A stretch of DNA of 64,000 nt, taken from assembly GCA_963708025.1 (NCBI GenBank), contig CAVPSB010000015.1, positions 1 to 64,000 of the forward strand. Reading direction: 5' to 3'. The stretch's first letter is position 1; the number at the start of each line of letters is the position of its first letter. This stretch comes from an uncultured Candidatus Rokubacteria bacterium (GTDB lineage Bacteria > Methylomirabilota > Methylomirabilia > Rokubacteriales > DASRDR01). Shown here one piece after another: positions 1 to 64,000 of this stretch. The notes beneath the pieces are model-generated. The model made no database searches and had not been told where the DNA came from. It worked only from the letters and a program-made list of their open reading frames with translations. Both the position numbers and the translations under genes were made by a program.

Positions 1-509
<509 letters not shown>

Positions 510-525
<16 letters not shown>

Positions 526-1661
526 ACGGCTCCATCGTTCCGAAGACCGCGACGCCCCGGGGCTGGGAAGGTCGCCCGCCCACGCGCTGGGCGGAGCGGG
601 GGGTCCCGCGACGGACCTTCGTCAAGTTCTGCGCCGCCATGACGGCCGTCCTGGCGCTGCCTGACCGCTACCTGCCGCGGGTCGCCGCGGCGCTCGAGCA
701 GGTCCGTCGCCCGGCGCTGGTGTGGCTCGAGTTCCAGGACTGCGCCGGGTGCACCGAGTCCTTCCTCCGCGCGAGCCGCCCCTCGGTGGGCGACATCGCG
801 CTGGACATCCTCTCGGTCAACTACCACGAGACCATCATGGCGCCGTCGGGGAAGGCGGCGGAGAAGTCACTGATGGACACGGTGAGGAACGAGAAGGGGA
901 AGTATCTGGTGGTGGTCGAGGGCTCGATCCCCACCGGGGACGGCGGGATCTACTGCACCATCGGCGGCCGGACGGCGCTCGACATCGCCAAAGAGGTGTG
1001 CGGCAGCGCCGCCGCGACCATCACGGTGGGCGCCTGCGCCTTCTACGGGGGCTGGCCGTCGGCCAAACCCAATCCCACCGGGGCCGTCGGCGTCCAGGAC
1101 GCGGTGCCGGGTCTCACGCTGATCAACCTGCCCGGCTGCCCGCCCAATGCCGTCAACATCACCGCGACCATCGTCCACTTCCTCACCTTCGGCACGCTGC
1201 CGGCGACCGATCAGCAGGGCCGGCCACTGTTCGCCTACGGCGAGCGCATCCACGACCGCTGCGAGCGGCGCGCCCACTTCGACGCCGGCCAGTTCGTGGA
1301 GGAGTGGGGCGACGAGGGGCACCGCAAGGGCTGGTGCCTGTACAAGATGGGCTGCAAGGGGCCCGCGACCTATCACAACTGCCCCGTGGTCCGCTGGAAC
1401 GACGGGACGAGCTGGCCGGTGGGTGCCGGGCACGGCTGCGTCGGCTGCTCCGAGCGGGATTTCTGGGACACCATGACGCCGTTCTACCGGCGCCTGCCGC
1501 CACTGCCCGGTGCCGGCGTGCAGACCACGGTGGACCGCATCGGCGGCTGGATCGTGGGCGGCACCGCAGCGGCTTTTGCCGCCCACGGCGTCGTCAGTAC
1601 CATCCGCGCCAAGACCCGGCCGAAGGAACAGGGACAGCAATCGAAAGAGGAGGCCAGGTGA
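510..1661 (+). CDS. hyaA: Group 1 [NiFe]-hydrogenase small subunit with Tat signal and C-terminal membrane anchor
   Basis: RRTFVK twin-arginine motif; [32 protein letters not shown] and HGCVGC Fe-S motifs; no extra proximal Cys of the O2-tolerant type; ATG at 510. Confidence 0.93.
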
Positions 1662-3370
1662 TGCCGAAGATCGCGATCGACCCCATCACCAGGATCGAGG
1701 GGCACCTCCGGATCGAGGCGCAGGTGGAGGGTGGCAACGTCGCGGAGGCCTGGAGCTCGAGCACGATGTTCCGTGGCATGGAACTGGTGCTCAAGGGGCG
1801 CGACCCGCGCGACGCCTGGCTCTTCGCCCAGCGCATCTGCGGCGTCTGAACGACGGTTCACGCCGCCTGCGCCGTGCGCGCAGTGGAAGACGCTCTCGGT
1901 ATCAAGATCCCGGATAATGCCCGGATCATCCGCAACCTGATCGCGGGGATCCAGTACGTCCAGGACCACGTGATCCACTTCTATCACCTGCACGCCCTGG
2001 ACTGGGTGGACATCACGGGCGCGCTCAAGGCCGACCCCGGCGAGACTTCCAAGCTCGCCCAGTCCCTCTCGCCCTGGCCCAAGTCGAGCACAACCTACTT
2101 CAAGACCGTCCAGGATCGCCTGAAGAAGTTCGTGGAGTCTGGGCAGCTCGGCCTCTTCGCCAACGGCTACTGGGGCCACCCCGCCTACAAGCTGCCGCCA
2201 GAGGCCAACCTCATGGCGGTGGCGCACTATCTCGAGGCCCTGGACTGGCAGCGCGAGGTGATCAAGATCCACGCGATCCTCGGGTCCAAGAACCCGCACC
2301 CGCAGACCTACCTGGTCGGCGGGATGGCCATCCCGCTGGACCCCAACAGCGCCGCCGCGCTCAACGCCGACAAGCTGGCGCTCCAGCATCAGCTCCTGAT
2401 GACCGCCAAGGAATTCGTGGACCAGGTCTACGTCCCCGACGTCCTGGCCATCGCCCCGTTCTACAAGGACTGGGCCGCGCTCGGTGCCGGCGTCGGCAAC
2501 TATCTCGCCTACGGCGACTACCCCATCGACACGAGCGGCGACCCGGCGCGGCTCTGGCTGCCGCGGGGCGTGATCCTGAATCGCGATCTCTCGACGGTCC
2601 ACCCGATGGACCACAAGCAGATCACGGAGTGGGTCACCCGCTCCTGGTACGAGTACAGCGACGGCGACGGCAAGGCCAGGCACCCCTGGGACGGCGAGAC
2701 CAACCCGAAGTACACCGGCCCCAGGCCGCCCTACGAGTTTCTCGAGACCGACAAGAAGTACTCTTGGCTCAAGGCGCCGCGCTACAACGGTCTGCCGATG
2801 GAGGTGGGGCCGCTCAGCCGCATGCTGGTGGCCTATGCCTCGGGTCACAAGGCCGTGAAGCCGGCCGTGGACGGCGCGCTCAAGGCGCTCGGCGTGGGCC
2901 CCGCCGCGCTCTTCTCCACGCTCGGGCGTATCGCCGCCCGCGCCGTCGAGACCCAGGTGATGGCCGCCGAGCTGCTGGCCTGGCACGCCCAGCTGGTCGC
3001 CAACATCAAGCGGGGGGACCTCAAGATCCACGCGGGCGAGCGCTGGGACCCCGCCACGTGGCCGAAGGAGGCGCAGGGCTGGGGCTTCCACGAGGCCCCG
3101 CGCGGGGCCCTCGGCCACTGGGTCCGGATCAAGGACGGCGCCATCGTCAACTACCAGTGCGTGGTGCCGAGCACCTGGAACGCCTCGCCGCGAGACGGCA
3201 AGGACCAGCGCGGCCCCTACGAGGCCTCTCTCCTCGGCACGCCGGTGGCCGATGCGAACCGGCCCGTGGAGATCCTCCGCACGGTGCACTCCTTCGACCC
3301 TTGCATGGCGTGCGCGGTCCACGTGACCGGCCCGGCACGCGAGCCCATCACGCGCATCCAGGTCGCCTAG
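1661..3370 (+). CDS. hyaB: Group 1 [NiFe]-hydrogenase large subunit, 569 aa if the in-frame TGA at 1847-1849 (codon 63) is read through (candidate Sec)
   Basis: [19 protein letters not shown] continues in the same frame into the 1874..3370 [32 protein letters not shown] plus cleavable tail; TGATG overlap with the small-subunit stop. Confidence 0.93.
1863..1886 (+). promoter_or_regulatory. Putative bacterial SECIS stem-loop downstream of the in-frame UGA
   Basis: CTGCGC(1867-1872)/GCGCAG(1878-1883) stem with loop CGTGC, G at loop position 2; extended by CCG/TGG with bulged C1866; loop starts 24 nt after the UGA. Confidence 0.55.
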
Positions 3371-3380
3371 GAGCCGCGCC

Positions 3381-4022
3381 ATGAAGGGCGAGCGCGTCTA
3401 CGTCTGGGAGGTCCCGGTGCGCCTCACCCACTGGGTGATCGTGCTGGCGATCCTCGTGCTGTCCGCCACGGGCTTCTACATCGGTCACCCGGTGGTTGGC
3501 GGGTCGGTCTCGCTCATGGCCTGGGTCCGCGGCATCCATCGCCTGACGGCCTGGGTCTTCGTGGCGAGCCTCTTGCTCCGGACCTACTGGGCCTTCGCGG
3601 GCAACCAGTGGGCCTCGTGGCGCGTGCTATTCCCGTACCTGACGGCCGAAGGGCGGCGCGGCATGGGGGGCGTCTTCAGCTACTACATCTTCTTCCGCTG
3701 GCGCCCGCCATCTTTCGTCGGCCACAATCCGCTGGCCGGGACCGCCTACTCTTTTGTGGTGCTGCTCATGATCGTCCAGGTCGTCACGGGCTTCGCGCTG
3801 CAATCGCCGGGCGGAGGCGGCTGGCGGCATGCCCTCTTCGGCTGGGTCTTCTCGGTGCTGAGCCTGCAAGGGGCGCGCCTCGCTCACCACCTGATCATGT
3901 GGCTGCTCCTGGGCTTCATGGTCCACCACGTCTACAGCGCCGCCCTCATGGACGCCGAGGAGAAGAACGGCACCCTGACCAGCATCTTCACCGGCTACAA
4001 GTTCGGGGGGCGCCGCGCGTGA
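3381..4022 (+). CDS. hyaC: Ni/Fe-hydrogenase b-type cytochrome subunit
   Basis: YVWEVPVRLTHW, GHNPLA, and HH...HH heme ligands; four hydrophobic helices. Confidence 0.93.
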   Translation: MKGERVYVWEVPVRLTHWVIVLAILVLSATGFYIGHPVVGGSVSLMAWVRGIHRLTAWVFVASLLLRTYWAFAGNQWASWRVLFPYLTAEGRRGMGGVFSYYIFFRWRPPSFVGHNPLAGTAYSFVVLLMIVQVVTGFALQSPGGGGWRHALFGWVFSVLSLQGARLAHHLIMWLLLGFMVHHVYSAALMDAEEKNGTLTSIFTGYKFGGRRA

Positions 4023-4558
4023 CGGCACGCACGCTCGTGCTGGGACTCGGCAACATTCTCCTCCGGGACGAGGGGATCGGCGTGTGGGTGGCCGAGTCGC
4101 TCAGCCGCGAGTTCGGCTTTCCACTGGACGTCGCCACGCTCGAGGGCGGCACCCTGGGGCTCGACCTGCTCCCTCGCCTCGACGGCGTCGAGCGGCTCCT
4201 CCTGGTCGACGCGGTGAAGCTCGGCCGCGAGCCGGGCGAGATCGTCCGGCTCGAGGGCGATGCGGTCCCGGCGGCCCTCGACGTCAAGATCTCTCCCCAT
4301 CAGGTCGGAGTGCAGGATCTGCTGGCCGCGGCGCGGCTCATGGGCCGCGAGCCGCCGCTGATCGTGCTCTGGGGCATGGAGCCCGAACGTCTCGACCCGG
4401 GGACCGGCTTCTCGCCGCGGGTGGCCGAGGCTCTCCCTCAGCTCCGGGATGGGGTGCTCGACGAGCTCAGGCTCTGGGGCGTGCCGGGCGAGCCGGTCGC
4501 GGACGCCGCTCCGCCGCCGGTCTGGTGGGAGGCGCCGGGGGTCGGGAGGCCACGATGA
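4019..4558 (+). CDS. hyaD: Hydrogenase maturation endopeptidase (HyaD/HybD family)
   Basis: LGLGNILLRDEGIG, EGGTLG, VDAV and SPHQ motifs; GTG start overlaps the cytochrome b stop. Confidence 0.92.
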   Translation: MTARTLVLGLGNILLRDEGIGVWVAESLSREFGFPLDVATLEGGTLGLDLLPRLDGVERLLLVDAVKLGREPGEIVRLEGDAVPAALDVKISPHQVGVQDLLAAARLMGREPPLIVLWGMEPERLDPGTGFSPRVAEALPQLRDGVLDELRLWGVPGEPVADAAPPPVWWEAPGVGRPR

Positions 4559-6834
4559 GCGTCGTGACGGCCCGACGCATCGTGGTCGAGGGCGTGGTGC
4601 AGGGGGTGGGCTTCCGTCCCTTCGTCTACGGGCTGGCCACCCGCCGTGGGCTGGCGGGCTGGGTGCGGAACACGGCCTCGGGAGTGGAGATCGAGGTAGA
4701 GGGGCCGCCCGCCGCGCTCGAGGCTTTCCTCGGCGACCTGCGCGGCGAGCGCCCGCCGCTGGCCCACATCGAGCGGCTCCGCGAGGCCGACGCGCTCCCG
4801 CAGGGCCGGGATGCCTTCGAGATCGAGCAGTCCCTCGACGGGGATGGGTTCCAGCCCGTGTCGCCCGACGTGGCGACCTGCCCCGAGTGTCTCCGCGAGA
4901 TCATGGACCCCCGGGACCGGCGCTCCGGCTATCCCTTCACCAACTGCACGGACTGTGGCCCCCGCTTCACCATCATCCGCGCCGTCCCCTACGACCGGCC
5001 CCGCACCACCATGGCCGGCTTCATCATGTGTCCCCGCTGTCGGGCGGAGTACGAGGATCCCCGCGACCGACGGTTCCATGCCCAGCCCAATGCCTGCCCC
5101 GATTGCGGGCCGCGCCTGAGTCTGCTGGACGCCGGCGGTGACCCGTTGCCCGGGGACCCGCTGAGCGAAGCCCGCCGACTGCTCGCGGGCGGGCGCATCG
5201 TGGCCATCAAGGGCATCGGCGGGTTTCACCTGGCGTGCGACGCGACCAGCGAAGCGGCGGTGAGCCGGCTGAGGGCGCGGAAGGGGCGCGAGGGCAAGCC
5301 GCTGGCCCTCATGGTGGCGGATCTTCGGGACACCGAGCGGTTGTGCGTGATCTCGACCGAGGAGCGGAGGCTGCTCGCCTCGACGGCGCGGCCCATCGTG
5401 CTCCTTCGGGCGCGCCAGGCCTCCGGGGTCGCGCCCTCGGTGGCCCCGGGCCTGGGGCGGCTCGGCGTGATGCTGCCGTACTCCCCACTGCATCACCTGC
5501 TGTTCAACGCGCCAGACGGGACTCTCCCCCCACTGGTCATGACCAGCGGAAACCGGAGCGAGGAGCCCATCGCGACCGATAATGCCGACGCCCTCGACCG
5601 GCTCTCGGGCATCGCCGACGCATTCCTGCTTCACGACCGGCCGATCCACGTCCGGTGCGATGACTCGGTGACCCGGGTGGCGGCCGGGGGCGAAGTCCCC
5701 ATCCGCCGCTCCCGCGGATACGCGCCGTTCCCGGTGCGGCTGCCGTTCGAGTCCCACCCTGTGCTGGCGGTGGGCGCCGACTTGAAGAGCGCGGTCTGCG
5801 TCACGCGCGGGCCGTACGCCTTCGTGAGCCCGCACATCGGGGACCTCGAGAACGTCGAGACCTACGTCTCCTACCAAGGCATGGTCGACCGCATGGTGGA
5901 GCTCTTCCGGGTGCGGCCGATTGCCCTGGCGCACGACCTCCATCCGGACTACCTCTCTACGCGCTACGCGCTCGGCCTGAACCCTGAGCTGCCGCGGGTG
6001 GCCGTGCAGCACCACCACGCCCACGTGGCGGCGTGCATGGCCGAACACCGCCTCACGGGCCCGGTGATCGGGGTGGCCTTCGACGGCACCGGTTACGGCC
6101 CCGACGGGGCCGTCTGGGGCGGGGAGTTCCTCGTGGCCGACTACGCCGGGTTCGAGCGGGTCGCGCACCTGGGTTACGTGCCGATGCCCGGCGGCGATCG
6201 CGCGGCGCGGGAGCCGTTCCGCATGGCGCTGGCCCACCTCCTCCGGGCGTTCGGCGAATGGGACCCCGACCTGCCCCCCCTCCGGGAGGCGACGGAGGCG
6301 GAGCGGGGGATGATCCGCTGGCAGATCGAGCGGGAGCTCAACGCGCCGCTCACCTCGAGCATGGGCCGGCTCTTCGACGCCGTCGCCTCCCTCGCGGGCG
6401 TGCGCCACCGCGCGCGCTTCGAGGCGCAGGCGGCCATGGAGCTGGAAGCGCTGGCCGAGGGGCTGGCCGGCGCGCCCTATCCGGTCGAGATCACGGGCGG
6501 CGCGCCGCTCGTCCTCGAGCCCGGCCCGGTGATCCGGGGGGTGGTGGACGACCTTGCCGAGGGAACGCCTCCGGCGCGGATCGCCGCCCGCTTCCACGCC
6601 ACGGTGGCGGAGGCCGTCGTCCGAGTCTCCGAGCGGGTGCGCGCATCGAGGGGGCTCGACCGGGTGGTGCTGACCGGCGGCGTCTTCCAGAACGCGATCC
6701 TGCTCGGCGCGACCCGCCAGGGACTCGACGCGGGCGGCTTCGAGGTCTTCAGCCATCACCTGGTTCCCCCCAACGACGGAGGCATCGCGCTCGGCCAGGC
6801 GGCGGTGGCCCACGCGCGTCTCCAGGGGGCCTGA
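4555..6834 (+). CDS. hypF: Carbamoyltransferase HypF
   Basis: GVVQGVGFRP acylphosphatase domain, CxxC zinc fingers, QHHHAH, FDGTGYG, PPNDGGIALGQ. Confidence 0.96.
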   Translation: MSVVTARRIVVEGVVQGVGFRPFVYGLATRRGLAGWVRNTASGVEIEVEGPPAALEAFLGDLRGERPPLAHIERLREADALPQGRDAFEIEQSLDGDGFQPVSPDVATCPECLREIMDPRDRRSGYPFTNCTDCGPRFTIIRAVPYDRPRTTMAGFIMCPRCRAEYEDPRDRRFHAQPNACPDCGPRLSLLDAGGDPLPGDPLSEARRLLAGGRIVAIKGIGGFHLACDATSEAAVSRLRARKGREGKPLALMVADLRDTERLCVISTEERRLLASTARPIVLLRARQASGVAPSVAPGLGRLGVMLPYSPLHHLLFNAPDGTLPPLVMTSGNRSEEPIATDNADALDRLSGIADAFLLHDRPIHVRCDDSVTRVAAGGEVPIRRSRGYAPFPVRLPFESHPVLAVGADLKSAVCVTRGPYAFVSPHIGDLENVETYVSYQGMVDRMVELFRVRPIALAHDLHPDYLSTRYALGLNPELPRVAVQHHHAHVAACMAEHRLTGPVIGVAFDGTGYGPDGAVWGGEFLVADYAGFERVAHLGYVPMPGGDRAAREPFRMALAHLLRAFGEWDPDLPPLREATEAERGMIRWQIERELNAPLTSSMGRLFDAVASLAGVRHRARFEAQAAMELEALAEGLAGAPYPVEITGGAPLVLEPGPVIRGVVDDLAEGTPPARIAARFHATVAEAVVRVSERVRASRGLDRVVLTGGVFQNAILLGATRQGLDAGGFEVFSHHLVPPNDGGIALGQAAVAHARLQGA

Positions 6835-6847
6835 GAAGGGAACGGAC

Positions 6848-7144
6848 ATGTGCCTGGGCGTGCCGGGCAGAGTGCTGGAGGTGCGCGGCCTCGTGGCCAT
6901 CGTCGACTTCTGGGGCCTGCGCCGGCCCATCCTCCTCGACAGCGTGGATCAGCCGGTGAGCCCGGGTGACTACATCCTGAACCACGTGGGCTTCGCGATC
7001 CGCCGCATCCCGCCCGAGGAGATCGGGGAGACGCTGGCCCTCTACGAGCAGCTGCTGCGCGAGGCGGGGGACGATGTGATGGCGGCCGATGTGCGGGGCG
7101 AGATCCGAGCCACCGGCGGAGAGATGGACCATGCCGACGGCTAG
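6848..7144 (+). CDS. hypC: Hydrogenase chaperone HypC
   Basis: MCLGVPG N-terminus and GDYILNHVGFA. Confidence 0.93.
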   Translation: MCLGVPGRVLEVRGLVAIVDFWGLRRPILLDSVDQPVSPGDYILNHVGFAIRRIPPEEIGETLALYEQLLREAGDDVMAADVRGEIRATGGEMDHADG

Positions 7145-8276
7145 CCAGGACCAGCCGGTGTCCCAGCTCAAGTTCCGCGATCCGGCGAAGGCGCGAGCGC
7201 TCGCCGCGGCGCTGGAGCGCCTCACGCGCCGGATCGGGCGGGCCCCGGTCTCGGTCATGCACGTCTGCGGCAGCCACGAGCAGGCCATCGCCAAGTTCGG
7301 GCTGCGGGCGACATTCCCCAAGGGCCTGAACGTCATCATGGGGCCTGGCTGCCCGGTCTGCGTCACCGACGTGCCCGAGGTGGACGAGGCGGTGGTGCTG
7401 GCCATGCAGGGCGTCCGGATCGCGACCTACGGGGACATGGTGAAGGTGCCCGGCACCGTGAAGTCGCTGGCCGACGCCCAGGCCGACGGTGCCAGGGTCC
7501 ACGTGGTCTACAGCGTCGCGCAGGCGGCGGCGCTGGCCCGCGAGACCGACGAGGAGGTGGTCTTTTTCGCGTCGGGCTTCGAGACAACCGCCGTCGCCAC
7601 GGCCGCCGTCATCCTCCGCGACCCGCCCCCCAACTTCTCGGTGCTCTCCGCCCACAAGTACATCCCTCCGGTCATGGAGATCGTCGCCGAGATGCCCGGG
7701 ACCCGCGTCGAGGGGTTCCTGGCCGCGGGGCATGCCGCCACCATCACCGGCTGGGGGATCTTCGAGCGCTTCGTCGAGCGCTACCTCATCCCGGTGGTCG
7801 TGGCGGGCTTCGAGCCCCTCGACATCCTGGCCGGGCTGGCGAAGCTGCTCGAGGTGATCCACGACGGGCAGCCGCGCGTGGAGAACATGTACCCGCGATG
7901 CGTGACGCGCGAGGGCAACCTGCGCGCGCAGGAGCAGCTCTGGAGGGTGTTCCGACCGGTGGGCGGCCGGTGGCGCGGCATCGCCCACGTGCCGAACGGC
8001 AACCTCCGCCTCCGCGACGAGTGGGCCCACGTGGACGCGAGGCGGCGCTTCCGGATCGACGTGGCCGGCCTCTGGGACTACGCGCCGTCTGCGCTCGTCC
8101 AGGACTGCGTCTGCGGCGACATCATGGCAGGGATCGCCTCGCCCACAGACTGCGCGCTGTACGGCAAGGAGTGCCTGCCGGAGACGCCGGTGGGGGCCTG
8201 CATGGTCTCGAGCGAAGGCACCTGCAGGATCTGGCACCAGTACGGCGGCCACCCCGATCTCGGAGGAGCGCCGTGA
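7131..8276 (+). CDS. hypD: Hydrogenase maturation protein HypD
   Basis: CGSHE, GPGCPVC, GFETT and GACMVSSEGTC motifs. Confidence 0.95.
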   Translation: MPTASQDQPVSQLKFRDPAKARALAAALERLTRRIGRAPVSVMHVCGSHEQAIAKFGLRATFPKGLNVIMGPGCPVCVTDVPEVDEAVVLAMQGVRIATYGDMVKVPGTVKSLADAQADGARVHVVYSVAQAAALARETDEEVVFFASGFETTAVATAAVILRDPPPNFSVLSAHKYIPPVMEIVAEMPGTRVEGFLAAGHAATITGWGIFERFVERYLIPVVVAGFEPLDILAGLAKLLEVIHDGQPRVENMYPRCVTREGNLRAQEQLWRVFRPVGGRWRGIAHVPNGNLRLRDEWAHVDARRRFRIDVAGLWDYAPSALVQDCVCGDIMAGIASPTDCALYGKECLPETPVGACMVSSEGTCRIWHQYGGHPDLGGAP

Positions 8277-9313
8277 GAGCGCGGCCGCCCCTCCTCGACC
8301 AGCGCATCAGCCTCAAGCACGGGGCCGGCGGCCGGGCCATGCGGGCGCTCATCGAGGGCCTCTTCGTGAATGGCTTCGCCGAGACGCCCGTGGACGGGAT
8401 CGGCCTGGCCGCGATGGACGATGGAGCCGCGCTCCGGGTCGGCGACCGCTGGCTCGTCATCACCACCGACTCCCACGTGGTCCACCCGGTCTTTTTCCCG
8501 GGCGGCGACATCGGCCGGCTGGCCATCGCGGGGACGGTGAACGACCTGGCCATGATGGGCGCCACCCAGGTGCTGGCCCTCACTTGCGCCGTGATCCTCG
8601 AGGAGGGTTTCGCCCGCTCGGATCTCGAGCGCATCCAGGCGTCCATCCACAGCACCTGCCGTGAAGCAGGCGCCGTGATCGTCACGGGCGACACCAAGGT
8701 CATGGGCCGGGGGGAGCTCGACGGCATCGTGCTCAACACGACGGGCATCGGCTTCACCGACCGCGTGGTGCCCGACTCGGGTCTCCGGCCCGGTGACCGC
8801 ATCCTCGTCACCGGCACCATGGGGGACCATGGCTTCGCCATCATGGCGCTGCGCAAGGGGCTCGAGCTCGAGGCCGACCTCCGCTCCGACGTGGCCCCGC
8901 TCAACGATCTCGTCGCCCGCGCGCTCGCTGCCGGCGGAGGCGCAGTGACGGCGATGAAGGACCCGACCCGCGGGGGGCTGTCGAGCGCGCTCCACGAGAT
9001 GGCCGACAAGAGCGGCGTCGGCATCGTGCTGGACGAACGGTCCGTGCCCGTGTCACCGGTGGTCGGAGCGGCCGCCGACTTGCTGGGCATCGACCCGCTC
9101 CACATCGCCAACGAAGGCAAGGCGGTGCTGGGCGTCCGGCCGGAGGCGGCGGAGCGGGTGCTGGCGGCGCTCCGCGCCCACCCGCTCGGGGAGAACGCGG
9201 CCGTCATCGGGACATGCATCGCCGAGCACGCAGGCGCGGTGATCCTGGACACGGGTTTCGGGCGGCGGCTGCTCTCCGAGCCGGAGGGGGAGCCGCTGCC
9301 CCGGATCTGCTGA
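8273..9313 (+). CDS. hypE: Carbamoyl dehydratase HypE
   Basis: HGAGG, GTVNDLAM, GDTKV, DPTRGG, ANEG and C-terminal PRIC. Confidence 0.95.
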   Translation: MRARPPLLDQRISLKHGAGGRAMRALIEGLFVNGFAETPVDGIGLAAMDDGAALRVGDRWLVITTDSHVVHPVFFPGGDIGRLAIAGTVNDLAMMGATQVLALTCAVILEEGFARSDLERIQASIHSTCREAGAVIVTGDTKVMGRGELDGIVLNTTGIGFTDRVVPDSGLRPGDRILVTGTMGDHGFAIMALRKGLELEADLRSDVAPLNDLVARALAAGGGAVTAMKDPTRGGLSSALHEMADKSGVGIVLDERSVPVSPVVGAAADLLGIDPLHIANEGKAVLGVRPEAAERVLAALRAHPLGENAAVIGTCIAEHAGAVILDTGFGRRLLSEPEGEPLPRIC

Positions 9314-9323
9314 GGAGACGGCC

Positions 9324-10175
9324 ATGGCCGTAGAGCTGAGCATGAAGCACATCCGGATGGAGCGCGACGGCGCGGTGGGTGTCATCACCATCGACCGGCG
9401 AGAGCGCTTCAACTCGCTCGACGTGGAGGCCGCCCGGGACTTCCGTAGGGCGGGCCTCCGGTACGCCCGCGACGACGAGATCCGCGCCGTGGTGATCCGG
9501 GGCGCGGGCGGGGTCTTCTGCAGCGGGGCCGATCTCAAGTACATCCGGGCGGGCGGCGAGCGGGCCGAGCTCGGCTACCTCTCGCCGGACGCCCGGGAGG
9601 TCCCGGGCGGGTACGGCGAGATCTTCAAGCAGATCCTCGAGTACATCCACAGCACGATCTCCGAGATCAAGCGGGCCCCGAAACCGTTCATCGCCGCCGT
9701 GGACGGCATGGCGGCGGCGGGCGGCTTCGGAATCGCGATGGCTTGCGATCTCGTGCTGGCCAGCGCCCGCGCCACGTTCGAGTGGGCCTACCCGAAAACC
9801 AGTCTCACCGGCGCTGAGAGTTCCACCTTCTTTCTGCCCCGGCTCATCGGGCTCCGGCGATCGATGGAGCTGGTCCTGCTCAACCCGCGCCTCGACGCGC
9901 GGGCTGCGCTGGAGATGGGCCTGATCACTGCCGTCCACCCGGCCGAGGCCTTCGAGGACGAAGTGAGTGCGCTGGCCCGGAGGCTCGCCGAGGGCCCGAC
10001 CCGAGCCTACGGCGTCGCTAAGGCGCTGCTCAACCAGGCGGCGGGAGTGGACCGGCTCGACTACCATCTCGACCGGGAGCTCGAGCACCTCGCCCGCATC
10101 GCCGACGGGCGCGACTTCGCCGAGGGGCTCGAGGCCTTCTTCGCGAAGCGGCCGCCGCGCTTCGAGGAAGCCTAG
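9324..10175 (+). CDS. Enoyl-CoA hydratase/isomerase (crotonase) family protein
   Basis: FCSGADL, KPFIAAVDGMAAAGG and EGLEAFFAKRPPRF motifs; 10 nt after hypE with a GAGGAG RBS. Confidence 0.9.
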   Translation: MAVELSMKHIRMERDGAVGVITIDRRERFNSLDVEAARDFRRAGLRYARDDEIRAVVIRGAGGVFCSGADLKYIRAGGERAELGYLSPDAREVPGGYGEIFKQILEYIHSTISEIKRAPKPFIAAVDGMAAAGGFGIAMACDLVLASARATFEWAYPKTSLTGAESSTFFLPRLIGLRRSMELVLLNPRLDARAALEMGLITAVHPAEAFEDEVSALARRLAEGPTRAYGVAKALLNQAAGVDRLDYHLDRELEHLARIADGRDFAEGLEAFFAKRPPRFEEA

Positions 10176-10350
10176 CCCACTGCCGTCAGAGCGCGCGGGA
10201 TAAGTCGAACCGGAGCCTCGAGGCGGCGAGCGGACGCCGTCCACCGGCCGTGGACGCGGCGGTGACTTCTGGAGTAAGGTACGACCCGGGTGGGCCGCCG
10301 CCATGCGGGCGGCGATCGTGCCGTGACCGCCGTCCAGAGGAGGATCTCGC

Positions 10351-11337
10351 ATGAGCGCCAAGTGGGTCCGATCGTCCGTCGTTGCCGTCGTGTGCCTCGC
10401 GCTCGTCGCGGGCCTGCCGTCCTCGGAGGCGGCCGCACAGGCCAAGTACCCGAGCCGCCCGATCCAGCTCATCTGCCCGTGGGCCGCGGGCGGGGGCACC
10501 GACCGCATCGCCCGCATGGTGGCGGTGCTGCTGGAGAAGGAGCTGGGACAGCCTGTGACCGTCGTAAACCGGACCGGCGGCAGCGGCGCCGTGGGCCACA
10601 CGGCGGGAGCGACGGCGACGCCTGACGGTCACACGATCACCATCGTGACCGTTGAGCTGACGATGATGCATTGGATGGGCCTGACGCCGCTCACCTTCCG
10701 GGAGTTCACGCCTGTCGCCCTGCTCAACATCGACCCAGCCGGCGTCCAGGTCGCGGCCAACTCCGAGTGGAAGACGGTGAAGCAGTTGCTCGACTGGATC
10801 AAGGCCAACCCCGGCAAGGCCAAGGCCTCAGGGACGGGGCGCGGCGGCAGCTGGGACATCGCCCGCGCCGGGATGCTGAAGGCGGCCGGGATTCCGATCG
10901 ACGCGTTGCCGTGGGTGCCGAGCACCGGGGCCGCCACGGGGCTTCAGGAGCTGGTGGCCGGCGGCATCCAGGTCGTGACCGCGAGCCTGGTCGAGGGACG
11001 GCCCCTCATCGAGGCCGGCAAGGTGCGCCCGCTGGCCCACATGGCCGACAAGCGCGACCCGGCGTTCAAAGATGTCCCGACGCTCAAGGAGCTCGGGATC
11101 AACTGGACGATGGGCGCGTGGCGGGGCATCGCGGCGCCCAAGGGCACGCCTCCCGAGATCGTTGCAATCCTAGAGAAGGCGTTGGACAAGGTCGTCCGGA
11201 CCAAGGAGTACAACGACTTCATGAACGCGGCGCCGTTCGGCATCCTCTGGAGCCCAGCGGCCGAGTTCGGGAAGTTCATGGCCGAGCAGGACGCGACCAT
11301 GGGGGTGCTGATGAAGGAAGCGGGCGTCGCCAAGTAG
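10351..11337 (+). CDS. tctC: Tripartite tricarboxylate transporter substrate-binding protein
   Basis: Signal peptide, YPSRPI, PWAAGGGTD, NRTGGSG, VPTLKE. Confidence 0.92.
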   Translation: MSAKWVRSSVVAVVCLALVAGLPSSEAAAQAKYPSRPIQLICPWAAGGGTDRIARMVAVLLEKELGQPVTVVNRTGGSGAVGHTAGATATPDGHTITIVTVELTMMHWMGLTPLTFREFTPVALLNIDPAGVQVAANSEWKTVKQLLDWIKANPGKAKASGTGRGGSWDIARAGMLKAAGIPIDALPWVPSTGAATGLQELVAGGIQVVTASLVEGRPLIEAGKVRPLAHMADKRDPAFKDVPTLKELGINWTMGAWRGIAAPKGTPPEIVAILEKALDKVVRTKEYNDFMNAAPFGILWSPAAEFGKFMAEQDATMGVLMKEAGVAK

Positions 11338-11355
11338 CGTCTCCGGCCGCTCCGC

Positions 11356-11817
11356 ATGAAGATCAGCGACACGGTGGTGGGCGTCGGCTTCGTCGGGGCC
11401 GGCGCCCTCATCGTGGCTGGCACGCTCAACTATCCCTCGCTCGACGGCGGCCACCCGGGCCCCGCCCTGTTCCCGCGGATCCTCGGCACGCTCATGGCGG
11501 TTCTCGGCGCGGCGTTGGCCGTGCAGGGCGCGCGCGCGCGGGACGCAACCCAGGCCGTCGAGTGGCGGCGGCTGCACCGCAACATCGGCCTCGTCAACGC
11601 GCTGTTCGTTCTCGTCGGCGTGCTCGCCTACCTCGGCCTCGTGGAGTGGCTGGGCTTTCTCATCACCGGCACGCTGCTCCTCTTCCTCCTGATGTGGCGC
11701 CTCCGGGTACCGCCCCTCCGGGCGCTGATGGTGGCGATCGCGTTCATCACGATCGTGCACTTCCTGTTCGTGAAGGTCCTCCGGGTCCCGCTGCCGCTCG
11801 GCCTGCTCTGGTGGTGA
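11356..11817 (+). CDS. tctB: Tripartite tricarboxylate transporter small membrane subunit
   Basis: GPALFP motif, four TM segments, LRVPLPLG C-terminus; lies between tctC and tctA. Confidence 0.88.
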   Translation: MKISDTVVGVGFVGAGALIVAGTLNYPSLDGGHPGPALFPRILGTLMAVLGAALAVQGARARDATQAVEWRRLHRNIGLVNALFVLVGVLAYLGLVEWLGFLITGTLLLFLLMWRLRVPPLRALMVAIAFITIVHFLFVKVLRVPLPLGLLWW

Positions 11818-11821
11818 TCGG

Positions 11822-13324
11822 GTGATCGAGCACGTCGTCCAGGCCCTGGTCCTCCTCGCGAGCTGGAAGGTCCTCCTCACCATCGTGATCTGCAGCGTCT
11901 ACGGGCTGTTCGTGGGGGCGATCCCGGGGCTCACCGCGACCATGGCCGCGGCGCTCCTGGTGCCGTTCACGTTCTTCATGGACCCGCTCTCGTCGCTGGT
12001 GGCCATCGTCACCATGTCGGCTATGGCGATCTTCGCCGGGGACATCCCGGCCGCGCTGGTCCGCATCCCGGGCACGCCGTCGTCGGCGGCCTACACCGAG
12101 GACTCCTACGAGCTGACGAAGCAGGGCAAGGCGGAGCTGGTCCTGGGCGTGGACGTCGTGACCTCGGCGATCGGCGGGCTCATGGGCGCGGTGGTCCTGA
12201 TGGTCGCCGCCCCGCTCCTGGCCGAGGTGGCGCTCCGCTTCACGTCGTTCGAGTACTTCTGGCTGGCCGCGCTCGGCCTGTCGGCCACCGTCATGATCGC
12301 GAGCACTCTGCCCCTGAAGGCCGGTCTCGCGCTCCTGTTGGGGCTCTTCTTCTCGACCATCGGCGTGGACATCACCCTCGGCTACCCGCGGTTCACGTTT
12401 GGGACGACCGAGCTGCTGAACGGCCTGGATTTCATCCCCGCGATGATCGGGCTGTTCGGGGTCTCCGAGGTGCTGCGCAACATGGGGAGCGCCACGCTGA
12501 GCTTTCCGATCGCGCCGGTCCGGGCCGAGCGGATCTTCCGGGGGGTGGCCGAGACCTTGTGGCGCTACAAGGCCAACATGGTCCGCGCCGGCGCCATCGG
12601 GACCTTCATCGGCATCCTGCCCGGGGCGGGCGCCGACATCGCGGCCTGGATCGCCTACGCGGTCGCCCGCCGCTTCTCGCGCGAGCCGGAGAAGTACGGG
12701 AAGGGGGCGATCGAGCCGATCGTGGACGCGGGGACCGCCAACAACGCCTGCCTGGCCGGCGACTGGGTGCCGGCCCTCGTCTTCGGCATCCCGGGCGACT
12801 CGATCACCGCGATCGTGATCGGGGTCCTGTACATGAAGGGGCTGCGGCCCGGCCCCATGATCTTCGAGCAGCAGCCCCAGCTCGTCTACGCGGTGTACCT
12901 CTCCTTCATCATGGCCAACCTCCTGCTGATCCCCTTCGGCTACCTGGCCATCAAGGCGAGCGGGTTCATGCTCCGCGTGCCCCGCAACGTCCTGATGCCG
13001 GCGATCCTGATGTTCTGCGTGGTCGGCGCCTTCGCCATCAACAACAGCTTGGTGGACGTGGTGCTGATGCTGGCGATGGGCGTCTTCGGCTACTTCCTCG
13101 AGGCCAACGGGATCCCCGTCGCGCCGATCGTGCTGGGCATGGTGCTAGGCCCCATCCTCGAGCAGAACTTCATGGTCAGCATGATCAAGACCGAGTGGGA
13201 TCTCACCCAGTTCGTCCAGCGCCCGGTCGCGCTCATCCTCGGCGGGCTCACCGTGCTGGTCTGGCTGACGCCGCTCTACCCCTGGCTCCTCGCGCGCGGG
13301 CGGTGGCTCGCGACGTCCCGCTGA
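11822..13324 (+). CDS. tctA: Tripartite tricarboxylate transporter permease
   Basis: GAIPGL, RIPGTP, GILPGAG and GIPGD motifs; polytopic membrane protein. Confidence 0.92.
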   Translation: MIEHVVQALVLLASWKVLLTIVICSVYGLFVGAIPGLTATMAAALLVPFTFFMDPLSSLVAIVTMSAMAIFAGDIPAALVRIPGTPSSAAYTEDSYELTKQGKAELVLGVDVVTSAIGGLMGAVVLMVAAPLLAEVALRFTSFEYFWLAALGLSATVMIASTLPLKAGLALLLGLFFSTIGVDITLGYPRFTFGTTELLNGLDFIPAMIGLFGVSEVLRNMGSATLSFPIAPVRAERIFRGVAETLWRYKANMVRAGAIGTFIGILPGAGADIAAWIAYAVARRFSREPEKYGKGAIEPIVDAGTANNACLAGDWVPALVFGIPGDSITAIVIGVLYMKGLRPGPMIFEQQPQLVYAVYLSFIMANLLLIPFGYLAIKASGFMLRVPRNVLMPAILMFCVVGAFAINNSLVDVVLMLAMGVFGYFLEANGIPVAPIVLGMVLGPILEQNFMVSMIKTEWDLTQFVQRPVALILGGLTVLVWLTPLYPWLLARGRWLATSR

Positions 13325-13329
13325 TCTCG

Positions 13330-13610
13330 GGGAAGCCCTCGCCGCTTCGCCGCCTGCCGCCGGCCCCTAGCCCGTGGAGTTTCGTCGCACGGACGGGGAT
13401 CCGCGAGGTGCGCACCTCCCCGCACGCGCCCTGGCCAGGTCCCTGCCAATGCGCGCATGATCACCTGCTGGTAGGTCATGGCCCGCTCCACGGCGGCCGC
13501 CCGACCACTCCATGAGCACCTCCTTGGCTGCCCATGGGTGTACCGGCGACCGCCCGAAAAGCGGACACTTCATATGCTCTCGGGAGCGGACAGACTATGT
13601 CCTCCCTACG
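13330..13610 (-). mobile_element. Degenerate IS remnant (ISNCY/IS481-like transposase N-terminus plus terminal repeat region)
   Basis: VERAMTYQQVIMRALAG HTH-like start that then degenerates; GCGGACA repeated twice within 13560-13595, typical of IS end binding sites. Confidence 0.5.
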
Positions 13611-13627
13611 ACGGGATGCAGTGAGCG

Positions 13628-14258
13628 TTGCGGCAAACCCAGGGAGCGGCTAGACTGGCCGCGCTCCATGGGCGAGTTGCCAGAGGCGAGTTCGAGCTGT
13701 TCCTCGCCGAGCTCTCCACCCGGCTCACCGGGATCGAGGCCGAGCGGGTCGACACGGAGATCGAGCGCGCCTTGCGCCAGTCCGTCGAGTGCCTCGGCAC
13801 GGACCGCGTGACCTTTGCGGAGTTCTCCCCCGACGGCACGAGCCTCCGTCCCACCCACTCGTGGGCGCGGCCGCCGATCGAGCCCCACACGAGCCCCTTC
13901 CTGCAGACAGACGCGCCATGGGTTCACGACCGCCTCCTCCACGGCGAGGCCATCCGGATTGAGCGACTGCCAGATGACTTGCCGGAGGGGGCCGGCCGGG
14001 AGCGTGAGTACGTGTCACGGACCGGCATCAAGTCCATCCTGGTCCTCCCGATCGCCGTCGGGGGCCGCTTCGTCTGTGCCCTCGCGACGGGCGCGTTCCA
14101 GACGCCGCGGGCGTGGTCGGACGTCACAGTGGCCCGCATGCGGACCGTGGGGCAGATCCTCGCGCACGCCCTCTACCGCGAGCGAGCGGAAGGCGAGCTC
14201 CGGACGCGCCTGGCCGAGATCGGCCAGCTCAAGGCGCGCCTCGAAGCCGAGAACGTCT
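13628..14258 (+). pseudogene. Truncated GAF-domain N-terminus of an FhlA-like sigma-54 activator
   Basis: GAF domain (GIKSILVLPIAVGG) and coiled coil ending LKARLEAENV, broken just where the AAA+ domain normally begins. Confidence 0.65.
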
Positions 14259-14289
14259 TACCCGGGGCGCCAGGCGGCATTCGGGCCGA

Positions 14290-14465
14290 ACCTCCAGGCG
14301 GTCCCGCTCACCGCGCTGTGGGATGTCAGCCGAGAAGAGGTCATGGCCGGAAAGCTCCTGGCCTTCCTCGACCGAGTCGGCGCACGGGACCTGTACGACG
14401 TCGCGGCGTTCGCTGCCGCGCCCGCCGGATACGACCGGTCTGTGCTGCGACGCCTCGTCGTCGCC
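14290..14465 (+). pseudogene. Fragment of an AbiEii/AbiGii-type nucleotidyltransferase toxin
   Basis: VSREEVMAGKLLAFLDRVGARDLYDV matches the E-x(4)-K-x(5)-R-x(3)-RD-x-YD C-terminal motif of this family. Confidence 0.6.
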
Positions 14466-14469
14466 TCGC

Positions 14470-14702
14470 ATCCGGGGCGACGCGCGCCGAGGGTACTGCT
14501 CGAGGGTCGCGGCGATGAATGCCTTGTACGGATCCAGGGCGCTGGGCCGGATCTGGGGCCCGGGGTGGATGCCGCGATCGCGATTGAGCGCGCGGCGGAC
14601 GGTCTCATGGTGGACCCCCAGGGCGTCGGCCACGGTGCCGATCGGCCAGTGCTCGGCGTAGAAGAGGCGGCGCATCTCGGCGCGCTGGAGGAGCGAGATC
14701 AT
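14470..14702 (-). mobile_element. istA: Truncated IS21-family transposase (IstA N-terminus)
   Basis: RRLFYAEHWPIGTVADALGVHHETVRRAL...RPSALDPYKAFI...LEQYPR; the DDE domain is missing. Confidence 0.75.
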
Positions 14703-14711
14703 CGGCGGCCC

Positions 14712-15194
14712 TCAGCGCCGCGGCGTGGGCCGGGGCGGGCGCATGTGCGCCAAGGTGACGTGGCGGAGGAAGCGGCCAGGCCGGCCGCAGCGGGCACACC
14801 GGGGTCGCGGGCGATGAGTCGGGCGTGGGCGGTCGGCATCGAGGGGGGCCTCCTTGGCCCCCGCCGGCGTGACGGTCGCGGCGGGGGGCGGGGAGACGAT
14901 GCCGCAATCGAGCGGGGGCTGGGAAGTCTGATGCGTCACATTCTCGCGCCGGGCCCGATAGCGGGCCTGGCGGGCCGCGTGGTGGAGTCGCCCCCGCCAG
15001 GTCTGCTGGTACCGCCGGGCCGCCGCGTCGAGCGTGGCGTGCCGCGCATGCTGCGCACAGGGGCGGGAGCAGTAGCGATCGCCGCGATCGCACCGGCGGC
15101 AGAGGAAGAAGACCCGACGGCAGTCTGCGCGCCCGCAGACGACGAATCGGAACGAGTCCACGCGCCCCCGCGTGCCAGACGCGGGGGTGGACAA
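14712..15194 (-). CDS. Cys-rich (zinc-finger-like) ORF carried upstream of istA inside the IS21-like element
   Basis: CGRADC, CRRCDRGDRYCSRPC and CARCG motifs; directly upstream of istA. Confidence 0.6.
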   Translation of the reverse strand: MSTPASGTRGRVDSFRFVVCGRADCRRVFFLCRRCDRGDRYCSRPCAQHARHATLDAAARRYQQTWRGRLHHAARQARYRARRENVTHQTSQPPLDCGIVSPPPAATVTPAGAKEAPLDADRPRPTHRPRPRCARCGRPGRFLRHVTLAHMRPPRPTPRR

Positions 15195-15369
15195 TCACAG
15201 CCGGATATGCGAAGACAGGGACGCGCCGAATCGCGCGCCCCCGCGAGATTTGGCCCGAGGGCCCGGAGTGGTTCAGACTCCGGGCCCTCACCCACCAGCG
15301 CCCTCGGCGGGACCGCTCTACCTCAGGTCAGGCTTTCTCGCAAGCCCCAGGACTTCTCGTCCCGTCCCC

Positions 15370-15405
15370 TGTCGAGAATTCCGCACTTTCCAGTGCTCAG
15401 CGACA
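15370..15405 (-). mobile_element. Probable IS21 terminal inverted repeat
   Basis: Minus strand begins TGTCGCTGAGCACTGGAAAGTG at 15405; SBP coding sequence resumes directly at 15406 with no signal peptide. Confidence 0.45.
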
Positions 15406-16307
15406 TTCCGTTTCGGTCACCTGGCGGCGGGCGGTCGGACGCCCGACGGTGCGCCCCCTGGCCCGCTCCGCGAAGGCCTGCGAGGGCTGGGCTATGTCGA
15501 GGGCCAGAACGTCGCGTACGAGGCACGCTTTGCGGAGGGCAAGGCGGAGCGGCTCCCCGGCCTGGCGGCGGAGCTTGTGCGGCTCAAGATTGACGTCATC
15601 GTGGCGCAAGGGGGGCTGGCGGCGGCGGCGGCGAAGCAGGCGACCTCGACCATTCCGATCGTCATAGCGCCCGCCTCGGGGGACGCCGTGGCTGCCGGGT
15701 TGATTGCGAGCCTCGCCCGCCCGGGCGGGAACGTTACGGGATTGACCGACGAGTCCGTTCAGCTCAGCGCCAAGCGGATGGAGCTCCTGAAGGAAGCGGT
15801 GCCAAAGGCGGCGCTGATCGCCGTCCTCTGGAACGCGAACGATCAGGGCATGACGCTCCGTTACCGCGAGATCGAGAAGGCGGCGCGGATTCTCCACGTG
15901 GAGGTGCAGGCGTTCGGGGTGCGCGAGCCCGATGATTTCGCCGTCGCCTTTTCCACGATGACGCGCCGCCGGCCGGACGCCATGTTCCTGGTGGCGGGTG
16001 CGCTCACAACCATGAACCGTAAGCAACTCATCGAGTTCGCGGCGACGCACCGCATTCCCGCCATGTACGAGATCTAGCTTCATCGTCCGCGACGGCGGGC
16101 TGATGTCGTACGGGCCCAGCTTCGAGGACGGGTTCCGTCAGGCCGCGCTCTACATCGATCGAATCTTCAAGGGCGCGAAACCGGCCGACTTGCCGGCGGA
16201 ACAGCCGACGAGGTACTACCTCGGCGTCAATCTCAAGACGGCGGCGACGCTGGGCCTGACCGATCCCGCCGTCGCTGCTGCTGCGGGCGGACGAGGTCAT
16301 CCAGTGA
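15406..16307 (+). pseudogene. ABC-type substrate-binding protein (ABC_sub_bind-like), 5'-truncated by the IS, with frameshifts near 16075 and 16261
   Basis: [30 protein letters not shown] and KPADLP motifs spread over three frames. Confidence 0.8.
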
Positions 16308-17297
16308 TGGATCGGCGCGCGTTCCTCAGCACGATCGCGCTCGGCCTCCTCGCCGCGCCGCTCGCCGCCGAGGCTCAGCAGGCGGCCAAGGTCGCTCGAA
16401 TAGGCTTCCTGGCGGCCAACCTGGCCGCTAATCCCCACCTGACAGAGGCCTTCCTCCAAGGACTGCGTGACCTCGGTTACGTCGAGGGCCGCAACCTCGA
16501 TGATCGAGTACCGAGATGCTGAGGGGAAGCTCGAGCGGCTCCCCGCTCTTGCGGCCGAACTGGTTGCGCTCAAGGTTGATGTCATCGTGGCCCCGAACAC
16601 GCCCGCCGCCCTGGCCGCCAAGCACGCGACCAGGACCCTCCCCATTGTCTTCATTGGTGCGGGCGATCCGGTGACGAGCGGGCTCGTCACCAGCCTGGCG
16701 CGGCCAGGCGGCAATGTCACGGGGTTGTCCGTCCTCTCCACGGAGCTCGTCGGCAAGTGGCTGGAACTGCTCAAGCAGGCCGTTCCGGGGGTCAGTCGGG
16801 TCGCTGTCCTCTGGCAGCCAGGCGCCATGGACGAACGCACGGACAAGGAAATGCAGAAGGAAGCAGAAGTCGCGGCGCAGGCGCTGGGGGTGCGGCTTCA
16901 ATTCGTTGAGGCGCGAGGTCCCGCCGATTTCGACAGGGCCTTCTCGGACATGACCAGGGCGCGCGCGGGTGCTCTGACTGTGCGGCCAGCCCCCATGTTC
17001 ATCAGTGAGCGAAGACGCCTCGTGGACCTGGCGGCCAAGAACCGGCTGCCGGCGGTGTACGCATGGAGGGAGTTTGTCGATGCCGGGGGTCTTATGGCCT
17101 ATGGACCGAACCTTGCTGATTTGTATCGGCGCGCCGCGACCTACGTGGACAAGATTCTCAAGGGCGCCAAGCCCGCCGACCTCCCCGTCGAGCAGCCGAC
17201 CAAGTTCGAGCTGGTGATCAACCTCAAGACGGCCAAGGCGCTCGGCCTGACGATCCCGCCGTCGGTGCTGGCGCGGGCGGATGAGGTGATTCAATGA
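16307..17297 (+). CDS. ABC-type substrate-binding protein paralog 2 (frameshift near 16500)
   Basis: MDRRAF signal peptide, [45 protein letters not shown]. Confidence 0.85.
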
Positions 17298-18271
17298 CGT
17301 GGCTCGCGGTTCTTCCTCGCCCTCACCCTCCTCGCCGCGCCGTTCGGCGCCGAGGCACAGCAGGCGGGGAAGGTGTACCGGATCGGGTTCCTCGGCGCCA
17401 CCTCGCCGTCTGGCTACGCGAGTCAGGTGGAGGCGTTCCGGGGAGGGCTTCGCGATCTCGGTTACGTCGAGGGCAAGAACCTCGTCATCGAGTTCCGATG
17501 GGCCGAGGGGAATTACGCACGTCTTCCCGACCTAGCCGCCGAGCTGGTTCGCCTGAAGCCCGACGTGTTGGTGACTCACGCCCCGGCCGGCACACTTGCT
17601 GCTAAGCGGGCAACGGCCACGATTCCCATCGTGATGGGGGTCGCCGGCGATGCCGTCGCGATCGGGCTCGTCGAGGGCCTCGCGCGTCCTGGCGGGAACG
17701 TCACCGGGTCGTCCTTCTTTTTCCCGGAGCTCAACGCCAAACGGCTGGAGGTACTCAAGGAGGCCCTTCCACGCTTGAGTCGCGTGGGCGTCCTTCTGAA
17801 TCCCGATAACCCCGCGAATGCGGCGATGCTTCGGGCGATGGAAGAAACCGCCCGGTCGGTCAAGATCCAGCTGCACGCGGTCGAGGTGCGGAGCCCCGCG
17901 GAGTTCGAGGGCGCCTTTGCCACCATCGTGAAGGGGCGCGCCGGCGCGCTTGCGGTGCTACGACGACGCCATGCTCATCGCGGAAGCCGCGCGGATCGCG
18001 GACCTGGCGAGGAAGAGCCGGCTTGCCCACGATCGGGTTCGTCGAGTACGCGAAGGCCGGTGGTCTGCTGGCCTTTGGAGTGAACTTCCCTGATCTTTGG
18101 CGCCGGGCGGCGGGCTTCGTGGACAAGATCCTCAAGGGCGCCAAGCCGGCCGACCTCCCCGTCGAGCAGCCGACGAGGTTCGAGCTGGTCGTCAACCTCA
18201 AGACCGCGAAGGCCCTCGGCCTCACCATCCCGCAGTCGGTGCTAGCGCGGGCGGATGAGGTGATTCAGTAG
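17294..18271 (+). CDS. ABC-type substrate-binding protein paralog 3 (frameshifts near 17310, 17960 and 18022)
   Basis: [51 protein letters not shown]. Confidence 0.83.
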
Positions 18272-18411
18272 CCCGCCCAGTACCCCTGCTTGGCAGTGGA
18301 TCAGTTTGAGTTTGCCGGTGAATGAAACCTCGACATTCGTCATCCCGAATCACCTTAGCGATCAGCGATGAGCTCTTCGAGACGGGGAGAGAGGGTTTGC
18401 CTGGAGGCGAA

Positions 18412-18915
18412 ATGAGGCGACTATTCGCCATTCTTGGTTCTGCTTTCTTTCTAGTCATCGCCCCCGGAAGCGTTGCCGTGCTCGTGCCGTGGTGGATCTC
18501 ACGCTGGCAGCTGCAGGCGCCCTTCGTGAACTTCCCTCCCATTCGTGTTTTGGGTGTCCTCTTGATTGCCGCAGGGCTCCCGGTGCTGCTGGACTCATTT
18601 GCCAGGTTCCCGCTCCAGGGCCTTGGCACACCTGCACCCATTTTCCCGACCCGTCACCTTGTGGTCACCGGACCCTATCGTCATGTGCGGAATCCCATGT
18701 ACGTCTCTGTGGTCTCCCTGATCGTTGGCCAGGGGCTGTTATTCGGGAATCTGCGTGTACTCGAGTATGGATTTGCCGTCTGGCTCGCCTTCCATCTGTT
18801 TGTACTGCTATACGAAGAACCGACCTTGCGTTCAACTTTCGAGGCCGGATATGAAGCCTTCTGCGCGAATGTCCCTCGATGGATTCCTCGCCTCCGTCCA
18901 TGGAAGGGCAACTGA
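18412..18915 (+). CDS. Isoprenylcysteine carboxyl methyltransferase / PEMT-like membrane protein
   Basis: GTPAP, LVVTGPYRHVRNPMY, YEEP and VPRWIP motifs; GGAGG RBS; visibly lower GC than flanks. Confidence 0.88.
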   Translation: MRRLFAILGSAFFLVIAPGSVAVLVPWWISRWQLQAPFVNFPPIRVLGVLLIAAGLPVLLDSFARFPLQGLGTPAPIFPTRHLVVTGPYRHVRNPMYVSVVSLIVGQGLLFGNLRVLEYGFAVWLAFHLFVLLYEEPTLRSTFEAGYEAFCANVPRWIPRLRPWKGN

Positions 18916-19363
18916 CCCACTACTGTCCGCCCCGCAGGCTTGAGCTTGGAGCCCAAGAGCAGTGCACGGGTTGAGCCCCGGATGCCCCGCCAGGGTGCCC
19001 CAGGGCTTGTTGGAGGCTCGTGTTCGAGGGGAAGGGGGAAACTTCCCTACACCTGAGGGACCCACGCGCGCCTACGGGCCCCTTCGGCCCCCAAGGGAAG
19101 GGTAAAAGAAGGGGGCCCATCCACCGGGGCTTTACCCTGGCAATGCCCGACTGACTGGGGACACTTCCGCTTGACTTGGGGCCGTGAACCCGCCTGCCCC
19201 GCCACGGATAGAATCTAGGGGACGCTGACGTCAGCTTGGTGACAGCGGGTACGCTAATGCGCGCTTCGTTACGTCATAGAGCAGAGTTCGACCGCCGCGA
19301 ACCAGGCGGGCGTTCTCAGTCAACGACCCAGGGGCCTCTGCCCCTCTGTCGGCGCGGCGGCGG

Positions 19364-19651
19364 CTACCGCTGCATGTTGTGGAGCTCAAAGGCCGTCTCC
19401 TGAGGAGCCGTGGCGAAGCCACCTTTGATGCCCTGCTGCAGTCGGGGCATGAGAGTGCTGTCGCGGAACCGCTCCCAGCTCTCCTTGGAGTCGTGGACGG
19501 CGATGATCCTCCAGCCACCCTCCGATGGGCCGGCCGCATGGAAGACCTGGCCCGTGGGCAGACGGTCTCTACTTGGATGCACCGCCGCTAACGACGCCTC
19601 GTACTGTTCCTTCGTGCCGCCCGGGAAGAAGTGAATGATTGCGTAAGCCAT
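19364..19651 (-). CDS. Small hypothetical protein (dimeric alpha-beta barrel/ABM-like)
   Basis: 95-aa ORF with GAGAGGAGA RBS; FHAAGPSEGGWRIIAVHDSKESWERF pattern. Confidence 0.7.
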   Translation of the reverse strand: MAYAIIHFFPGGTKEQYEASLAAVHPSRDRLPTGQVFHAAGPSEGGWRIIAVHDSKESWERFRDSTLMPRLQQGIKGGFATAPQETAFELHNMQR

Positions 19652-19825
19652 TCTGATCTCTCCTCTCACAGCAACGGGGTAGTCTCAGAGCCCAGAGCCC
19701 AAGTCTACACCCGAGAACGAAGTACGTAACGCGCGCGCGTCATCGGGCCCGGACGGGCCCGCAAGGAGGTGGAAAAGGGGCCCCATCCACCGGGCCTTGG
19801 AATCTGGAGGGGATCGGGACCGCGC

Positions 19826-19855
19826 TTGACCCTTCTTCCCCCTCAGGACTACCCT
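19826..19855 (+). promoter_or_regulatory. Possible sigma-70 promoter for the histidine kinase
   Basis: TTGACC-N18-TACCCT, ending 17 nt before ATG 19873. Confidence 0.3.
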
Positions 19856-19872
19856 TGGCGCACCGGAGGCCC

Positions 19873-22800
19873 ATGATGCAGTGTCCTCGGTGCCAGCACG
19901 AGAATCGCCCGCAGGCGAAGTTCTGCGAGGAATGCGCCAGTCCTTTCAAAGGGGTGAGCCCCATCACGCCGTCATACCCAGATCTGAAGGCCGAGCTCGA
20001 AAGCACTCGGCGAGCGCTCACCGAAGCGCAGGAACAGCAGACGGCGACCGCCGAGATACTGCGGGTGATCGCCCGCTCGCCGACCGACATCGGCCCGGTC
20101 TTTGCGACGATCCTCGAGAAGGCGATGGTCCTCGTCGGCGCCCAACTCGGGGCGCTCTTGCGCTACGAGGGCGACGAACTGTTCCGGTACGTCGAGATCC
20201 GCGGTGCCGGGCCCGAAACAGGGCCCTGTGGCAGGAACCCCAGCGGTTCGGGCGGCCGTTGTTTCGGTCGAGCGGCCCCTGGAAGCCGGCCCATATCCTC
20301 GACGTGCGCGAGACCGAGCCTTACCGTCGGCGAGAGCCGCTCTGGGTCACCAACGTCGAGCAGGAGGGAGTGCGGACGCTGCTGAACGTGCCGCTGGTCA
20401 AGCGGGGGCCGGTACCTCGGCGCCATCTCGCTCTGGCGTCGGGAGATGCGGGCCTTCTCCGAGAAGGAGATCGCGCTGCTCCAGACCTTCGCCGACCAGG
20501 CAGTCATCGCCATCGAGAACGTGCGGCTGTTCACGGAGCTGGAGGCGCGCAACCGGGACCTGGTGGCGACCAGCGAGATCCTCCAGGTGATCTCGCGCTC
20601 GCCGACCGAGCTCCAGCCGGTGCTTGACACGGTAGCCGAGAACGCCGCGCGGGTCTGCGGCGCCATCGAGTCGAGTATCTTCCGCCTGGATGGAGATGCC
20701 TTGCGGTTGGTGGCCCTGCATGGGGCGTTGCCGAGCCCCCTGGACGTCGGGGAGACCATCTCCGTCACGCGCGATACGGTGTCGGGCCGGGCGGTGTCTG
20801 AGCGGCGAACGATTCACGTCGAGGATATGTGGGCGCTGCCGGAGACGGAGTTCCAGGGGCGCGCGCGCTGGAGGCAGAGTCCGCACGCAGCCCGGACGTT
20901 CCTGGCCGCGCCACTCCTGCGCGAGGGCGTGCCGCTGGGCGCCATCCTGATCCGCCGGCGGGAGGCCCTGCCCTTTTCGGCGCGGCAGATTGAGCTCCTG
21001 GAGACCTTCGCGGCCCAGGCGGTGATCGCCATCGAGAACGTCCGCCTCTTCACGGAGCTCGGGGTCCGGAACCGCGACCTGACCGAGGCGCTGGAGCGGC
21101 AAACGGCCACCAGCGAGGTCCTCAAGGTGATCAGCCGCTCCGCCTTCGACCTGCAACCCGTGCTCGAAACGGTGGTCGAAAACGCCGTTCGGCTCTGTGG
21201 CGGAGAGAGAGCGTTCATCTTCCGATTCGACGGTAGACTTCTCCGGGTGGCCGCCACCTGCAACGTCTCCCGGGAGATCAGGGAGTTCGTCGAAGGCAAT
21301 CCGATTTCCCCGGGACGGGAGACCGCCACGGCGCGGGTCGCAATCGAGCGCCGAACGGTGCACGTCCACGACGTCTGGGCTGATCCCGAGTATACGTACC
21401 GCGCGCGAGAGCTGGATCCCTATCGGACCGTGCTCGGGGTCCCGATGCTCAGGGGGGGCGACCTCCTGGGCGTCATCGTCATGAACAGGCATGAAGTCCG
21501 TCCGTTCACCGACAAGCAAATCGAGCTGATGGAAACCTTCGCCGACCAGGCCGTCATCGCCATCGAGAACACCCGACTGTTCAACGAGCTGCAGGCCCGC
21601 ACCGCCCAGCTCACGCACTCGGTGGAGCAGCTCACCGCGCTCGGCGATGTCGGTCGGGCGCTCAGCTCGACACTCGATCTTGACACGGTGCTCCAGACCA
21701 TCGTGACTCGCGCCAGCCAGCTTGCCGGGACCGACGCCTGCTCCGTTTTCGAGTACGACGAGGCGACCGAAGCCTTCCACCTCCGCGCCACCCACAACCT
21801 TGACGAGGAGGTGGTGGCCCTCGCTCAGCGCGCACCGATTCGCAAAGGGGAGGGCATCCAGGGCCGCATGGCGGTGACGCGCCAGCCAGTCCAGATCCCC
21901 GACATCGCCGCCGAGGATGCCTATCGTGGGCCTCTCCGCGAGATCCTCCTCCGCACGGGGACCCGCGCACTGCTTGCCATCCCGATGCTGCGCGAAGACG
22001 AGCTGATTGGCGGGCTTACGGTCAACAAGAAGACGCCGGGGGCGTTCGCGCCGGAGGTCGTCGAGCTGCTCCAGACCTTCGCCACCCAGTCTGCGTTGGC
22101 GATCCAGAACGCTCGGCTCTTCCGCGGGATCGCAGACAAGAGCCGGCAACTGGAGGCCGCGAGCCGCCACAAGTCGGAGTTCCTCGCCAACATGTCCCAC
22201 GAGCTGCGGACCCCGCTCAATGCTGTCATCGGCTTCTCCGAGGTCCTCCTGGAGCGGATGTTCGGGGAGGTGAACGCGAAGCAGACCGAGTATCTCCAGG
22301 ACATTCTCGCCTCCGGTCAGCACCTCCTGTCCTTGATCAACGACATCCTGGACCTCTCCAAGGTGGAGGCCGGGCGACTGGAGCTGGAGTTGGGGCGGTT
22401 CCATCTGCCCACTGCCCTGGACAACGCGCTGACCCTGGTTCGAGAGCGGGCGACCCGGCACGGGATCACGCTCACCCAGACGGTGGACGAGCGGGTGGGC
22501 GAGATCGTGGGGGACGAGCGGAAGGTGAAGCAGATCCTGTTGAACCTCCTGTCAAATGCGGTGAAGTTCACTCCGGAGGGGGGCCGGGTGGGCGTGAGCG
22601 CCACGACGGCCGATGATGCCATCACCATCGCCGTCAGTGACACGGGGATCGGGATCGCGCCCGAGGATCAGGCGGCGATCTTCGAGGAGTTCCGCCAGGT
22701 CGGGCGCGACGACGCCAGGAAGCAGGAGGGCACGGGGCTCGGCCTGACCCTGGCCAAGAAGTTCGTGGAGCTGCACGGGGGACGGATCTGGGTCCAGAGC

Positions 22801-22902
22801 CAGGTGGGTCAGGGGTCCACGTTCACCTTCACCCTGCCAGTCCGGCCTGAAGGCAGGAGCTCGAGCGAAGAGTCGGGAGGTGCTCCTCCACCAAACGCGT
22901 GA
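19873..22902 (+). CDS. Zinc-ribbon, multi-GAF sensor histidine kinase (frameshifts near 20220 and 20405)
   Basis: CPRC..CEEC ribbon; repeated [15 protein letters not shown] ends; H-box [29 protein letters not shown]. Confidence 0.9.
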
Positions 22903-23031
22903 CCAAGCTCCGCGGACGGCTGTAGACCCTAACGAGCGGCAAGTGCCTGAATCGCAAAGCTCAGGGAAAGTGCCACCATCCTACGTAGCTCGTTGGAGCC
23001 ACCACCCGAATGTCCTTGAGCTGTCCCCTTC

Positions 23032-23067
23032 CGGGTTTGAGGACGTTGGCCTACGTCCTCAAACCCG
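23032..23067. terminator. Perfect 15-bp hairpin between convergent genes (terminator or REP-like)
   Basis: CGGGTTTGAGGACGT-TGGCCT-ACGTCCTCAAACCCG. Confidence 0.5.
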
Positions 23068-23179
23068 AATTAGCCTCCTCGCCTTCACGGCGCGAGTACG
23101 CGCTGCGCCTGCGCTTCATAGAAGGCGACCGCGCGCTTGAGCTGCGGTGAGCGAATGCGCGTGTAGAGAGGAAGAAGGG

Positions 23180-23620
23180 CTTCGCGCCCTTCGCGTACGC
23201 CGGGCTGATGTTGTTCAGCGTCTCGTCGCTCGAGTGCGCGAATCCCCACCACTCGTCGAAGCTCCGGTCGTTCGGCATCCGTCCCTGCTTGTCGCCGAGG
23301 TGCCCGCTTGCCGTACGTCGCCGACTGGTAGCCCGCGTCGTGCAGCGGCTCGGCCAGCGGACTCTCACGGGACGAGGCCCTGAGGCAGCCCCGGCAAGAG
23401 GACCTTTTGACGTGCCGCTCCGGATCGGCATGCGCCCGGTCATGAGGGCGGAGCGAGTGGGAGTGCACTCGGGCTCGACGTTGAGCTTGGTGAGCCTCAG
23501 GCCCTGGCGCGCCAGCTCGTCGATGCGGGGCGTCGGGGCGCCGCGCACCTCGCCGGCGCCGTAGACGCCGATGTCGCCGTAGCCCAGATTGTCCGTGAGG
23601 ATGAACAAGACGTCACGCAT
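23180..23620 (-). pseudogene. Arylsulfatase N-terminal remnant
   Basis: DNLGYGD, TPRID and CTPTRSALMTGR (CxPxR) motifs, then frameshifts and truncation. Confidence 0.8.
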
Positions 23621-23720
23621 TGTTGCCTCGCAGCTCGGCCGTCGGCAGAGCGCCTTGCGCCAATCCCCGGCCTGTGGTTCTGTATCGCCTGAGAGCACAC
23701 CACGCGAGGAGGGAATCCCT

Positions 23721-24332
23721 ATGATGGTTGCGCGTCCTGACGACTTCGCGGGACGGCATCTGATCGTGGACGCGTCCACGTACAATCGCCGGAACCTCAC
23801 ATCGACCGACACCGTCTTCTCTTTGTTCGAGGCCATGGCCCGAAACCTGGACATGACCCTCGTCATCCCTCCGATCGTGTGCCGCTATCCGTTCGCGAAC
23901 AGCGAGCTGGAGACATTCTGTGACGACGTGGAGAACGAGCTGAAGAAGAAGATGAGCGAGCTGGGCGAAGCGTCCGGCGTGGATCTGAACCTGAGCCCGA
24001 TCGCCGTCATGCGACAGTCACTCAAGAAGCGGCAGGTAGAGGACTCGGGCGTCACGGGCATCGGCATCTGGGCGGAGAGCCACTGCGCCATCCACACCTG
24101 GGACGAGGACCTGTACCTGGCCTTCGACGCGTTCTCGTGCAAGGACTTCAACCCGGCTGATGCACTCCGACTCCTGCTCAACAGCTTCGACATGGAGATG
24201 CTGAACGGCGTCGATCTGCTCCGCTTCCAGCGAGGCGTGCCGCGGATCACCCATTTCCAGGTCAACAACCGCTGGGAGGTCCTCATCGACGGTCGGAAGG
24301 CCGGTGAGCTGGAATCCTACGACTTCCGCTGA
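23721..24332 (+). CDS. Pyruvoyl-dependent S-adenosylmethionine decarboxylase (SpeD)-like protein with a long insertion
   Basis: GRHLIVD; GVTG...AESHCAIHTW self-cleavage motif; DAFSC; GAGGAGG RBS. Confidence 0.82.
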   Translation: MMVARPDDFAGRHLIVDASTYNRRNLTSTDTVFSLFEAMARNLDMTLVIPPIVCRYPFANSELETFCDDVENELKKKMSELGEASGVDLNLSPIAVMRQSLKKRQVEDSGVTGIGIWAESHCAIHTWDEDLYLAFDAFSCKDFNPADALRLLLNSFDMEMLNGVDLLRFQRGVPRITHFQVNNRWEVLIDGRKAGELESYDFR

Positions 24333-24433
24333 GGCAGCGAGGCGGGCGGCTCTCACGCCGCACGTGTGAGTCCGACGCAGTCGCTGAATTAGCTCCAATC
24401 GGCGAATACGCGAGGCGGGTCGCGCCCCCTCTT

Positions 24434-24528
24434 CCCTCTCTCCCTTTGGGGGAGAGGGTCAGGGTGAGTGGGAAGCCATGGCCTCCTATCGACCCTCACC
24501 CCAACCCTCTCCCTGGAAGGGAGAGGGA
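24434..24528. repeat. Inverted pair of REP-like palindromic elements
   Basis: CCCTCTCTCCCTTTGGGGGAGAGGGTCAGGGTGAG (from 24434) and the inverted CCCTCACCCCAACCCTCTCCCTGGAAGGGAGAGGGA (24493-24528). Confidence 0.7.
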
Positions 24529-24760
24529 GCGGAGTAGGAACGGCTCTCGGAGTGCTGACGCGGGTACTGTATTCGCCGTTCTATCTGAACGCCGGCTGGC
24601 GTCCGACCTGGCCAGCTACGCTCGTTCGACCTGGGAAGACTTCGGTCTGCCCGTGACGTACGAGACCGCCGCGGAGCAGGTCAGAGAAGCCTTCCGGCGC
24701 GCGAAGAGTGGCCAATGAGAACGGGAGGACGAGAAGTGGCCGGCGCCCTCGCCAATCCGC

Positions 24761-27700
24761 CTAGCGTCGCGTGATGGAGACCGTTTGGGCGAGGCGCGCG
24801 CGCTCGAGATCAACCATCCGCCGGTAGTGATCGGCGTTGAGTTCGGCCGCGAGGGCCTCCGCGGACTCGAGCGCGCTCTCGAGCGCGGTGCGGTCCGGGA
24901 CGGGCTCGGAGGCAAGGAGGCGGACCCCCGCCAGCGCGACGTCGCAGGCGCCGAGCCGCCAGCCCCGTCCACGCTCGACGGACTCGCGCGCTTCGGCGAG
25001 AAGGGCGCGGGCTCCGGAGCGGTCGCCGGCGGCCAGCCTCGCGTCCGCGAGCGTCGCCAGGATGCGGGGCTCGTACCACAGCGCGGCGCGCGTCGTTCGC
25101 GCCAGCCCGAGCGCGGTCTCGAGCACGCTCGTGGCGGTGGCGACATCGCCGGCCGCGAGTGCGGCTGCCCCGAGAAACGCCGCGGCCTCCACCCGGGAGA
25201 AGGGACTTCCGCGCGCTTCCGCCACCTCGACAGCACGGCGGCCGTGGGCGAGCGCGCCGGGAAGATCGCCCCGCAGCCGCAGCACCTCGCACAAGAATCC
25301 GTGCGTCCCGTACAGGGCTTCGAGTCCGCCCTCCTTCTCGTCGGCGAGGAGCGCTTCCAAGGCTGCCTGAGCGTCGGCCGCTTTCCCCAGGTAGGCGCTC
25401 GCCACCGCCCACCAGATGCGACAGAAACCCGGTGCGGTGGAACGCCCGAGCGCTTCCAGCAGCACGGCGTCCCGCGCGAGCTCGGCCAGGGCTCGCTCGG
25501 CGATCGCTCGCGCGGGAGAGAGCCTGCCGACCGCGAGCTGCGCGTGCGCCAGCACGGCGTGCATCTCGAATGCGAGCACCGCGTCGTCGGATCCCTCGGC
25601 GAGCTCCGCGGCTCGCTCCGCGCACGCGAGGTACTGCGTCACATCTCCCGCGAGCCCGCACAGGCGTCCGTAGGATGTGAGGAGGAACGCGTGGCCTCCC
25701 CGATCCCCCAGGCGCTCGGCGACCACGCGTGCCTCTTCGAAGAGGCCCCGGGCATCCTTCTCTTCGATGCCTGCGATGCGGCCGATCTCGATCAACGCGA
25801 TGCGCGAAGTGAGCTCGAGCATCAGGGTCTCGCGGGACTCGGGAAGGCCAGCGAGAAGCTTCGTGACCCTACGGCAGTGCCGCACCCCATCCGCCGGATC
25901 GCCGCGTGCGACGCGCCGGCCCGCGCGCTCGTGCCAGCGCGCGGCCTCGAGGCGCTCGCCTGCCTCCTCGTAGTGATGGGCGAGGAGCGCGGCGTGCGTC
26001 GGGGCCGCGGTTCCGTGGAGTGCGAGCAGCGCTCGCGCGACCGCCGCGTGGGTCCGGCGCCGACGATCCAGAAGCTGTGTGCGGTAGGCCACTTCGTGCG
26101 TGAGGGGATGCCGGAAAGCGCGCTCGCCCGGAGACTCGACCGGACCGAGGAGCTCGGCTGTCGCGAGCCGCTCGAGCGACGCGGCGAGCTCGGGTCCTGG
26201 CAGATCCACCACGACGCGCAGCAGCTCCGTCGGCACGTCCCGTCCGACGACCGCCGCGGCCTGGAGCACGTCCTTGTCCCGCTGGGAGAGGCGATCGATG
26301 CGCGAGGCGAGGACGGCTTGAACGGTCTCGGGCAGGGCGATCTCCTCGACCGGGGCGGCCGCGGCGTACGCCCCGCGTTCGCCACGCAGCGCGCCGCGTT
26401 CGACGAGCGAGCGAACGATCTCCTCGAGGAAGAGGGGATTGCCGCGGGCCCGGGCCTCGATCCGGGCTCGCAGCGGTGCCAGCGCGGGGTCGAATCCGAG
26501 CCAGTCGTCGAGCAACGTCGAGGCGTCTCGGGAGGCGAGGGGCGCCAGCGAGAGACGCTCGACCGACTCGGACCACGCGGGCCGATAGCCGGGCCGCGCG
26601 GTCGTGAGCAGCAGGACCCTGCTGCCGGCGCACTCCGGAGCCAGGAGACGCCCGGTGAGCATGTCCAGCGCGGCTTCGCTCGCCGGGTCGAGCCAGTGCA
26701 GATCCTCGACCCAGAGCAACGTGAGCTCGCGTCGTGCGCGGCCCTGAATCAGGTCGCAAAGTGACTGGAACAGCCGCGTGCGGCGGGCCTGGGGCTCCAG
26801 CTCCGAAGGAGCCAGGGCGGGATCAGGCGCCCCGAGAAGCTCGAGCCAGAAACCGAGCGCGATCGGATCGACGGGCTGCGTGCTCGCCAAACCGCGCCCC
26901 ACGGCGTCCCGGAACTCCGCAGGCGAAGCGCCTTCATCGACGCCGAAGAGACCGCGAGCGAGCTCGACGACCGCATGGAAGGGGAGCAGCTGCCCGTGGG
27001 AGAGCGCGCGCGCACGGTGAAGGGGCACACCGGGGGAGCGCTCGACGAGCTCGTGACACAGGCGGCTCTTTCCGGCGCCCGGCTCCCCGGTGATCAGGAC
27101 GACTCTCGGCTGCCCGGACTGCGCTTCGCGCAGAGCCCTCTCGAGCAGAGCGAGCTCTCGCTCGCGGCCGATGAAGCGCGAGAAGCCGCGCGCCCGTGAG
27201 CGCTCGAGGCGGCTCCGGATCGGACCCGGGCCCCGCAGGTCGAACACCCGCACGGGGGTGCTTGCGCCCTTGAGACTCTGTTCCCCCCGATCGAGGAAGT
27301 CGAAGAAGCCCGACGCGAGCCGCGCGGTCTGCTCGGTCACACTGATACCGTCCGGCGGCGCCAGCTGCTGCACCCGGGCGGCGAGCCCGACGACGTGACC
27401 CTGCGCGGTGTAGTCCATGCGGAGGTCGTCGCCGATTCGCCCGACGACCACCTCGCCCGAGTTGAGGCCCATCCGCACTGCGAAATCGAGCCCGCTCTCG
27501 CGCCGGATGTCTTCGGCGAGTGCCCGGAGGTCGCGCGCCATCTCGAGCGCGGCGGCGCAGGCGCGCTGGGCGTGGTCCTCGTGGGCGATCGGGGCGCCGA
27601 AGAGCGCCATGATGCCGTCACCGGTGTACTGATTGATGGTCCCCTCGTAGCGGTGGACGCCGTTCGCGAGGACCCGGAAGAGGCGATCGAGGAGGCGATG

Positions 27701-27943
27701 CCATTCCTCGGGATCGACGCGCTCGGCGAGCTCCATCGAGCGCGCGACGTCGGCGAAGAGGACGGTGACCGGCTTGCGCTCGCCTTCGAGCGCGCTCCTG
27801 GAGGCGAGGATCTTCTCGACGAGGTGGCGCGGGGTGTAGGAACGCGGCTCGGGGGTGGTCGCCGGCGCCCCGAGGCGCGCGCCACAGTCGTTGCAGAACC
27901 TCGCTCCGGCGGGGTTCTCGTGTCTGCAAGATGGGCAGCTCAT
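24761..27943 (-). CDS. Zinc-ribbon class III adenylate/guanylate cyclase with AAA ATPase and TPR-like region
   Basis: CPSC..CNDC; VTVLFAD, GDGIMALFGAP and RMGLNSG cyclase motifs; GEPGAGKS Walker A; EDLHW. Confidence 0.92.
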   Translation of the reverse strand: MSCPSCRHENPAGARFCNDCGARLGAPATTPEPRSYTPRHLVEKILASRSALEGERKPVTVLFADVARSMELAERVDPEEWHRLLDRLFRVLANGVHRYEGTINQYTGDGIMALFGAPIAHEDHAQRACAAALEMARDLRALAEDIRRESGLDFAVRMGLNSGEVVVGRIGDDLRMDYTAQGHVVGLAARVQQLAPPDGISVTEQTARLASGFFDFLDRGEQSLKGASTPVRVFDLRGPGPIRSRLERSRARGFSRFIGRERELALLERALREAQSGQPRVVLITGEPGAGKSRLCHELVERSPGVPLHRARALSHGQLLPFHAVVELARGLFGVDEGASPAEFRDAVGRGLASTQPVDPIALGFWLELLGAPDPALAPSELEPQARRTRLFQSLCDLIQGRARRELTLLWVEDLHWLDPASEAALDMLTGRLLAPECAGSRVLLLTTARPGYRPAWSESVERLSLAPLASRDASTLLDDWLGFDPALAPLRARIEARARGNPLFLEEIVRSLVERGALRGERGAYAAAAPVEEIALPETVQAVLASRIDRLSQRDKDVLQAAAVVGRDVPTELLRVVVDLPGPELAASLERLATAELLGPVESPGERAFRHPLTHEVAYRTQLLDRRRRTHAAVARALLALHGTAAPTHAALLAHHYEEAGERLEAARWHERAGRRVARGDPADGVRHCRRVTKLLAGLPESRETLMLELTSRIALIEIGRIAGIEEKDARGLFEEARVVAERLGDRGGHAFLLTSYGRLCGLAGDVTQYLACAERAAELAEGSDDAVLAFEMHAVLAHAQLAVGRLSPARAIAERALAELARDAVLLEALGRSTAPGFCRIWWAVASAYLGKAADAQAALEALLADEKEGGLEALYGTHGFLCEVLRLRGDLPGALAHGRRAVEVAEARGSPFSRVEAAAFLGAAALAAGDVATATSVLETALGLARTTRAALWYEPRILATLADARLAAGDRSGARALLAEARESVERGRGWRLGACDVALAGVRLLASEPVPDRTALESALESAEALAAELNADHYRRMVDLERARLAQTVSITRR

Positions 27944-28042
27944 CGGACCCCAACCTATCTTAGCCCTGTCCGCGGAGGAGTATCATGCCAAGAGGGGAGA
28001 GCTCGTGGCCAGTAACCCATCGATCGGGCGGATGAGGTAACG

Positions 28043-29551
28043 ATGAAGCTGGGTGTCGATTTCGGGACCACGCGAGTCGTAGTAGCGGCGGTCGATCGCG
28101 GCAACTATCCGATTCTGACCTTCGAGACACGCGACGGCACCGCGGACTGGTTCCCGCCGGTGGTGGCGCTGCGGGGGGCGGAGCGGCGCTTCGGTTGGGG
28201 CGCGTGGACGGTCCAGGGGGAGCCGGGCTGGACCGTCGTCCGGTCGCTCAAGCGGGTGCTGGAGGACGCGGGGACCGAGACCTGTCTCGATGTCGACGGG
28301 GCCCGCTACCGGCTGATGGACCTGCTCACCGGGATGACCACCGAGCTGCGGCGCGCGCTCGGGCTCGAGGACCCGCTGGAGGTCATGCTGGGCGTCCCGG
28401 CCAACGCCAACGGCAATCAGCGCTTCCTGACCATCGAGGCCTTCCGCCGGGCGGGCTTCCAGATGCTCGGTCTCCTGAACGAGCCGTCGGCGGCGGCCAT
28501 CGAGTTCGGTCACAGCCAGAAGCTCAAGGGACGTCTGCTCGTGTACGACCTGGGAGGCGGCACCTTCGACGCCTCGCTGGTGGACCTGGACGAGCGGATC
28601 CACACCGTCGTGGGCAGCGAGGGGATCGCCACCCTGGGCGGCGACGACTTCGACCACGTGCTGGCGGACATGGCGCTGGAAGACGTCGCGCGCGGCGAGC
28701 TGTCGGCCGGCGAGCTCTTCCGGCTGCTGGAGGAATGCCGGCGCCAGAAGGAGGCGCTGCATCCGAACACGCGCAAGATCGTGGTCGACCTGGACCACGC
28801 CCGTGAAGGCTGGGGGCAGGTCACGATCCCGGTGCCGGCGTACTACGAGCGGTGCCGACCGCTGATCGAGGAGACCATCCGCCGGGTGTCGGCCCTGGTG
28901 GGCGACGAGGAGATCGAGGCGCTGTACGTGACCGGCGGCGGGAGCGAGCTGCCCCTGGTGGGCCGCCTGCTCCGGGAGGAGTTCGGGCGGCGCGTGCGGC
29001 GCAGCGCCTACACGCGATCGGCGACGGCGATCGGTCTCGCCATCCAGGCCGACGCGTTGTCGGGCTACACGCTGCACGAGGTGTTCTCGCGGAACTTCGG
29101 CGTGTGGCGGGAGGGCGAGGGCGGCCGCGCCATGGTCTTCGACGTGATCTTCCCCCGCGGCACGCGCCTGCCGGCGCCGGGCGAGTCGTCGCTCGCCGTG
29201 CGGCGGCACTATCGGCCCGTGCACAACGTCGGTCACTTTCGGTACATCGAGGCGAGCCACCTGGACGGCGCCGGCCAGCCCGCCGGCGACATCGCGGTGT
29301 GGGACGAGGTGTGGTTCCCGCTCGATCCGGCCCTCGAGGGGCACCCCGACCTGGCCCGAGCCTCGGTCGAGAAATCCGAGACGGCCGCCAGCCAGCAGAT
29401 CGAGGAGCAGTACGTCTGCCACGCGACGGGGACCCTGGTGGTGACGATCCACAACCTCACGTCGCAGTACGCGCGCGAGTACACCCTGGGCCGCTGGTCG
29501 GACAAGCCGGGAGTCGTGCGGGCGCCGGCCAAGAGGCGCCAGCGGCGGTGA
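28043..29551 (+). CDS. Atypical Hsp70-family protein
   Basis: GVDFGTT, NEPSAAA, DLGGGTFD, LGGDDFD and TGGGS motifs. Confidence 0.88.
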   Translation: MKLGVDFGTTRVVVAAVDRGNYPILTFETRDGTADWFPPVVALRGAERRFGWGAWTVQGEPGWTVVRSLKRVLEDAGTETCLDVDGARYRLMDLLTGMTTELRRALGLEDPLEVMLGVPANANGNQRFLTIEAFRRAGFQMLGLLNEPSAAAIEFGHSQKLKGRLLVYDLGGGTFDASLVDLDERIHTVVGSEGIATLGGDDFDHVLADMALEDVARGELSAGELFRLLEECRRQKEALHPNTRKIVVDLDHAREGWGQVTIPVPAYYERCRPLIEETIRRVSALVGDEEIEALYVTGGGSELPLVGRLLREEFGRRVRRSAYTRSATAIGLAIQADALSGYTLHEVFSRNFGVWREGEGGRAMVFDVIFPRGTRLPAPGESSLAVRRHYRPVHNVGHFRYIEASHLDGAGQPAGDIAVWDEVWFPLDPALEGHPDLARASVEKSETAASQQIEEQYVCHATGTLVVTIHNLTSQYAREYTLGRWSDKPGVVRAPAKRRQRR

Positions 29552-29654
29552 TCCCGGGACCCGGAGCCGCTCGACGCCGCGCCTGATGGGGGATCCGCTG
29601 CTGACAGGTGCGGCGGCGAGTGCGCACACGGCGTGGCCTGGCTGACAGCCGTCT

Positions 29655-31913
29655 TCAGGCGGACGCGCGCGGAGTCGTCGCGCCGTCCGACGCGGTCGCC
29701 GCCGGGCCCGTGACCGCCGGGGAGGTCCCGCTCACCCGGGTGGCGGTCGGATCCGGCGGGACGACCACCGTGACCTGTCGGCCCGCGAACCTGATGCCCT
29801 CCGCGACAAACGCCTTCAGGATGCGCGCGTACGCTTCCCGCCGGATGAGGTACGGGGCGCTCCCGGGCTTCGCCATGAACTTCACTCGCACCATGAGCCC
29901 GCTCTCGTCGGTCGCGATGACCCCCTGCGACTTGAGCGGCTGGAGCAGCTCCGGGCCGAGCTCCGGGTCGGCCGCCAGCTCCTCGCCGACCCGCCGGACG
30001 ATCTTCTTGATCTTGGTCAGGTCGGTGTCGTACGTGAGGTGGAACTGCATCACGATGATCATCCAGTCGCGGCTCGTGTTGCAGAGCCGCTTGATCTCGC
30101 CGTACGGCAGGATGTTCAGCGCCCCCCGGTGGTGGCGCATGTGCAGGGAGCGGATCCCGATCTTCTCGACGGTTCCCTTGGAGTCGCCCGCCTCGATGTA
30201 CTCGCCGAGGCGGAACGCGTCGTCCATGAGGTAGAAGGCCCCCGAGACGACGTCCCGCACCAGCGTCTGGGACCCGAAGCCGATCGCGAGCCCGAGGACG
30301 CCGGCTCCGGCCAGGAGGGGCAGGATGTTGACGCCCAGCGCCGAGAGAATGCTGAGGGTGGCCATCACCACGATGGCCGCGAGCAGGAGCCCCCGGAAGA
30401 GGGGCAGGAGCGTCCGGACCCGCGAGGCCGGCTCGTCGCCGCCTTCCTCGCCGGGCTCGGCCGCGGCGGGGCCACGCTCGGCCACGAGCCGCCGGGCGAT
30501 GGCGGTCCGCGCCAGCTCCCACAGGGTCCGGGCCAGGAGCAGGGTGATGGCGATCCCGAGCAGGGCGTTCGAGATGCGCGCGCCGAGTCCCCGCTCCGCG
30601 AGCGTGAAGAGGCTCAGGTGCCACAGGTCCGCCAGCAGAAGCAGCCCGGCGACCGTCACCACGAAGTGGATCGCCCGGCGCAGCACCGGCTCGAAGGTCG
30701 CGCGCGCGTCCGTCGAGCCGTCCACGCGCCCCGGCCGGCCTGCCAGCAACGCCGCCAGGACGCGGCAGAGGACCATGTCCACCAGGGGCAAGGCGACGAG
30801 GAGCACCACGCTGAGGATCGGCGCCCACGACATCGTCGCCTGCCCCCCGACGATCTCCAGCGCCCGTGCCGCGTAGACGATGACCAGGTACGCGGTGACC
30901 AGCACGGGCCACGCCTCCGCCGCCAGCCGCCGGCCGGGTCCCGCTTCGCCGGGGCCCCGGATGAGCCGGGCCACGTCCGCCCGGATCCGCCAGATGGTGG
31001 CGAGCGCCAGGATCAGGAAGGCGGTGGCGAGGACGAGGGTGAGGGCGTCCAGGGTCGCGTCCGGGACCCCCAGGCCCCGGAGGATCGCGAGCGTGCCGAC
31101 CCCGAACGCGGAGAGCGCCGCCAGCCCGACCACGCCGCCGTGGAGCCGGCGAGCCGCCGGGTCGCCGAAGGGGAGGAGCCGCCGGGCCGGCGCCTCCGGC
31201 GCCAGCAGGAGCCCCGAGACCAGGGCGACGAGGCGCACCAGGACCACCGCCGCCAGGTACGTCAGCGCGAGCCGTCGTGTCGCCTGGTGGCCCTGGTAGA
31301 GCGCGAAGAAGACCGCGAGCGCGCCGGCGACGAACGCCAGGAGCCCGAGGAGGTCGAACGCGAGCCGCAGCGCGAGCCGGCCGGCCTGGGCGGCCAGTCC
31401 TTCCCCGGCGGCATCGTCGACCGCCTGCCGCACGCGCCGGACCGCGCGACGGAACAGCCGCTCGGCCAGGACTCCGGCGCCGAGCAGCACCCCGAACAGC
31501 ACGGCCACCAGGAGGAGGTGGCCCGTGCCGCGGCCCTCGAGGAAGCGGGCGCGGGCCTCGCCGAGCGCCGCGGGCAGCGCGGCCATGCCCCCGACCAGCT
31601 CCTCCGCCCGGGCCCGGATCTGCCGGGAACGGCCCTCCACGCCCTCGACCATGCCCATCACGGCGGCGCCGTCCACCGGCCGGGCCGGCCCGGCGGCGTG
31701 GTCGAGCTGGTCGATGAGGAGCTGCCGGACCTCGGCGTCGCTCAGCCGCGCGACCAGTTCACGGATCGCCTCGTGGGTGAGGGGCTCGGGCAGCTTCGGG
31801 GTGGCGGCCGCCTTCGTCGCCGCCTCCGCCTGGGCAAGGCAGGTCAGGGCCAGCAGCCCGCCGAGCGCGAGGCCGCACAACGCGAGTGCCGCACGCCGAT
31901 GGCCGCGAGGCAT
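29655..31913 (-). CDS. Large MscS-family mechanosensitive channel (alternative start 31958)
   Basis: LLAGAGVLGLAIGFGSQTLVRDVVSG, FRLGEYI and GTVEKIGIRS motifs; many TM segments. Confidence 0.9.
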   Translation of the reverse strand: MPRGHRRAALALCGLALGGLLALTCLAQAEAATKAAATPKLPEPLTHEAIRELVARLSDAEVRQLLIDQLDHAAGPARPVDGAAVMGMVEGVEGRSRQIRARAEELVGGMAALPAALGEARARFLEGRGTGHLLLVAVLFGVLLGAGVLAERLFRRAVRRVRQAVDDAAGEGLAAQAGRLALRLAFDLLGLLAFVAGALAVFFALYQGHQATRRLALTYLAAVVLVRLVALVSGLLLAPEAPARRLLPFGDPAARRLHGGVVGLAALSAFGVGTLAILRGLGVPDATLDALTLVLATAFLILALATIWRIRADVARLIRGPGEAGPGRRLAAEAWPVLVTAYLVIVYAARALEIVGGQATMSWAPILSVVLLVALPLVDMVLCRVLAALLAGRPGRVDGSTDARATFEPVLRRAIHFVVTVAGLLLLADLWHLSLFTLAERGLGARISNALLGIAITLLLARTLWELARTAIARRLVAERGPAAAEPGEEGGDEPASRVRTLLPLFRGLLLAAIVVMATLSILSALGVNILPLLAGAGVLGLAIGFGSQTLVRDVVSGAFYLMDDAFRLGEYIEAGDSKGTVEKIGIRSLHMRHHRGALNILPYGEIKRLCNTSRDWMIIVMQFHLTYDTDLTKIKKIVRRVGEELAADPELGPELLQPLKSQGVIATDESGLMVRVKFMAKPGSAPYLIRREAYARILKAFVAEGIRFAGRQVTVVVPPDPTATRVSGTSPAVTGPAATASDGATTPRASA

Positions 31914-32135
31914 GGCCCGCCTTGTCGCTGGTCGGGAGATCAGCCCCGCTCTCGGCACGACAGCCCCGGCTTCCGGCCGTCCCGGCTCTCCAGCAGCGCG
32001 GGAGCCATGCTCGCGCTATGGCATATCATGCCGGGCGGGCCCCCGTGCCCTTGGGGCGATGGCCGCGCCCGCGTGTGACGTTTCTGGATTCTAACGCGTC
32101 GGTCCCGTCGGGGTGCGCTGCGCAGACTGGACAGC

Positions 32136-32351
32136 TCACGCCGCCCGGGCCCTCGCCGCGACGTCGGGACGGACCGGTGCCAAACGGCTCTCACCCGGGC
32201 GCACCGACCGCTCGCAGCCATCATGCTCGCACCGGCACCGGACGCCGGCCGGGACGCCGGGCAACGCGCACCAGCGGCAGCACGGACGCTCCGCGGTGAC
32301 ACAGAAGCAGGCAGGGTTCGGACAGCTCTTCTCCCGGCGCTCCAGTTCCAT
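32136..32351 (-). CDS. Small Cys-rich metallothionein-like protein (71 aa)
   Basis: AGGAGG RBS; CPNPACFC..CCRWC..CRCEHDGC. Confidence 0.65.
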   Translation of the reverse strand: MELERREKSCPNPACFCVTAERPCCRWCALPGVPAGVRCRCEHDGCERSVRPGESRLAPVRPDVAARARAA

Positions 32352-32831
32352 CGTGGCCTCCTGCGCTGGCGTGGAGCCGCGCTCGCGAGGATACTCTACG
32401 GCGCGCTGCCAACCCGACGTGCACGACGTGTGCCGGCAGCCCCGGCTTCTTCTTGAGCCTGGCAAGGTCCTTGAAGTCGCCCACAGCGAGAAGGAGAGAA
32501 CAAGGATCGTGGCGGCACGGCACCGGCGGACAGGCGGCTCTGGTTCTCGCCCCGACAGGGGCCGCGGGCCCTGATCTTCACGTTGATCGGTTCGGTCGCG
32601 AACCATTGACCCGAGCGCGATCGGTGGCGGCGCAGCGGGCCCGCAACCCCTGGTCGAGGTGAGGCGACCGCGCCCCATGTGGGGCGAGAGTTCCGCGTCC
32701 CTCGATTCCGGCTCCACCGGATCACGTCGTCGGCGGGGGGGCCTCGACATCGTGCGCGGTGAGGGCATGCGCGGGCGCGGCGACGAGGAGGTCTGGAAGG
32801 ATCTTCGCGCGCCGAGCGTCGGGATTGCGCG

Positions 32832-35700
32832 GTGAGCACTGGCCCCGACCCCGGCGGACGTGGAGGACCGCGGTCGGCGCGGCTCGGCCCGACCGGCCTC
32901 GGCAAGCTCGATCGGGAGAAGGTCGAGCAGACGGTCCTCGACGTCGTCGACGGGCTCGTGGCCGAGCTGGGCGGTGGCGCCCTACGGCGGGGCGCGGCCC
33001 TCGACGACGCCCTCGACCGCGACCTCGGCCTCGGCAGCCTCGAGCGGGTCGAGCTGCTCCTGCGCCTCGAGCAGGCGTTCGGCGTTCGCCTCCCGGACGC
33101 CGTGATGGCGGAGGCCGGGAGTCCGGGAGACCTCGTCACGGCGCTCCTCGCGGCGCGGCCCGTGGCGCCGGAGCCCACGCCGGTCCCGGCGCCCCGGGTC
33201 GCCGCGGGCCGGGCCCCTCCGGCGAGCGTGCGCACGCTCGTCGAAGCGCTGCGCTGGCACGTCGAGGCCGATCCGGAGCGTGCTCACGTCTTCCTCCGGG
33301 GGGAGGACGGGCCGGACCGGACGATCAGCTACGGCGCCCTCTGGTCGGGCGCCGCCGCCGTCTCGGCCGGCCTCCGCGCTGGCGGCCTGGAGCCGGGGGA
33401 GCGCGTCGCCCTCATGCTGCGGACGGAGGAGGCCTTCTTCGCGGCGTTCTTCGGCACGCTGATGGCCGGCGGCATCGCGGTCCCGATCTACCCGCCGTTC
33501 CGCCGCGACCGGCTGGAGGAGTACGCGCACCGGCAGGCCGCCATCCTGAAAAACGCCGAGGCGGGCTGGCTCCTGACCTTCGCGGAAGCCACGCCCGTGG
33601 CGGGACTGCTCCGCTCGCGTGTGCCCTCGCTGCGGTCGGTGACGACCGTCGGCGATGTGGCTCGTGATGCCGCGCCGCCCCCGAAGTCCCGTCGCCGCGC
33701 CGGCGACGCCGCGCTCATCCAGTACACCTCGGGCAGCACGGGCGACCCGAAGGGGGTGCTCCTGACCCACGCCAACGTGCTGGCCAACATCCGCGCGATC
33801 GGGGAGGCGATCGCCATGGGCCCCGAGGACGTCGGCGTGAGCTGGCTTCCCGCTCTACCACGACATGGGGCTGATCGGATCGTGGCTGGCCGCCCTTTAC
33901 TTCGGCATCCCGATCGCGATCCTCTCGCCGATCGCCTTCCTCACCCGCCCGGCCCGCTGGCTGTTGACGCTCGCCGCCCACCGGGGCACGCTCTCCGCGG
34001 CCCCCAACTTCGCCTTCGACCTCTGCGTCCGGAAAGTCGCCGACGAGGAGATCCGAGGCCTCGATCTCTCCGCCTGGCGGCTCGCCTTCAACGGATCGGA
34101 GCCGGTCAGCCCTGACACGATCGAGCGCTTCACGCGCCGCTTCGCACCCTACGGCTTCCGGCCCGAGGCGATGTGCCCGGTGTACGGCCTGGCCGAGGCC
34201 GCGGTCGCCCTGACCGTGCCCGCGCTTGGCCGCCCGCCCCGGCTGGATCGCGTCCTCCGGGAGCCATTCCAGCGCACGGGCCGGGCGTTCCCGGCACCCG
34301 CCGCGGACGCGAGCCCCCTCCGGTTCGTCGACTGTGGCCGACCCTTGCCGGCCCACGAGGTGCGGATCGTCGACCCCGCCGGCCGGTCGGTCGGGGAGCG
34401 GGTGGAAGGACGGATCGAGTTCCGCGGCCCGTCGGTGACGGGCGGCTACTTCCGGAATCCGGAGGCGACCCGGACGGCCGTGCGCGACGGCTGGATGGAC
34501 TCGGGCGACCTGGGCTACTGGGCGGAAGGCGACCTCTTCGTCACGGGACGGCAGAAGGACCTGATCATCAAGGCCGGGCGCAACCTCTATCCGCCGGAGG
34601 TGGAGGAGCTGGCGGGGGAAGTCCCTGGGATCCGGAAGGGATGCGTGGCCGCCTTCGGCGTGGCCGACCCCGCGATCGGGACGGAACGGCTCGTCGTGAT
34701 CGCGGAGAGCCGGGAGACCGAGGCGGGCGCCCGGGAGCGCCTCCGAGCCGCCGTCGTCGATCGGGTCGCCTCGGGGCTGGGACTGCCCCCCGATACCGTG
34801 GTGATCGCCGCGCCGGGAACGGTCCCGAAGACCTCGAGCGGGAAGGTTCGACGACGGGCCGCGCGGGAGGCGTACGTGCGCGGCGACCTGGCGCGTCCCC
34901 CGCGGTCGGCCGCCCGGCAGTGGGTTCGGCTGCGCGCGGAGGACCTGGGGCTCCGCCTGGCACGTCTCGCCGGTGCAGCGGCCCGGCTGGCGTTCGCCGC
35001 CTACGTCGCGGCGTGGCTCCTCCTCACGCTGCCGCCGCTGTGGGTCGGCGTCGTGCTGGCTCCGGGCGCCGGGGCCGCCGGCCGGCTGGTGCGCCGGTGG
35101 TGCCGCCTGGCGCTCTTCCTCGGCGGCTGCCGGCTCCGCGTCGAGGGGCTCGAGCACCTGCCGGCCACCGGGTCGGCCGTCCTCGCCGCCAACCACGCGA
35201 GCTACCTCGACGCGGCCGTGCTCATCGCCGCGCTCCCCGCGGGCCTCCGCTTCGTGGCCAAGCGCGAGCTGACGGCGTATCCCGTCATCGGGACGGTGAT
35301 CCGGAAGGTCGGCCACCTGACAGTCGAGCGGGGACACCCGGCGCGCAGCGCCGCGGGCGCGGAGCGCGTCAGCCGGGCGCTGGCCGAAGGGCTTCTGCTG
35401 CTCGTCTTCCCCGAGGGCACGTTCCGCCGGGCCCCGGGCCTGCTGCCCTTCCGGCTCGGGGCCTTCAAGGCCGCCGTGGAGCAGCGGCGGCCGGTGATCC
35501 CCGTCGGGATCCGCGGGACCCGCGACGTCCTCTCCGCCGATACCTGGCTGCTGCGGCCGGGGCCGGTCGCGGTGACGCTCGGGGCCCCGGTCTTCCCGGA
35601 GGGGACCGGGTGGCCGGCGATGGTGCGGTTGCGCGACCGGGTGCGCGCCGACACCGCGCGCCTGGCCGAGGAGCCCCCGGTCGAGCCGCGGGCCATCTGA
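32832..35700 (+). CDS. ACP-fatty acyl-AMP ligase-lysophospholipid acyltransferase fusion (frameshift near 33850)
   Basis: LGLGSL ACP serine; YTSGSTGDPKG; WLP|LYHDMGLIG split by one extra base; YGLAE, SGDLG, KTSSGK; NHASYLD and FPEGT. Confidence 0.88.
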
Positions 35701-35787
35701 GAGCGTGTGAAGCACATGGGTCCTCCGACTCCCCCCTCCCCCCGGTGGGTGGGGGAGGGGGGTTGGGGGGGAGGAGGGAGGTCCCGA
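35699..35787 (+). repeat. About 88-bp C-rich/G-rich palindromic repeat, copy 1
   Basis: GAGAGCGTGTGAAG...CTCCCCC..CGGTGGG..GGAGGGGGGTTGGGGGG..GGGAGGTCCCGA, shared with 44077-44162. Confidence 0.75.
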
Positions 35788-35902
35788 GAACATCGGGGGA
35801 GTCTCGGTCGTCATCGAGCCAAGGGCCGACCGGGGACCGATTCCGGACCCGGCGCGAATCCTGCTGATCTCGAGGGCCGGGGCCCGATGGGGGAGGGCGG
35901 TG

Positions 35903-35918
35903 TGGCCTCGCGGTTGCA
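35903..35918 (+). promoter_or_regulatory. Sigma-54 (-24/-12) promoter candidate
   Basis: TGGCCTCGCGGTTGCA (GG-N10-GC). Confidence 0.5.
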
Positions 35919-36285
35919 CCGAGGCAGGCTAGTCGTCGTCTCGGTGGGGGAACAGGGTGGTTCTCGCGCTCGCCGTCGTCCGGGTTCGGTGTCCCATGCC
36001 CGCCCCAGTGGGACGGAACAGCCCCGAGCCGCGGCGTGCCGGGCTCCGGTCATGTGGAACCCGGTCGGATCGTTGCTCCTGGGGAGTGGCGTCCCGGTTG
36101 TGAGGTCAGAAGGGAGGAGCGAGGCCGGTGATCACGGCTGTCCGGAGGCCCTGCGCGAACCCCGTGTGCTCCTGTGAGCCGTCGGATGGCGGATGCTCGC
36201 CGTGGTGTCGAGCGCTGGACCGTCCGGCTGGAGAGTGGTGCCGGTGCGGCCATGATGGCTGCGCGCCAGCACCACCCCGTGGAGT

Positions 36286-36420
36286 GTGGACATCTTCGAT
36301 GCGCCGGACGAGATCGTCGCCGCCAAGGTGGTGATGATCATCCGGTCCTTCGGCCATGCCACCACGGAGACCTGGACCGCGATGCCCTGGGAGCGATTCG
36401 AGATCGTGATCCCGGCCTGA
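36286..36420 (+). pseudogene. GYD-domain protein C-terminal remnant
   Basis: [38 protein letters not shown], with no intact N-terminus. Confidence 0.6.
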
Positions 36421-36498
36421 TCACGTCAACGACCCGGCTCGTCAGGGCCGGGTCGCGATCCGGCGACACGGACGCGAGGATCACGAGAGGGGAACCGG

Positions 36499-37524
36499 GT
36501 GGCGCGGAGACCCGTGGTGCTGGTGACCGGCGCCAGCGGCGAGATGGGAGACAGCCTGATCCGCCATCTGGCGGAGCGGGGGACCTTCGACGTCCTGGCC
36601 CTCGACGTCCGGCCCATGGATCCGGAGCTGGCGCGCCGGTGCGCGGCGACCCGGGTCGGCGACGTCCTCGACCGTCACCTGCTCGACCGGCTGAGGAGCG
36701 AGTTCGAGATCGCCGTCGTCTTTCACCTGGCGGCGCTCCTCTCGACGCGCGCGGAGTTCGTGCCCGAGACCGCCCACGAGGTCAACGTGCAGGGCACGCT
36801 GAATCTTCTCCAGCTCGCGCTCGAAGAGGCGCGCTCCCACGGCCGGCCGGTGAAGTTCCTCTTCCCGAGCTCGATCGCGGTCTACGGGCTCCCGGACCTG
36901 CCGAGCAAGCGCCGGGCCGGGAAGGTCGCCGAGCCGGAGTGGACAGAGCCGGTGACGATGTACGGCTGCAACAAGCTCTACTGCGAGCATCTCGGCCGCT
37001 ACTTCGCCCGTCACTACCGCCAGCTCGCGGCCCAGGACGCGCCGCGCGGCGTCGACTTCCGGGCCATCCGGTTTCCCGGGCTGATCTCGGCGTTCACGGT
37101 GCCGAGCGGGGGGACGAGCGACTACGCCCCGGAGATGATTCACGCGGCGGCCCAGGGCCGGGCCTACGCGTGCTTCGTCCGCGAGGACACGCGCATCCCC
37201 TTCATGGCGATGCCGGATGCGATCCAGGCGCTGCTCACCCTGATGGACGCCCCGGCCGGGTCGCTCACGACCCTGGTGTACAACGTCCGCGCCTTCAACC
37301 CGAGCGCCGGCGAGCTCGCGGGCCTGGTCCGGACCGCGTTCCCGGGAGAGCGGATCACCTTCGCGCCGGATCCGCGCCGCCAGGCGATCGTGGACTCGTG
37401 GCCGGAGGACGTGGACGATACGAGGGCGCGCCGGGACTGGGGCTTCCGCGCGTCGTACGATCTCGAGCGCACGTTCGAGGAGTACCTCGTGCCGAACATC
37501 ACCCGGCGCTACGCCGCCGGGTGA
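36499..37524 (+). CDS. tdh: SDR-type L-threonine 3-dehydrogenase (NAD-dependent epimerase/dehydratase family)
   Basis: [27 protein letters not shown] and RQAIVDSWP motifs; adjacent to kbl. Confidence 0.85.
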
Positions 37525-37574
37525 GCGGGCGGGCGCCGTCCACGAGCGGCGGGGGGCGGCGGGGGAGACGGGTC

Positions 37575-38759
37575 ATGTACGGTGCGGTGAGGACGCGGCT
37601 CCAGGCCGAGCTGGACGAGATCCGCGAATCCGGGCTCTGGAAGGCCGAGCGCGTGATCGATGGCCCGCAGGGGGTCGAGGTGATGGTCGGCGGCCGGAGG
37701 CTGCTCAACTTCTGCGCGAACAACTACCTCGGGCTGGCCAACGACCCGGGGCTCGTCCGCGCGGCGCAGGACGGGCTCGGGCGCTGGGGGTTCGGGCTCA
37801 GCAGCGTCCGGTTCATCTGCGGGACGCAGGCGATCCACACGGAGCTGGAAGCGGCGATCGCCCGCTTCCTCGGCATTGACGACGCGATCCTCTACACGTC
37901 GTGCTTCGACGCCAACGGAGGCCTCTTCGAGACGCTGCTCGGCGAGCCGGACGCCGTCATCTCCGACGCCCTCAACCATGCCTCGATCATCGACGGCGTC
38001 CGGCTCTGCCGCGCGCGGCGCTACCGCTACGAGCACCGGGACCTGGGCGATCTCGAGCGGGCCCTGAAGGAGAGCGGCGGCGCCCGGACCCGGCTGATCG
38101 CCACCGACGGCGTCTTCTCGATGGACGGGGACGTGGCCCCGCTGGCCGAGATCTGCGCGCTGGCCGACCGGTACGACGCGCTGGTGATGGTGGACGATAG
38201 CCACGCCACGGGCTTCGTGGGCCCGACGGGTCGGGGCACGCCCGAGCATTGCGGGGTGGCCGACCGCGTGGACATCGTCACCTCCACGCTCGGCAAGGCC
38301 CTCGGCGGCGCCAGCGGCGGCTTCACGGCCGCCCGGCGCGAGATCGTCGCCCTGTTGCGCCAGCGATCGCGGCCGTATCTCTTCTCGAACACGCTGGCGC
38401 CGGCCATCGTGTGCGCGTGCCTCGCGTGCCTCGGGATGCTCTCCGAGACCACCGCGCGGCGCGACCGGCTCGAGGCCCACACGCGCTGGTTTCGCCGGGC
38501 CATGACCGACGCCGGATTCGACATCCGCCCCGGCGTCCACCCCATCGTGCCCATCATGCTGGGGGACGCGCGCCTCGCGCAGCAGATGGCCGCCGACCTG
38601 CTGAGCGAGGGCATCTACGTCGTCGGCTTCTTCTACCCGGTGGTCCCCCGAGGCCAGGCCCGCATCCGGGTCCAGATCAGCGCCGCCCACGAGCCGGCCC
38701 ATCTCGAGCGCGCGGTCACCGCGTTCGTGAAGGTCGGCCACGCCCACGGCGTCATCTGA
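37575..38759 (+). CDS. kbl: Glycine C-acetyltransferase (2-amino-3-ketobutyrate CoA ligase)
   Basis: [45 protein letters not shown]. Confidence 0.95.
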
Positions 38760-38970
38760 TCCGGAGGCGCCGGCCCACCAGCACCCGCGCCTCGTCCGGC
38801 GTCAGCTCGATGTGGAGTGGCCCCTGTTCCTCGCGCGGCAGCTTGCGCGGCGGGCGCGGACCCCCGGCGATTTGGGGCATCGGCTCGAAATGCTCACACG
38901 GACACCCCGGGACGCGACACCTGCCGCCGAGACCATGATCGCTCTCGGAATGACCGCAAATGCACGTCAT
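38752..38970 (-). CDS. Small Cys/His-rich putative zinc-binding protein (72 aa)
   Basis: [19 protein letters not shown]...[11 protein letters not shown]. Confidence 0.6.
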
Positions 38971-39087
38971 CGGCTCACCTCTTGGTCCGTGAGCGCAGCA
39001 ACCGGCTTGCCGCCGTCGTGCTGCGGCTGGCTGGCCGGACCTTGCCCGCCGCCCGCGGCCTGTCGGGTGCGGCGGCGCCGCGACGAC

Positions 39088-39567
39088 CTACCCGGCGGCG
39101 ACGGACTCCGGCACGGCGAAGCGCCCCACGCGAGGCCCGGCGACGCGCACGAACTCCGTCGCCCGCATGTGGATCGCCGTCGCGCGGTCACCCGCCGGCA
39201 TCGTGATCTCGCGCTGGTTCACGAGCGCCTCGTCGGCGAAGGTGGGGACGCCGAAGAGCCGGCCGAACGGCGGGAGCGCGCCGGGCTCGCAGTCGGGGGC
39301 GAGCCGGACGATCTCCTCGAGGCTGGCGAGCTCGGCCATCTCCCGTCCCATCAGCCCCCGGAGCAGACCGAGATCGATGACGCAGCAGGCCGGCAGCACG
39401 GCCAGCGCGAAGCCGTCGTCCTTCTTCACGACGACGACCTTCGCCCAGCTCCAGCCGGAGACGTGCGCGGCCGCCGCTTGCTCTTGCGCCGTGAACGCCT
39501 CGGGGTGGGCCACGACGTCGTACTTGGCCAGCCGGGCCGCGAGGAGCTCCTCGACTCGCCGGTTCAT
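39088..39567 (-). CDS. YbaK/aminoacyl-tRNA deacylase family protein
   Basis: HPEAFTAQ, AKVVVV and DCEPGALPPFG motifs. Confidence 0.88.
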   Translation of the reverse strand: MNRRVEELLAARLAKYDVVAHPEAFTAQEQAAAAHVSGWSWAKVVVVKKDDGFALAVLPACCVIDLGLLRGLMGREMAELASLEEIVRLAPDCEPGALPPFGRLFGVPTFADEALVNQREITMPAGDRATAIHMRATEFVRVAGPRVGRFAVPESVAAG

Positions 39568-39956
39568 ACGGCCTCCACCCAGACTTCCTTGAGATCCTTC
39601 GGAAGCTGTGCCATGACGTCCTCCGCCTCACCCGGGGAGAGCTGCCCCTTGAGGGCCGCGAACACCCCGAGGGTGAGCCACTGCGCCTCCTGAGCGGTGA
39701 GCAGACCAGCGTCCCCGCGCACCCGCTCGTAGAACTGCTCACGGTCCATCTTCAGCGGGGTGCGCTGCGCCTCCTCTCCCTCCGACCAGACGACCTTGAG
39801 GGGGCCTGGGAGCTGGGCGGCGACCTGATCGGCTTCGTCCGGCGTCAGGCGGTCGCGGAGCGCGCGACACACCGCGGCGGTTCCGCGCTTCGCCTCCTCG
39901 TGGTCGCACTGCCCGAGTCGCTCGCGTACCGCGCGATAGAACGCTTGTGTATCCAT
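39564..39956 (-). CDS. DUF2267 family protein
   Basis: Duplicated L..RL...EA..V.AQLP..LK.VW repeat; GGAGG RBS. Confidence 0.82.
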   Translation of the reverse strand: MDTQAFYRAVRERLGQCDHEEAKRGTAAVCRALRDRLTPDEADQVAAQLPGPLKVVWSEGEEAQRTPLKMDREQFYERVRGDAGLLTAQEAQWLTLGVFAALKGQLSPGEAEDVMAQLPKDLKEVWVEAV

Positions 39957-39969
39957 CCGCATCCCTCCG

Positions 39970-40647
39970 TGTCGATCGGCCGCGCGCCGATCCCGCCGAT
40001 CCCATGGTGGTCGCCCGCCGGGCTCGACCCCGAAGCGCCGGCGCCCGCGGCGCGCGGGGTCGGTAGGTGCGGCCTTCCACCCCGATCTCCCCGAACGCAG
40101 GCTGCTGGCCGCTGTCGAGGGCTCGGAGCGTCGGCCGGCCGAGATGGGCGAAGACCAGGCGACCGACGTGACGGCGTCGGGCGGCCGTCGCCACCGCGCG
40201 CACCGGGGCGTGACCGCCGACTCCGCCCGCGAACCGGATCGGCTGGTCCCAGCCGGCGGCGTCCGCGAACACGAGCGCCGCGCCGGCCGCCCACGCCGGG
40301 AACCGCAGGAACTCGGGCGCCCAGACGATCCGATGCCGCCCGGTGGCGATCAGATAGCCGTAGGTGGGATGCGCCGTGTGGACGACCCGCCGCGGGACGA
40401 CGTGAAGCCCGCCACGCCGGTAGCCGGCGACCCGGGGCGCCAGCCCCCGAGCCGCGGCGAGGTGTCGGATCGCTCCGATCAGCTCGGCCCGGGGGTCGGT
40501 CACGAGCCAGGCATCCAGTCGCCCCTCGGGTTCCGCCCCCGGACCCCCGTCCAGCATGACGCGCTGACCGCGGTGCTCGACGAGCAGACCCGCCGGGGCA
40601 TGACGGGGGGAGGCCATGGCCCCGATGCCGAGGAGCGTGACTCGCAC
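39970..40647 (-). CDS. Degenerate MBL-fold-like hypothetical protein (3' end uncertain)
   Basis: TLLGIGAM..PAGLLVEH..MLDGG, VVHTAHPTYGY and LVFAHLG; lacks HxHxDH; the frame runs on into the DUF2267 gene. Confidence 0.55.
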
Positions 40648-40669
40648 GGAGGAGGGCCCCGGTGTTCGC

Positions 40670-41014
40670 TCACCGCCGGCCGGGCCCATCGATTCGTACC
40701 GTCGGTCCGAGCGTCGCTTCGGGCCCGGCGACCGCGCGCCCGCCCGTGGCCGCCTCGGTGCGAGCTTCCAGCTTCTCGTGCCGCGCGATCTCCGCCTTGA
40801 GCGCCTGCTGCACCCCGACCAGCCGATCGCTGTAGGAAACGGGATACGAGGCCGGTTCCCGGAGCCAAACCTGCATCCCCTCCCTGAAGTAGGAAGCCGC
40901 CATCGTCAGCTCGTAGAGGTCGGTGAACAGGGCCGCGTGGCGGGTGATCAGGGGCCCCGACACGAAGGCCCCGAGTTCTCCGTTCGGCGAGCCGTGCGGC
41001 GGGTCGTCGCTCAT
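40670..41014 (-). pseudogene. pncB: Nicotinate phosphoribosyltransferase with a large internal deletion
   Basis: ALFTDLYELTMAASYFREGM (N-terminus) joined in frame to LREPASYPVSYSDRL (C-terminus-like). Confidence 0.7.
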
Positions 41015-41030
41015 GGCGTCAGAGTTTTGC

Positions 41031-41046
41031 CGCAAGCGCCGTGCCC
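41031..41046 (-). promoter_or_regulatory. Sigma-54 promoter candidate (pncB-remnant operon)
   Basis: Minus strand GGGCACGGCGCTTGCG. Confidence 0.55.
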
Positions 41047-41187
41047 GCCCCCGTCCGGCCCCCGGCAGCCGAACCGCAGCACCGGGGCGCTTCCGGCGAC
41101 CGATGGGTGTCGCCCCGCCGCCTCAGGTGAGGCGGCCATGCCCCATCTCACACCGGCGCCTCCCGCTCTTGCGCGAGCCCTGTGCGG

Positions 41188-41203
41188 TGGCAGCCTGCTT
41201 GCT
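41188..41203 (+). promoter_or_regulatory. Sigma-54 promoter candidate (BON gene)
   Basis: TGGCAGCCTGCTTGCT. Confidence 0.6.
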
Positions 41204-41252
41204 AGTCATGGGAGACACCTGGTCTCAGGGGAGGAGCCGGTCAGTGGCGACG

Positions 41253-41924
41253 ATGAAGCAGACGGACGCCGAGATCCAGCGGGCGGTCCTCCGGGAGCTG
41301 GAGCGGGACACCCGCGTGGAGCAGACCGAGGTCGGCATCGAGGTCGACGAGGGGGTCGTCACCCTGACCGGTACGGTCACGAGCTGGGCCAAGCGGCACG
41401 CCGCCCAGGAGGCGGCCCACCGGGCCGCCGGGGTCCTGGACGTCGCGAACGACATCGAGGTCGCACCGGTCGACGCCCTGGCTCGGACCGACACCGAGAT
41501 CGCGCACGCGGTGCGGCGGACGCTGGAGTGGGACGTCTTCGTGCCCGACCAGCGCATCCAGTCCACCGTGTCGAAGGGCTGGGTGACGCTGGAGGGCGAG
41601 GTGGACTTCTGGCACGAGCGCGAGGAGGCCGAGCGGGCCGTGCGTACCCTGGTCGGGCTGCGCGGCGTGACGAACCGGATTCGACTGAGCGGCGGTCCGG
41701 CGCGGGGCGGGAGCGGGGAGGTCCGGGCGTCGATCCAGGAGGCGCTCGCCCGGCACGCCGAGCGGGTGGCGTCCCGGATCGAGCTCACGGTGACGGACGG
41801 AAAGGTCACGGTGGTCGGGCGCGTCGCCTCATGGTCGGAGAAGCAGGCCGTGCTCGACGGCGCCCGGTCGGCAGCCTCCATCGAGGTCGTCGAGGACCAG
41901 GTCATGGTGGATCCCGATGTCTAG
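41253..41924 (+). CDS. Triple BON-domain (OsmY-like) protein, no signal peptide
   Basis: Three GVVTLTGTV / GWVTLEGEV / GKVTVVGRV repeats. Confidence 0.9.
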   Translation: MKQTDAEIQRAVLRELERDTRVEQTEVGIEVDEGVVTLTGTVTSWAKRHAAQEAAHRAAGVLDVANDIEVAPVDALARTDTEIAHAVRRTLEWDVFVPDQRIQSTVSKGWVTLEGEVDFWHEREEAERAVRTLVGLRGVTNRIRLSGGPARGGSGEVRASIQEALARHAERVASRIELTVTDGKVTVVGRVASWSEKQAVLDGARSAASIEVVEDQVMVDPDV

Positions 41925-42430
41925 GCCGGGAGTGCCGCCCGGCCGCCGGGGCGGGCTTCTCTGGGAAGGGCTGGGGGCCTCCCGTGAGATGTGCGCGTCC
42001 TGCGGCGCCCTCCTCCGCAGCCAGGAGGTGCCGGACGCCGGGGACGACCTTGCCTGGGCCCAGCGCGCACGAGAGCATCGGCCCGGATGCGAGTGGGTGC
42101 GGCGGCGGGGCCGACCTGGCCGCACCCGCCGACCGCGACGACAGCCGGTCTGACACCCGCCCGCTCGTCGGGCCGCGGATCGGGTCAGTTGCAGGACGAG
42201 CCACGCGGCCCGACCGCGAGCGGTCTTCCGCCCGAGCCACGTCGTCGCGTCCCTGTCGCTCGGCGCCCGCCAATAGCCGCGCGACGAGAGCGAGCCGCCC
42301 ACCGCCCGTCGGCGTCTCGCAACCCTTCTGGCTGCGGCCGCGCGGCCGTGGCGTTCCACTTCGAGCCGCGGCTTCGCCGCGGCCTCCGAAGGGGGGATCG
42401 GGGGGTCTTCCGAGACCCCCCAGGAAGATC

Positions 42431-42880
42431 TCAGTCGCTGCCGGGCCGGCCCGGGTGGAAGAGAAGGACGGCCACCCCGGCCCTCCGGAAGACGGCCTCG
42501 GCGACGCTCCCGAGCGCCACGCGGCTGATGCCGCTGCGACCGCCCGTGGTCACCGCGATCAGGTCCGCCCCGTACGCGTCGGCTTCCCGGAGGATCTCCT
42601 CGGCCGGGTCGCCGAAGCGGACGACGCATTCCACCGGCACGCCGTCCAGACGCGCGGCCACGCCACGCAGGTAGTCCAGGCCCTCGGCGTCCAGCCGGGC
42701 CATCTCCTGGTCGGCGTACGCCACCACCCGGCCGCCCTTGGCGACGAGCGCCTCAGGCACCGGGGCGACGTGGAGGAGGCGCACCACCGCCCCGCTACCC
42801 CGCGCGGTGTCGGCGATGAGGGGGATGACGGCTTCTGCCGTCGGCGACTGATCCATGGGCACCAGGATTCGCTTCGCCAT
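42431..42880 (-). CDS. Universal stress protein
   Basis: KRILVPMD, GDPAEEI and GSVAEAV motifs. Confidence 0.9.
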   Translation of the reverse strand: MAKRILVPMDQSPTAEAVIPLIADTARGSGAVVRLLHVAPVPEALVAKGGRVVAYADQEMARLDAEGLDYLRGVAARLDGVPVECVVRFGDPAEEILREADAYGADLIAVTTGGRSGISRVALGSVAEAVFRRAGVAVLLFHPGRPGSD

Positions 42881-42898
42881 CGAAGTACCCCTTTCCGC

Positions 42899-43288
42899 TC
42901 AAGTGGTCCGGCCCGTGCGCTTCTTGGGCCTCTCGCCGCCCTCCGAGAGGAGGCGCTTGGCCACGTAGTACTTCTTGGGTCGGCGCCGGCTCTCGCGCGC
43001 GCGCTCGATGTCACGTCCGAGCTGTCGCTCGAGGACGGTGAACGCCTCGTCGAAGGCCTGGCGGTGTGTCTGGGCCATGTGCTCGACCCGGACCGCTGGG
43101 CGGCGCGGGAGGCGGATCGTCAGGGCGCAGCGGATGTCGATGCCCCCCTTCGGCCCGTTCTCGTCGACGAACAGGACCTGCGCGCTCACCGGCGTGACGT
43201 GGAGACGGGCCAGTGCCGCGCTCATCTGCCTCCGGACGTGCGCCTGCAGCAGCCGATTGCGGGCGATGCCCTGGATGTCGATCACCAT
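42899..43288 (-). CDS. HPF/RaiA-family ribosome hibernation protein
   Basis: DENGPKGGIDIRC motif and C-terminal helix typical of the family. Confidence 0.78.
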   Translation of the reverse strand: MVIDIQGIARNRLLQAHVRRQMSAALARLHVTPVSAQVLFVDENGPKGGIDIRCALTIRLPRRPAVRVEHMAQTHRQAFDEAFTVLERQLGRDIERARESRRRPKKYYVAKRLLSEGGERPKKRTGRTT

Positions 43289-43312
43289 CGTCCTCCTCTC
43301 GCGTCTTTCGGA

Positions 43313-43699
43313 TCAGGCCGGACCGTGGCGGCGATGCCCGGCTCGGCCTTCTTCCTGGTCCGCGGCCTCCCGCTCGAGGTGCCAGCGCAGTCGGTCGCGG
43401 TCCCGGAGGATCTCCTCCGAGGTGCGCACCTCGGCCGTGGGCTCCTGGGCTACGCCGAGCGCCTGGCCGATCTCGTCCACCACGTCCTGATCCGGCGTGG
43501 CGACGCTCCCGCCCACCGCCTCGTCGCCGGACGCGGCGGCCCGCTGCCAGTCCGCATCCACATCGCCGCCGCTCAGCGCGGGACTGGTCTCGCGATGGCC
43601 CGCGATTTCCTCGGCCAGCTTGCCAACTTCACCACGATCCTCGACGCTGGCGCGTGGCGCCGGGCTCGCCTTCTTCGTCCGCCTGGCCTTGCGTTTCAT
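43313..43699 (-). CDS. DUF6335-like protein
   Basis: SPALSGGDVDADW, GDEAVGGS and TPDQDVVDEIG motifs; GAGGAG RBS. Confidence 0.8.
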   Translation of the reverse strand: MKRKARRTKKASPAPRASVEDRGEVGKLAEEIAGHRETSPALSGGDVDADWQRAAASGDEAVGGSVATPDQDVVDEIGQALGVAQEPTAEVRTSEEILRDRDRLRWHLEREAADQEEGRAGHRRHGPA

Positions 43700-43811
43700 G
43701 GCTCCTCGTCGCCTCGGACGGGAGACCGAGAAGCCCGCACCCGCCGGCTCTCCGCTCCCGCGGTTCGAATCGGGATCTCGACCGTGCAAACGGAACACCG
43801 CAGATCGGTAG

Positions 43812-43827
43812 TGCAACGCCGGTGCCA
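43812..43827 (-). promoter_or_regulatory. Sigma-54 promoter candidate (DUF6335-HPF-USP operon)
   Basis: Minus strand TGGCACCGGCGTTGCA (consensus match). Confidence 0.7.
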
Positions 43828-43958
43828 CGGCTCTTGCCTGGACAGGGGCCCATCGACGGTCGTCGCTCCCTGGCGCGCCGACTCGCGGAGGTGGCCGAGG
43901 TGCCCGGCCTCGCCTCGGCGCGTGGTGTGGATGACCGGGCGCCGATGGAGCTTCTCCG

Positions 43959-43974
43959 TGGCACTTCCGTTGCA
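43959..43974 (+). promoter_or_regulatory. Sigma-54 promoter candidate
   Basis: TGGCACTTCCGTTGCA (consensus match). Confidence 0.7.
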
Positions 43975-44076
43975 GCCACGTCAAAGGATGATTCTGCCTC
44001 GCCCGCCACCCGACGAGCCGATCGACGAGCGCGACGACGACTTTCCCGACCTCGACCATTGGGTTCACCTTGCGCC

Positions 44077-44162
44077 GAGAGCGTGTGAAGGAATGGGGTG
44101 CTCCGGCTCCCCCTCCCCCCGGTGGGGGGGAGGGGGGTTGGGGGGTGGGTGGGAGGTCCCGA
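44077..44162 (+). repeat. C-rich/G-rich palindromic repeat, copy 2
   Basis: Similar to 35699-35787. Confidence 0.75.
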
Positions 44163-44186
44163 ACTGAGGACCGAGGGGAGGAAGCA

Positions 44187-45143
44187 TTGGGCGACGGGCT
44201 CCCACTGAACGAAGATGTGGCCGTGAAGCTTCGTGAGGCGGCCGACCTCCTGGCTCGACAGGGGGCCAACCCCTTCAGGGTCACGGCGTACCGGCGGGCT
44301 GCCGAGAGCATCGCGCGACTCCCTCGCGGGCTCGACGACGTCCTGCGCGCCGAGGGACCGGCCGGTCTCGACGCACTGCCGCACGTCGGCCCCGGTATCG
44401 CGGCGGCGATTCGGGAGATCGTGCGCACGGGCCGCTGGAGCCTGCTCGATCGCCTGCGTGGCTTGCTGGATCCCGTCGCGCTGTTCGCCACGATTCCGAG
44501 CGTCGGCCCTCAGCTCGCCCGGCGGATCCATGACACGCTTGGCGTCGACACGCTCGAGGCGCTGGAGGTCGCGGCCCACGATGGCCGCCTGGCCGGCGTG
44601 CCGGGGATGGGGCCCCGCCGGGTGGCCGGGATCCGGGCGGCCCTGCAAGCCCTGCTCGGCCGGACCCGGGCGCGGTCGCTGCCGGCGGCCTCCGGTGGCG
44701 CCCCGACCGTCTGGCCGGGCCCGGACGTGACCGTGCTCCTGGACGTCGACCGCGAGTACCGGGACAAGGCGGCCGCCGGCCTCCTGGAGACGATCGCGCC
44801 CCGCCGCTTCAACCTGGACGGCAAGGCCTGGCTGCCCGTGCTGCACACGACGCGGGAGCCGTGGCACTTCACGGCGCTCTACTCCAACACCGCCGCCGCC
44901 CATCAGCTCGGCCGGACGCGCGACTGGGTCGTCGTCTACTTCTACGACGACCATCACCGGGAGGGTCAGCACACCGTCGTGACGGAGACGCGGGGACGCC
45001 TTCGAGGGCGACGGGTGGTGCGCGGTCGAGAAGCCGAATGCGAGACCCTGTATGGCAGCGTGGCGAGCCACCCGGCCAGCCATCCTCGTACGCGGGGCCG
45101 AGCCGTCTCCGCCCAGGGAGGTGCTCGTGCCGCGGGGAGGTGA
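44187..45143 (+). CDS. Helix-hairpin-helix DNA-binding protein related to the PolX N-terminus (no polymerase palm)
   Basis: GANPFRVTAYRRAA; LPHVG, IPSVG and VPGMG HhH motifs; IAPRRFN..WLPVLH C-terminal domain; start uncertain. Confidence 0.8.
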   Translation: MGDGLPLNEDVAVKLREAADLLARQGANPFRVTAYRRAAESIARLPRGLDDVLRAEGPAGLDALPHVGPGIAAAIREIVRTGRWSLLDRLRGLLDPVALFATIPSVGPQLARRIHDTLGVDTLEALEVAAHDGRLAGVPGMGPRRVAGIRAALQALLGRTRARSLPAASGGAPTVWPGPDVTVLLDVDREYRDKAAAGLLETIAPRRFNLDGKAWLPVLHTTREPWHFTALYSNTAAAHQLGRTRDWVVVYFYDDHHREGQHTVVTETRGRLRGRRVVRGREAECETLYGSVASHPASHPRTRGRAVSAQGGARAAGR

Positions 45144-45292
45144 TCAGACACGGGAGGAGTCCGCTTCTGTAAACCGCCCGCGCACCTCGTGACCCCGCCG
45201 ACCGATCCTCGGGGGACAACACGCTCGGACTCCACCGCCCCCGGCTGCCTCCGCTCGACCTGGAACGGCTGGATCGGGAGGCGCGCGTCGCA

Positions 45293-45631
45293 ATGGCTGC
45301 CGGTGGCGTCGCCCCGATCGCGCGCCGCTATGCCTCGCCGCTGGAGGACCTGAGGACCACGCCGACGGTCATCTACCTCCAGTCGCTCCTCGCCACGAGC
45401 GGCGGGCTCCCGGATGCTGCCGCGCTCCGCCTCCCGATGCTCGCCCTGGTCGCATCCGGGGACTGCTGGGCGACCCCGCCATCACCCAGCGGACCCTGGG
45501 TGCCATTCCGGGGTGGCGGGTCCAGCGCCTCGACGCGGCGCACTGGATCCCGACCGAGCGGCCGGAGGAGCTCAGGCGCGCGATCGATGCCTGGTGCCGA
45601 GAGATCTGGAGCGATCGAACGTGACGGGTGA
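45293..45631 (+). pseudogene. Alpha/beta hydrolase C-terminal remnant
   Basis: LPMLAL... then a frameshifted LDAAHWIPTERPEELRRAI (catalytic His region). Confidence 0.5.
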
Positions 45632-45741
45632 ATGGGGCATGCGTGCCCCGCTGGGGCGGCGCTGGGACAGCGCCAGCGCGACCGGGCGCCTCTCGGGAGT
45701 CCGAACCGGCGCCGAGCCGCCCTCCGCGCGGACCAATACCC

Positions 45742-45757
45742 TGGCACGCCGGTTGCG
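45742..45757 (+). promoter_or_regulatory. Sigma-54 promoter candidate (histone-like gene)
   Basis: TGGCACGCCGGTTGCG. Confidence 0.6.
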
Positions 45758-46005
45758 GTCGCCGGGCGACATGGTCCATTCGCTCCCCGGCTCCCCGGCG
45801 TTGGTGAGGGCAACCCACGCGCCCGGGCTCCGACGATGAACCGCGTCCCGAGACACAGGTGGTCGAGCGCGAGGGAGACGATCTCCACCAAGGAGTCGCA
45901 GCGCGTGTCCGGGTGGAACGAGCGCCCGACAGCCGGGCGATGAGCTCGATCGTCGGCGTGGGCCCAGACCGCAGCCGGGCCTCTTGGGCCCGAGCGGAGG
46001 AGACG

Positions 46006-46437
46006 ATGAGCGCCAGGCAGCGGGGTCGAAAGACCGAGCAGGGTCGTGTGAAGAAGCGTGCGAAGAAGAGCAAAGCCGAAAAGGCGGCCACCACCCGGAA
46101 GGGGGCCACCACCCGGAAGGGGGCCACCACCCGGAAGGCGGCCACCACCCGGAAGGCGGCCACCACCCGGAAGGCGGCCACCACCCGGAAGGCGGCCACC
46201 ACCCGGAAGGCGGCCACCACCCGGAAGGAGATGACCGCCCCCAAGAAGACGCGGACCAAGGCCCCTCGGGCGAGTGCACCGATGCGAAAGGTGGCGCCAG
46301 CGTCGGCGCCTCCGGTGGACGTCTGGGAGCCCGGCGAGAGGATGCCGGTAGCGGGACCCCAGGCGCCTCTCGTGGGCGTCATCGAGGTGACCACCGTGGA
46401 AGTCCTGGCGGTGCAGGACCCGTCCACGACGCCATAG
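46006..46437 (+). CDS. Lys/Arg/Ala-rich histone H1-like protein
   Basis: GGAGGAG RBS; basic N-terminus with K(A/G)ATTR x8. Confidence 0.7.
   Translation: MSARQRGRKTEQGRVKKRAKKSKAEKAATTRKGATTRKGATTRKAATTRKAATTRKAATTRKAATTRKAATTRKEMTAPKKTRTKAPRASAPMRKVAPASAPPVDVWEPGERMPVAGPQAPLVGVIEVTTVEVLAVQDPSTTP
46081..46224 (+). repeat. Coding tandem repeat, 8 x 18 bp AAGG(C/G)GGCCACCACCCGG
   Basis: Counted directly; units 2 and 3 carry one C>G change. Confidence 0.95.
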
Positions 46438-46530
46438 GCGAAGCCAGTACCACCCAAGAGGGCGGGGATCTCCGCCGGGCCGGCAGGGTCGGCGGGGAGC
46501 GCGGAGGCTCGGCCCGCGGGGCGAGCCCGG

Positions 46531-48711
46531 TCAGGCTCCAGGCGATCTCGTGGGCGGGTCCGCCCCTGACCCCGCCGCCCCGGCCGCGGCGGCCATGGCG
46601 TAGAAGCGCTCCACGTACTCTTTCAGCGTCCGCCGCGTCGAGAAGGCCGGCGCCACGGTCTCGATCGTGCGGCGCACGACCCGGAGCCAGCCGCGTGGGA
46701 TGCCGTCCGGGCCCCGATCGTAGTAGAGCGGCACCACGGTCTGCTCCAGCAGCCGGTACAGCGCCTCGGCGTCGGCCGCGTCCCGGGCATCCGGGTCGGC
46801 CGGCTCCCCGTCCGCCTCCCCGATCGCCCAGCCGTTCGTCCCGTCGTAGGCCTCGACCCACCAGCCGTCGAGGACGGACAGATGCGGCACCCCGTTGAGG
46901 GCCGCCTTCTGGCCGCTCGTGCCGCTCGCCTCCATCGGGGGGCGCGGGGTGTTGAGCCACGCGTCCACCCCCGCGATGAGGTATCGGGCCGCCTCCATGT
47001 CGTAGTCCTCGACGAACGCGACCCGGCCGGCCAGCTCCGGATCCCGGCTGGCCGCGTAGATCTGCCGCAGGAGTTGTTTGGCGGGCTCGTCGGCGGGGTG
47101 GGCCTTCCCGGCGAAGACGAGCTGGACCGGCCGCCGGGAATCCGTGAGGAGCCTGTGCAGCCGCTTCGAATCGCGGAGGACGAGCGTCGCCCGCTTGTAG
47201 TCCGCGAAGCGCCGGGCGAAACCGAGGGTGAGGGCGGCGGGATCGAGCAGCGAGCCGGCTGCCAGCACCTGCCCGGGATCACCGCGGTGCTCGACCCACT
47301 GACGGCGGGCCCGCTCCCGCAGGTAGTGGGCGAGCCGCTGCTTCAGCACGCAGCGGGCCGGCCAGAGCTCCGCGTCCGGAATCTCGGCCACGCGGCGCCA
47401 CAGGCCGGGCTCGTCGTGGCGGCGCACCCAGTCCGGGGCCAGGTAGCGCTGGTAGAGCGCATCCATCTCGTCGGCCACCCAGGTGGGGACGTGGACCCCG
47501 TTGGTGATGGCGACGATCGGGACGCGGTCCTCCGGCGTCTCGGGCCAGAGGCCCCGCCACATCCGCCGGGAGACCGCGCCGTGGCGGCGACTCACGGCGT
47601 TCCGGAAATCGGCCAGGCGCAGTGCCAGGGCCGTCATGTTGAAGGCCGGGCCCCACGGTTCCTGGTGCAGCGCCAGGGCCAGCATCTGCTCGCGGTCGGC
47701 CCCGAGCGTGGGCCAGTACACCCCGACGTGCTTGAGGTACTGCTCGACCATCGCCAGGGGGAAGGCGTCGTGGCCGGCGGCGACGGGGGTGTGCGTGCTG
47801 AACACCGTGGTGGCGCGAACGGCCCCCAGCGCCGGATCGAAGCCGATGCCCGCCGCCATGAGCTCACGGACGCGCTCGACCATCATGAACGCCGTGTGCC
47901 CCTCGTTCGCGTGCCACACGCGGGGGGCAATCCCGAGCGCGCGAAGGACGCGGACGCCGCCGATCCCCAGGACGAGCTCCTGCCGTAGCCGCAGCTCCTG
48001 GTCCCCGCCGTAGAGCCGCGCCGACAGCTCACGGTCCCACGGCGCGTTCTCCGAGAGATCGGTGTCCATGAGGAAGAGCCGGGACCGGCCGACGTCAACC
48101 CTCCACACCGCCACGCGCAGCTCGTGGTCGGGGAAGCGGAGCGGCACCACGCACGGCATCCCCTCGCGCGTGCAGGCGGGCTCCACCGGGGCGGCTCGGC
48201 GGTCGATCGCCTCCGAGACCTCCTCCTGGCGGCCGGCGGGGTTCACGTGCTGGTGGAAATAGCCCTGCGGGTACATGAACCCCACCCCCACCCAGGGCAG
48301 GCCGAGATCGCTGGCTTCCTTGGCCAGGTCGCCGGCCAGGATGCCGAGCCCGCCTGCATAGCTGGGGAGCGAGCCATGGACGCCGTACTCGAAGGAGAAG
48401 TAGGCGATCGGAGCGGCGGTCAGCTCCGGGTGCGCCCCCGCGCACCAGCCGTGCCGATCCGTCGTCTCGGCGTCGAAGGCCTCGAGCACGGCGGCGAGGT
48501 GCCGCACGAAGCGGCCGTCGTCAGCCAGCTCGTCCAGGCGCTCGCCGGGCACGTCGGCCAGCAGGCGGACCGGGTTGTACCCGCTCCGGCGCCAGAGCAC
48601 CGGGTCGATCGACTTGAACAGCGCCCGCGCCTCGGGGTGCCAGCTCCACCAGAGGTTACGGGCGAGCTCGCCGAGCCGCCGGAGCATCGGCGGAACGGGC
48701 CGGACGGTCAT
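46531..48711 (-). CDS. glgP: Alpha-glucan (glycogen) phosphorylase
   Basis: NLWWSW, YAGGLG, NEGH, TNGVH, GFARRF and EASGTSGQKA (PLP lysine) motifs. Confidence 0.95.
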   Translation of the reverse strand: MTVRPVPPMLRRLGELARNLWWSWHPEARALFKSIDPVLWRRSGYNPVRLLADVPGERLDELADDGRFVRHLAAVLEAFDAETTDRHGWCAGAHPELTAAPIAYFSFEYGVHGSLPSYAGGLGILAGDLAKEASDLGLPWVGVGFMYPQGYFHQHVNPAGRQEEVSEAIDRRAAPVEPACTREGMPCVVPLRFPDHELRVAVWRVDVGRSRLFLMDTDLSENAPWDRELSARLYGGDQELRLRQELVLGIGGVRVLRALGIAPRVWHANEGHTAFMMVERVRELMAAGIGFDPALGAVRATTVFSTHTPVAAGHDAFPLAMVEQYLKHVGVYWPTLGADREQMLALALHQEPWGPAFNMTALALRLADFRNAVSRRHGAVSRRMWRGLWPETPEDRVPIVAITNGVHVPTWVADEMDALYQRYLAPDWVRRHDEPGLWRRVAEIPDAELWPARCVLKQRLAHYLRERARRQWVEHRGDPGQVLAAGSLLDPAALTLGFARRFADYKRATLVLRDSKRLHRLLTDSRRPVQLVFAGKAHPADEPAKQLLRQIYAASRDPELAGRVAFVEDYDMEAARYLIAGVDAWLNTPRPPMEASGTSGQKAALNGVPHLSVLDGWWVEAYDGTNGWAIGEADGEPADPDARDAADAEALYRLLEQTVVPLYYDRGPDGIPRGWLRVVRRTIETVAPAFSTRRTLKEYVERFYAMAAAAGAAGSGADPPTRSPGA

Positions 48712-48725
48712 GGTGTCAGCACGCG

Positions 48726-48741
48726 TGCAACGACGGTGCCG
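48726..48741 (-). promoter_or_regulatory. Sigma-54 promoter candidate (glgP, near-leaderless)
   Basis: Minus strand CGGCACCGTCGTTGCA, ending 14 nt before the ATG. Confidence 0.62.
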
Positions 48742-48934
48742 CGCGAGGGAGGGCCGATCGCCCGTCGAATCGGTCGGTTGCCACTGAAGGCCACGTGAAG
48801 GCCGCGCGCCTGTGGCAGCGATGTCCCGGTCGGACATCGCCGACCCATCGAGGTCGCCCCGGGAGATCCTGGAGCCACCTGCCGAAGACGGCCGGAACCA
48901 CCACGGAGGACGACCCGGTCAAGGAGTCCCGACG

Positions 48935-48950
48935 TGGCAGGCCCGTTGCA
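48935..48950 (+). promoter_or_regulatory. Sigma-54 promoter candidate (protease-USP-pcm operon)
   Basis: TGGCAGGCCCGTTGCA. Confidence 0.62.
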
Positions 48951-48978
48951 ACCCGGGAATCGGAAGGAGGAGCCAGCC

Positions 48979-49125
48979 ATGTCCCGGGTTGTGACGGTAG
49001 GTAGGCGCGTCGTGGCGTTCGGGCGGGCCGCCGTGCTCGAGGGCCGAGAGGAGCCGCCCATCGGGGCGAGTGGCCAGGCGTCCACCGTGCGGGTCCCGGG
49101 TGCCAGCCGGCACCTCTGTTCATAG
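48979..49125 (+). CDS. Small hypothetical ORF (48 aa)
   Basis: Strong AAGGAGG RBS directly after a sigma-54 site; no recognisable motif. Confidence 0.35.
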   Translation: MSRVVTVGRRVVAFGRAAVLEGREEPPIGASGQASTVRVPGASRHLCS

Positions 49126-49136
49126 GGGACGCTCCC

Positions 49137-50267
49137 ATGCGGGGCATCCGGTCGGCGTTCGTCCTTCTGCTGCTCTTCACGGGAGTCTGGGTAGCGTCCG
49201 CGGTGGGGCCGCCGTGGCAGCGGGAATCGCCGGCGCGCCCGACCGACGAGCGGGCCGGACCCGAGGCGCTCGAGCGTCGGCTGGCGGTGACCGACAGCCG
49301 GCTCGAGGCGCTGGGACGCGAGTTCGCCAGCCTGACGGCCCTCTTGCGCGAGCGGGAGGCCCGGCTCGACGCCATGGCCGCGCGCGTGCGGGGCCTGGAG
49401 CAGGACGTGCGGGCGGGCGAGCGCGTCCTGTCGGACTCCGCAAACGGCGTGGCGCTCATTCAGGCGACGGTCCGCTACGAGGACGCCACCGGGCGACCCC
49501 TCCGGTATCGGCGCGCCGAGACGCGTCGGCCCTGGCGGGGCGTGCTCGGCCCCCCGTCGGTGGGCGTCGACGGCGATGGCGCGGTCGTGACCACGACCTT
49601 CCTCGGGACGGGCTTCCTCGTCGGGCGCGACGGGACGGTGGTGACCAGCCGGCACGTCGCCCGGCCCTGGGAGACCGAGGCCGAGCTGGACGGGCTGCGA
49701 AAGCTCGGGGTGGAGCCACGTCTCGCCGAGCTGCGCGCCTTTTTCCCCGCGTTGACCCAGCCGGTCCCGCTGACCCCGCTCCGTGTGTCCGACGCTTCGG
49801 ATGTCATGGTGCTGAGGGCGAGCCTCCGCCCCGGCTCGGTGCCGGTCCTCTCGCTCGACCCGGGTCCCGTCGTGCCGGGCCGTGCCGTCTTGCTGCTGGG
49901 CTACCCGGCCGGCCTCGAGCTCCTGCTCGCCCGGATCGAGCCGACCGTGCTCCGGACCCTGGTCGGCGACGAGGTCGAGGAGATCGCCGACGATACCGTC
50001 AACGTGCCGGATCTCTTGAGCAAGCTGGCGCGGCGCGGCCTCATCCGCCCCCATGCGAGCTGGGGGCATGTCGTGGACGCGCGACCACATCTCATCACGT
50101 ACGATGCCCGGACGGCGATGGGCGGGAGCGGCGGCCCCGTTCTGACCGCGGCGGGACGGGTCATCGGGGTGAACCAGGCGGTCCTGTCGGATTTCGACGC
50201 CGTGGGGCTCGGGATCCCGATCCGCCACGCCCTCACGCTCCTGCGGGGGCGGCCGCTGCCCCCGTAG
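49137..50267 (+). CDS. Trypsin-like serine protease with signal peptide and coiled coil
   Basis: GTGF, TSRHV (His), SDV (Asp) and GGSGGP (Ser). Confidence 0.85.
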   Translation: MRGIRSAFVLLLLFTGVWVASAVGPPWQRESPARPTDERAGPEALERRLAVTDSRLEALGREFASLTALLREREARLDAMAARVRGLEQDVRAGERVLSDSANGVALIQATVRYEDATGRPLRYRRAETRRPWRGVLGPPSVGVDGDGAVVTTTFLGTGFLVGRDGTVVTSRHVARPWETEAELDGLRKLGVEPRLAELRAFFPALTQPVPLTPLRVSDASDVMVLRASLRPGSVPVLSLDPGPVVPGRAVLLLGYPAGLELLLARIEPTVLRTLVGDEVEEIADDTVNVPDLLSKLARRGLIRPHASWGHVVDARPHLITYDARTAMGGSGGPVLTAAGRVIGVNQAVLSDFDAVGLGIPIRHALTLLRGRPLPP

Positions 50268-50414
50268 TCCCGAGTCGGGCCCTGGAGATACCCGCGGCCC
50301 GTGGCGCCGGCGCGTCGTCGTGGTCGGGCTCCAGGGTGATCGGGGAAGGGGAGAACGCCCGGCTTCCGCCCGACCGCGGCCGCTCGAGACCGAGCGAACG
50401 GAGGCATGTGAGCG

Positions 50415-51359
50415 ATGAGCCCGGTTCAGCGGATCCTGTGTGGCACCGACCTGTCCCCCGCCTCCGAGCCCGCCTGGGTCGAGGCGCAGCGCCTCGCCCG
50501 GGTGCTCGGCGCCGAGATCGTCTTGCTGCACGTGGTGTCCCCGCTCGTGATCCCGCCCGAAGTGGCCGGGGAGTTCTACGTGCCGCCCCACCTGTACCAG
50601 CAGCTCGCGGACGACGCCGATCGGGACGCGCAGGATCGGCTGGCGCAACTTCGCGATCAGCGGGCCGCGGCCTCGGTCAAGGTGACCACGCGGGTCGAGC
50701 ACGGGTTCCCCGCGGACACGATCCTGCGCGCGGCCGGCGACCGCGGAGGGGACATCGTCGTGCTGGGGACCCACGGTCGAACCGGGCTCGGCCGGGTGCT
50801 GCTCGGCAGCGTGGCCGATCGGGTCATCCGGCTCGCCCCGTGTCCGGTGGTCACGGCCCGGGCTCGACCCGGCGGGCCCGTGGCGGTACCGGGGCGCCTC
50901 ACCCGGATCTGCTACGCCACCGACTTCTCGGCCTCCGCCCACGCGGCGTGGCCCTGGGTCGTGACCCTCGCCGAGGCCGCCCAGGCGGAGGTCAACCTGG
51001 TGCACGTCCCCCCGGAGGTGGTCACCCGCCGCGAGTTCCCGGCCGCGGTGATCGGGCAGATGGCCGAGGGATTCCACGCGTACGGCGCGGCCCAGGCGCA
51101 GCGCTTGATCGATGCCGGCCCGCTGCCGCCGGCTCGGATTCACCCCCTGATCCTCACCGGGACGCCGGCGGAGGCGATCCTCCGGTCGGCGGAGACGCGG
51201 GCGGCCGATCTGATCGTCATGGGCACGCGTGGCTGGTCGGGGCTCCGCCGATGGATGCTGGGCTCCGTCGCCCTCCACGTCGTCCAGGCCGCCCCGTGCG
51301 CGGTCCTGACCGTCGGCCCGCGCGCTCCGGAAGGCGAGGAGTCGCTGCTTGGCCCCTGA
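50415..51359 (+). CDS. Tandem universal stress protein
   Basis: Two USP domains with GTHGR..LGSVA and GTRG..LGSVA motifs. Confidence 0.92.
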   Translation: MSPVQRILCGTDLSPASEPAWVEAQRLARVLGAEIVLLHVVSPLVIPPEVAGEFYVPPHLYQQLADDADRDAQDRLAQLRDQRAAASVKVTTRVEHGFPADTILRAAGDRGGDIVVLGTHGRTGLGRVLLGSVADRVIRLAPCPVVTARARPGGPVAVPGRLTRICYATDFSASAHAAWPWVVTLAEAAQAEVNLVHVPPEVVTRREFPAAVIGQMAEGFHAYGAAQAQRLIDAGPLPPARIHPLILTGTPAEAILRSAETRAADLIVMGTRGWSGLRRWMLGSVALHVVQAAPCAVLTVGPRAPEGEESLLGP

Positions 51360-51380
51360 GGGCCTCGCGAGGGCGAGCAG

Positions 51381-51662
51381 GTGGAGGACATGGCTGCCGG
51401 AGGCGTGAGTCCTCACAAGCTCGGCGTGGTGCTGGGCGCGTTTGTCGCGTGCTGGCACCTCACGTGGTCGGTGCTCGTCCTGCTCGGGTGGGCGCAGCCG
51501 GTGATCGATTTCGTCTTCTGGCTGCACTTCATCACCCCGCCGTACCAGGTCGGCCCGTTCGTCTTCTGGCGCGCGCTGGCCCTCGTGGTCGTCACCGCGA
51601 TGGTCGGCTATGCCGTCGGTGGCCTCATCGGCGCGATCTGGAAGCGAGTGCACGGAGCCTAG
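51381..51662 (+). CDS. Small membrane hypothetical protein
   Basis: Two hydrophobic helices, WHLTWS and FVFWLHFI; start could be 51390. Confidence 0.65.
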
Positions 51663-51724
51663 CGGGTCGGCCGGGGGATGGCGCACGACGGCCACGAATC
51701 GGACGTCCGGGCGAGGGGGAAGGG

Positions 51725-53731
51725 ATGTTTGACCTGTCGCACGTGCGAGAGCGCATGGTCCGAACCCAGATCGCGGCCCGGGGGGTGCAGGATCCAGCGG
51801 TGCTGGAGGCGATGCGCAGTGTTCCGCGCGAGGCCTTCCTCCCGCCGGAGCTCGAGGAGTTCGCCTATGCCGACGCTCCGCTCCCGATCGAGCGTGGGCA
51901 GACGATCTCGCAGCCCTACATCGTCGCCCTGATGGCGGCCGCGGCCCAGCTCGGCCCCGCGGACCGCGTGCTCGAAGTCGGCACGGGCTCGGGCTACGCG
52001 GCGGCGGTTCTCGGGCGCATCGCGCGCGAGGTCTACACCGTCGAGCGACACGAGGATCTGGCGAGGCTCGCGGCCGAGCGGCTCGCCAGGCTCGGGTTCG
52101 CGAACGTCTCGGTGCAGCATGGCGACGGGACGCTCGGCTGGCGAGAGCACGCGCCCTACGACGCGATCCTGGTGGCGGCGGGGGGTCCAAAGGTGCCCGA
52201 GGCGCTCCCGGACCAGCTCGCCCCCGGCGGCCGCCTGGTGATCCCGGTGGGCGAGGGAAGGGAGGTCCAGCAGCTCCTGCGCGTCACCCGCGAGGCCAAC
52301 GGTGGCTTCCGGCAGGAGGAGCTCGGCGACGTGCGCTTCGTGCCGCTGATCGGGGCTCAGGGTTGGGCGGCGGAGCCGGCCGAGTGGAACGGCCGTCCAT
52401 CCCTGGCTCCGAGCCGTCCGGCCACGCTCACCCGCCTGGTTCGCGAGGCCGCCGAGCCGCTCGAGTCCATCGACGCCGGCGACCTCGGCCGCCTGCTCGA
52501 GCGCATCAGCGGGTCGAGACTGGCGTTGCTCGGGGAGGCGACGCACGGCACCTCCGAGTTCTATCGCATGCGCGCGCGCATCACCCAGGAGCTCATTCGC
52601 ACCCAGGGGTTCCGGATCGTCGCGGTCGAGGCCGACTGGCCCGATGCGCGGCGCGTAAACCGCTACGTTCAGGCGTTACCCGATGGGCACCGCCCCCAGG
52701 AGTCGGCATTCGCACGCTTCCCGACGTGGATGTGGCGAAATCACGAGACCGGGCGCTTCGTCGAGTGGCTCCGGAGCTTCAACGCCCAGGCCCGCGAGCC
52801 CGCGCTGCAGGCCGGGTTCTACGGACTCGATCTCTACAGTCTCTTCACGTCGATTCGCTCGGTCCTCGAGTACCTGGAGCGGGTCGATCCGCCGGCGGCG
52901 CGGGTCGCCCGAGAGCGCTACTCGTGTCTGACCCCGTGGCAGTCCGATCCGCACGCGTATGGCCGCGCCGCCCTCAGCGGCCGCTACCGTGTCTGCGAGC
53001 GGGAGGCGGTGGCGATGCTGCGCGACATGCTGAGTCGCCGGCTCGAGTACGCCGAGCGGGACGGCGAGCGCTTTCTCGACGCGGTGGAGAACGCGCGCCT
53101 GATCGCCGACGCCGAGCGCTACTACCGTGCCATGTACTACGGGGCGAGCGAGTCCTGGAACCAGCGCGATCAGCACATGTTCGACACGCTCGAGCGATTG
53201 CTGGCGTTTCATGGTCCCGGATCGAAAGCGGTGGTGTGGGCCCACAACTCGCACCTCGGGGACGCCAGCGCCACCGAGATGAGCACGCGCGGCGAGCTCA
53301 ACCTGGGACATCTCTGCCGGCAGCGATTCGGCGACCGGGCCTTCCTGGTCGGCTTCGGCACCGACCGGGGTACCGTCGCTGCCGCGCACGACTGGGACGG
53401 GCCGATGAGCGTCATGAGCCTCCGACCGGCCCACCCCGAGAGCTACGAGCGGCTCTGCCACGAGTCGGGCGTCGAGGCGTTCTTCCTCCACCTCCGCGAG
53501 CCCTCTCGCGACGAGGTGCGGTCCGAGCTCGGGGCGTCCCGACTCGAGCGTGCCGTCGGCGTCGTCTACCGACCCGAGACGGAGCTCCAGAGCCACTATT
53601 TCCACGCCTCGCTGCCCTACCAGTTCGACGAGTACATCTGGTTCGACGAGACTCACGCGGTGCGGCCGGTCACGGTTGGCGAGGCGCGGGCGCTCGCGGC
53701 GCTCCATCCCTTCAGCGTCGAGCCGGGCTGA
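51725..53731 (+). CDS. pcm: Protein-L-isoaspartate O-methyltransferase fused to an erythromycin-esterase-like domain
   Basis: GQTISQP and LEVGTGSGY; then GEATHGTSEF, VEADWP, WNQRD, WAHNSH and QFD. Confidence 0.92.
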   Translation: MFDLSHVRERMVRTQIAARGVQDPAVLEAMRSVPREAFLPPELEEFAYADAPLPIERGQTISQPYIVALMAAAAQLGPADRVLEVGTGSGYAAAVLGRIAREVYTVERHEDLARLAAERLARLGFANVSVQHGDGTLGWREHAPYDAILVAAGGPKVPEALPDQLAPGGRLVIPVGEGREVQQLLRVTREANGGFRQEELGDVRFVPLIGAQGWAAEPAEWNGRPSLAPSRPATLTRLVREAAEPLESIDAGDLGRLLERISGSRLALLGEATHGTSEFYRMRARITQELIRTQGFRIVAVEADWPDARRVNRYVQALPDGHRPQESAFARFPTWMWRNHETGRFVEWLRSFNAQAREPALQAGFYGLDLYSLFTSIRSVLEYLERVDPPAARVARERYSCLTPWQSDPHAYGRAALSGRYRVCEREAVAMLRDMLSRRLEYAERDGERFLDAVENARLIADAERYYRAMYYGASESWNQRDQHMFDTLERLLAFHGPGSKAVVWAHNSHLGDASATEMSTRGELNLGHLCRQRFGDRAFLVGFGTDRGTVAAAHDWDGPMSVMSLRPAHPESYERLCHESGVEAFFLHLREPSRDEVRSELGASRLERAVGVVYRPETELQSHYFHASLPYQFDEYIWFDETHAVRPVTVGEARALAALHPFSVEPG

Positions 53732-53909
53732 TGGGGCCCGAGGTCGAGGAGGTGCTGCGGACACTCGACTGGATGCGGAGAGAGCGGATCTGGCCCCATT
53801 CTTCTCCACCTGCCGCTCGAACGACGAGTACGACCGGAACGCGATCACGCACGTGATGGCCTGCTCGTCCCTGCTTCCAGGGAGGCTGATCAGGCGGGGC
53901 GGGGGTTGA
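53731..53909 (+). pseudogene. Probable internally deleted conserved hypothetical gene
   Basis: MGPEVEEVLRTLDWMRRERIWP start is followed, in another frame, by DEYDRNAITHVMACSSLLPG and a stop. Confidence 0.4.
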
Positions 53910-54017
53910 GCCGATGCCACGGCCATGAATCTCATCCCGCGAGATTTGAAGAACTGGCAGCTTCGCGTCGCCCGGCGGGCTCTCCTCCAGGGGTAGAATG
54001 GGGATGGCGAAGCGCCC

Positions 54018-55157
54018 ATGCCTAGAACGGTCCTCGAGCCGCGTTTTCAGGTCGAGTACCTGTCCATCCTCGACAGCGACGGGACGCTCGACAGCGCCCT
54101 CGAGCCGAAGCTTTCCGCCGATGACCTGAGATCGCTCTACCGCGCCATGCTGCTCGGCCGCCGCCTCGACGAGCGCATGGTGCGTCTGCAGCGCCAGGGC
54201 CGGATCGGCACCTTCGCGCCGATCAAGGGCCAGGAGGCCTCGCAGATGGGCAGCGCCTTCACCCTCCGGCGGCAGGACTGGATGGTGCCGTCCTTCCGCG
54301 AGACGGCCGCGATGGTCTGGCGCGGCTGGCCGATCGAGAAGCTCCTCCTGTTCTTTGCGGGCTACCTCGAGGGCGGCTCCCCGGCGCCGGACCAGCACGA
54401 TCTGCCGGTGACGATCCCGGTCGCCACCCAGCTCCCCCACGCCGTGGGTCTGGCCTACGCGGCGCAGTACCGCGGCGACGACGTGGTGGTGATGACGTTC
54501 TTCGGGGACGGCGCGACCAGCGAGGGCGACTTCCACGAGGCGCTCAACATGGCCGGCGTCTGGCACGTCCCGGTCGTGTTCGTCTGCCAGAACAACCAGT
54601 GGGCGATCTCGGTACCGCTCAAGAAGCAGACGCACTCCCGGACGATCGCCCAGAAGGCGCTGGCCTACGGGCTGCCCGGGATCCAGGTCGATGGCAACGA
54701 CGTGCTCGCCGTGTACGTCGCCGCCCGCGAGGCCGTCGAGCGCGCGCGTCAGGGGCAGGGGCCGACCCTCATCGAGTGCGTGACCTACCGCCTGGGATTC
54801 CACACCACTGCCGACGACCCGAGCAAGTACCGGTCGGAGGAGGAGGTGAGGGCGTGGGAGCGGAAGGATCCGCTCACACGCTTCCGCGCCTACCTCGAGC
54901 AGCGGCAGCTCCTCGAGGACGGCCTCGAGCAGCGGGTCGACGAGGAGATCGCCGCCGCCGTGCGCCGCTTCGAGGCGGCGCTGCCCGCGGACCCGCTGAC
55001 GGTCTTCGACCACGTGTATGCCGAGATGCCGCCTCATCTGGCAGCCCAGCGGGCCGAGCTCGAGGCGCGGCTCGCCGCCCGCGGGGAGACCCACGCCCCG
55101 GAGCCGCCGCCTCCCGCCGCATTGCCGATGCGGGGGCAGCGCGCGACTCGGCGGTGA
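54018..55157 (+). CDS. pdhA: Pyruvate/2-oxoacid dehydrogenase E1 alpha
   Basis: LQRQGR, GQEA, GDGATSEG..NNQW TPP motif, HTTADDP. Confidence 0.92.
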   Translation: MPRTVLEPRFQVEYLSILDSDGTLDSALEPKLSADDLRSLYRAMLLGRRLDERMVRLQRQGRIGTFAPIKGQEASQMGSAFTLRRQDWMVPSFRETAAMVWRGWPIEKLLLFFAGYLEGGSPAPDQHDLPVTIPVATQLPHAVGLAYAAQYRGDDVVVMTFFGDGATSEGDFHEALNMAGVWHVPVVFVCQNNQWAISVPLKKQTHSRTIAQKALAYGLPGIQVDGNDVLAVYVAAREAVERARQGQGPTLIECVTYRLGFHTTADDPSKYRSEEEVRAWERKDPLTRFRAYLEQRQLLEDGLEQRVDEEIAAAVRRFEAALPADPLTVFDHVYAEMPPHLAAQRAELEARLAARGETHAPEPPPPAALPMRGQRATRR

Positions 55158-55161
55158 CGCG

Positions 55162-56142
55162 ATGGCGAAGCTGAACATGGTCAAGGCCCTCAACCTCGCG
55201 CTCCTCCAGGAGATGGAGCGCGACCCGGACGTGCTGATTCTCGGGGAGGACGTTGGCGTCGATGGCGGCGTCTTTCGCGTGACCGACGACCTCCAGCGCA
55301 AGTTCGGCGCCCGGCGCGTGATCGACAGCCCGCTGGCCGAGGCCGGGATCATCGGGACGGCGGTCGGGATGGCCCTCTACGGCCTGAAGCCGATCTGCGA
55401 GATCCAGTTCTCCGGCTTCGCCTTCCAGTGCTTCCACCAGATCGAGAACCACGCGGCGCGCTACCGGATGCGCTCGCAAGGGCGCTTCCACTGCCAGATG
55501 GTGATCCGGATGCCGTACGGCGGGGGTGTCCGGGCGCTCGAGCACCACACGGAGTCGGAAGAGCAGTTCTACGCGCACATTCCGGGTCTGAAGATGGTGG
55601 TCCCGTCCGGCCCGCGTACCGCGCGCGCTCTCCTGACGGCCGCGATCCGCGACCCTGACCCGGTCGTCTTGTTCGAGGCGAAGGCGCTCTACCACGCGGT
55701 GAAAGAGGAGGTGCCCGATGAGCCCGAGACCCTGCCCATCGGCCGGGCCCAGGTCGCCCGCGCGGGGGGCGACGTCACGCTCGTGAGCTATGGCGCCATG
55801 TTGCGCGTCATCCTCGAGGCAGCGGACGTGCTCGCCGCAGAGGACGGGGTCGAAGCCGAGGTGATCGACCTCCTGACCGTCTCACCCCTCGACCGCGAGG
55901 CGATCGTCCAGTCGGTCACGAAGACGGGGCGCGCGGTCGTCGTCCACGAGGCGCCGAGGAGCTTCGGTCCCGGCGCGGAGATCGCCGCGTCCATCATGGA
56001 GGGCGCATTCCTCCGGCTGGAGGCCCCCGTGCGCCGCGTCACCGCTGACGACGTGTCATTCGTGGGATTCGCGCGCGAGAAGGCGCATATCCCCAACGTC
56101 GCGCGCGTCGTTGCCGCCGCCCGGGAGACACTGCGCTTCTGA
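55162..56142 (+). CDS. pdhB: Pyruvate/2-oxoacid dehydrogenase E1 beta
   Basis: GEDVG..GGVFR, PLAEAGI, EIQF, EHH and KTGR..VVHEA motifs. Confidence 0.92.
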   Translation: MAKLNMVKALNLALLQEMERDPDVLILGEDVGVDGGVFRVTDDLQRKFGARRVIDSPLAEAGIIGTAVGMALYGLKPICEIQFSGFAFQCFHQIENHAARYRMRSQGRFHCQMVIRMPYGGGVRALEHHTESEEQFYAHIPGLKMVVPSGPRTARALLTAAIRDPDPVVLFEAKALYHAVKEEVPDEPETLPIGRAQVARAGGDVTLVSYGAMLRVILEAADVLAAEDGVEAEVIDLLTVSPLDREAIVQSVTKTGRAVVVHEAPRSFGPGAEIAASIMEGAFLRLEAPVRRVTADDVSFVGFAREKAHIPNVARVVAAARETLRF

Positions 56143-56549
56143 GCCGTCCGAGGACTCGCCGGTCCGAGTTCGCCGATCGACAGCGGCGGCGCGCGAAGCT
56201 GCTCAACGGCTTCACGACCCCTCGGCCTCACCGTGGAGAGCTGCCCGAGGTGTGAATTCCCCGGGCATCTCTCGTTAGCCCCCCGACGGATCTCTCCGAG
56301 CCCAGATTCACGGGGGACGGCGAGGAATTGCGCGTAGTCTACCATCCACGGCCCTGCTCGGGGTGAGCGGGCGAACTCGCTGGCGTCTTCGTCTTGACCT
56401 CGCCCCGCTCCCGCCGTAGCATCGCGGCCATCGGACGTGGCCTCGTCGCTGATCTGAAGGAAGTGGTCGAAGTCGATGACGCGGCGTCTGGCCGGTCTCT
56501 CGGTGAGATCGCTGGTAGAGGCGCGTGATCTACGTCCACGCACGGCATC

Positions 56550-57815
56550 GTGTCGGATCGCTGCCGGCGCCCGGCGCCGGTGGAGGAGACTGCCCTGGGT
56601 ACTCCCGGTGAGAAGATCCTCGGTCGCCTGCTCACGCTGGGCCAGTTCGGACAGGACGGGGGCATCTATTACCGCACGCCGTTCACCGCCGCCGAGACCG
56701 CGGCCATCGACCGCGTCGCCGAGTGGATGCGCGAGGCGGGCCTGGCGGTTCGGCGGGACGCCGTCGGCAACGTGATCGGCCGGATCGACGGGCGCGACCG
56801 ATCGGCCAAGGTCGTCGCCACCGGCTCCCACCTCGATTCGGTGCGAGACGGGGGGGTCTTCGACGGGCCCCTCGGGGTCGTCTCCGGGATCGAGGCGGTG
56901 AGCCGGCTCCTCGCCGACCGGGGGGCGCCGGCCCGACCGGTCGAGGTGATCGCCTTCACCGGCGAGGAGGGGAGCCGGTTTCCCGTCGGGCTCCTCGGGA
57001 GCCGGATGATGGCCGGGCTCCTCGCGCCAGCCGACGCCGCGGCCCTGCCGGACCGGGAGGGCACCCGGCTCGCCGACGCGATCCGCCGCGCCGGCCTCGA
57101 CCCCGCGGGGCTCGAGGACGTCGCGCGCGACGACCTCGGGGCCCTGGTCGAGCTTCACATCGAGCAGGGCCCGATCCTGGAGCGGGCCGGCGTCCAGGTG
57201 GGCATCGTCGAGACGATCGTGGGGCTCCACCGGTTCCAGGCAGTGGTCGTCGGCCAGGCCGACCACGCCGGCACGACCCCGCTCGACATGCGGGCCGATG
57301 CGCTGCTCGGCGCGGCGGAGGTGATCCTTGCCCTTCCGGAGCTGGTGCGGCCGTCGAGCGGCGTCGTCACGGTGGGCCAGCTCGACATCGCCCCGGGGTC
57401 GAGCAACGTCGTCCCCGGGCGGGTCGTGTTCTCGGTGGATCTCCGCCACCCGAACCCGGCCGAGCTCAACCGGCTGGCGGCGGCGGTCCAGGCGCAGGCC
57501 AACGCGCTCGTCGCCCGGCGCGGGCTGCGCCTGGACTGGCAACCCGTGGCGATCACGCCCCCGGTGGGAACCGATCCCGGCCTCCGGGCCCGCATCGAGC
57601 GCGCCGCCGCGGCCTTGGGCTTCAGCGCCCGGGTGATGGTCAGCGGGGCGGGCCACGACTCGATGGCCATCGCCGCCCGGTGCCCGGTGGCGATGATCTT
57701 CACGCCGTGCCGGGGCGGCTTCAGTCATCGTCCCGACGAGTTCGCCGATGCGCCGATGATCGATCCCGGCTTCGCCGTGCTCGAGCGGACGCTCGGGGAG
57801 CTGGCCTGGCAGTAG
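56550..57815 (+). CDS. M20 Zn-dependent amidohydrolase (allantoate amidohydrolase / N-carbamoyl-amino acid hydrolase family)
   Basis: GSHLDSV..GGVFDG, EEGSRF, ELHIEQG, HAGT, SGAGHD and SHRPDE motifs; start uncertain. Confidence 0.9.
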   Translation: MSDRCRRPAPVEETALGTPGEKILGRLLTLGQFGQDGGIYYRTPFTAAETAAIDRVAEWMREAGLAVRRDAVGNVIGRIDGRDRSAKVVATGSHLDSVRDGGVFDGPLGVVSGIEAVSRLLADRGAPARPVEVIAFTGEEGSRFPVGLLGSRMMAGLLAPADAAALPDREGTRLADAIRRAGLDPAGLEDVARDDLGALVELHIEQGPILERAGVQVGIVETIVGLHRFQAVVVGQADHAGTTPLDMRADALLGAAEVILALPELVRPSSGVVTVGQLDIAPGSSNVVPGRVVFSVDLRHPNPAELNRLAAAVQAQANALVARRGLRLDWQPVAITPPVGTDPGLRARIERAAAALGFSARVMVSGAGHDSMAIAARCPVAMIFTPCRGGFSHRPDEFADAPMIDPGFAVLERTLGELAWQ

Positions 57816-57899
57816 CCGGGCCCGCGGGCCGATGACCCCGGATCTCCTCGTCAGTGGGGGCCGATGGTCGGTCTCTTCCCGGTTGCCCACTCGGCCGTC

Positions 57900-59154
57900 T
57901 CAGTCCGGCAGCTCGCCCAGCCGCCGCTCGAGAAACCGCCGCTCCGGCTCCTGCCGCGTGAGGCCGAGGGCCCGCTCGTAGGAGGCTCGGGCTTCCGCCG
58001 TTCTCCCCAGCCGCCGGCACAGATCCGCCCGCGCCGAGTGCGCCAGGTGGTAGTCCGCCAGATCGCCGCGCGCCAGGATGGCGTCGATCAGGGCCAGACC
58101 CGCCGCCGGGCCGTCGCGCATCGCCACCGCCACGGCGCGGTTCAGCTCGACCACGGGCGACGGCTCCGCCCGCACCAGCACGTCGTACAGTCCGACGATC
58201 TGCGCCCAGTCCGTCGCGGCGGCGGTCGGCGCCTCGGCGTGCACCGCCGCGATCGCCGCCTGGAGCGTGTACGGGCCGAACCGGCGCGACGACAGCGCCC
58301 GCTCCACCAGCGCCATCCCCTCCGCGATCTGCTCCCGGTTCCAGAGCGAGCGATCCTGGTCGTCCAGCAGGACCAGCTCGCCCGCCGGCGAGGTGCGCGC
58401 GGCGCGCCGCGATTCGTGCAGCAGCATCAGCGCCAGGAGCCCCACCGCCTCGGGCTCCGGCAGCAGCTCGACCAGCAGCCGCCCCAGGCGGATCGCCTCG
58501 CCCGAGAGATCGGGCCGCGTCAGCGACGCGCCCGACGAGGCGGAGTAGCCCTCGTTGAACACCAGGTAGATGACGTGCAGCACGGTGTCCAGCCGGTCCG
58601 GCAGCTCGGCCCGCGCCGGCACCTGATAGGGAATGCGCGCGTCGCGGATCTTCGCCTTGGCGCGCACGATGCGCTGGGCCAGCGTGGGCGGCGCGGTGAG
58701 GAAGGCGCGCGCGATCTCCTCGGTCGTGAGGCCGCACACCTCGCGCAGCGTCAGCGCCACCTGGGCGTCCGGCGGCAGGGCCGGATGGCAGCAGGTGAAG
58801 ATCAGCCGCAGCCGGTCGTCCTCGACGCCCTCGTCGTCCCACGCCGCGGCGTCGCTGGCGTCGGCGTCGAGTCGCTCGGCGAGCTCCGCCAGCGACGCGT
58901 CGAACCGGGCGCGCCGGCGCATGCGCGTCGATGGCCTTGAAGCGGCCGGCCGACACGAGCCACGCCCGGGGATTGGCCGGCACGCCGTCCCGCGGCCATT
59001 GCTCCACCGCCGCGGCGAAGGCATCGTGCAGCGCCTCCTCGGCGAGGTCGAAGTCGCCGAGCAGGCGGATCAGGGTGGCGAGGACGCGGCGCGACTCGGA
59101 GCGGTAGACGGCGTCCACCCTCTCGCGCGCCCGCTCGGCCTCGTCCTCGCTCAC
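57900..59154 (-). CDS. ECF sigma factor with C-terminal TPR-like extension (frameshift near 58925)
   Basis: DLAEEALHDAF, WPRDGVP, DDRLRLIFTCCHP, FNEGY, QDRSLW. Confidence 0.88.
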
Positions 59155-59171
59155 CAGCGGCGCGTCCTCGG

Positions 59172-59528
59172 CTACGGCTGGTCGAACTCCCTGATCGGCC
59201 GCACTTCGACGCTCCCCAGGCGCGCCGACGGGATCTTCGAGGCCACCTGGATGGCGTCGTTCAGGTCCCTGGCCTCGATGAGGTAGAACCCGCCCAGCTG
59301 CTCCTTCGTCTCGGCGAAGGGGCCGTCGGTGGTCGACACCTTGCCGTTCCGGACCCGCACGGTCGTGGCCGTCTGAACGGGCTGGAGGGCCTCCCCGCCG
59401 AGGAAGTGGCCGCTCTTCTGGATCCCCTCGGTGAACGCGAAGTACTCGCCCATGAAGGCGTCCGACTCGCTCTTGGACATGGCACCCAGCTTCTTCTCCT
59501 CATCGTAGATCAGGCACAGGTACCTCAT
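59172..59528 (-). CDS. YCII/DGPF-domain protein
   Basis: TDGPFAETKEQLGGFY and VEVRP; usual partner of this ECF sigma type. Confidence 0.92.
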   Translation of the reverse strand: MRYLCLIYDEEKKLGAMSKSESDAFMGEYFAFTEGIQKSGHFLGGEALQPVQTATTVRVRNGKVSTTDGPFAETKEQLGGFYLIEARDLNDAIQVASKIPSARLGSVEVRPIREFDQP

Positions 59529-59739
59529 GGCCCCTCCTGGCTGGTTGTGGTCGAACGGCCGTGGACGCCAGATAGTCGTTCGGGGGAGCCCAGAATCGAC
59601 ACCGGGCCTTTCGGGCGCGAAGGGTGTCCAGGACCGATGGCCCGACCCGACCCCACGAGTCTGCCGCTCGGAACACCGATGGCTGAATGAGTGTACTCTC
59701 ACGGCGATCGCGGGTGCATCCAGTTGCCGCAACGGACCC

Positions 59740-60342
59740 GCATGAACCCGTCCATGCCGTCCGGTGCCGTGCTCACCCGGACGGAGTGGGAGGTCATCGC
59801 CGAGATCTGCCACCGAGCGGACCTCTGGCTGATCTACAACGCGGCGATGGAGCGCATCCTGTACGACGGGGCCCGCACATCCATCCGGCGGCGCTTCCCG
59901 ACATGATGGCGCGGACGATCACGATCGGGTCGGTGTCCAAGGAGCTTCGCATGATCGGCTGGCGCGTCGGCTGGATCGTGGGACCGGCGGACGTCATGCC
60001 CGACATCGGGCTCGTCAGCATCTCGGACGTGGTCGTCCCGGTCGGGATCGCCCAGCCGGCGGCCGCTGCCGCCCTCGGTGCGCCGGACGCCGACGCCGAC
60101 GTCGTGACCGCCGTGGCCGAGTGGCGGCGACGCCGCGACGTGATCGTGGAGGACGGCCTGCGCTCGGCCACACGGGCGCGCAGGCCTCGGCTCGGCTGCT
60201 CGAGAAGGGACGCATCGCGGCCACGCCGATGGTCAACTGGGGCGTGCGGAACGGGCCCCAATTCGTCCGCTTCGTCTTCAGCAACGAGCCCGTGGCCCGA
60301 CTGCAGGGGATCGGGGACCGCGTCCGCCGCGCGCTGGTGTAG
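59740..60342 (+). pseudogene. Class I/II PLP aminotransferase C-terminal remnant
   Basis: NPSMPSG and GSVSKELRMIGWRVGW (PLP lysine), frameshifted; N-terminus missing. Confidence 0.72.
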
Positions 60343-60364
60343 CCGGATTCGCGTGCGGCCGAGA

Positions 60365-60510
60365 CACCCGACTTCGATGCCGCGGTGCAGCGCGCGACCG
60401 CTCTGGGTGCGCGCGTGCTGGAAGGGCCGAGGGTGAACCCCAACTCCGGGCTGCGGGAGCTGTGGCTGTGCGATCCCGACGGCTACGTGGTCGTGCTCGC
60501 GAACCCGCGC
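60365..60510 (+). pseudogene. VOC/glyoxalase C-terminal remnant
   Basis: DFDAAVQRA..LGARVL..RELWLCDPDGYVVVLA. Confidence 0.55.
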
Positions 60511-60790
60511 GAACAGGGCCGACATACCCGGCCAAGAAGAAGTCGTCGCGTGGCCAGGGCGCCAGGCTCGGGGAGGCGTGGCGAGGCTGCGGCGTCCTCG
60601 GTGGCGCGGGAGTTTGGACCGGTTACACCCGCTGGCGGGTCCTGTTCGTGTAGGCTATGCTGAAACCTTGGTGCACCCGCTGGGGGTGCCGTGGGGTGGA
60701 GACGACGGCCGGCCCGTATCGCGGTCGAACGGCCCACGTGCTCGCGAATGAGCGAACCCAGCCGCGCCGGGTGAACCGGATGGGCCGTCC

Positions 60791-61732
60791 ATGCGAAGAG
60801 TGACGCTCTACAGCAGTGCGCGCCGGCGCGGACCGATCGGTCCGCCCGCTTCGGCTCGCCACCACCACCCCGAAGCCCCGGCTCCTCCCGGCGACGAGCC
60901 GCTCGCCGGGACCGCGGGCCGGCGGCTCCGCCGGTCCTGGCGCCCGCTCCTCGCGCGCCGCGGGCTCTTGCTGGCGGCCGCCGGCGGCCTGCTCGTCGGG
61001 CTCCTCGTGGCCCAGCACGGAGCCCGGACGTCTCTGCCCCGCCGGATCACCCAGGAGGACATCGACGCGGCGGTGCTGCACACGCTGGCGACCAAGACCC
61101 TGCCGTCGCGCGCAGCGAAGGCCTACGCGGCCATCCGACCCTCCGTCGTGCAGGTGCGGGGATGGCGGAGCGACGAGGGCGCGAAGAAGGGCGGCGGGAA
61201 CAGCACCGGCACCGGGGTCGTGGTCGTCGACAAGGGGATCATCCTGACCAACCTCCACGTGGTCGCGGGGGCGGATCGGGTGGAGGTCGTCTTCGCCGAC
61301 GGGCTGGAATCCGAGGCCACCGTCATCGCGGTCCGGCCGGAGCACGATCTGGCGGTGCTCCAGGCGAAGACGATCCCCGACGACCTGGTGCCGGCCACCT
61401 TGCGGTCCACCCAGGACCTCGCCCCGGGCGACGAGGTCGTCGCCGTCGGCTTCCCCTTCGGCATCGGTCCGTCCGCCTCGGCGGGCGTGATCTCCGGGCT
61501 GGGACGCGAGTTCCGCTCCCCGCAAGGGCAGCGCGTGCTGACCAATCTCATCCAGTTCGACGCGGCGGCCAATCCGGGGAGCTCCGGTGGGCCGCTGGTG
61601 ACCATGGAAGGCGAGGTGGTCGGCATCGTGACGGCCATCCTCAACCCCACCGACCAGCGCGTGTTCGTCGGCATCGGGTTCGCCGTGCCCATCGAGAGTG
61701 CGTCGGCGGCCGTCGGGCTGTCCCCGTTCTAG
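60791..61732 (+). CDS. S1C (HtrA-like, PDZ-less) membrane-anchored serine protease
   Basis: TNLHVV, DLAVL and DAAANPGSSGGPL motifs. Confidence 0.9.
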   Translation: MRRVTLYSSARRRGPIGPPASARHHHPEAPAPPGDEPLAGTAGRRLRRSWRPLLARRGLLLAAAGGLLVGLLVAQHGARTSLPRRITQEDIDAAVLHTLATKTLPSRAAKAYAAIRPSVVQVRGWRSDEGAKKGGGNSTGTGVVVVDKGIILTNLHVVAGADRVEVVFADGLESEATVIAVRPEHDLAVLQAKTIPDDLVPATLRSTQDLAPGDEVVAVGFPFGIGPSASAGVISGLGREFRSPQGQRVLTNLIQFDAAANPGSSGGPLVTMEGEVVGIVTAILNPTDQRVFVGIGFAVPIESASAAVGLSPF

Positions 61733-61761
61733 TCACGGGGCCGGGAGGAAGCGGGACGGGC

Positions 61762-62778
61762 ATGGAGACCCTGGAGCGAGGCCGCGGCGAGGTTGCGTCG
61801 CTCATGGAGCGCATCCTCTACGAAGTGAAGAGGATCGTCGTGGGCCAGGATCACTTTCTCGAGCGCGTGCTGGTGGCCGTCCTGGCGCAAGGACACCTGC
61901 TCGTGGAGGGCGTGCCGGGGCTGGCCAAGACCCTGACCGTCAAGACGCTGGCCCAGACCGTCCGTGGGACGTTCCGGCGGATCCAGTTCACCCCGGATCT
62001 CGTCCCGGCCGATCTGGTGGGCACCCGCATCTACAACCAGCGGACGGGCGAGTTCACGACCGCCCTGGGCCCCGTCTTCACGAATCTCCTGCTCGCCGAC
62101 GAGATCAACCGGGCGCCGGCGAAGGTGCAGAGCGCCCTGCTCGAGGTGATGCAAGAGCGCCAGGTCACGATCGCCGGGGAGACCCACCGGGTCGCGGAGC
62201 CGTTCGTGGTCATGGCGACGCAGAATCCCATCGAGACCGAGGGCACCTACCCGCTCCCCGAGGCGCAGGTCGACCGGTTCATGATGAAGGTGCTGGTCGG
62301 GTACCCGAGCGAGGAGGAAGAGTTCGTCATCGTCGAGCGGGTGACGGGCGCCGCGACGGCCGTCGCCGCCGTGGCCACCACCGAGCAGCTGAGTGCGCTC
62401 CAGCGGGAGTGCCGGACCGGGTACGTGGATCCCTCGATCATCCAGTACGCGGTCCGACTCGCCGCCGCGACCCGGGACCCGGCGCGATACGGCGTCGGCG
62501 ACCTGGCGCGATACCTCTCCTACGGCGCGAGCCCCCGCGCCTCCATCCACCTGATCGAGGGGGGGCGCGCGCTCGGGCACCTGCGGGGACGCGCCTACGT
62601 CCTGCCCGAGGACGTCACGGACCTGGCGCCCGACGTGCTGCGACACCGACTCGTCCTCTCCTACGAGGCGCTCGCCGACGGGATGACCGCCGATCAGCTG
62701 ATCCACCGGATCCTGCAGCACGTCCCGGCGCCCGAGAAGCCGCTGGCGGCCCATGTCAGAGTCGGCGCGCCGTCCTGA
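61762..62778 (+). CDS. moxR: MoxR-family AAA+ ATPase
   Basis: GVPGLAKT, RIQFTPD, DEINRA, TQNPIE, DRF and GASPR motifs. Confidence 0.93.
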   Translation: METLERGRGEVASLMERILYEVKRIVVGQDHFLERVLVAVLAQGHLLVEGVPGLAKTLTVKTLAQTVRGTFRRIQFTPDLVPADLVGTRIYNQRTGEFTTALGPVFTNLLLADEINRAPAKVQSALLEVMQERQVTIAGETHRVAEPFVVMATQNPIETEGTYPLPEAQVDRFMMKVLVGYPSEEEEFVIVERVTGAATAVAAVATTEQLSALQRECRTGYVDPSIIQYAVRLAAATRDPARYGVGDLARYLSYGASPRASIHLIEGGRALGHLRGRAYVLPEDVTDLAPDVLRHRLVLSYEALADGMTADQLIHRILQHVPAPEKPLAAHVRVGAPS

Positions 62779-63746
62779 GCGGCTGCTGCGGCGGCTGGAA
62801 TGGACCGTGATCCGGCGCCTGGACGGGCTGCTGCAAGGCGACTACCGGACCCTGTTTCGCGGCGTCGGGCTCGACCTGGCCGACCTGCGCGAGTACCAGT
62901 ATCACGACGACGTCCGGTACATCGACTGGAACGTCACCGCGCGCCTGCAGACCCCCTACGTCCGGGAGTACCACGAGGACCGGGAGGTCACGGCGTGGTT
63001 CCTGCTCGACCTGACGGCGTCCATGGACGTCGGCTCCCGGCCGGGGGCCAAGCGGTCGGTGTCGACCGAGCTCGTCACCGTGCTGGCGCGGCTGTTGACG
63101 CGCCACGGCAACCGTGTCGGGGCGCTGTTCTATGATGGCCGCGTTGATACCGTGATCCCGGCGCGGAGCGGCCGGCGCCACGTGCTCCACATCCTGCACC
63201 GGCTGCTAGTCCCGGCCGGCCCCCGCCCGCCCGGCCGCGACGAACCTGACCGATCTCCTGGCGACCGCCGCTCGGCTCGTGCACCGGCGCTCGCTCCTCT
63301 TCGTCGTCTCCGACTTCATCAGCGCGCCCGGCTGGACGGCGCCGCTCGGCCACCTCGCGCAGCGCCACGACGTCGTGGCGGTGCGGCTCTCCGACTGGCT
63401 GGAGAGGGAGCTGCCCGATCTGGGGCTGCTCGTCGTGCAGGACGCCGAGACCGGCGAGCAGCTGTTCGTCGACACTCACGATCGCGCGTTCCGCCGACGC
63501 TTCGCGGCCGCCGCCGAGCGGCGCGAGAGCTCCCTCCGGGCCGCGTTCGAGCAGGCCGGAGTGGACGCGCTCGAGCTGTCGACCGACGACGACCTCGTCG
63601 AGGCGATCCTCCGGTTCGCCGACCTCCGCAAGCGGCGGAGCCAGCTGGCGGCGGGCGGCGGGCTCCCGGACCACCTCGGGCCCGGGTCGCGGCCCGACGG
63701 GACCACGAGGCCCGACCCGGCTCGCGCCGGCGCGCGGGGCGCGTAG
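62753..63746 (+). CDS. DUF58 protein (frameshift near 63230)
   Basis: REYQYHDDVRYIDWNVTAR and DLTASM; resumes as FVVSDF...DAETGE in another frame. Confidence 0.85.
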
Positions 63747-63759
63747 CCGGCTCCGGACC

Positions 63760-64000
63760 ATGGCGTTCCTCTGGCCTGACTTGCTCTGGCTGCTCCTGGC
63801 GGTGCCCGTGCTCGTGGCCGGCTACGTGGCCCTGCTCCGCCGGAAGAAGAAGCTCGCGCTCCCGTACGCCAGCCTGAGCCTCGTGCGGGAAGCCCTGGGC
63901 AGGGGCCAGAGCGTCCGGCGGCATGTCCCGCCGCTGCTGTTCCTGCTGGCGCTCGTCCTGATGCTCGTCGCGGTGGCCCGGCCGACCGCGGTCGTCACGC
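63760..64000 (+). CDS. BatA/VWA-domain protein (runs off the window)
   Basis: MAFLWP..LWLLL N-terminus and AVARP; usual moxR-DUF58-VWA context. Confidence 0.8.
   Translation, partial: MAFLWPDLLWLLLAVPVLVAGYVALLRRKKKLALPYASLSLVREALGRGQSVRRHVPPLLFLLALVLMLVAVARPTAVVT

Follow-up and report, generated by a model that had tools for sequence, protein, structure and literature searches.

An in-frame UGA, probably a selenocysteine codon, at the N-terminal bridging-ligand position of a Group 1 [NiFe] hydrogenase in a Rokubacteriales genome

The window analysed here is a stretch of 64,000 nt from an uncultured Candidatus Rokubacteria bacterium (GenBank assembly GCA_963708025.1, contig CAVPSB010000015.1, positions 1 to 64,000), and it begins with a hydrogenase operon on the forward strand that has the following features.

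4..480, forward strand: hypB, 3' part only (TIGR00073, 204 bits, profile positions 59-213); the contig and the window begin inside the gene
510..1661, forward strand: [NiFe] hydrogenase small subunit (TIGR00391 hydA, 433 bits), with an ordinary TGA stop
1661..3370, forward strand: [NiFe] hydrogenase large subunit, 569 codons with one in-frame TGA (PF00374; closest solved relative 3myr_B)
1838..1840, forward strand: codon 60, TGC, first (Ni-terminal) Cys of RxCGxC; the five further orthologs found in the phylum have TGA here
1847..1849, forward strand: codon 63, TGA, second (Ni-Fe bridging) ligand position of RxCGxC; proposed selenocysteine (Sec)
1867..1883, forward strand: SECIS-like hairpin CUGCGC-CGUGC-GCGCAG, 6 bp with a 5-nt loop and G at loop position 2, starting 17 nt after the TGA
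3296..3322, forward strand: C-terminal motif DPCMACAVH (Cys548, Cys551, His554), both ligand codons Cys
3381..4022, forward strand: Ni/Fe-hydrogenase b-type cytochrome subunit (TIGR02125, 141 bits, cut-off 121.5)
4019..4558, forward strand: HyaD/HybD-type maturation endopeptidase (TIGR00072, 138 bits), start approximate
4555..6834, forward strand: hypF carbamoyltransferase (TIGR00143, 790 bits, profile positions 1-739 of 741)
6848..7144, forward strand: hypC/hupF chaperone (TIGR00074, 62 bits)
7089..8276, forward strand: hypD (TIGR00075, 390 bits), start uncertain
8273..9313, forward strand: hypE (TIGR02124, 391 bits, profile positions 1-332 of 332)

We found that every hydrogenase and hyp gene at 510-9313 matches its NCBIfam profile end to end in one frame. 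An earlier note on this DNA had reported 1-nt indels as the lesions of otherwise intact genes and had argued that the TGA does not fit this error pattern; we saw no such lesion in the operon at 510-9313, and the argument was not reproduced there. A search of the assembly did not find hypA. The small-subunit gene has its ATG at 510, preceded by GGGGAGGG, and encodes a twin-arginine (Tat) signal, RRTFVKF, from 609 as well as the standard C-A-G-C proximal-cluster motif. The stop codon of this gene is an ordinary TGA at 1659-1661, so this organism also uses TGA as a normal stop.

The large subunit reads as a single frame of 569 codons, MPKIAIDP...QRIC60-G-V-TGA63-TTVH...DPC548-M-A-C551-AVH554 followed by a 15-residue tail whose removal on maturation is predicted, and the TGA at 1847-1849 is its sole internal stop. 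Translation of 1661-3370 bears out what had been read from the sequence before: an in-frame UGA, with no frame change, at the N-terminal bridging Cys, and an ordinary C-terminal DPCMAC. The product matches 3myr_B with 774 bits over residues 3-554, and all its relatives in a protein-cluster search carry PF00374. Its ligand motifs are those of Group 1 large subunits, RxCGxCxxxH (with TGA as codon 63) and DPCxxCxxH. UGA at the second N-terminal Cys with Cys at the other three ligands is the pattern of the predicted N-terminal CXXU-type [NiFeSe] class, and the DPUxxC signature of canonical [NiFeSe] Group 1a enzymes is absent from the large subunit, which has DPCMAC instead.

The context is also that of Group 1, with a Tat-signal small subunit directly upstream, a b-type cytochrome and a specific C-terminal endopeptidase. 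The Tat signal and the cytochrome b gene support the earlier description as a membrane-bound, cytochrome b-linked group 1 enzyme. In the 6-Cys proximal clusters of O2-tolerant Group 1d, C-T-C-C replaces C-x-G-C in the small subunit; the small subunit here has the standard C-A-G-C and thus not the 6-Cys cluster. Orthologs at 63-68% identity occur in Geobacter, Terriglobales/Acidobacteriaceae and Roseiflexus. The Hya enzyme of Geobacter belongs to group 1f. Acidobacteria hydrogenases have been assigned to the same group (PMC5900883), and we suspect, as a lead only, that 1f is the HydDB subgroup of this large subunit.

The TGA recurs in contigs of other studies. Parts of the window were found in 20 runs of 16 studies (6 recorded as RNA, where library coverage is not proof of transcription), and no other letter at 1847-1849 appears among the differences listed for the contigs that span these positions in 4 public runs, each from a different study. 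Codon 63 is bridged by contigs of run X5 (1661-1990, 3 differences) and run X15. Two variants, 1871 G>T and 1879 C>A, which lie on the two sides of one stem pair of the hairpin, occur together in X15 and X16.

We compared codon 63 among orthologs that are 60% or more identical across the N-terminal 130 residues. This set of 161 loci was made up of the best 80 each from metagenome and genome contigs, this genome and G013, and it contains a few duplicates (152 distinct 90-nt segments). In this best-match set, codon 63 is TGA in 60 of 161 loci, from several phyla, and TGC or TGT in 101, so the earlier question of TGA versus TGC among orthologs is answered by a codon kept as TGA well beyond this genome and at a rate well above chance. 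By N-terminal motif, 101 loci are CxxC, 45 UxxU and 15 CxxU; UxxC was seen in 0 of 161. All loci with a readable C-terminal motif have DPCxxC, and none has TGA there. Hence, the in-frame UGA aligns with Cys in homologs and stays UGA among orthologs, as expected of a selenoprotein. A search of 60 genomes of relatives gave one ortholog only, in G013, the nearest by species; the other matches, distant paralogs or Nuo-type proteins whose residues at the ligand columns are Cys, Ser or Thr, were set aside.

[quoted passage not shown] Among 56 distinct Sec-type segments, 90.5% of the cells of the helix (alignment columns 36-41/47-52) are paired, and changes on both sides occur in 34 cells, affecting 4 of the 6 pairs. 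The observed pairing or covariation score was reached by 0 of 500 shuffles, and slid-register controls were 31-63% paired. With the register held the same, the mean number of pairs out of 6 was 5.26 for UxxU (n=42) and 5.93 for CxxU (n=14) vs 2.70 for CxxC (n=96). G stands at loop position 2 in 56/56 Sec-type vs 53/96 Cys-type sequences, counts in which kin are not independent. Two fixed-register pairs are broken in 15 of the 56 Sec-type sequences, which need a bulged alternative that we drew by eye.

We rejected folding energy as SECIS evidence in this GC-rich gene: a simple MFE fold of the 64 nt that follow the TGA does not beat shuffled sequence (z = 0.39), and Cys-type sequences are about as stable in other registers (mean MFE -8.5 vs -9.0 to -9.6 kcal/mol). 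Hence, covariation and register, not energy, support the hairpin. A lower stem proposed by RNAalifold (columns 13-32, including the UGA) has only invariant pairs and is uninformative either way.

Substitution counts show purifying selection on both sides of the TGA. For codons 1-59 we found 14 synonymous and 1 non-synonymous differences from ortholog L137 and 19 and 2 from L058; for codons 64-350 the counts were 75 and 26, and 66 and 28, respectively. Changes specific to the lineage of this genome number 30 synonymous and 12 non-synonymous, and include TGA60>TGC as well as a paired change, TCC>GCC (S71A) with CGA>CGC, that turns a U-A stem pair of the hairpin into G-C.

The search for selA, selB, selD and tRNA-Sec (selC) that had been proposed earlier found all four in this genome, each over its curated cut-off. 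The genes selA (598 bits) and selB (372 bits) adjoin the tRNA-Sec gene on contig C32; the tRNA scores 76.2 bits and has anticodon UCA, an 8-bp acceptor stem, G73 and CCA. The selD gene carries an in-frame TGA of its own, at SHGAG-U-ACK. The assembly has a contamination rating of 8.18%, and the sel genes sit on contigs other than that of the window. We also scored selA for 50 of the 80 genome-contig loci (all 26 Sec-type and, by number, the first 24 of 53 Cys-type; locus L166 is without the N-terminus) and found it over the cut-off in 24/26 Sec-type vs 18/24 Cys-type genomes. Hence, co-occurrence of selA discriminates little, as the gene is also common in Cys-type genomes.

We consider it highly probable that UGA63 is decoded as Sec by SelB and tRNA-Sec via the downstream hairpin, giving a full-length 569-residue precursor of a Tat-exported, cytochrome b-anchored hydrogenase. 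The hairpin at 1867-1883, 17 nt downstream of the codon, would direct this decoding; Hyp-dependent metal insertion would follow, and then C-terminal cleavage behind His554. Cys60 and Cys548 are predicted to be the terminal ligands of the Ni-Fe centre, and Sec63 and Cys551 its bridging ligands; the product would be an exported, membrane-anchored, H2-oxidising Group 1 enzyme. We infer that selenium is really inserted at codon 63 and that the physiological direction is H2 uptake to quinone; homology with solved Group 1 enzymes and the account in PMC13582414 suggest that this selenium would bridge Ni and Fe. The earlier proposal of a natural enzyme with a bridging Sec is thus strongly supported at the sequence level by the conserved TGA, the covarying hairpin, purifying selection and the Sec machinery.

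Decoding of UGA63 as Cys, by a Sec-like tRNA-ReC with Cys identity that SelB would deliver to the same SECIS, would yield an all-Cys enzyme. The SECIS and SelB evidence fits this equally well, and tRNA-ReC has been reported to be more prevalent in genomes with UXXU motifs. The tRNA complement argues against it. Discriminator G73 marks Ser/Sec identity, and tRNA-Cys has U73; a second Sec-like UCA tRNA with U73 was not found in the assembly, where ARAGORN reports a single UCA-anticodon tRNA among 50 tRNAs, with G73, although an unusual or unassembled tRNA could be missed. The next matches to the Rfam tRNA-Sec model score at most 44 bits, below the 47-bit threshold, and have ordinary tRNA lengths, and two odd ARAGORN calls (C14:20467-20561 and C16:177363-177447) were dismissed as recoding tRNAs, being poor GC-rich folds that have no UCA anticodon. 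We therefore regard a Cys reading as improbable. We give similarly little credence to read-through of UGA63 apart from the Sec system, by near-cognate tRNA-Trp or tRNA-Cys, or to a selenium-dependent expression brake at which most ribosomes stop after 62 residues. Sec insertion does compete with termination, which speaks for some such loss; yet Trp at a metal-ligand position would make a dead enzyme while the whole gene is under purifying selection, the TGA state is maintained across several phyla, and a covarying hairpin with an invariant loop G is predicted by SelB-dependent decoding and not by leakiness.

A base-call or assembly error, or a recent nonsense mutation in a gene that is dying, seems to us a very unlikely origin of the TGA. 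The locus can decay, as in G013, where the ortholog is truncated after residue 357 and differs from this genome by 4 synonymous vs 9 non-synonymous changes over codons 64-350, and the estimated assembly contamination is 8%. Against error, TGA stands at exactly this codon in many independent assemblies, contigs of other studies keep it, and the rest of the gene and operon is intact. Against decay, the lineage-specific ratio of 30:12 is similar to those of the sister lineages, 28:12 and 42:6. The alternatives raised earlier (base-call error, recent nonsense mutation, suppressor tRNA) are thus disfavoured by the ortholog counts, the contigs of other studies and the tRNA survey.

To our knowledge, everything that structures and mechanistic studies have taught about [NiFeSe] hydrogenases relates to a single Sec, the terminal one in the C-terminal motif. 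The canonical Group 1a enzymes (Desulfomicrobium baculatum, 1CC1; Desulfovibrio vulgaris Hildenborough, 2WPN) resemble the predicted enzyme in being periplasmic Group 1 hydrogenases with one UGA-inserted Sec among the four Ni ligands. They differ in carrying it as the terminal ligand at the first position of DPUxxC, a codon that is Cys here, and their sequences match this one only weakly and in part (302-327 bits over residues ~177-558 vs 774 bits to the Allochromatium vinosum enzyme). [quoted passage not shown] Its partners are of Isp type, whereas a HyaC-type cytochrome b (TIGR02125) is encoded in this operon.

The earlier note had overstated the case in calling this a candidate new type of selenohydrogenase. 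Zhang and Gladyshev noted a CxxU motif in 'FrhA', a NiFe large subunit, in 2007 (PMC1976440); Baltazar et al. [quoted passage not shown] Hence, novelty is limited, as the motif has been known from sequence since 2007 and 2011. The predicted Group 1 and Group 3 sequences share with this gene a TGA at the second, predicted bridging, Cys of RxCGxC and an all-Cys C-terminal motif, and they too are known by sequence; what differs is that this enzyme is Tat-exported and cytochrome b-linked and comes from a soil Methylomirabilota-like genome, and that its nearest relatives are all UxxU. The Group 4 variants, as PMC13582414 describes them, likewise have Sec codons in the N-terminal motif only, a mosaic distribution on the tree, co-occurring sel genes and a stem-loop that follows the UGA and has G as its first or second loop base; in one of its groups, as in this gene, this G opens a Val GUG codon. 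Those enzymes are multisubunit, cytoplasmic-side and ion-translocating, their large subunits are only distantly similar to this one, and UXXC occurs among them but in none of our 161 loci. In the literature we found no protein-level evidence for any natural N-terminal Sec hydrogenase.

An engineered counterpart exists in E. coli Hyd-1 C79U, where Sec replaces the corresponding N-terminal bridging Cys. Hyd-1 is likewise a membrane-bound Group 1 enzyme and matches this protein with 655 bits. The C79U variant kept 13% of the native H2-oxidation rate, the highest of four Cys-to-Sec variants, and had almost no activity at 10% O2 (Evans et al. 2021, PMC8020662). Since C79U retained this activity, a bridging-Sec enzyme appears feasible, although C79U is an artificial construct, obtained through EF-Tu-driven insertion at UAG in an O2-tolerant enzyme of the 6-Cys kind (PMC8020662), and the small subunit in this operon carries the standard C-A-G-C. 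That work, the one systematic engineering study, found the terminal Sec position of the C-terminal motif to be 'special' (PMC8020662). A natural bridging selenolate and its two-Sec relatives would test that conclusion on an evolved scaffold, and could reveal how bridging Se affects H2 affinity, catalytic bias and O2 sensitivity.

What is particular to this genome is that it is the sole CxxU among the six orthologs found in its phylum, the other five being UxxU. Most simply, this suggests that Cys60 is a secondary Sec-to-Cys change from a UxxU ancestor in which the bridging Sec was kept. On a 148-row tree (FastTree only) we counted at least 18 state changes, and the proposed Sec-type clade would take in Methylomirabilota, Nitrospirota, Thermodesulfobacteriota and several Chloroflexota lineages. 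The bridging Sec looks to be the first gained or the last lost because UxxC was never seen in the 161 loci. These patterns may reflect a widespread Group 1 clade that naturally bears N-terminal selenium, as CxxU or UxxU, with the bridging Sec first gained or last lost and this genome a natural intermediate with a compensated SECIS stem; we place the chances of this wider reading evenly for and against. If it is true, there are a second and a third natural position for selenium, unlike the engineering result that singled out the C-terminal terminal ligand. We found no description of a Group 1 UxxU or two-selenium Ni-Fe site in the literature, where the supplements of PMC13582414 might list Group 1 sequences.

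Among the 120 matching protein clusters listed, 68 are 487-498 aa long, start after the motif and are 80-100% identical to the query, and none of the 52 full-length clusters exceeds 79% identity. Full-length proteins from Sec-type lineages (e.g. P0069, Thermodesulfovibrionales) show C at the motif, where U is also rendered as C. Because gene callers truncate the large subunit in this way, hydrogenase surveys of soil and sediment mis-annotate such genes and may misclassify them.

We found by translation that the large subunit of the [NiFe] hydrogenase lies in one 569-codon frame, whose N-terminal motif reads QRIC60-G-V-TGA63-TTVH (TGA at 1847-1849) and whose C-terminal motif, DPC548-M-A-C551-AVH554, precedes a tail of 15 residues. 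Hence, TGA63 stands in an unbroken frame with an ordinary DPCMAC C-terminus, as the earlier note described. The operon is laid out as follows.

Hydrogenase operon genes with supporting matches
4-480: hypB, cut by the contig start (profile positions 59-213 only)
510-1661: small subunit (TIGR00391, 433 bits)
1661-3370, + strand: large subunit (translation, structure match)
3381-4022: b-type cytochrome (TIGR02125, 141 bits)
~4019-4558: HyaD/HybD endopeptidase (TIGR00072, 138 bits)
4555-6834: hypF (TIGR00143, 790 bits)
6848-7144: hypC (TIGR00074, 62 bits)
7089-8276: hypD (TIGR00075, 390 bits)
8273-9313: hypE (TIGR02124, 391 bits)

Except for the cut hypB, each gene gives a full-profile NCBIfam match in a single frame; hence, the remaining hydrogenase and maturation genes are intact, as had been claimed, and the 1-nt indels reported as the other local lesions are not seen within the hydrogenase/hyp operon. 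The small subunit carries the Tat motif RRTFVKF and the standard proximal-cluster motif C-A-G-C, and its gene, immediately 5' of the large subunit, terminates at a plain TGA (1659-1661), so TGA also serves as a stop in this organism. A search of the whole assembly (8.17 Mb, 49 contigs; 8.18% contamination) with TIGR00100 gave no hypA, despite a rating of 99.67% completeness; the gene may sit in the gap ahead of the contig start. Directly after hypE is an enoyl-CoA hydratase/isomerase family gene (9324-10175; best NCBIfam E-value 1.6e-50, below all curated cut-offs), and past it three ORFs at 10351-13324 are without an NCBIfam match.

Among solved structures, that of the membrane-bound enzyme of Allochromatium vinosum comes closest (3myr_B, 774 bits, residues 3-554), and E. 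coli Hyd-1 scores 655 bits, whereas canonical Group 1a [NiFeSe] enzymes reach just 302-327 bits and align along only part of the protein. Judged from its sequence, the enzyme belongs to Group 1, is exported by the Tat route and is linked to cytochrome b. The presence of relatives in Geobacter, Acidobacteriota and Roseiflexus hints at subgroup 1f.

Of 120 clusters listed by the protein search, 68 start after the motif (487-498 aa, all 80-100% identical to the query) and 52 are full-length, with at most 79% identity; the post-motif starts in the closest clusters reflect how gene callers handle an in-frame TGA. For ortholog DNA, the best 80 loci from metagenome_contigs and the best 80 from genome_contigs were taken, and 161 loci passed a cut-off of 60% identity across the N-terminal 130 residues, a few of them duplicates (152 distinct 90-nt segments). 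With C for Cys and U for TGA at the two N-terminal ligand codons, these best-match loci, whose counts are not prevalence figures, comprised 101 CxxC, 45 UxxU, 15 CxxU and 0 UxxC. The codon that the earlier note proposed to compare across related genomes is thus TGA in 60 of 161 (45 UxxU and 15 CxxU), and the C-terminal motif is DPCxxC in every readable locus among those fetched. Among the 161 (L057-L216), no locus has Sec at the first codon unless the second is Sec as well.

A FastTree tree, built from 148 distinct full-length proteins after the motif columns had been taken out, places the Sec-type genes in at least four clades: one of Methylomirabilota (three UxxU and the gene studied here), one of Nitrospirota/Thermodesulfobacteriota (21 UxxU and 1 CxxU) and two of Chloroflexota with mixed states. 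At least 18 motif-state changes are needed, versus a shuffled mean of 47.3. Orthologs occur in 6 of the 251 species genomes of the phylum (one more match is a 54%-identical paralog); five of the six have two TGAs and ours alone has one. Since these five and loci L057, L058 and L137 are all UxxU, Cys60 would by parsimony be a secondary Sec-to-Cys change on this tree, whose root is not secure.

In codons 1-59, upstream of the TGA, comparison of our gene with L137 shows 14 synonymous and 1 non-synonymous changes, and with L058 19 and 2; in codons 64-350, downstream of it, the counts are 75 and 26 (L137), and 66 and 28 (L058). This synonymous excess on both sides indicates that both halves evolve as protein-coding, so that, on the substitution pattern, neither a 62-residue product nor a re-initiated fragment can be the functional form. 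Compared with L217 and L057, our lineage has 30 synonymous and 12 non-synonymous changes (sisters, 42:6 and 28:12), TGA60>TGC among them.

Alignment A1, of 56 distinct Sec-type segments, has a 6-bp helix 17 nt past the second TGA (columns 36-41 and 47-52) with loop C/G-G-U-G-C/A (GGUCC in one of 56). We found 90.5% of helix cells paired and both-side changes in 34 cells over four of the six pairs; none of 500 shuffles matched the observed pairing or covariation score, and controls with the partner slid 1-3 columns were 31-63% paired. In fixed register, two pairs are broken in 15/56 sequences, mostly of the CCGCCUC...GAGCGG type, which by our reading adopt a bulged pairing instead. In some cases, compensation changes the encoded amino acid on either side of the stem (e.g. 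Cys/Ala to Ala/Gly, columns 37-39 and 49-51), which is hard to explain without RNA-level selection. Mean pairs of six in fixed register were 5.26 for UxxU (n=42), 5.93 for CxxU (n=14) and 2.70 for CxxC (n=96). Loop position 2 is G in 56/56 Sec-type versus 53/96 Cys-type segments, relatives not being independent; this fits the consensus for bacterial SECIS elements given in PMC13582414. Our gene has CUGCGC-CGUGC-GCGCAG (1867-1883, -8.8 kcal/mol), where the lineage-specific pair TCC>GCC (S71A) and CGA>CGC turns stem pair U-A into G-C; these positions, 1871 and 1879, co-vary in environmental contigs too. By energy alone the hairpin is not distinctive: the 64 nt past the TGA are no more stable than their shuffles, and Cys-type sequences reach similar stability in other registers.

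All four Sec genes whose search the earlier note had proposed were found. The assembly has a single tRNA-Sec (C32:206338-206431, 76.2 bits; anticodon UCA, 8-bp acceptor stem, discriminator G, encoded CCA), adjoined by selA (598 bits) and selB (372 bits), and selD (L019, G000:C7:89881-93804) is itself a selenoprotein gene, with an in-frame TGA at SHGAG-U-ACK around locus position 1531. A GC-rich hairpin lies ~15 nt past that TGA, and a second selD-like match, without the stop, lies at C23:88505-89419 within an 833-residue open frame.

TGA63 is a real feature and very probably a functional Sec codon, and we consider it highly likely that SelB and the SECIS-like hairpin direct Sec insertion at UGA63. 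Sec63 would then be the N-terminal ligand bridging Ni and Fe, with Cys kept at the other three positions; this role of the second N-terminal Cys follows from motif alignment to solved enzymes and from PMC13582414 and PMC8020662. Reading of UGA63 as Cys by a tRNA-ReC is improbable: no such tRNA was found in the assembly, and ARAGORN gave no second UCA tRNA among its 50 tRNAs. Two odd ARAGORN calls (G000:C14:20467-20561, 95 nt; C16:177363-177447, 85 nt), with four-letter 'anticodons' and 78% GC, are probably false positives, having mismatched stems and no UCA.

Sec-independent read-through, or mainly regulatory termination at UGA63, is just as improbable as tRNA-ReC recoding, both halves being under coding constraint. 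An error or pseudogene is less probable still. Parts of the window are present in 20 public runs from 16 studies, six on record as RNA, although RNA-library contigs are no proof of transcription; contigs from runs X5 (1661-1990, 3 differences) and X15 span the codon, and no other letter at 1847-1849 is among the differences listed for four compared runs (two DNA and two RNA libraries; four studies).

The earlier note's 'new type' does not hold, since the class was already predicted from sequence; our enzyme is a further member. PMC1976440 (2007) reported a new Sec that creates a CxxU motif in the NiFe large subunit it names FrhA, and PMC13582414 (2026) describes 47 sequences of Group 4 whose N-terminal motif is CXXU, UXXC or UXXU and credits Baltazar et al. 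2011 with N-terminal CXXU in two sequences of Group 1 and one of Group 3. PMC8020662 (2021) terms such cases 'purported examples' and reports 13% of native activity for engineered Hyd-1 C79U (42.6 vs 338 s-1) and 3% for C76U; the hydrogenases listed in the accessible part of a 2026 review (PMC13188914) are C-terminal UxxC only. In the literature searched, which omits most subscription journals, we came across no account of a UxxU enzyme in Group 1 and no biochemical study of this widespread Group 1 clade. Of particular interest is a natural CxxU derivative inside its otherwise UxxU lineage.

The nearest species-level ortholog, L028 (G013:C13:443756-447826, minus strand, in a related genome), is 96% identical and has TGA at both N-terminal ligand codons. 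Its match ends after residue 357 and runs directly into the 3' end of hypD, then hypE; ~5.5 kb are missing (the large-subunit 3' part, cytochrome b, protease, hypF, hypC and most of hypD). Over codons 64-350 it differs from our gene by 4 synonymous and 9 non-synonymous changes, a pattern that looks like relaxed selection following deletion, although the missing stretch may also reflect a misassembly.
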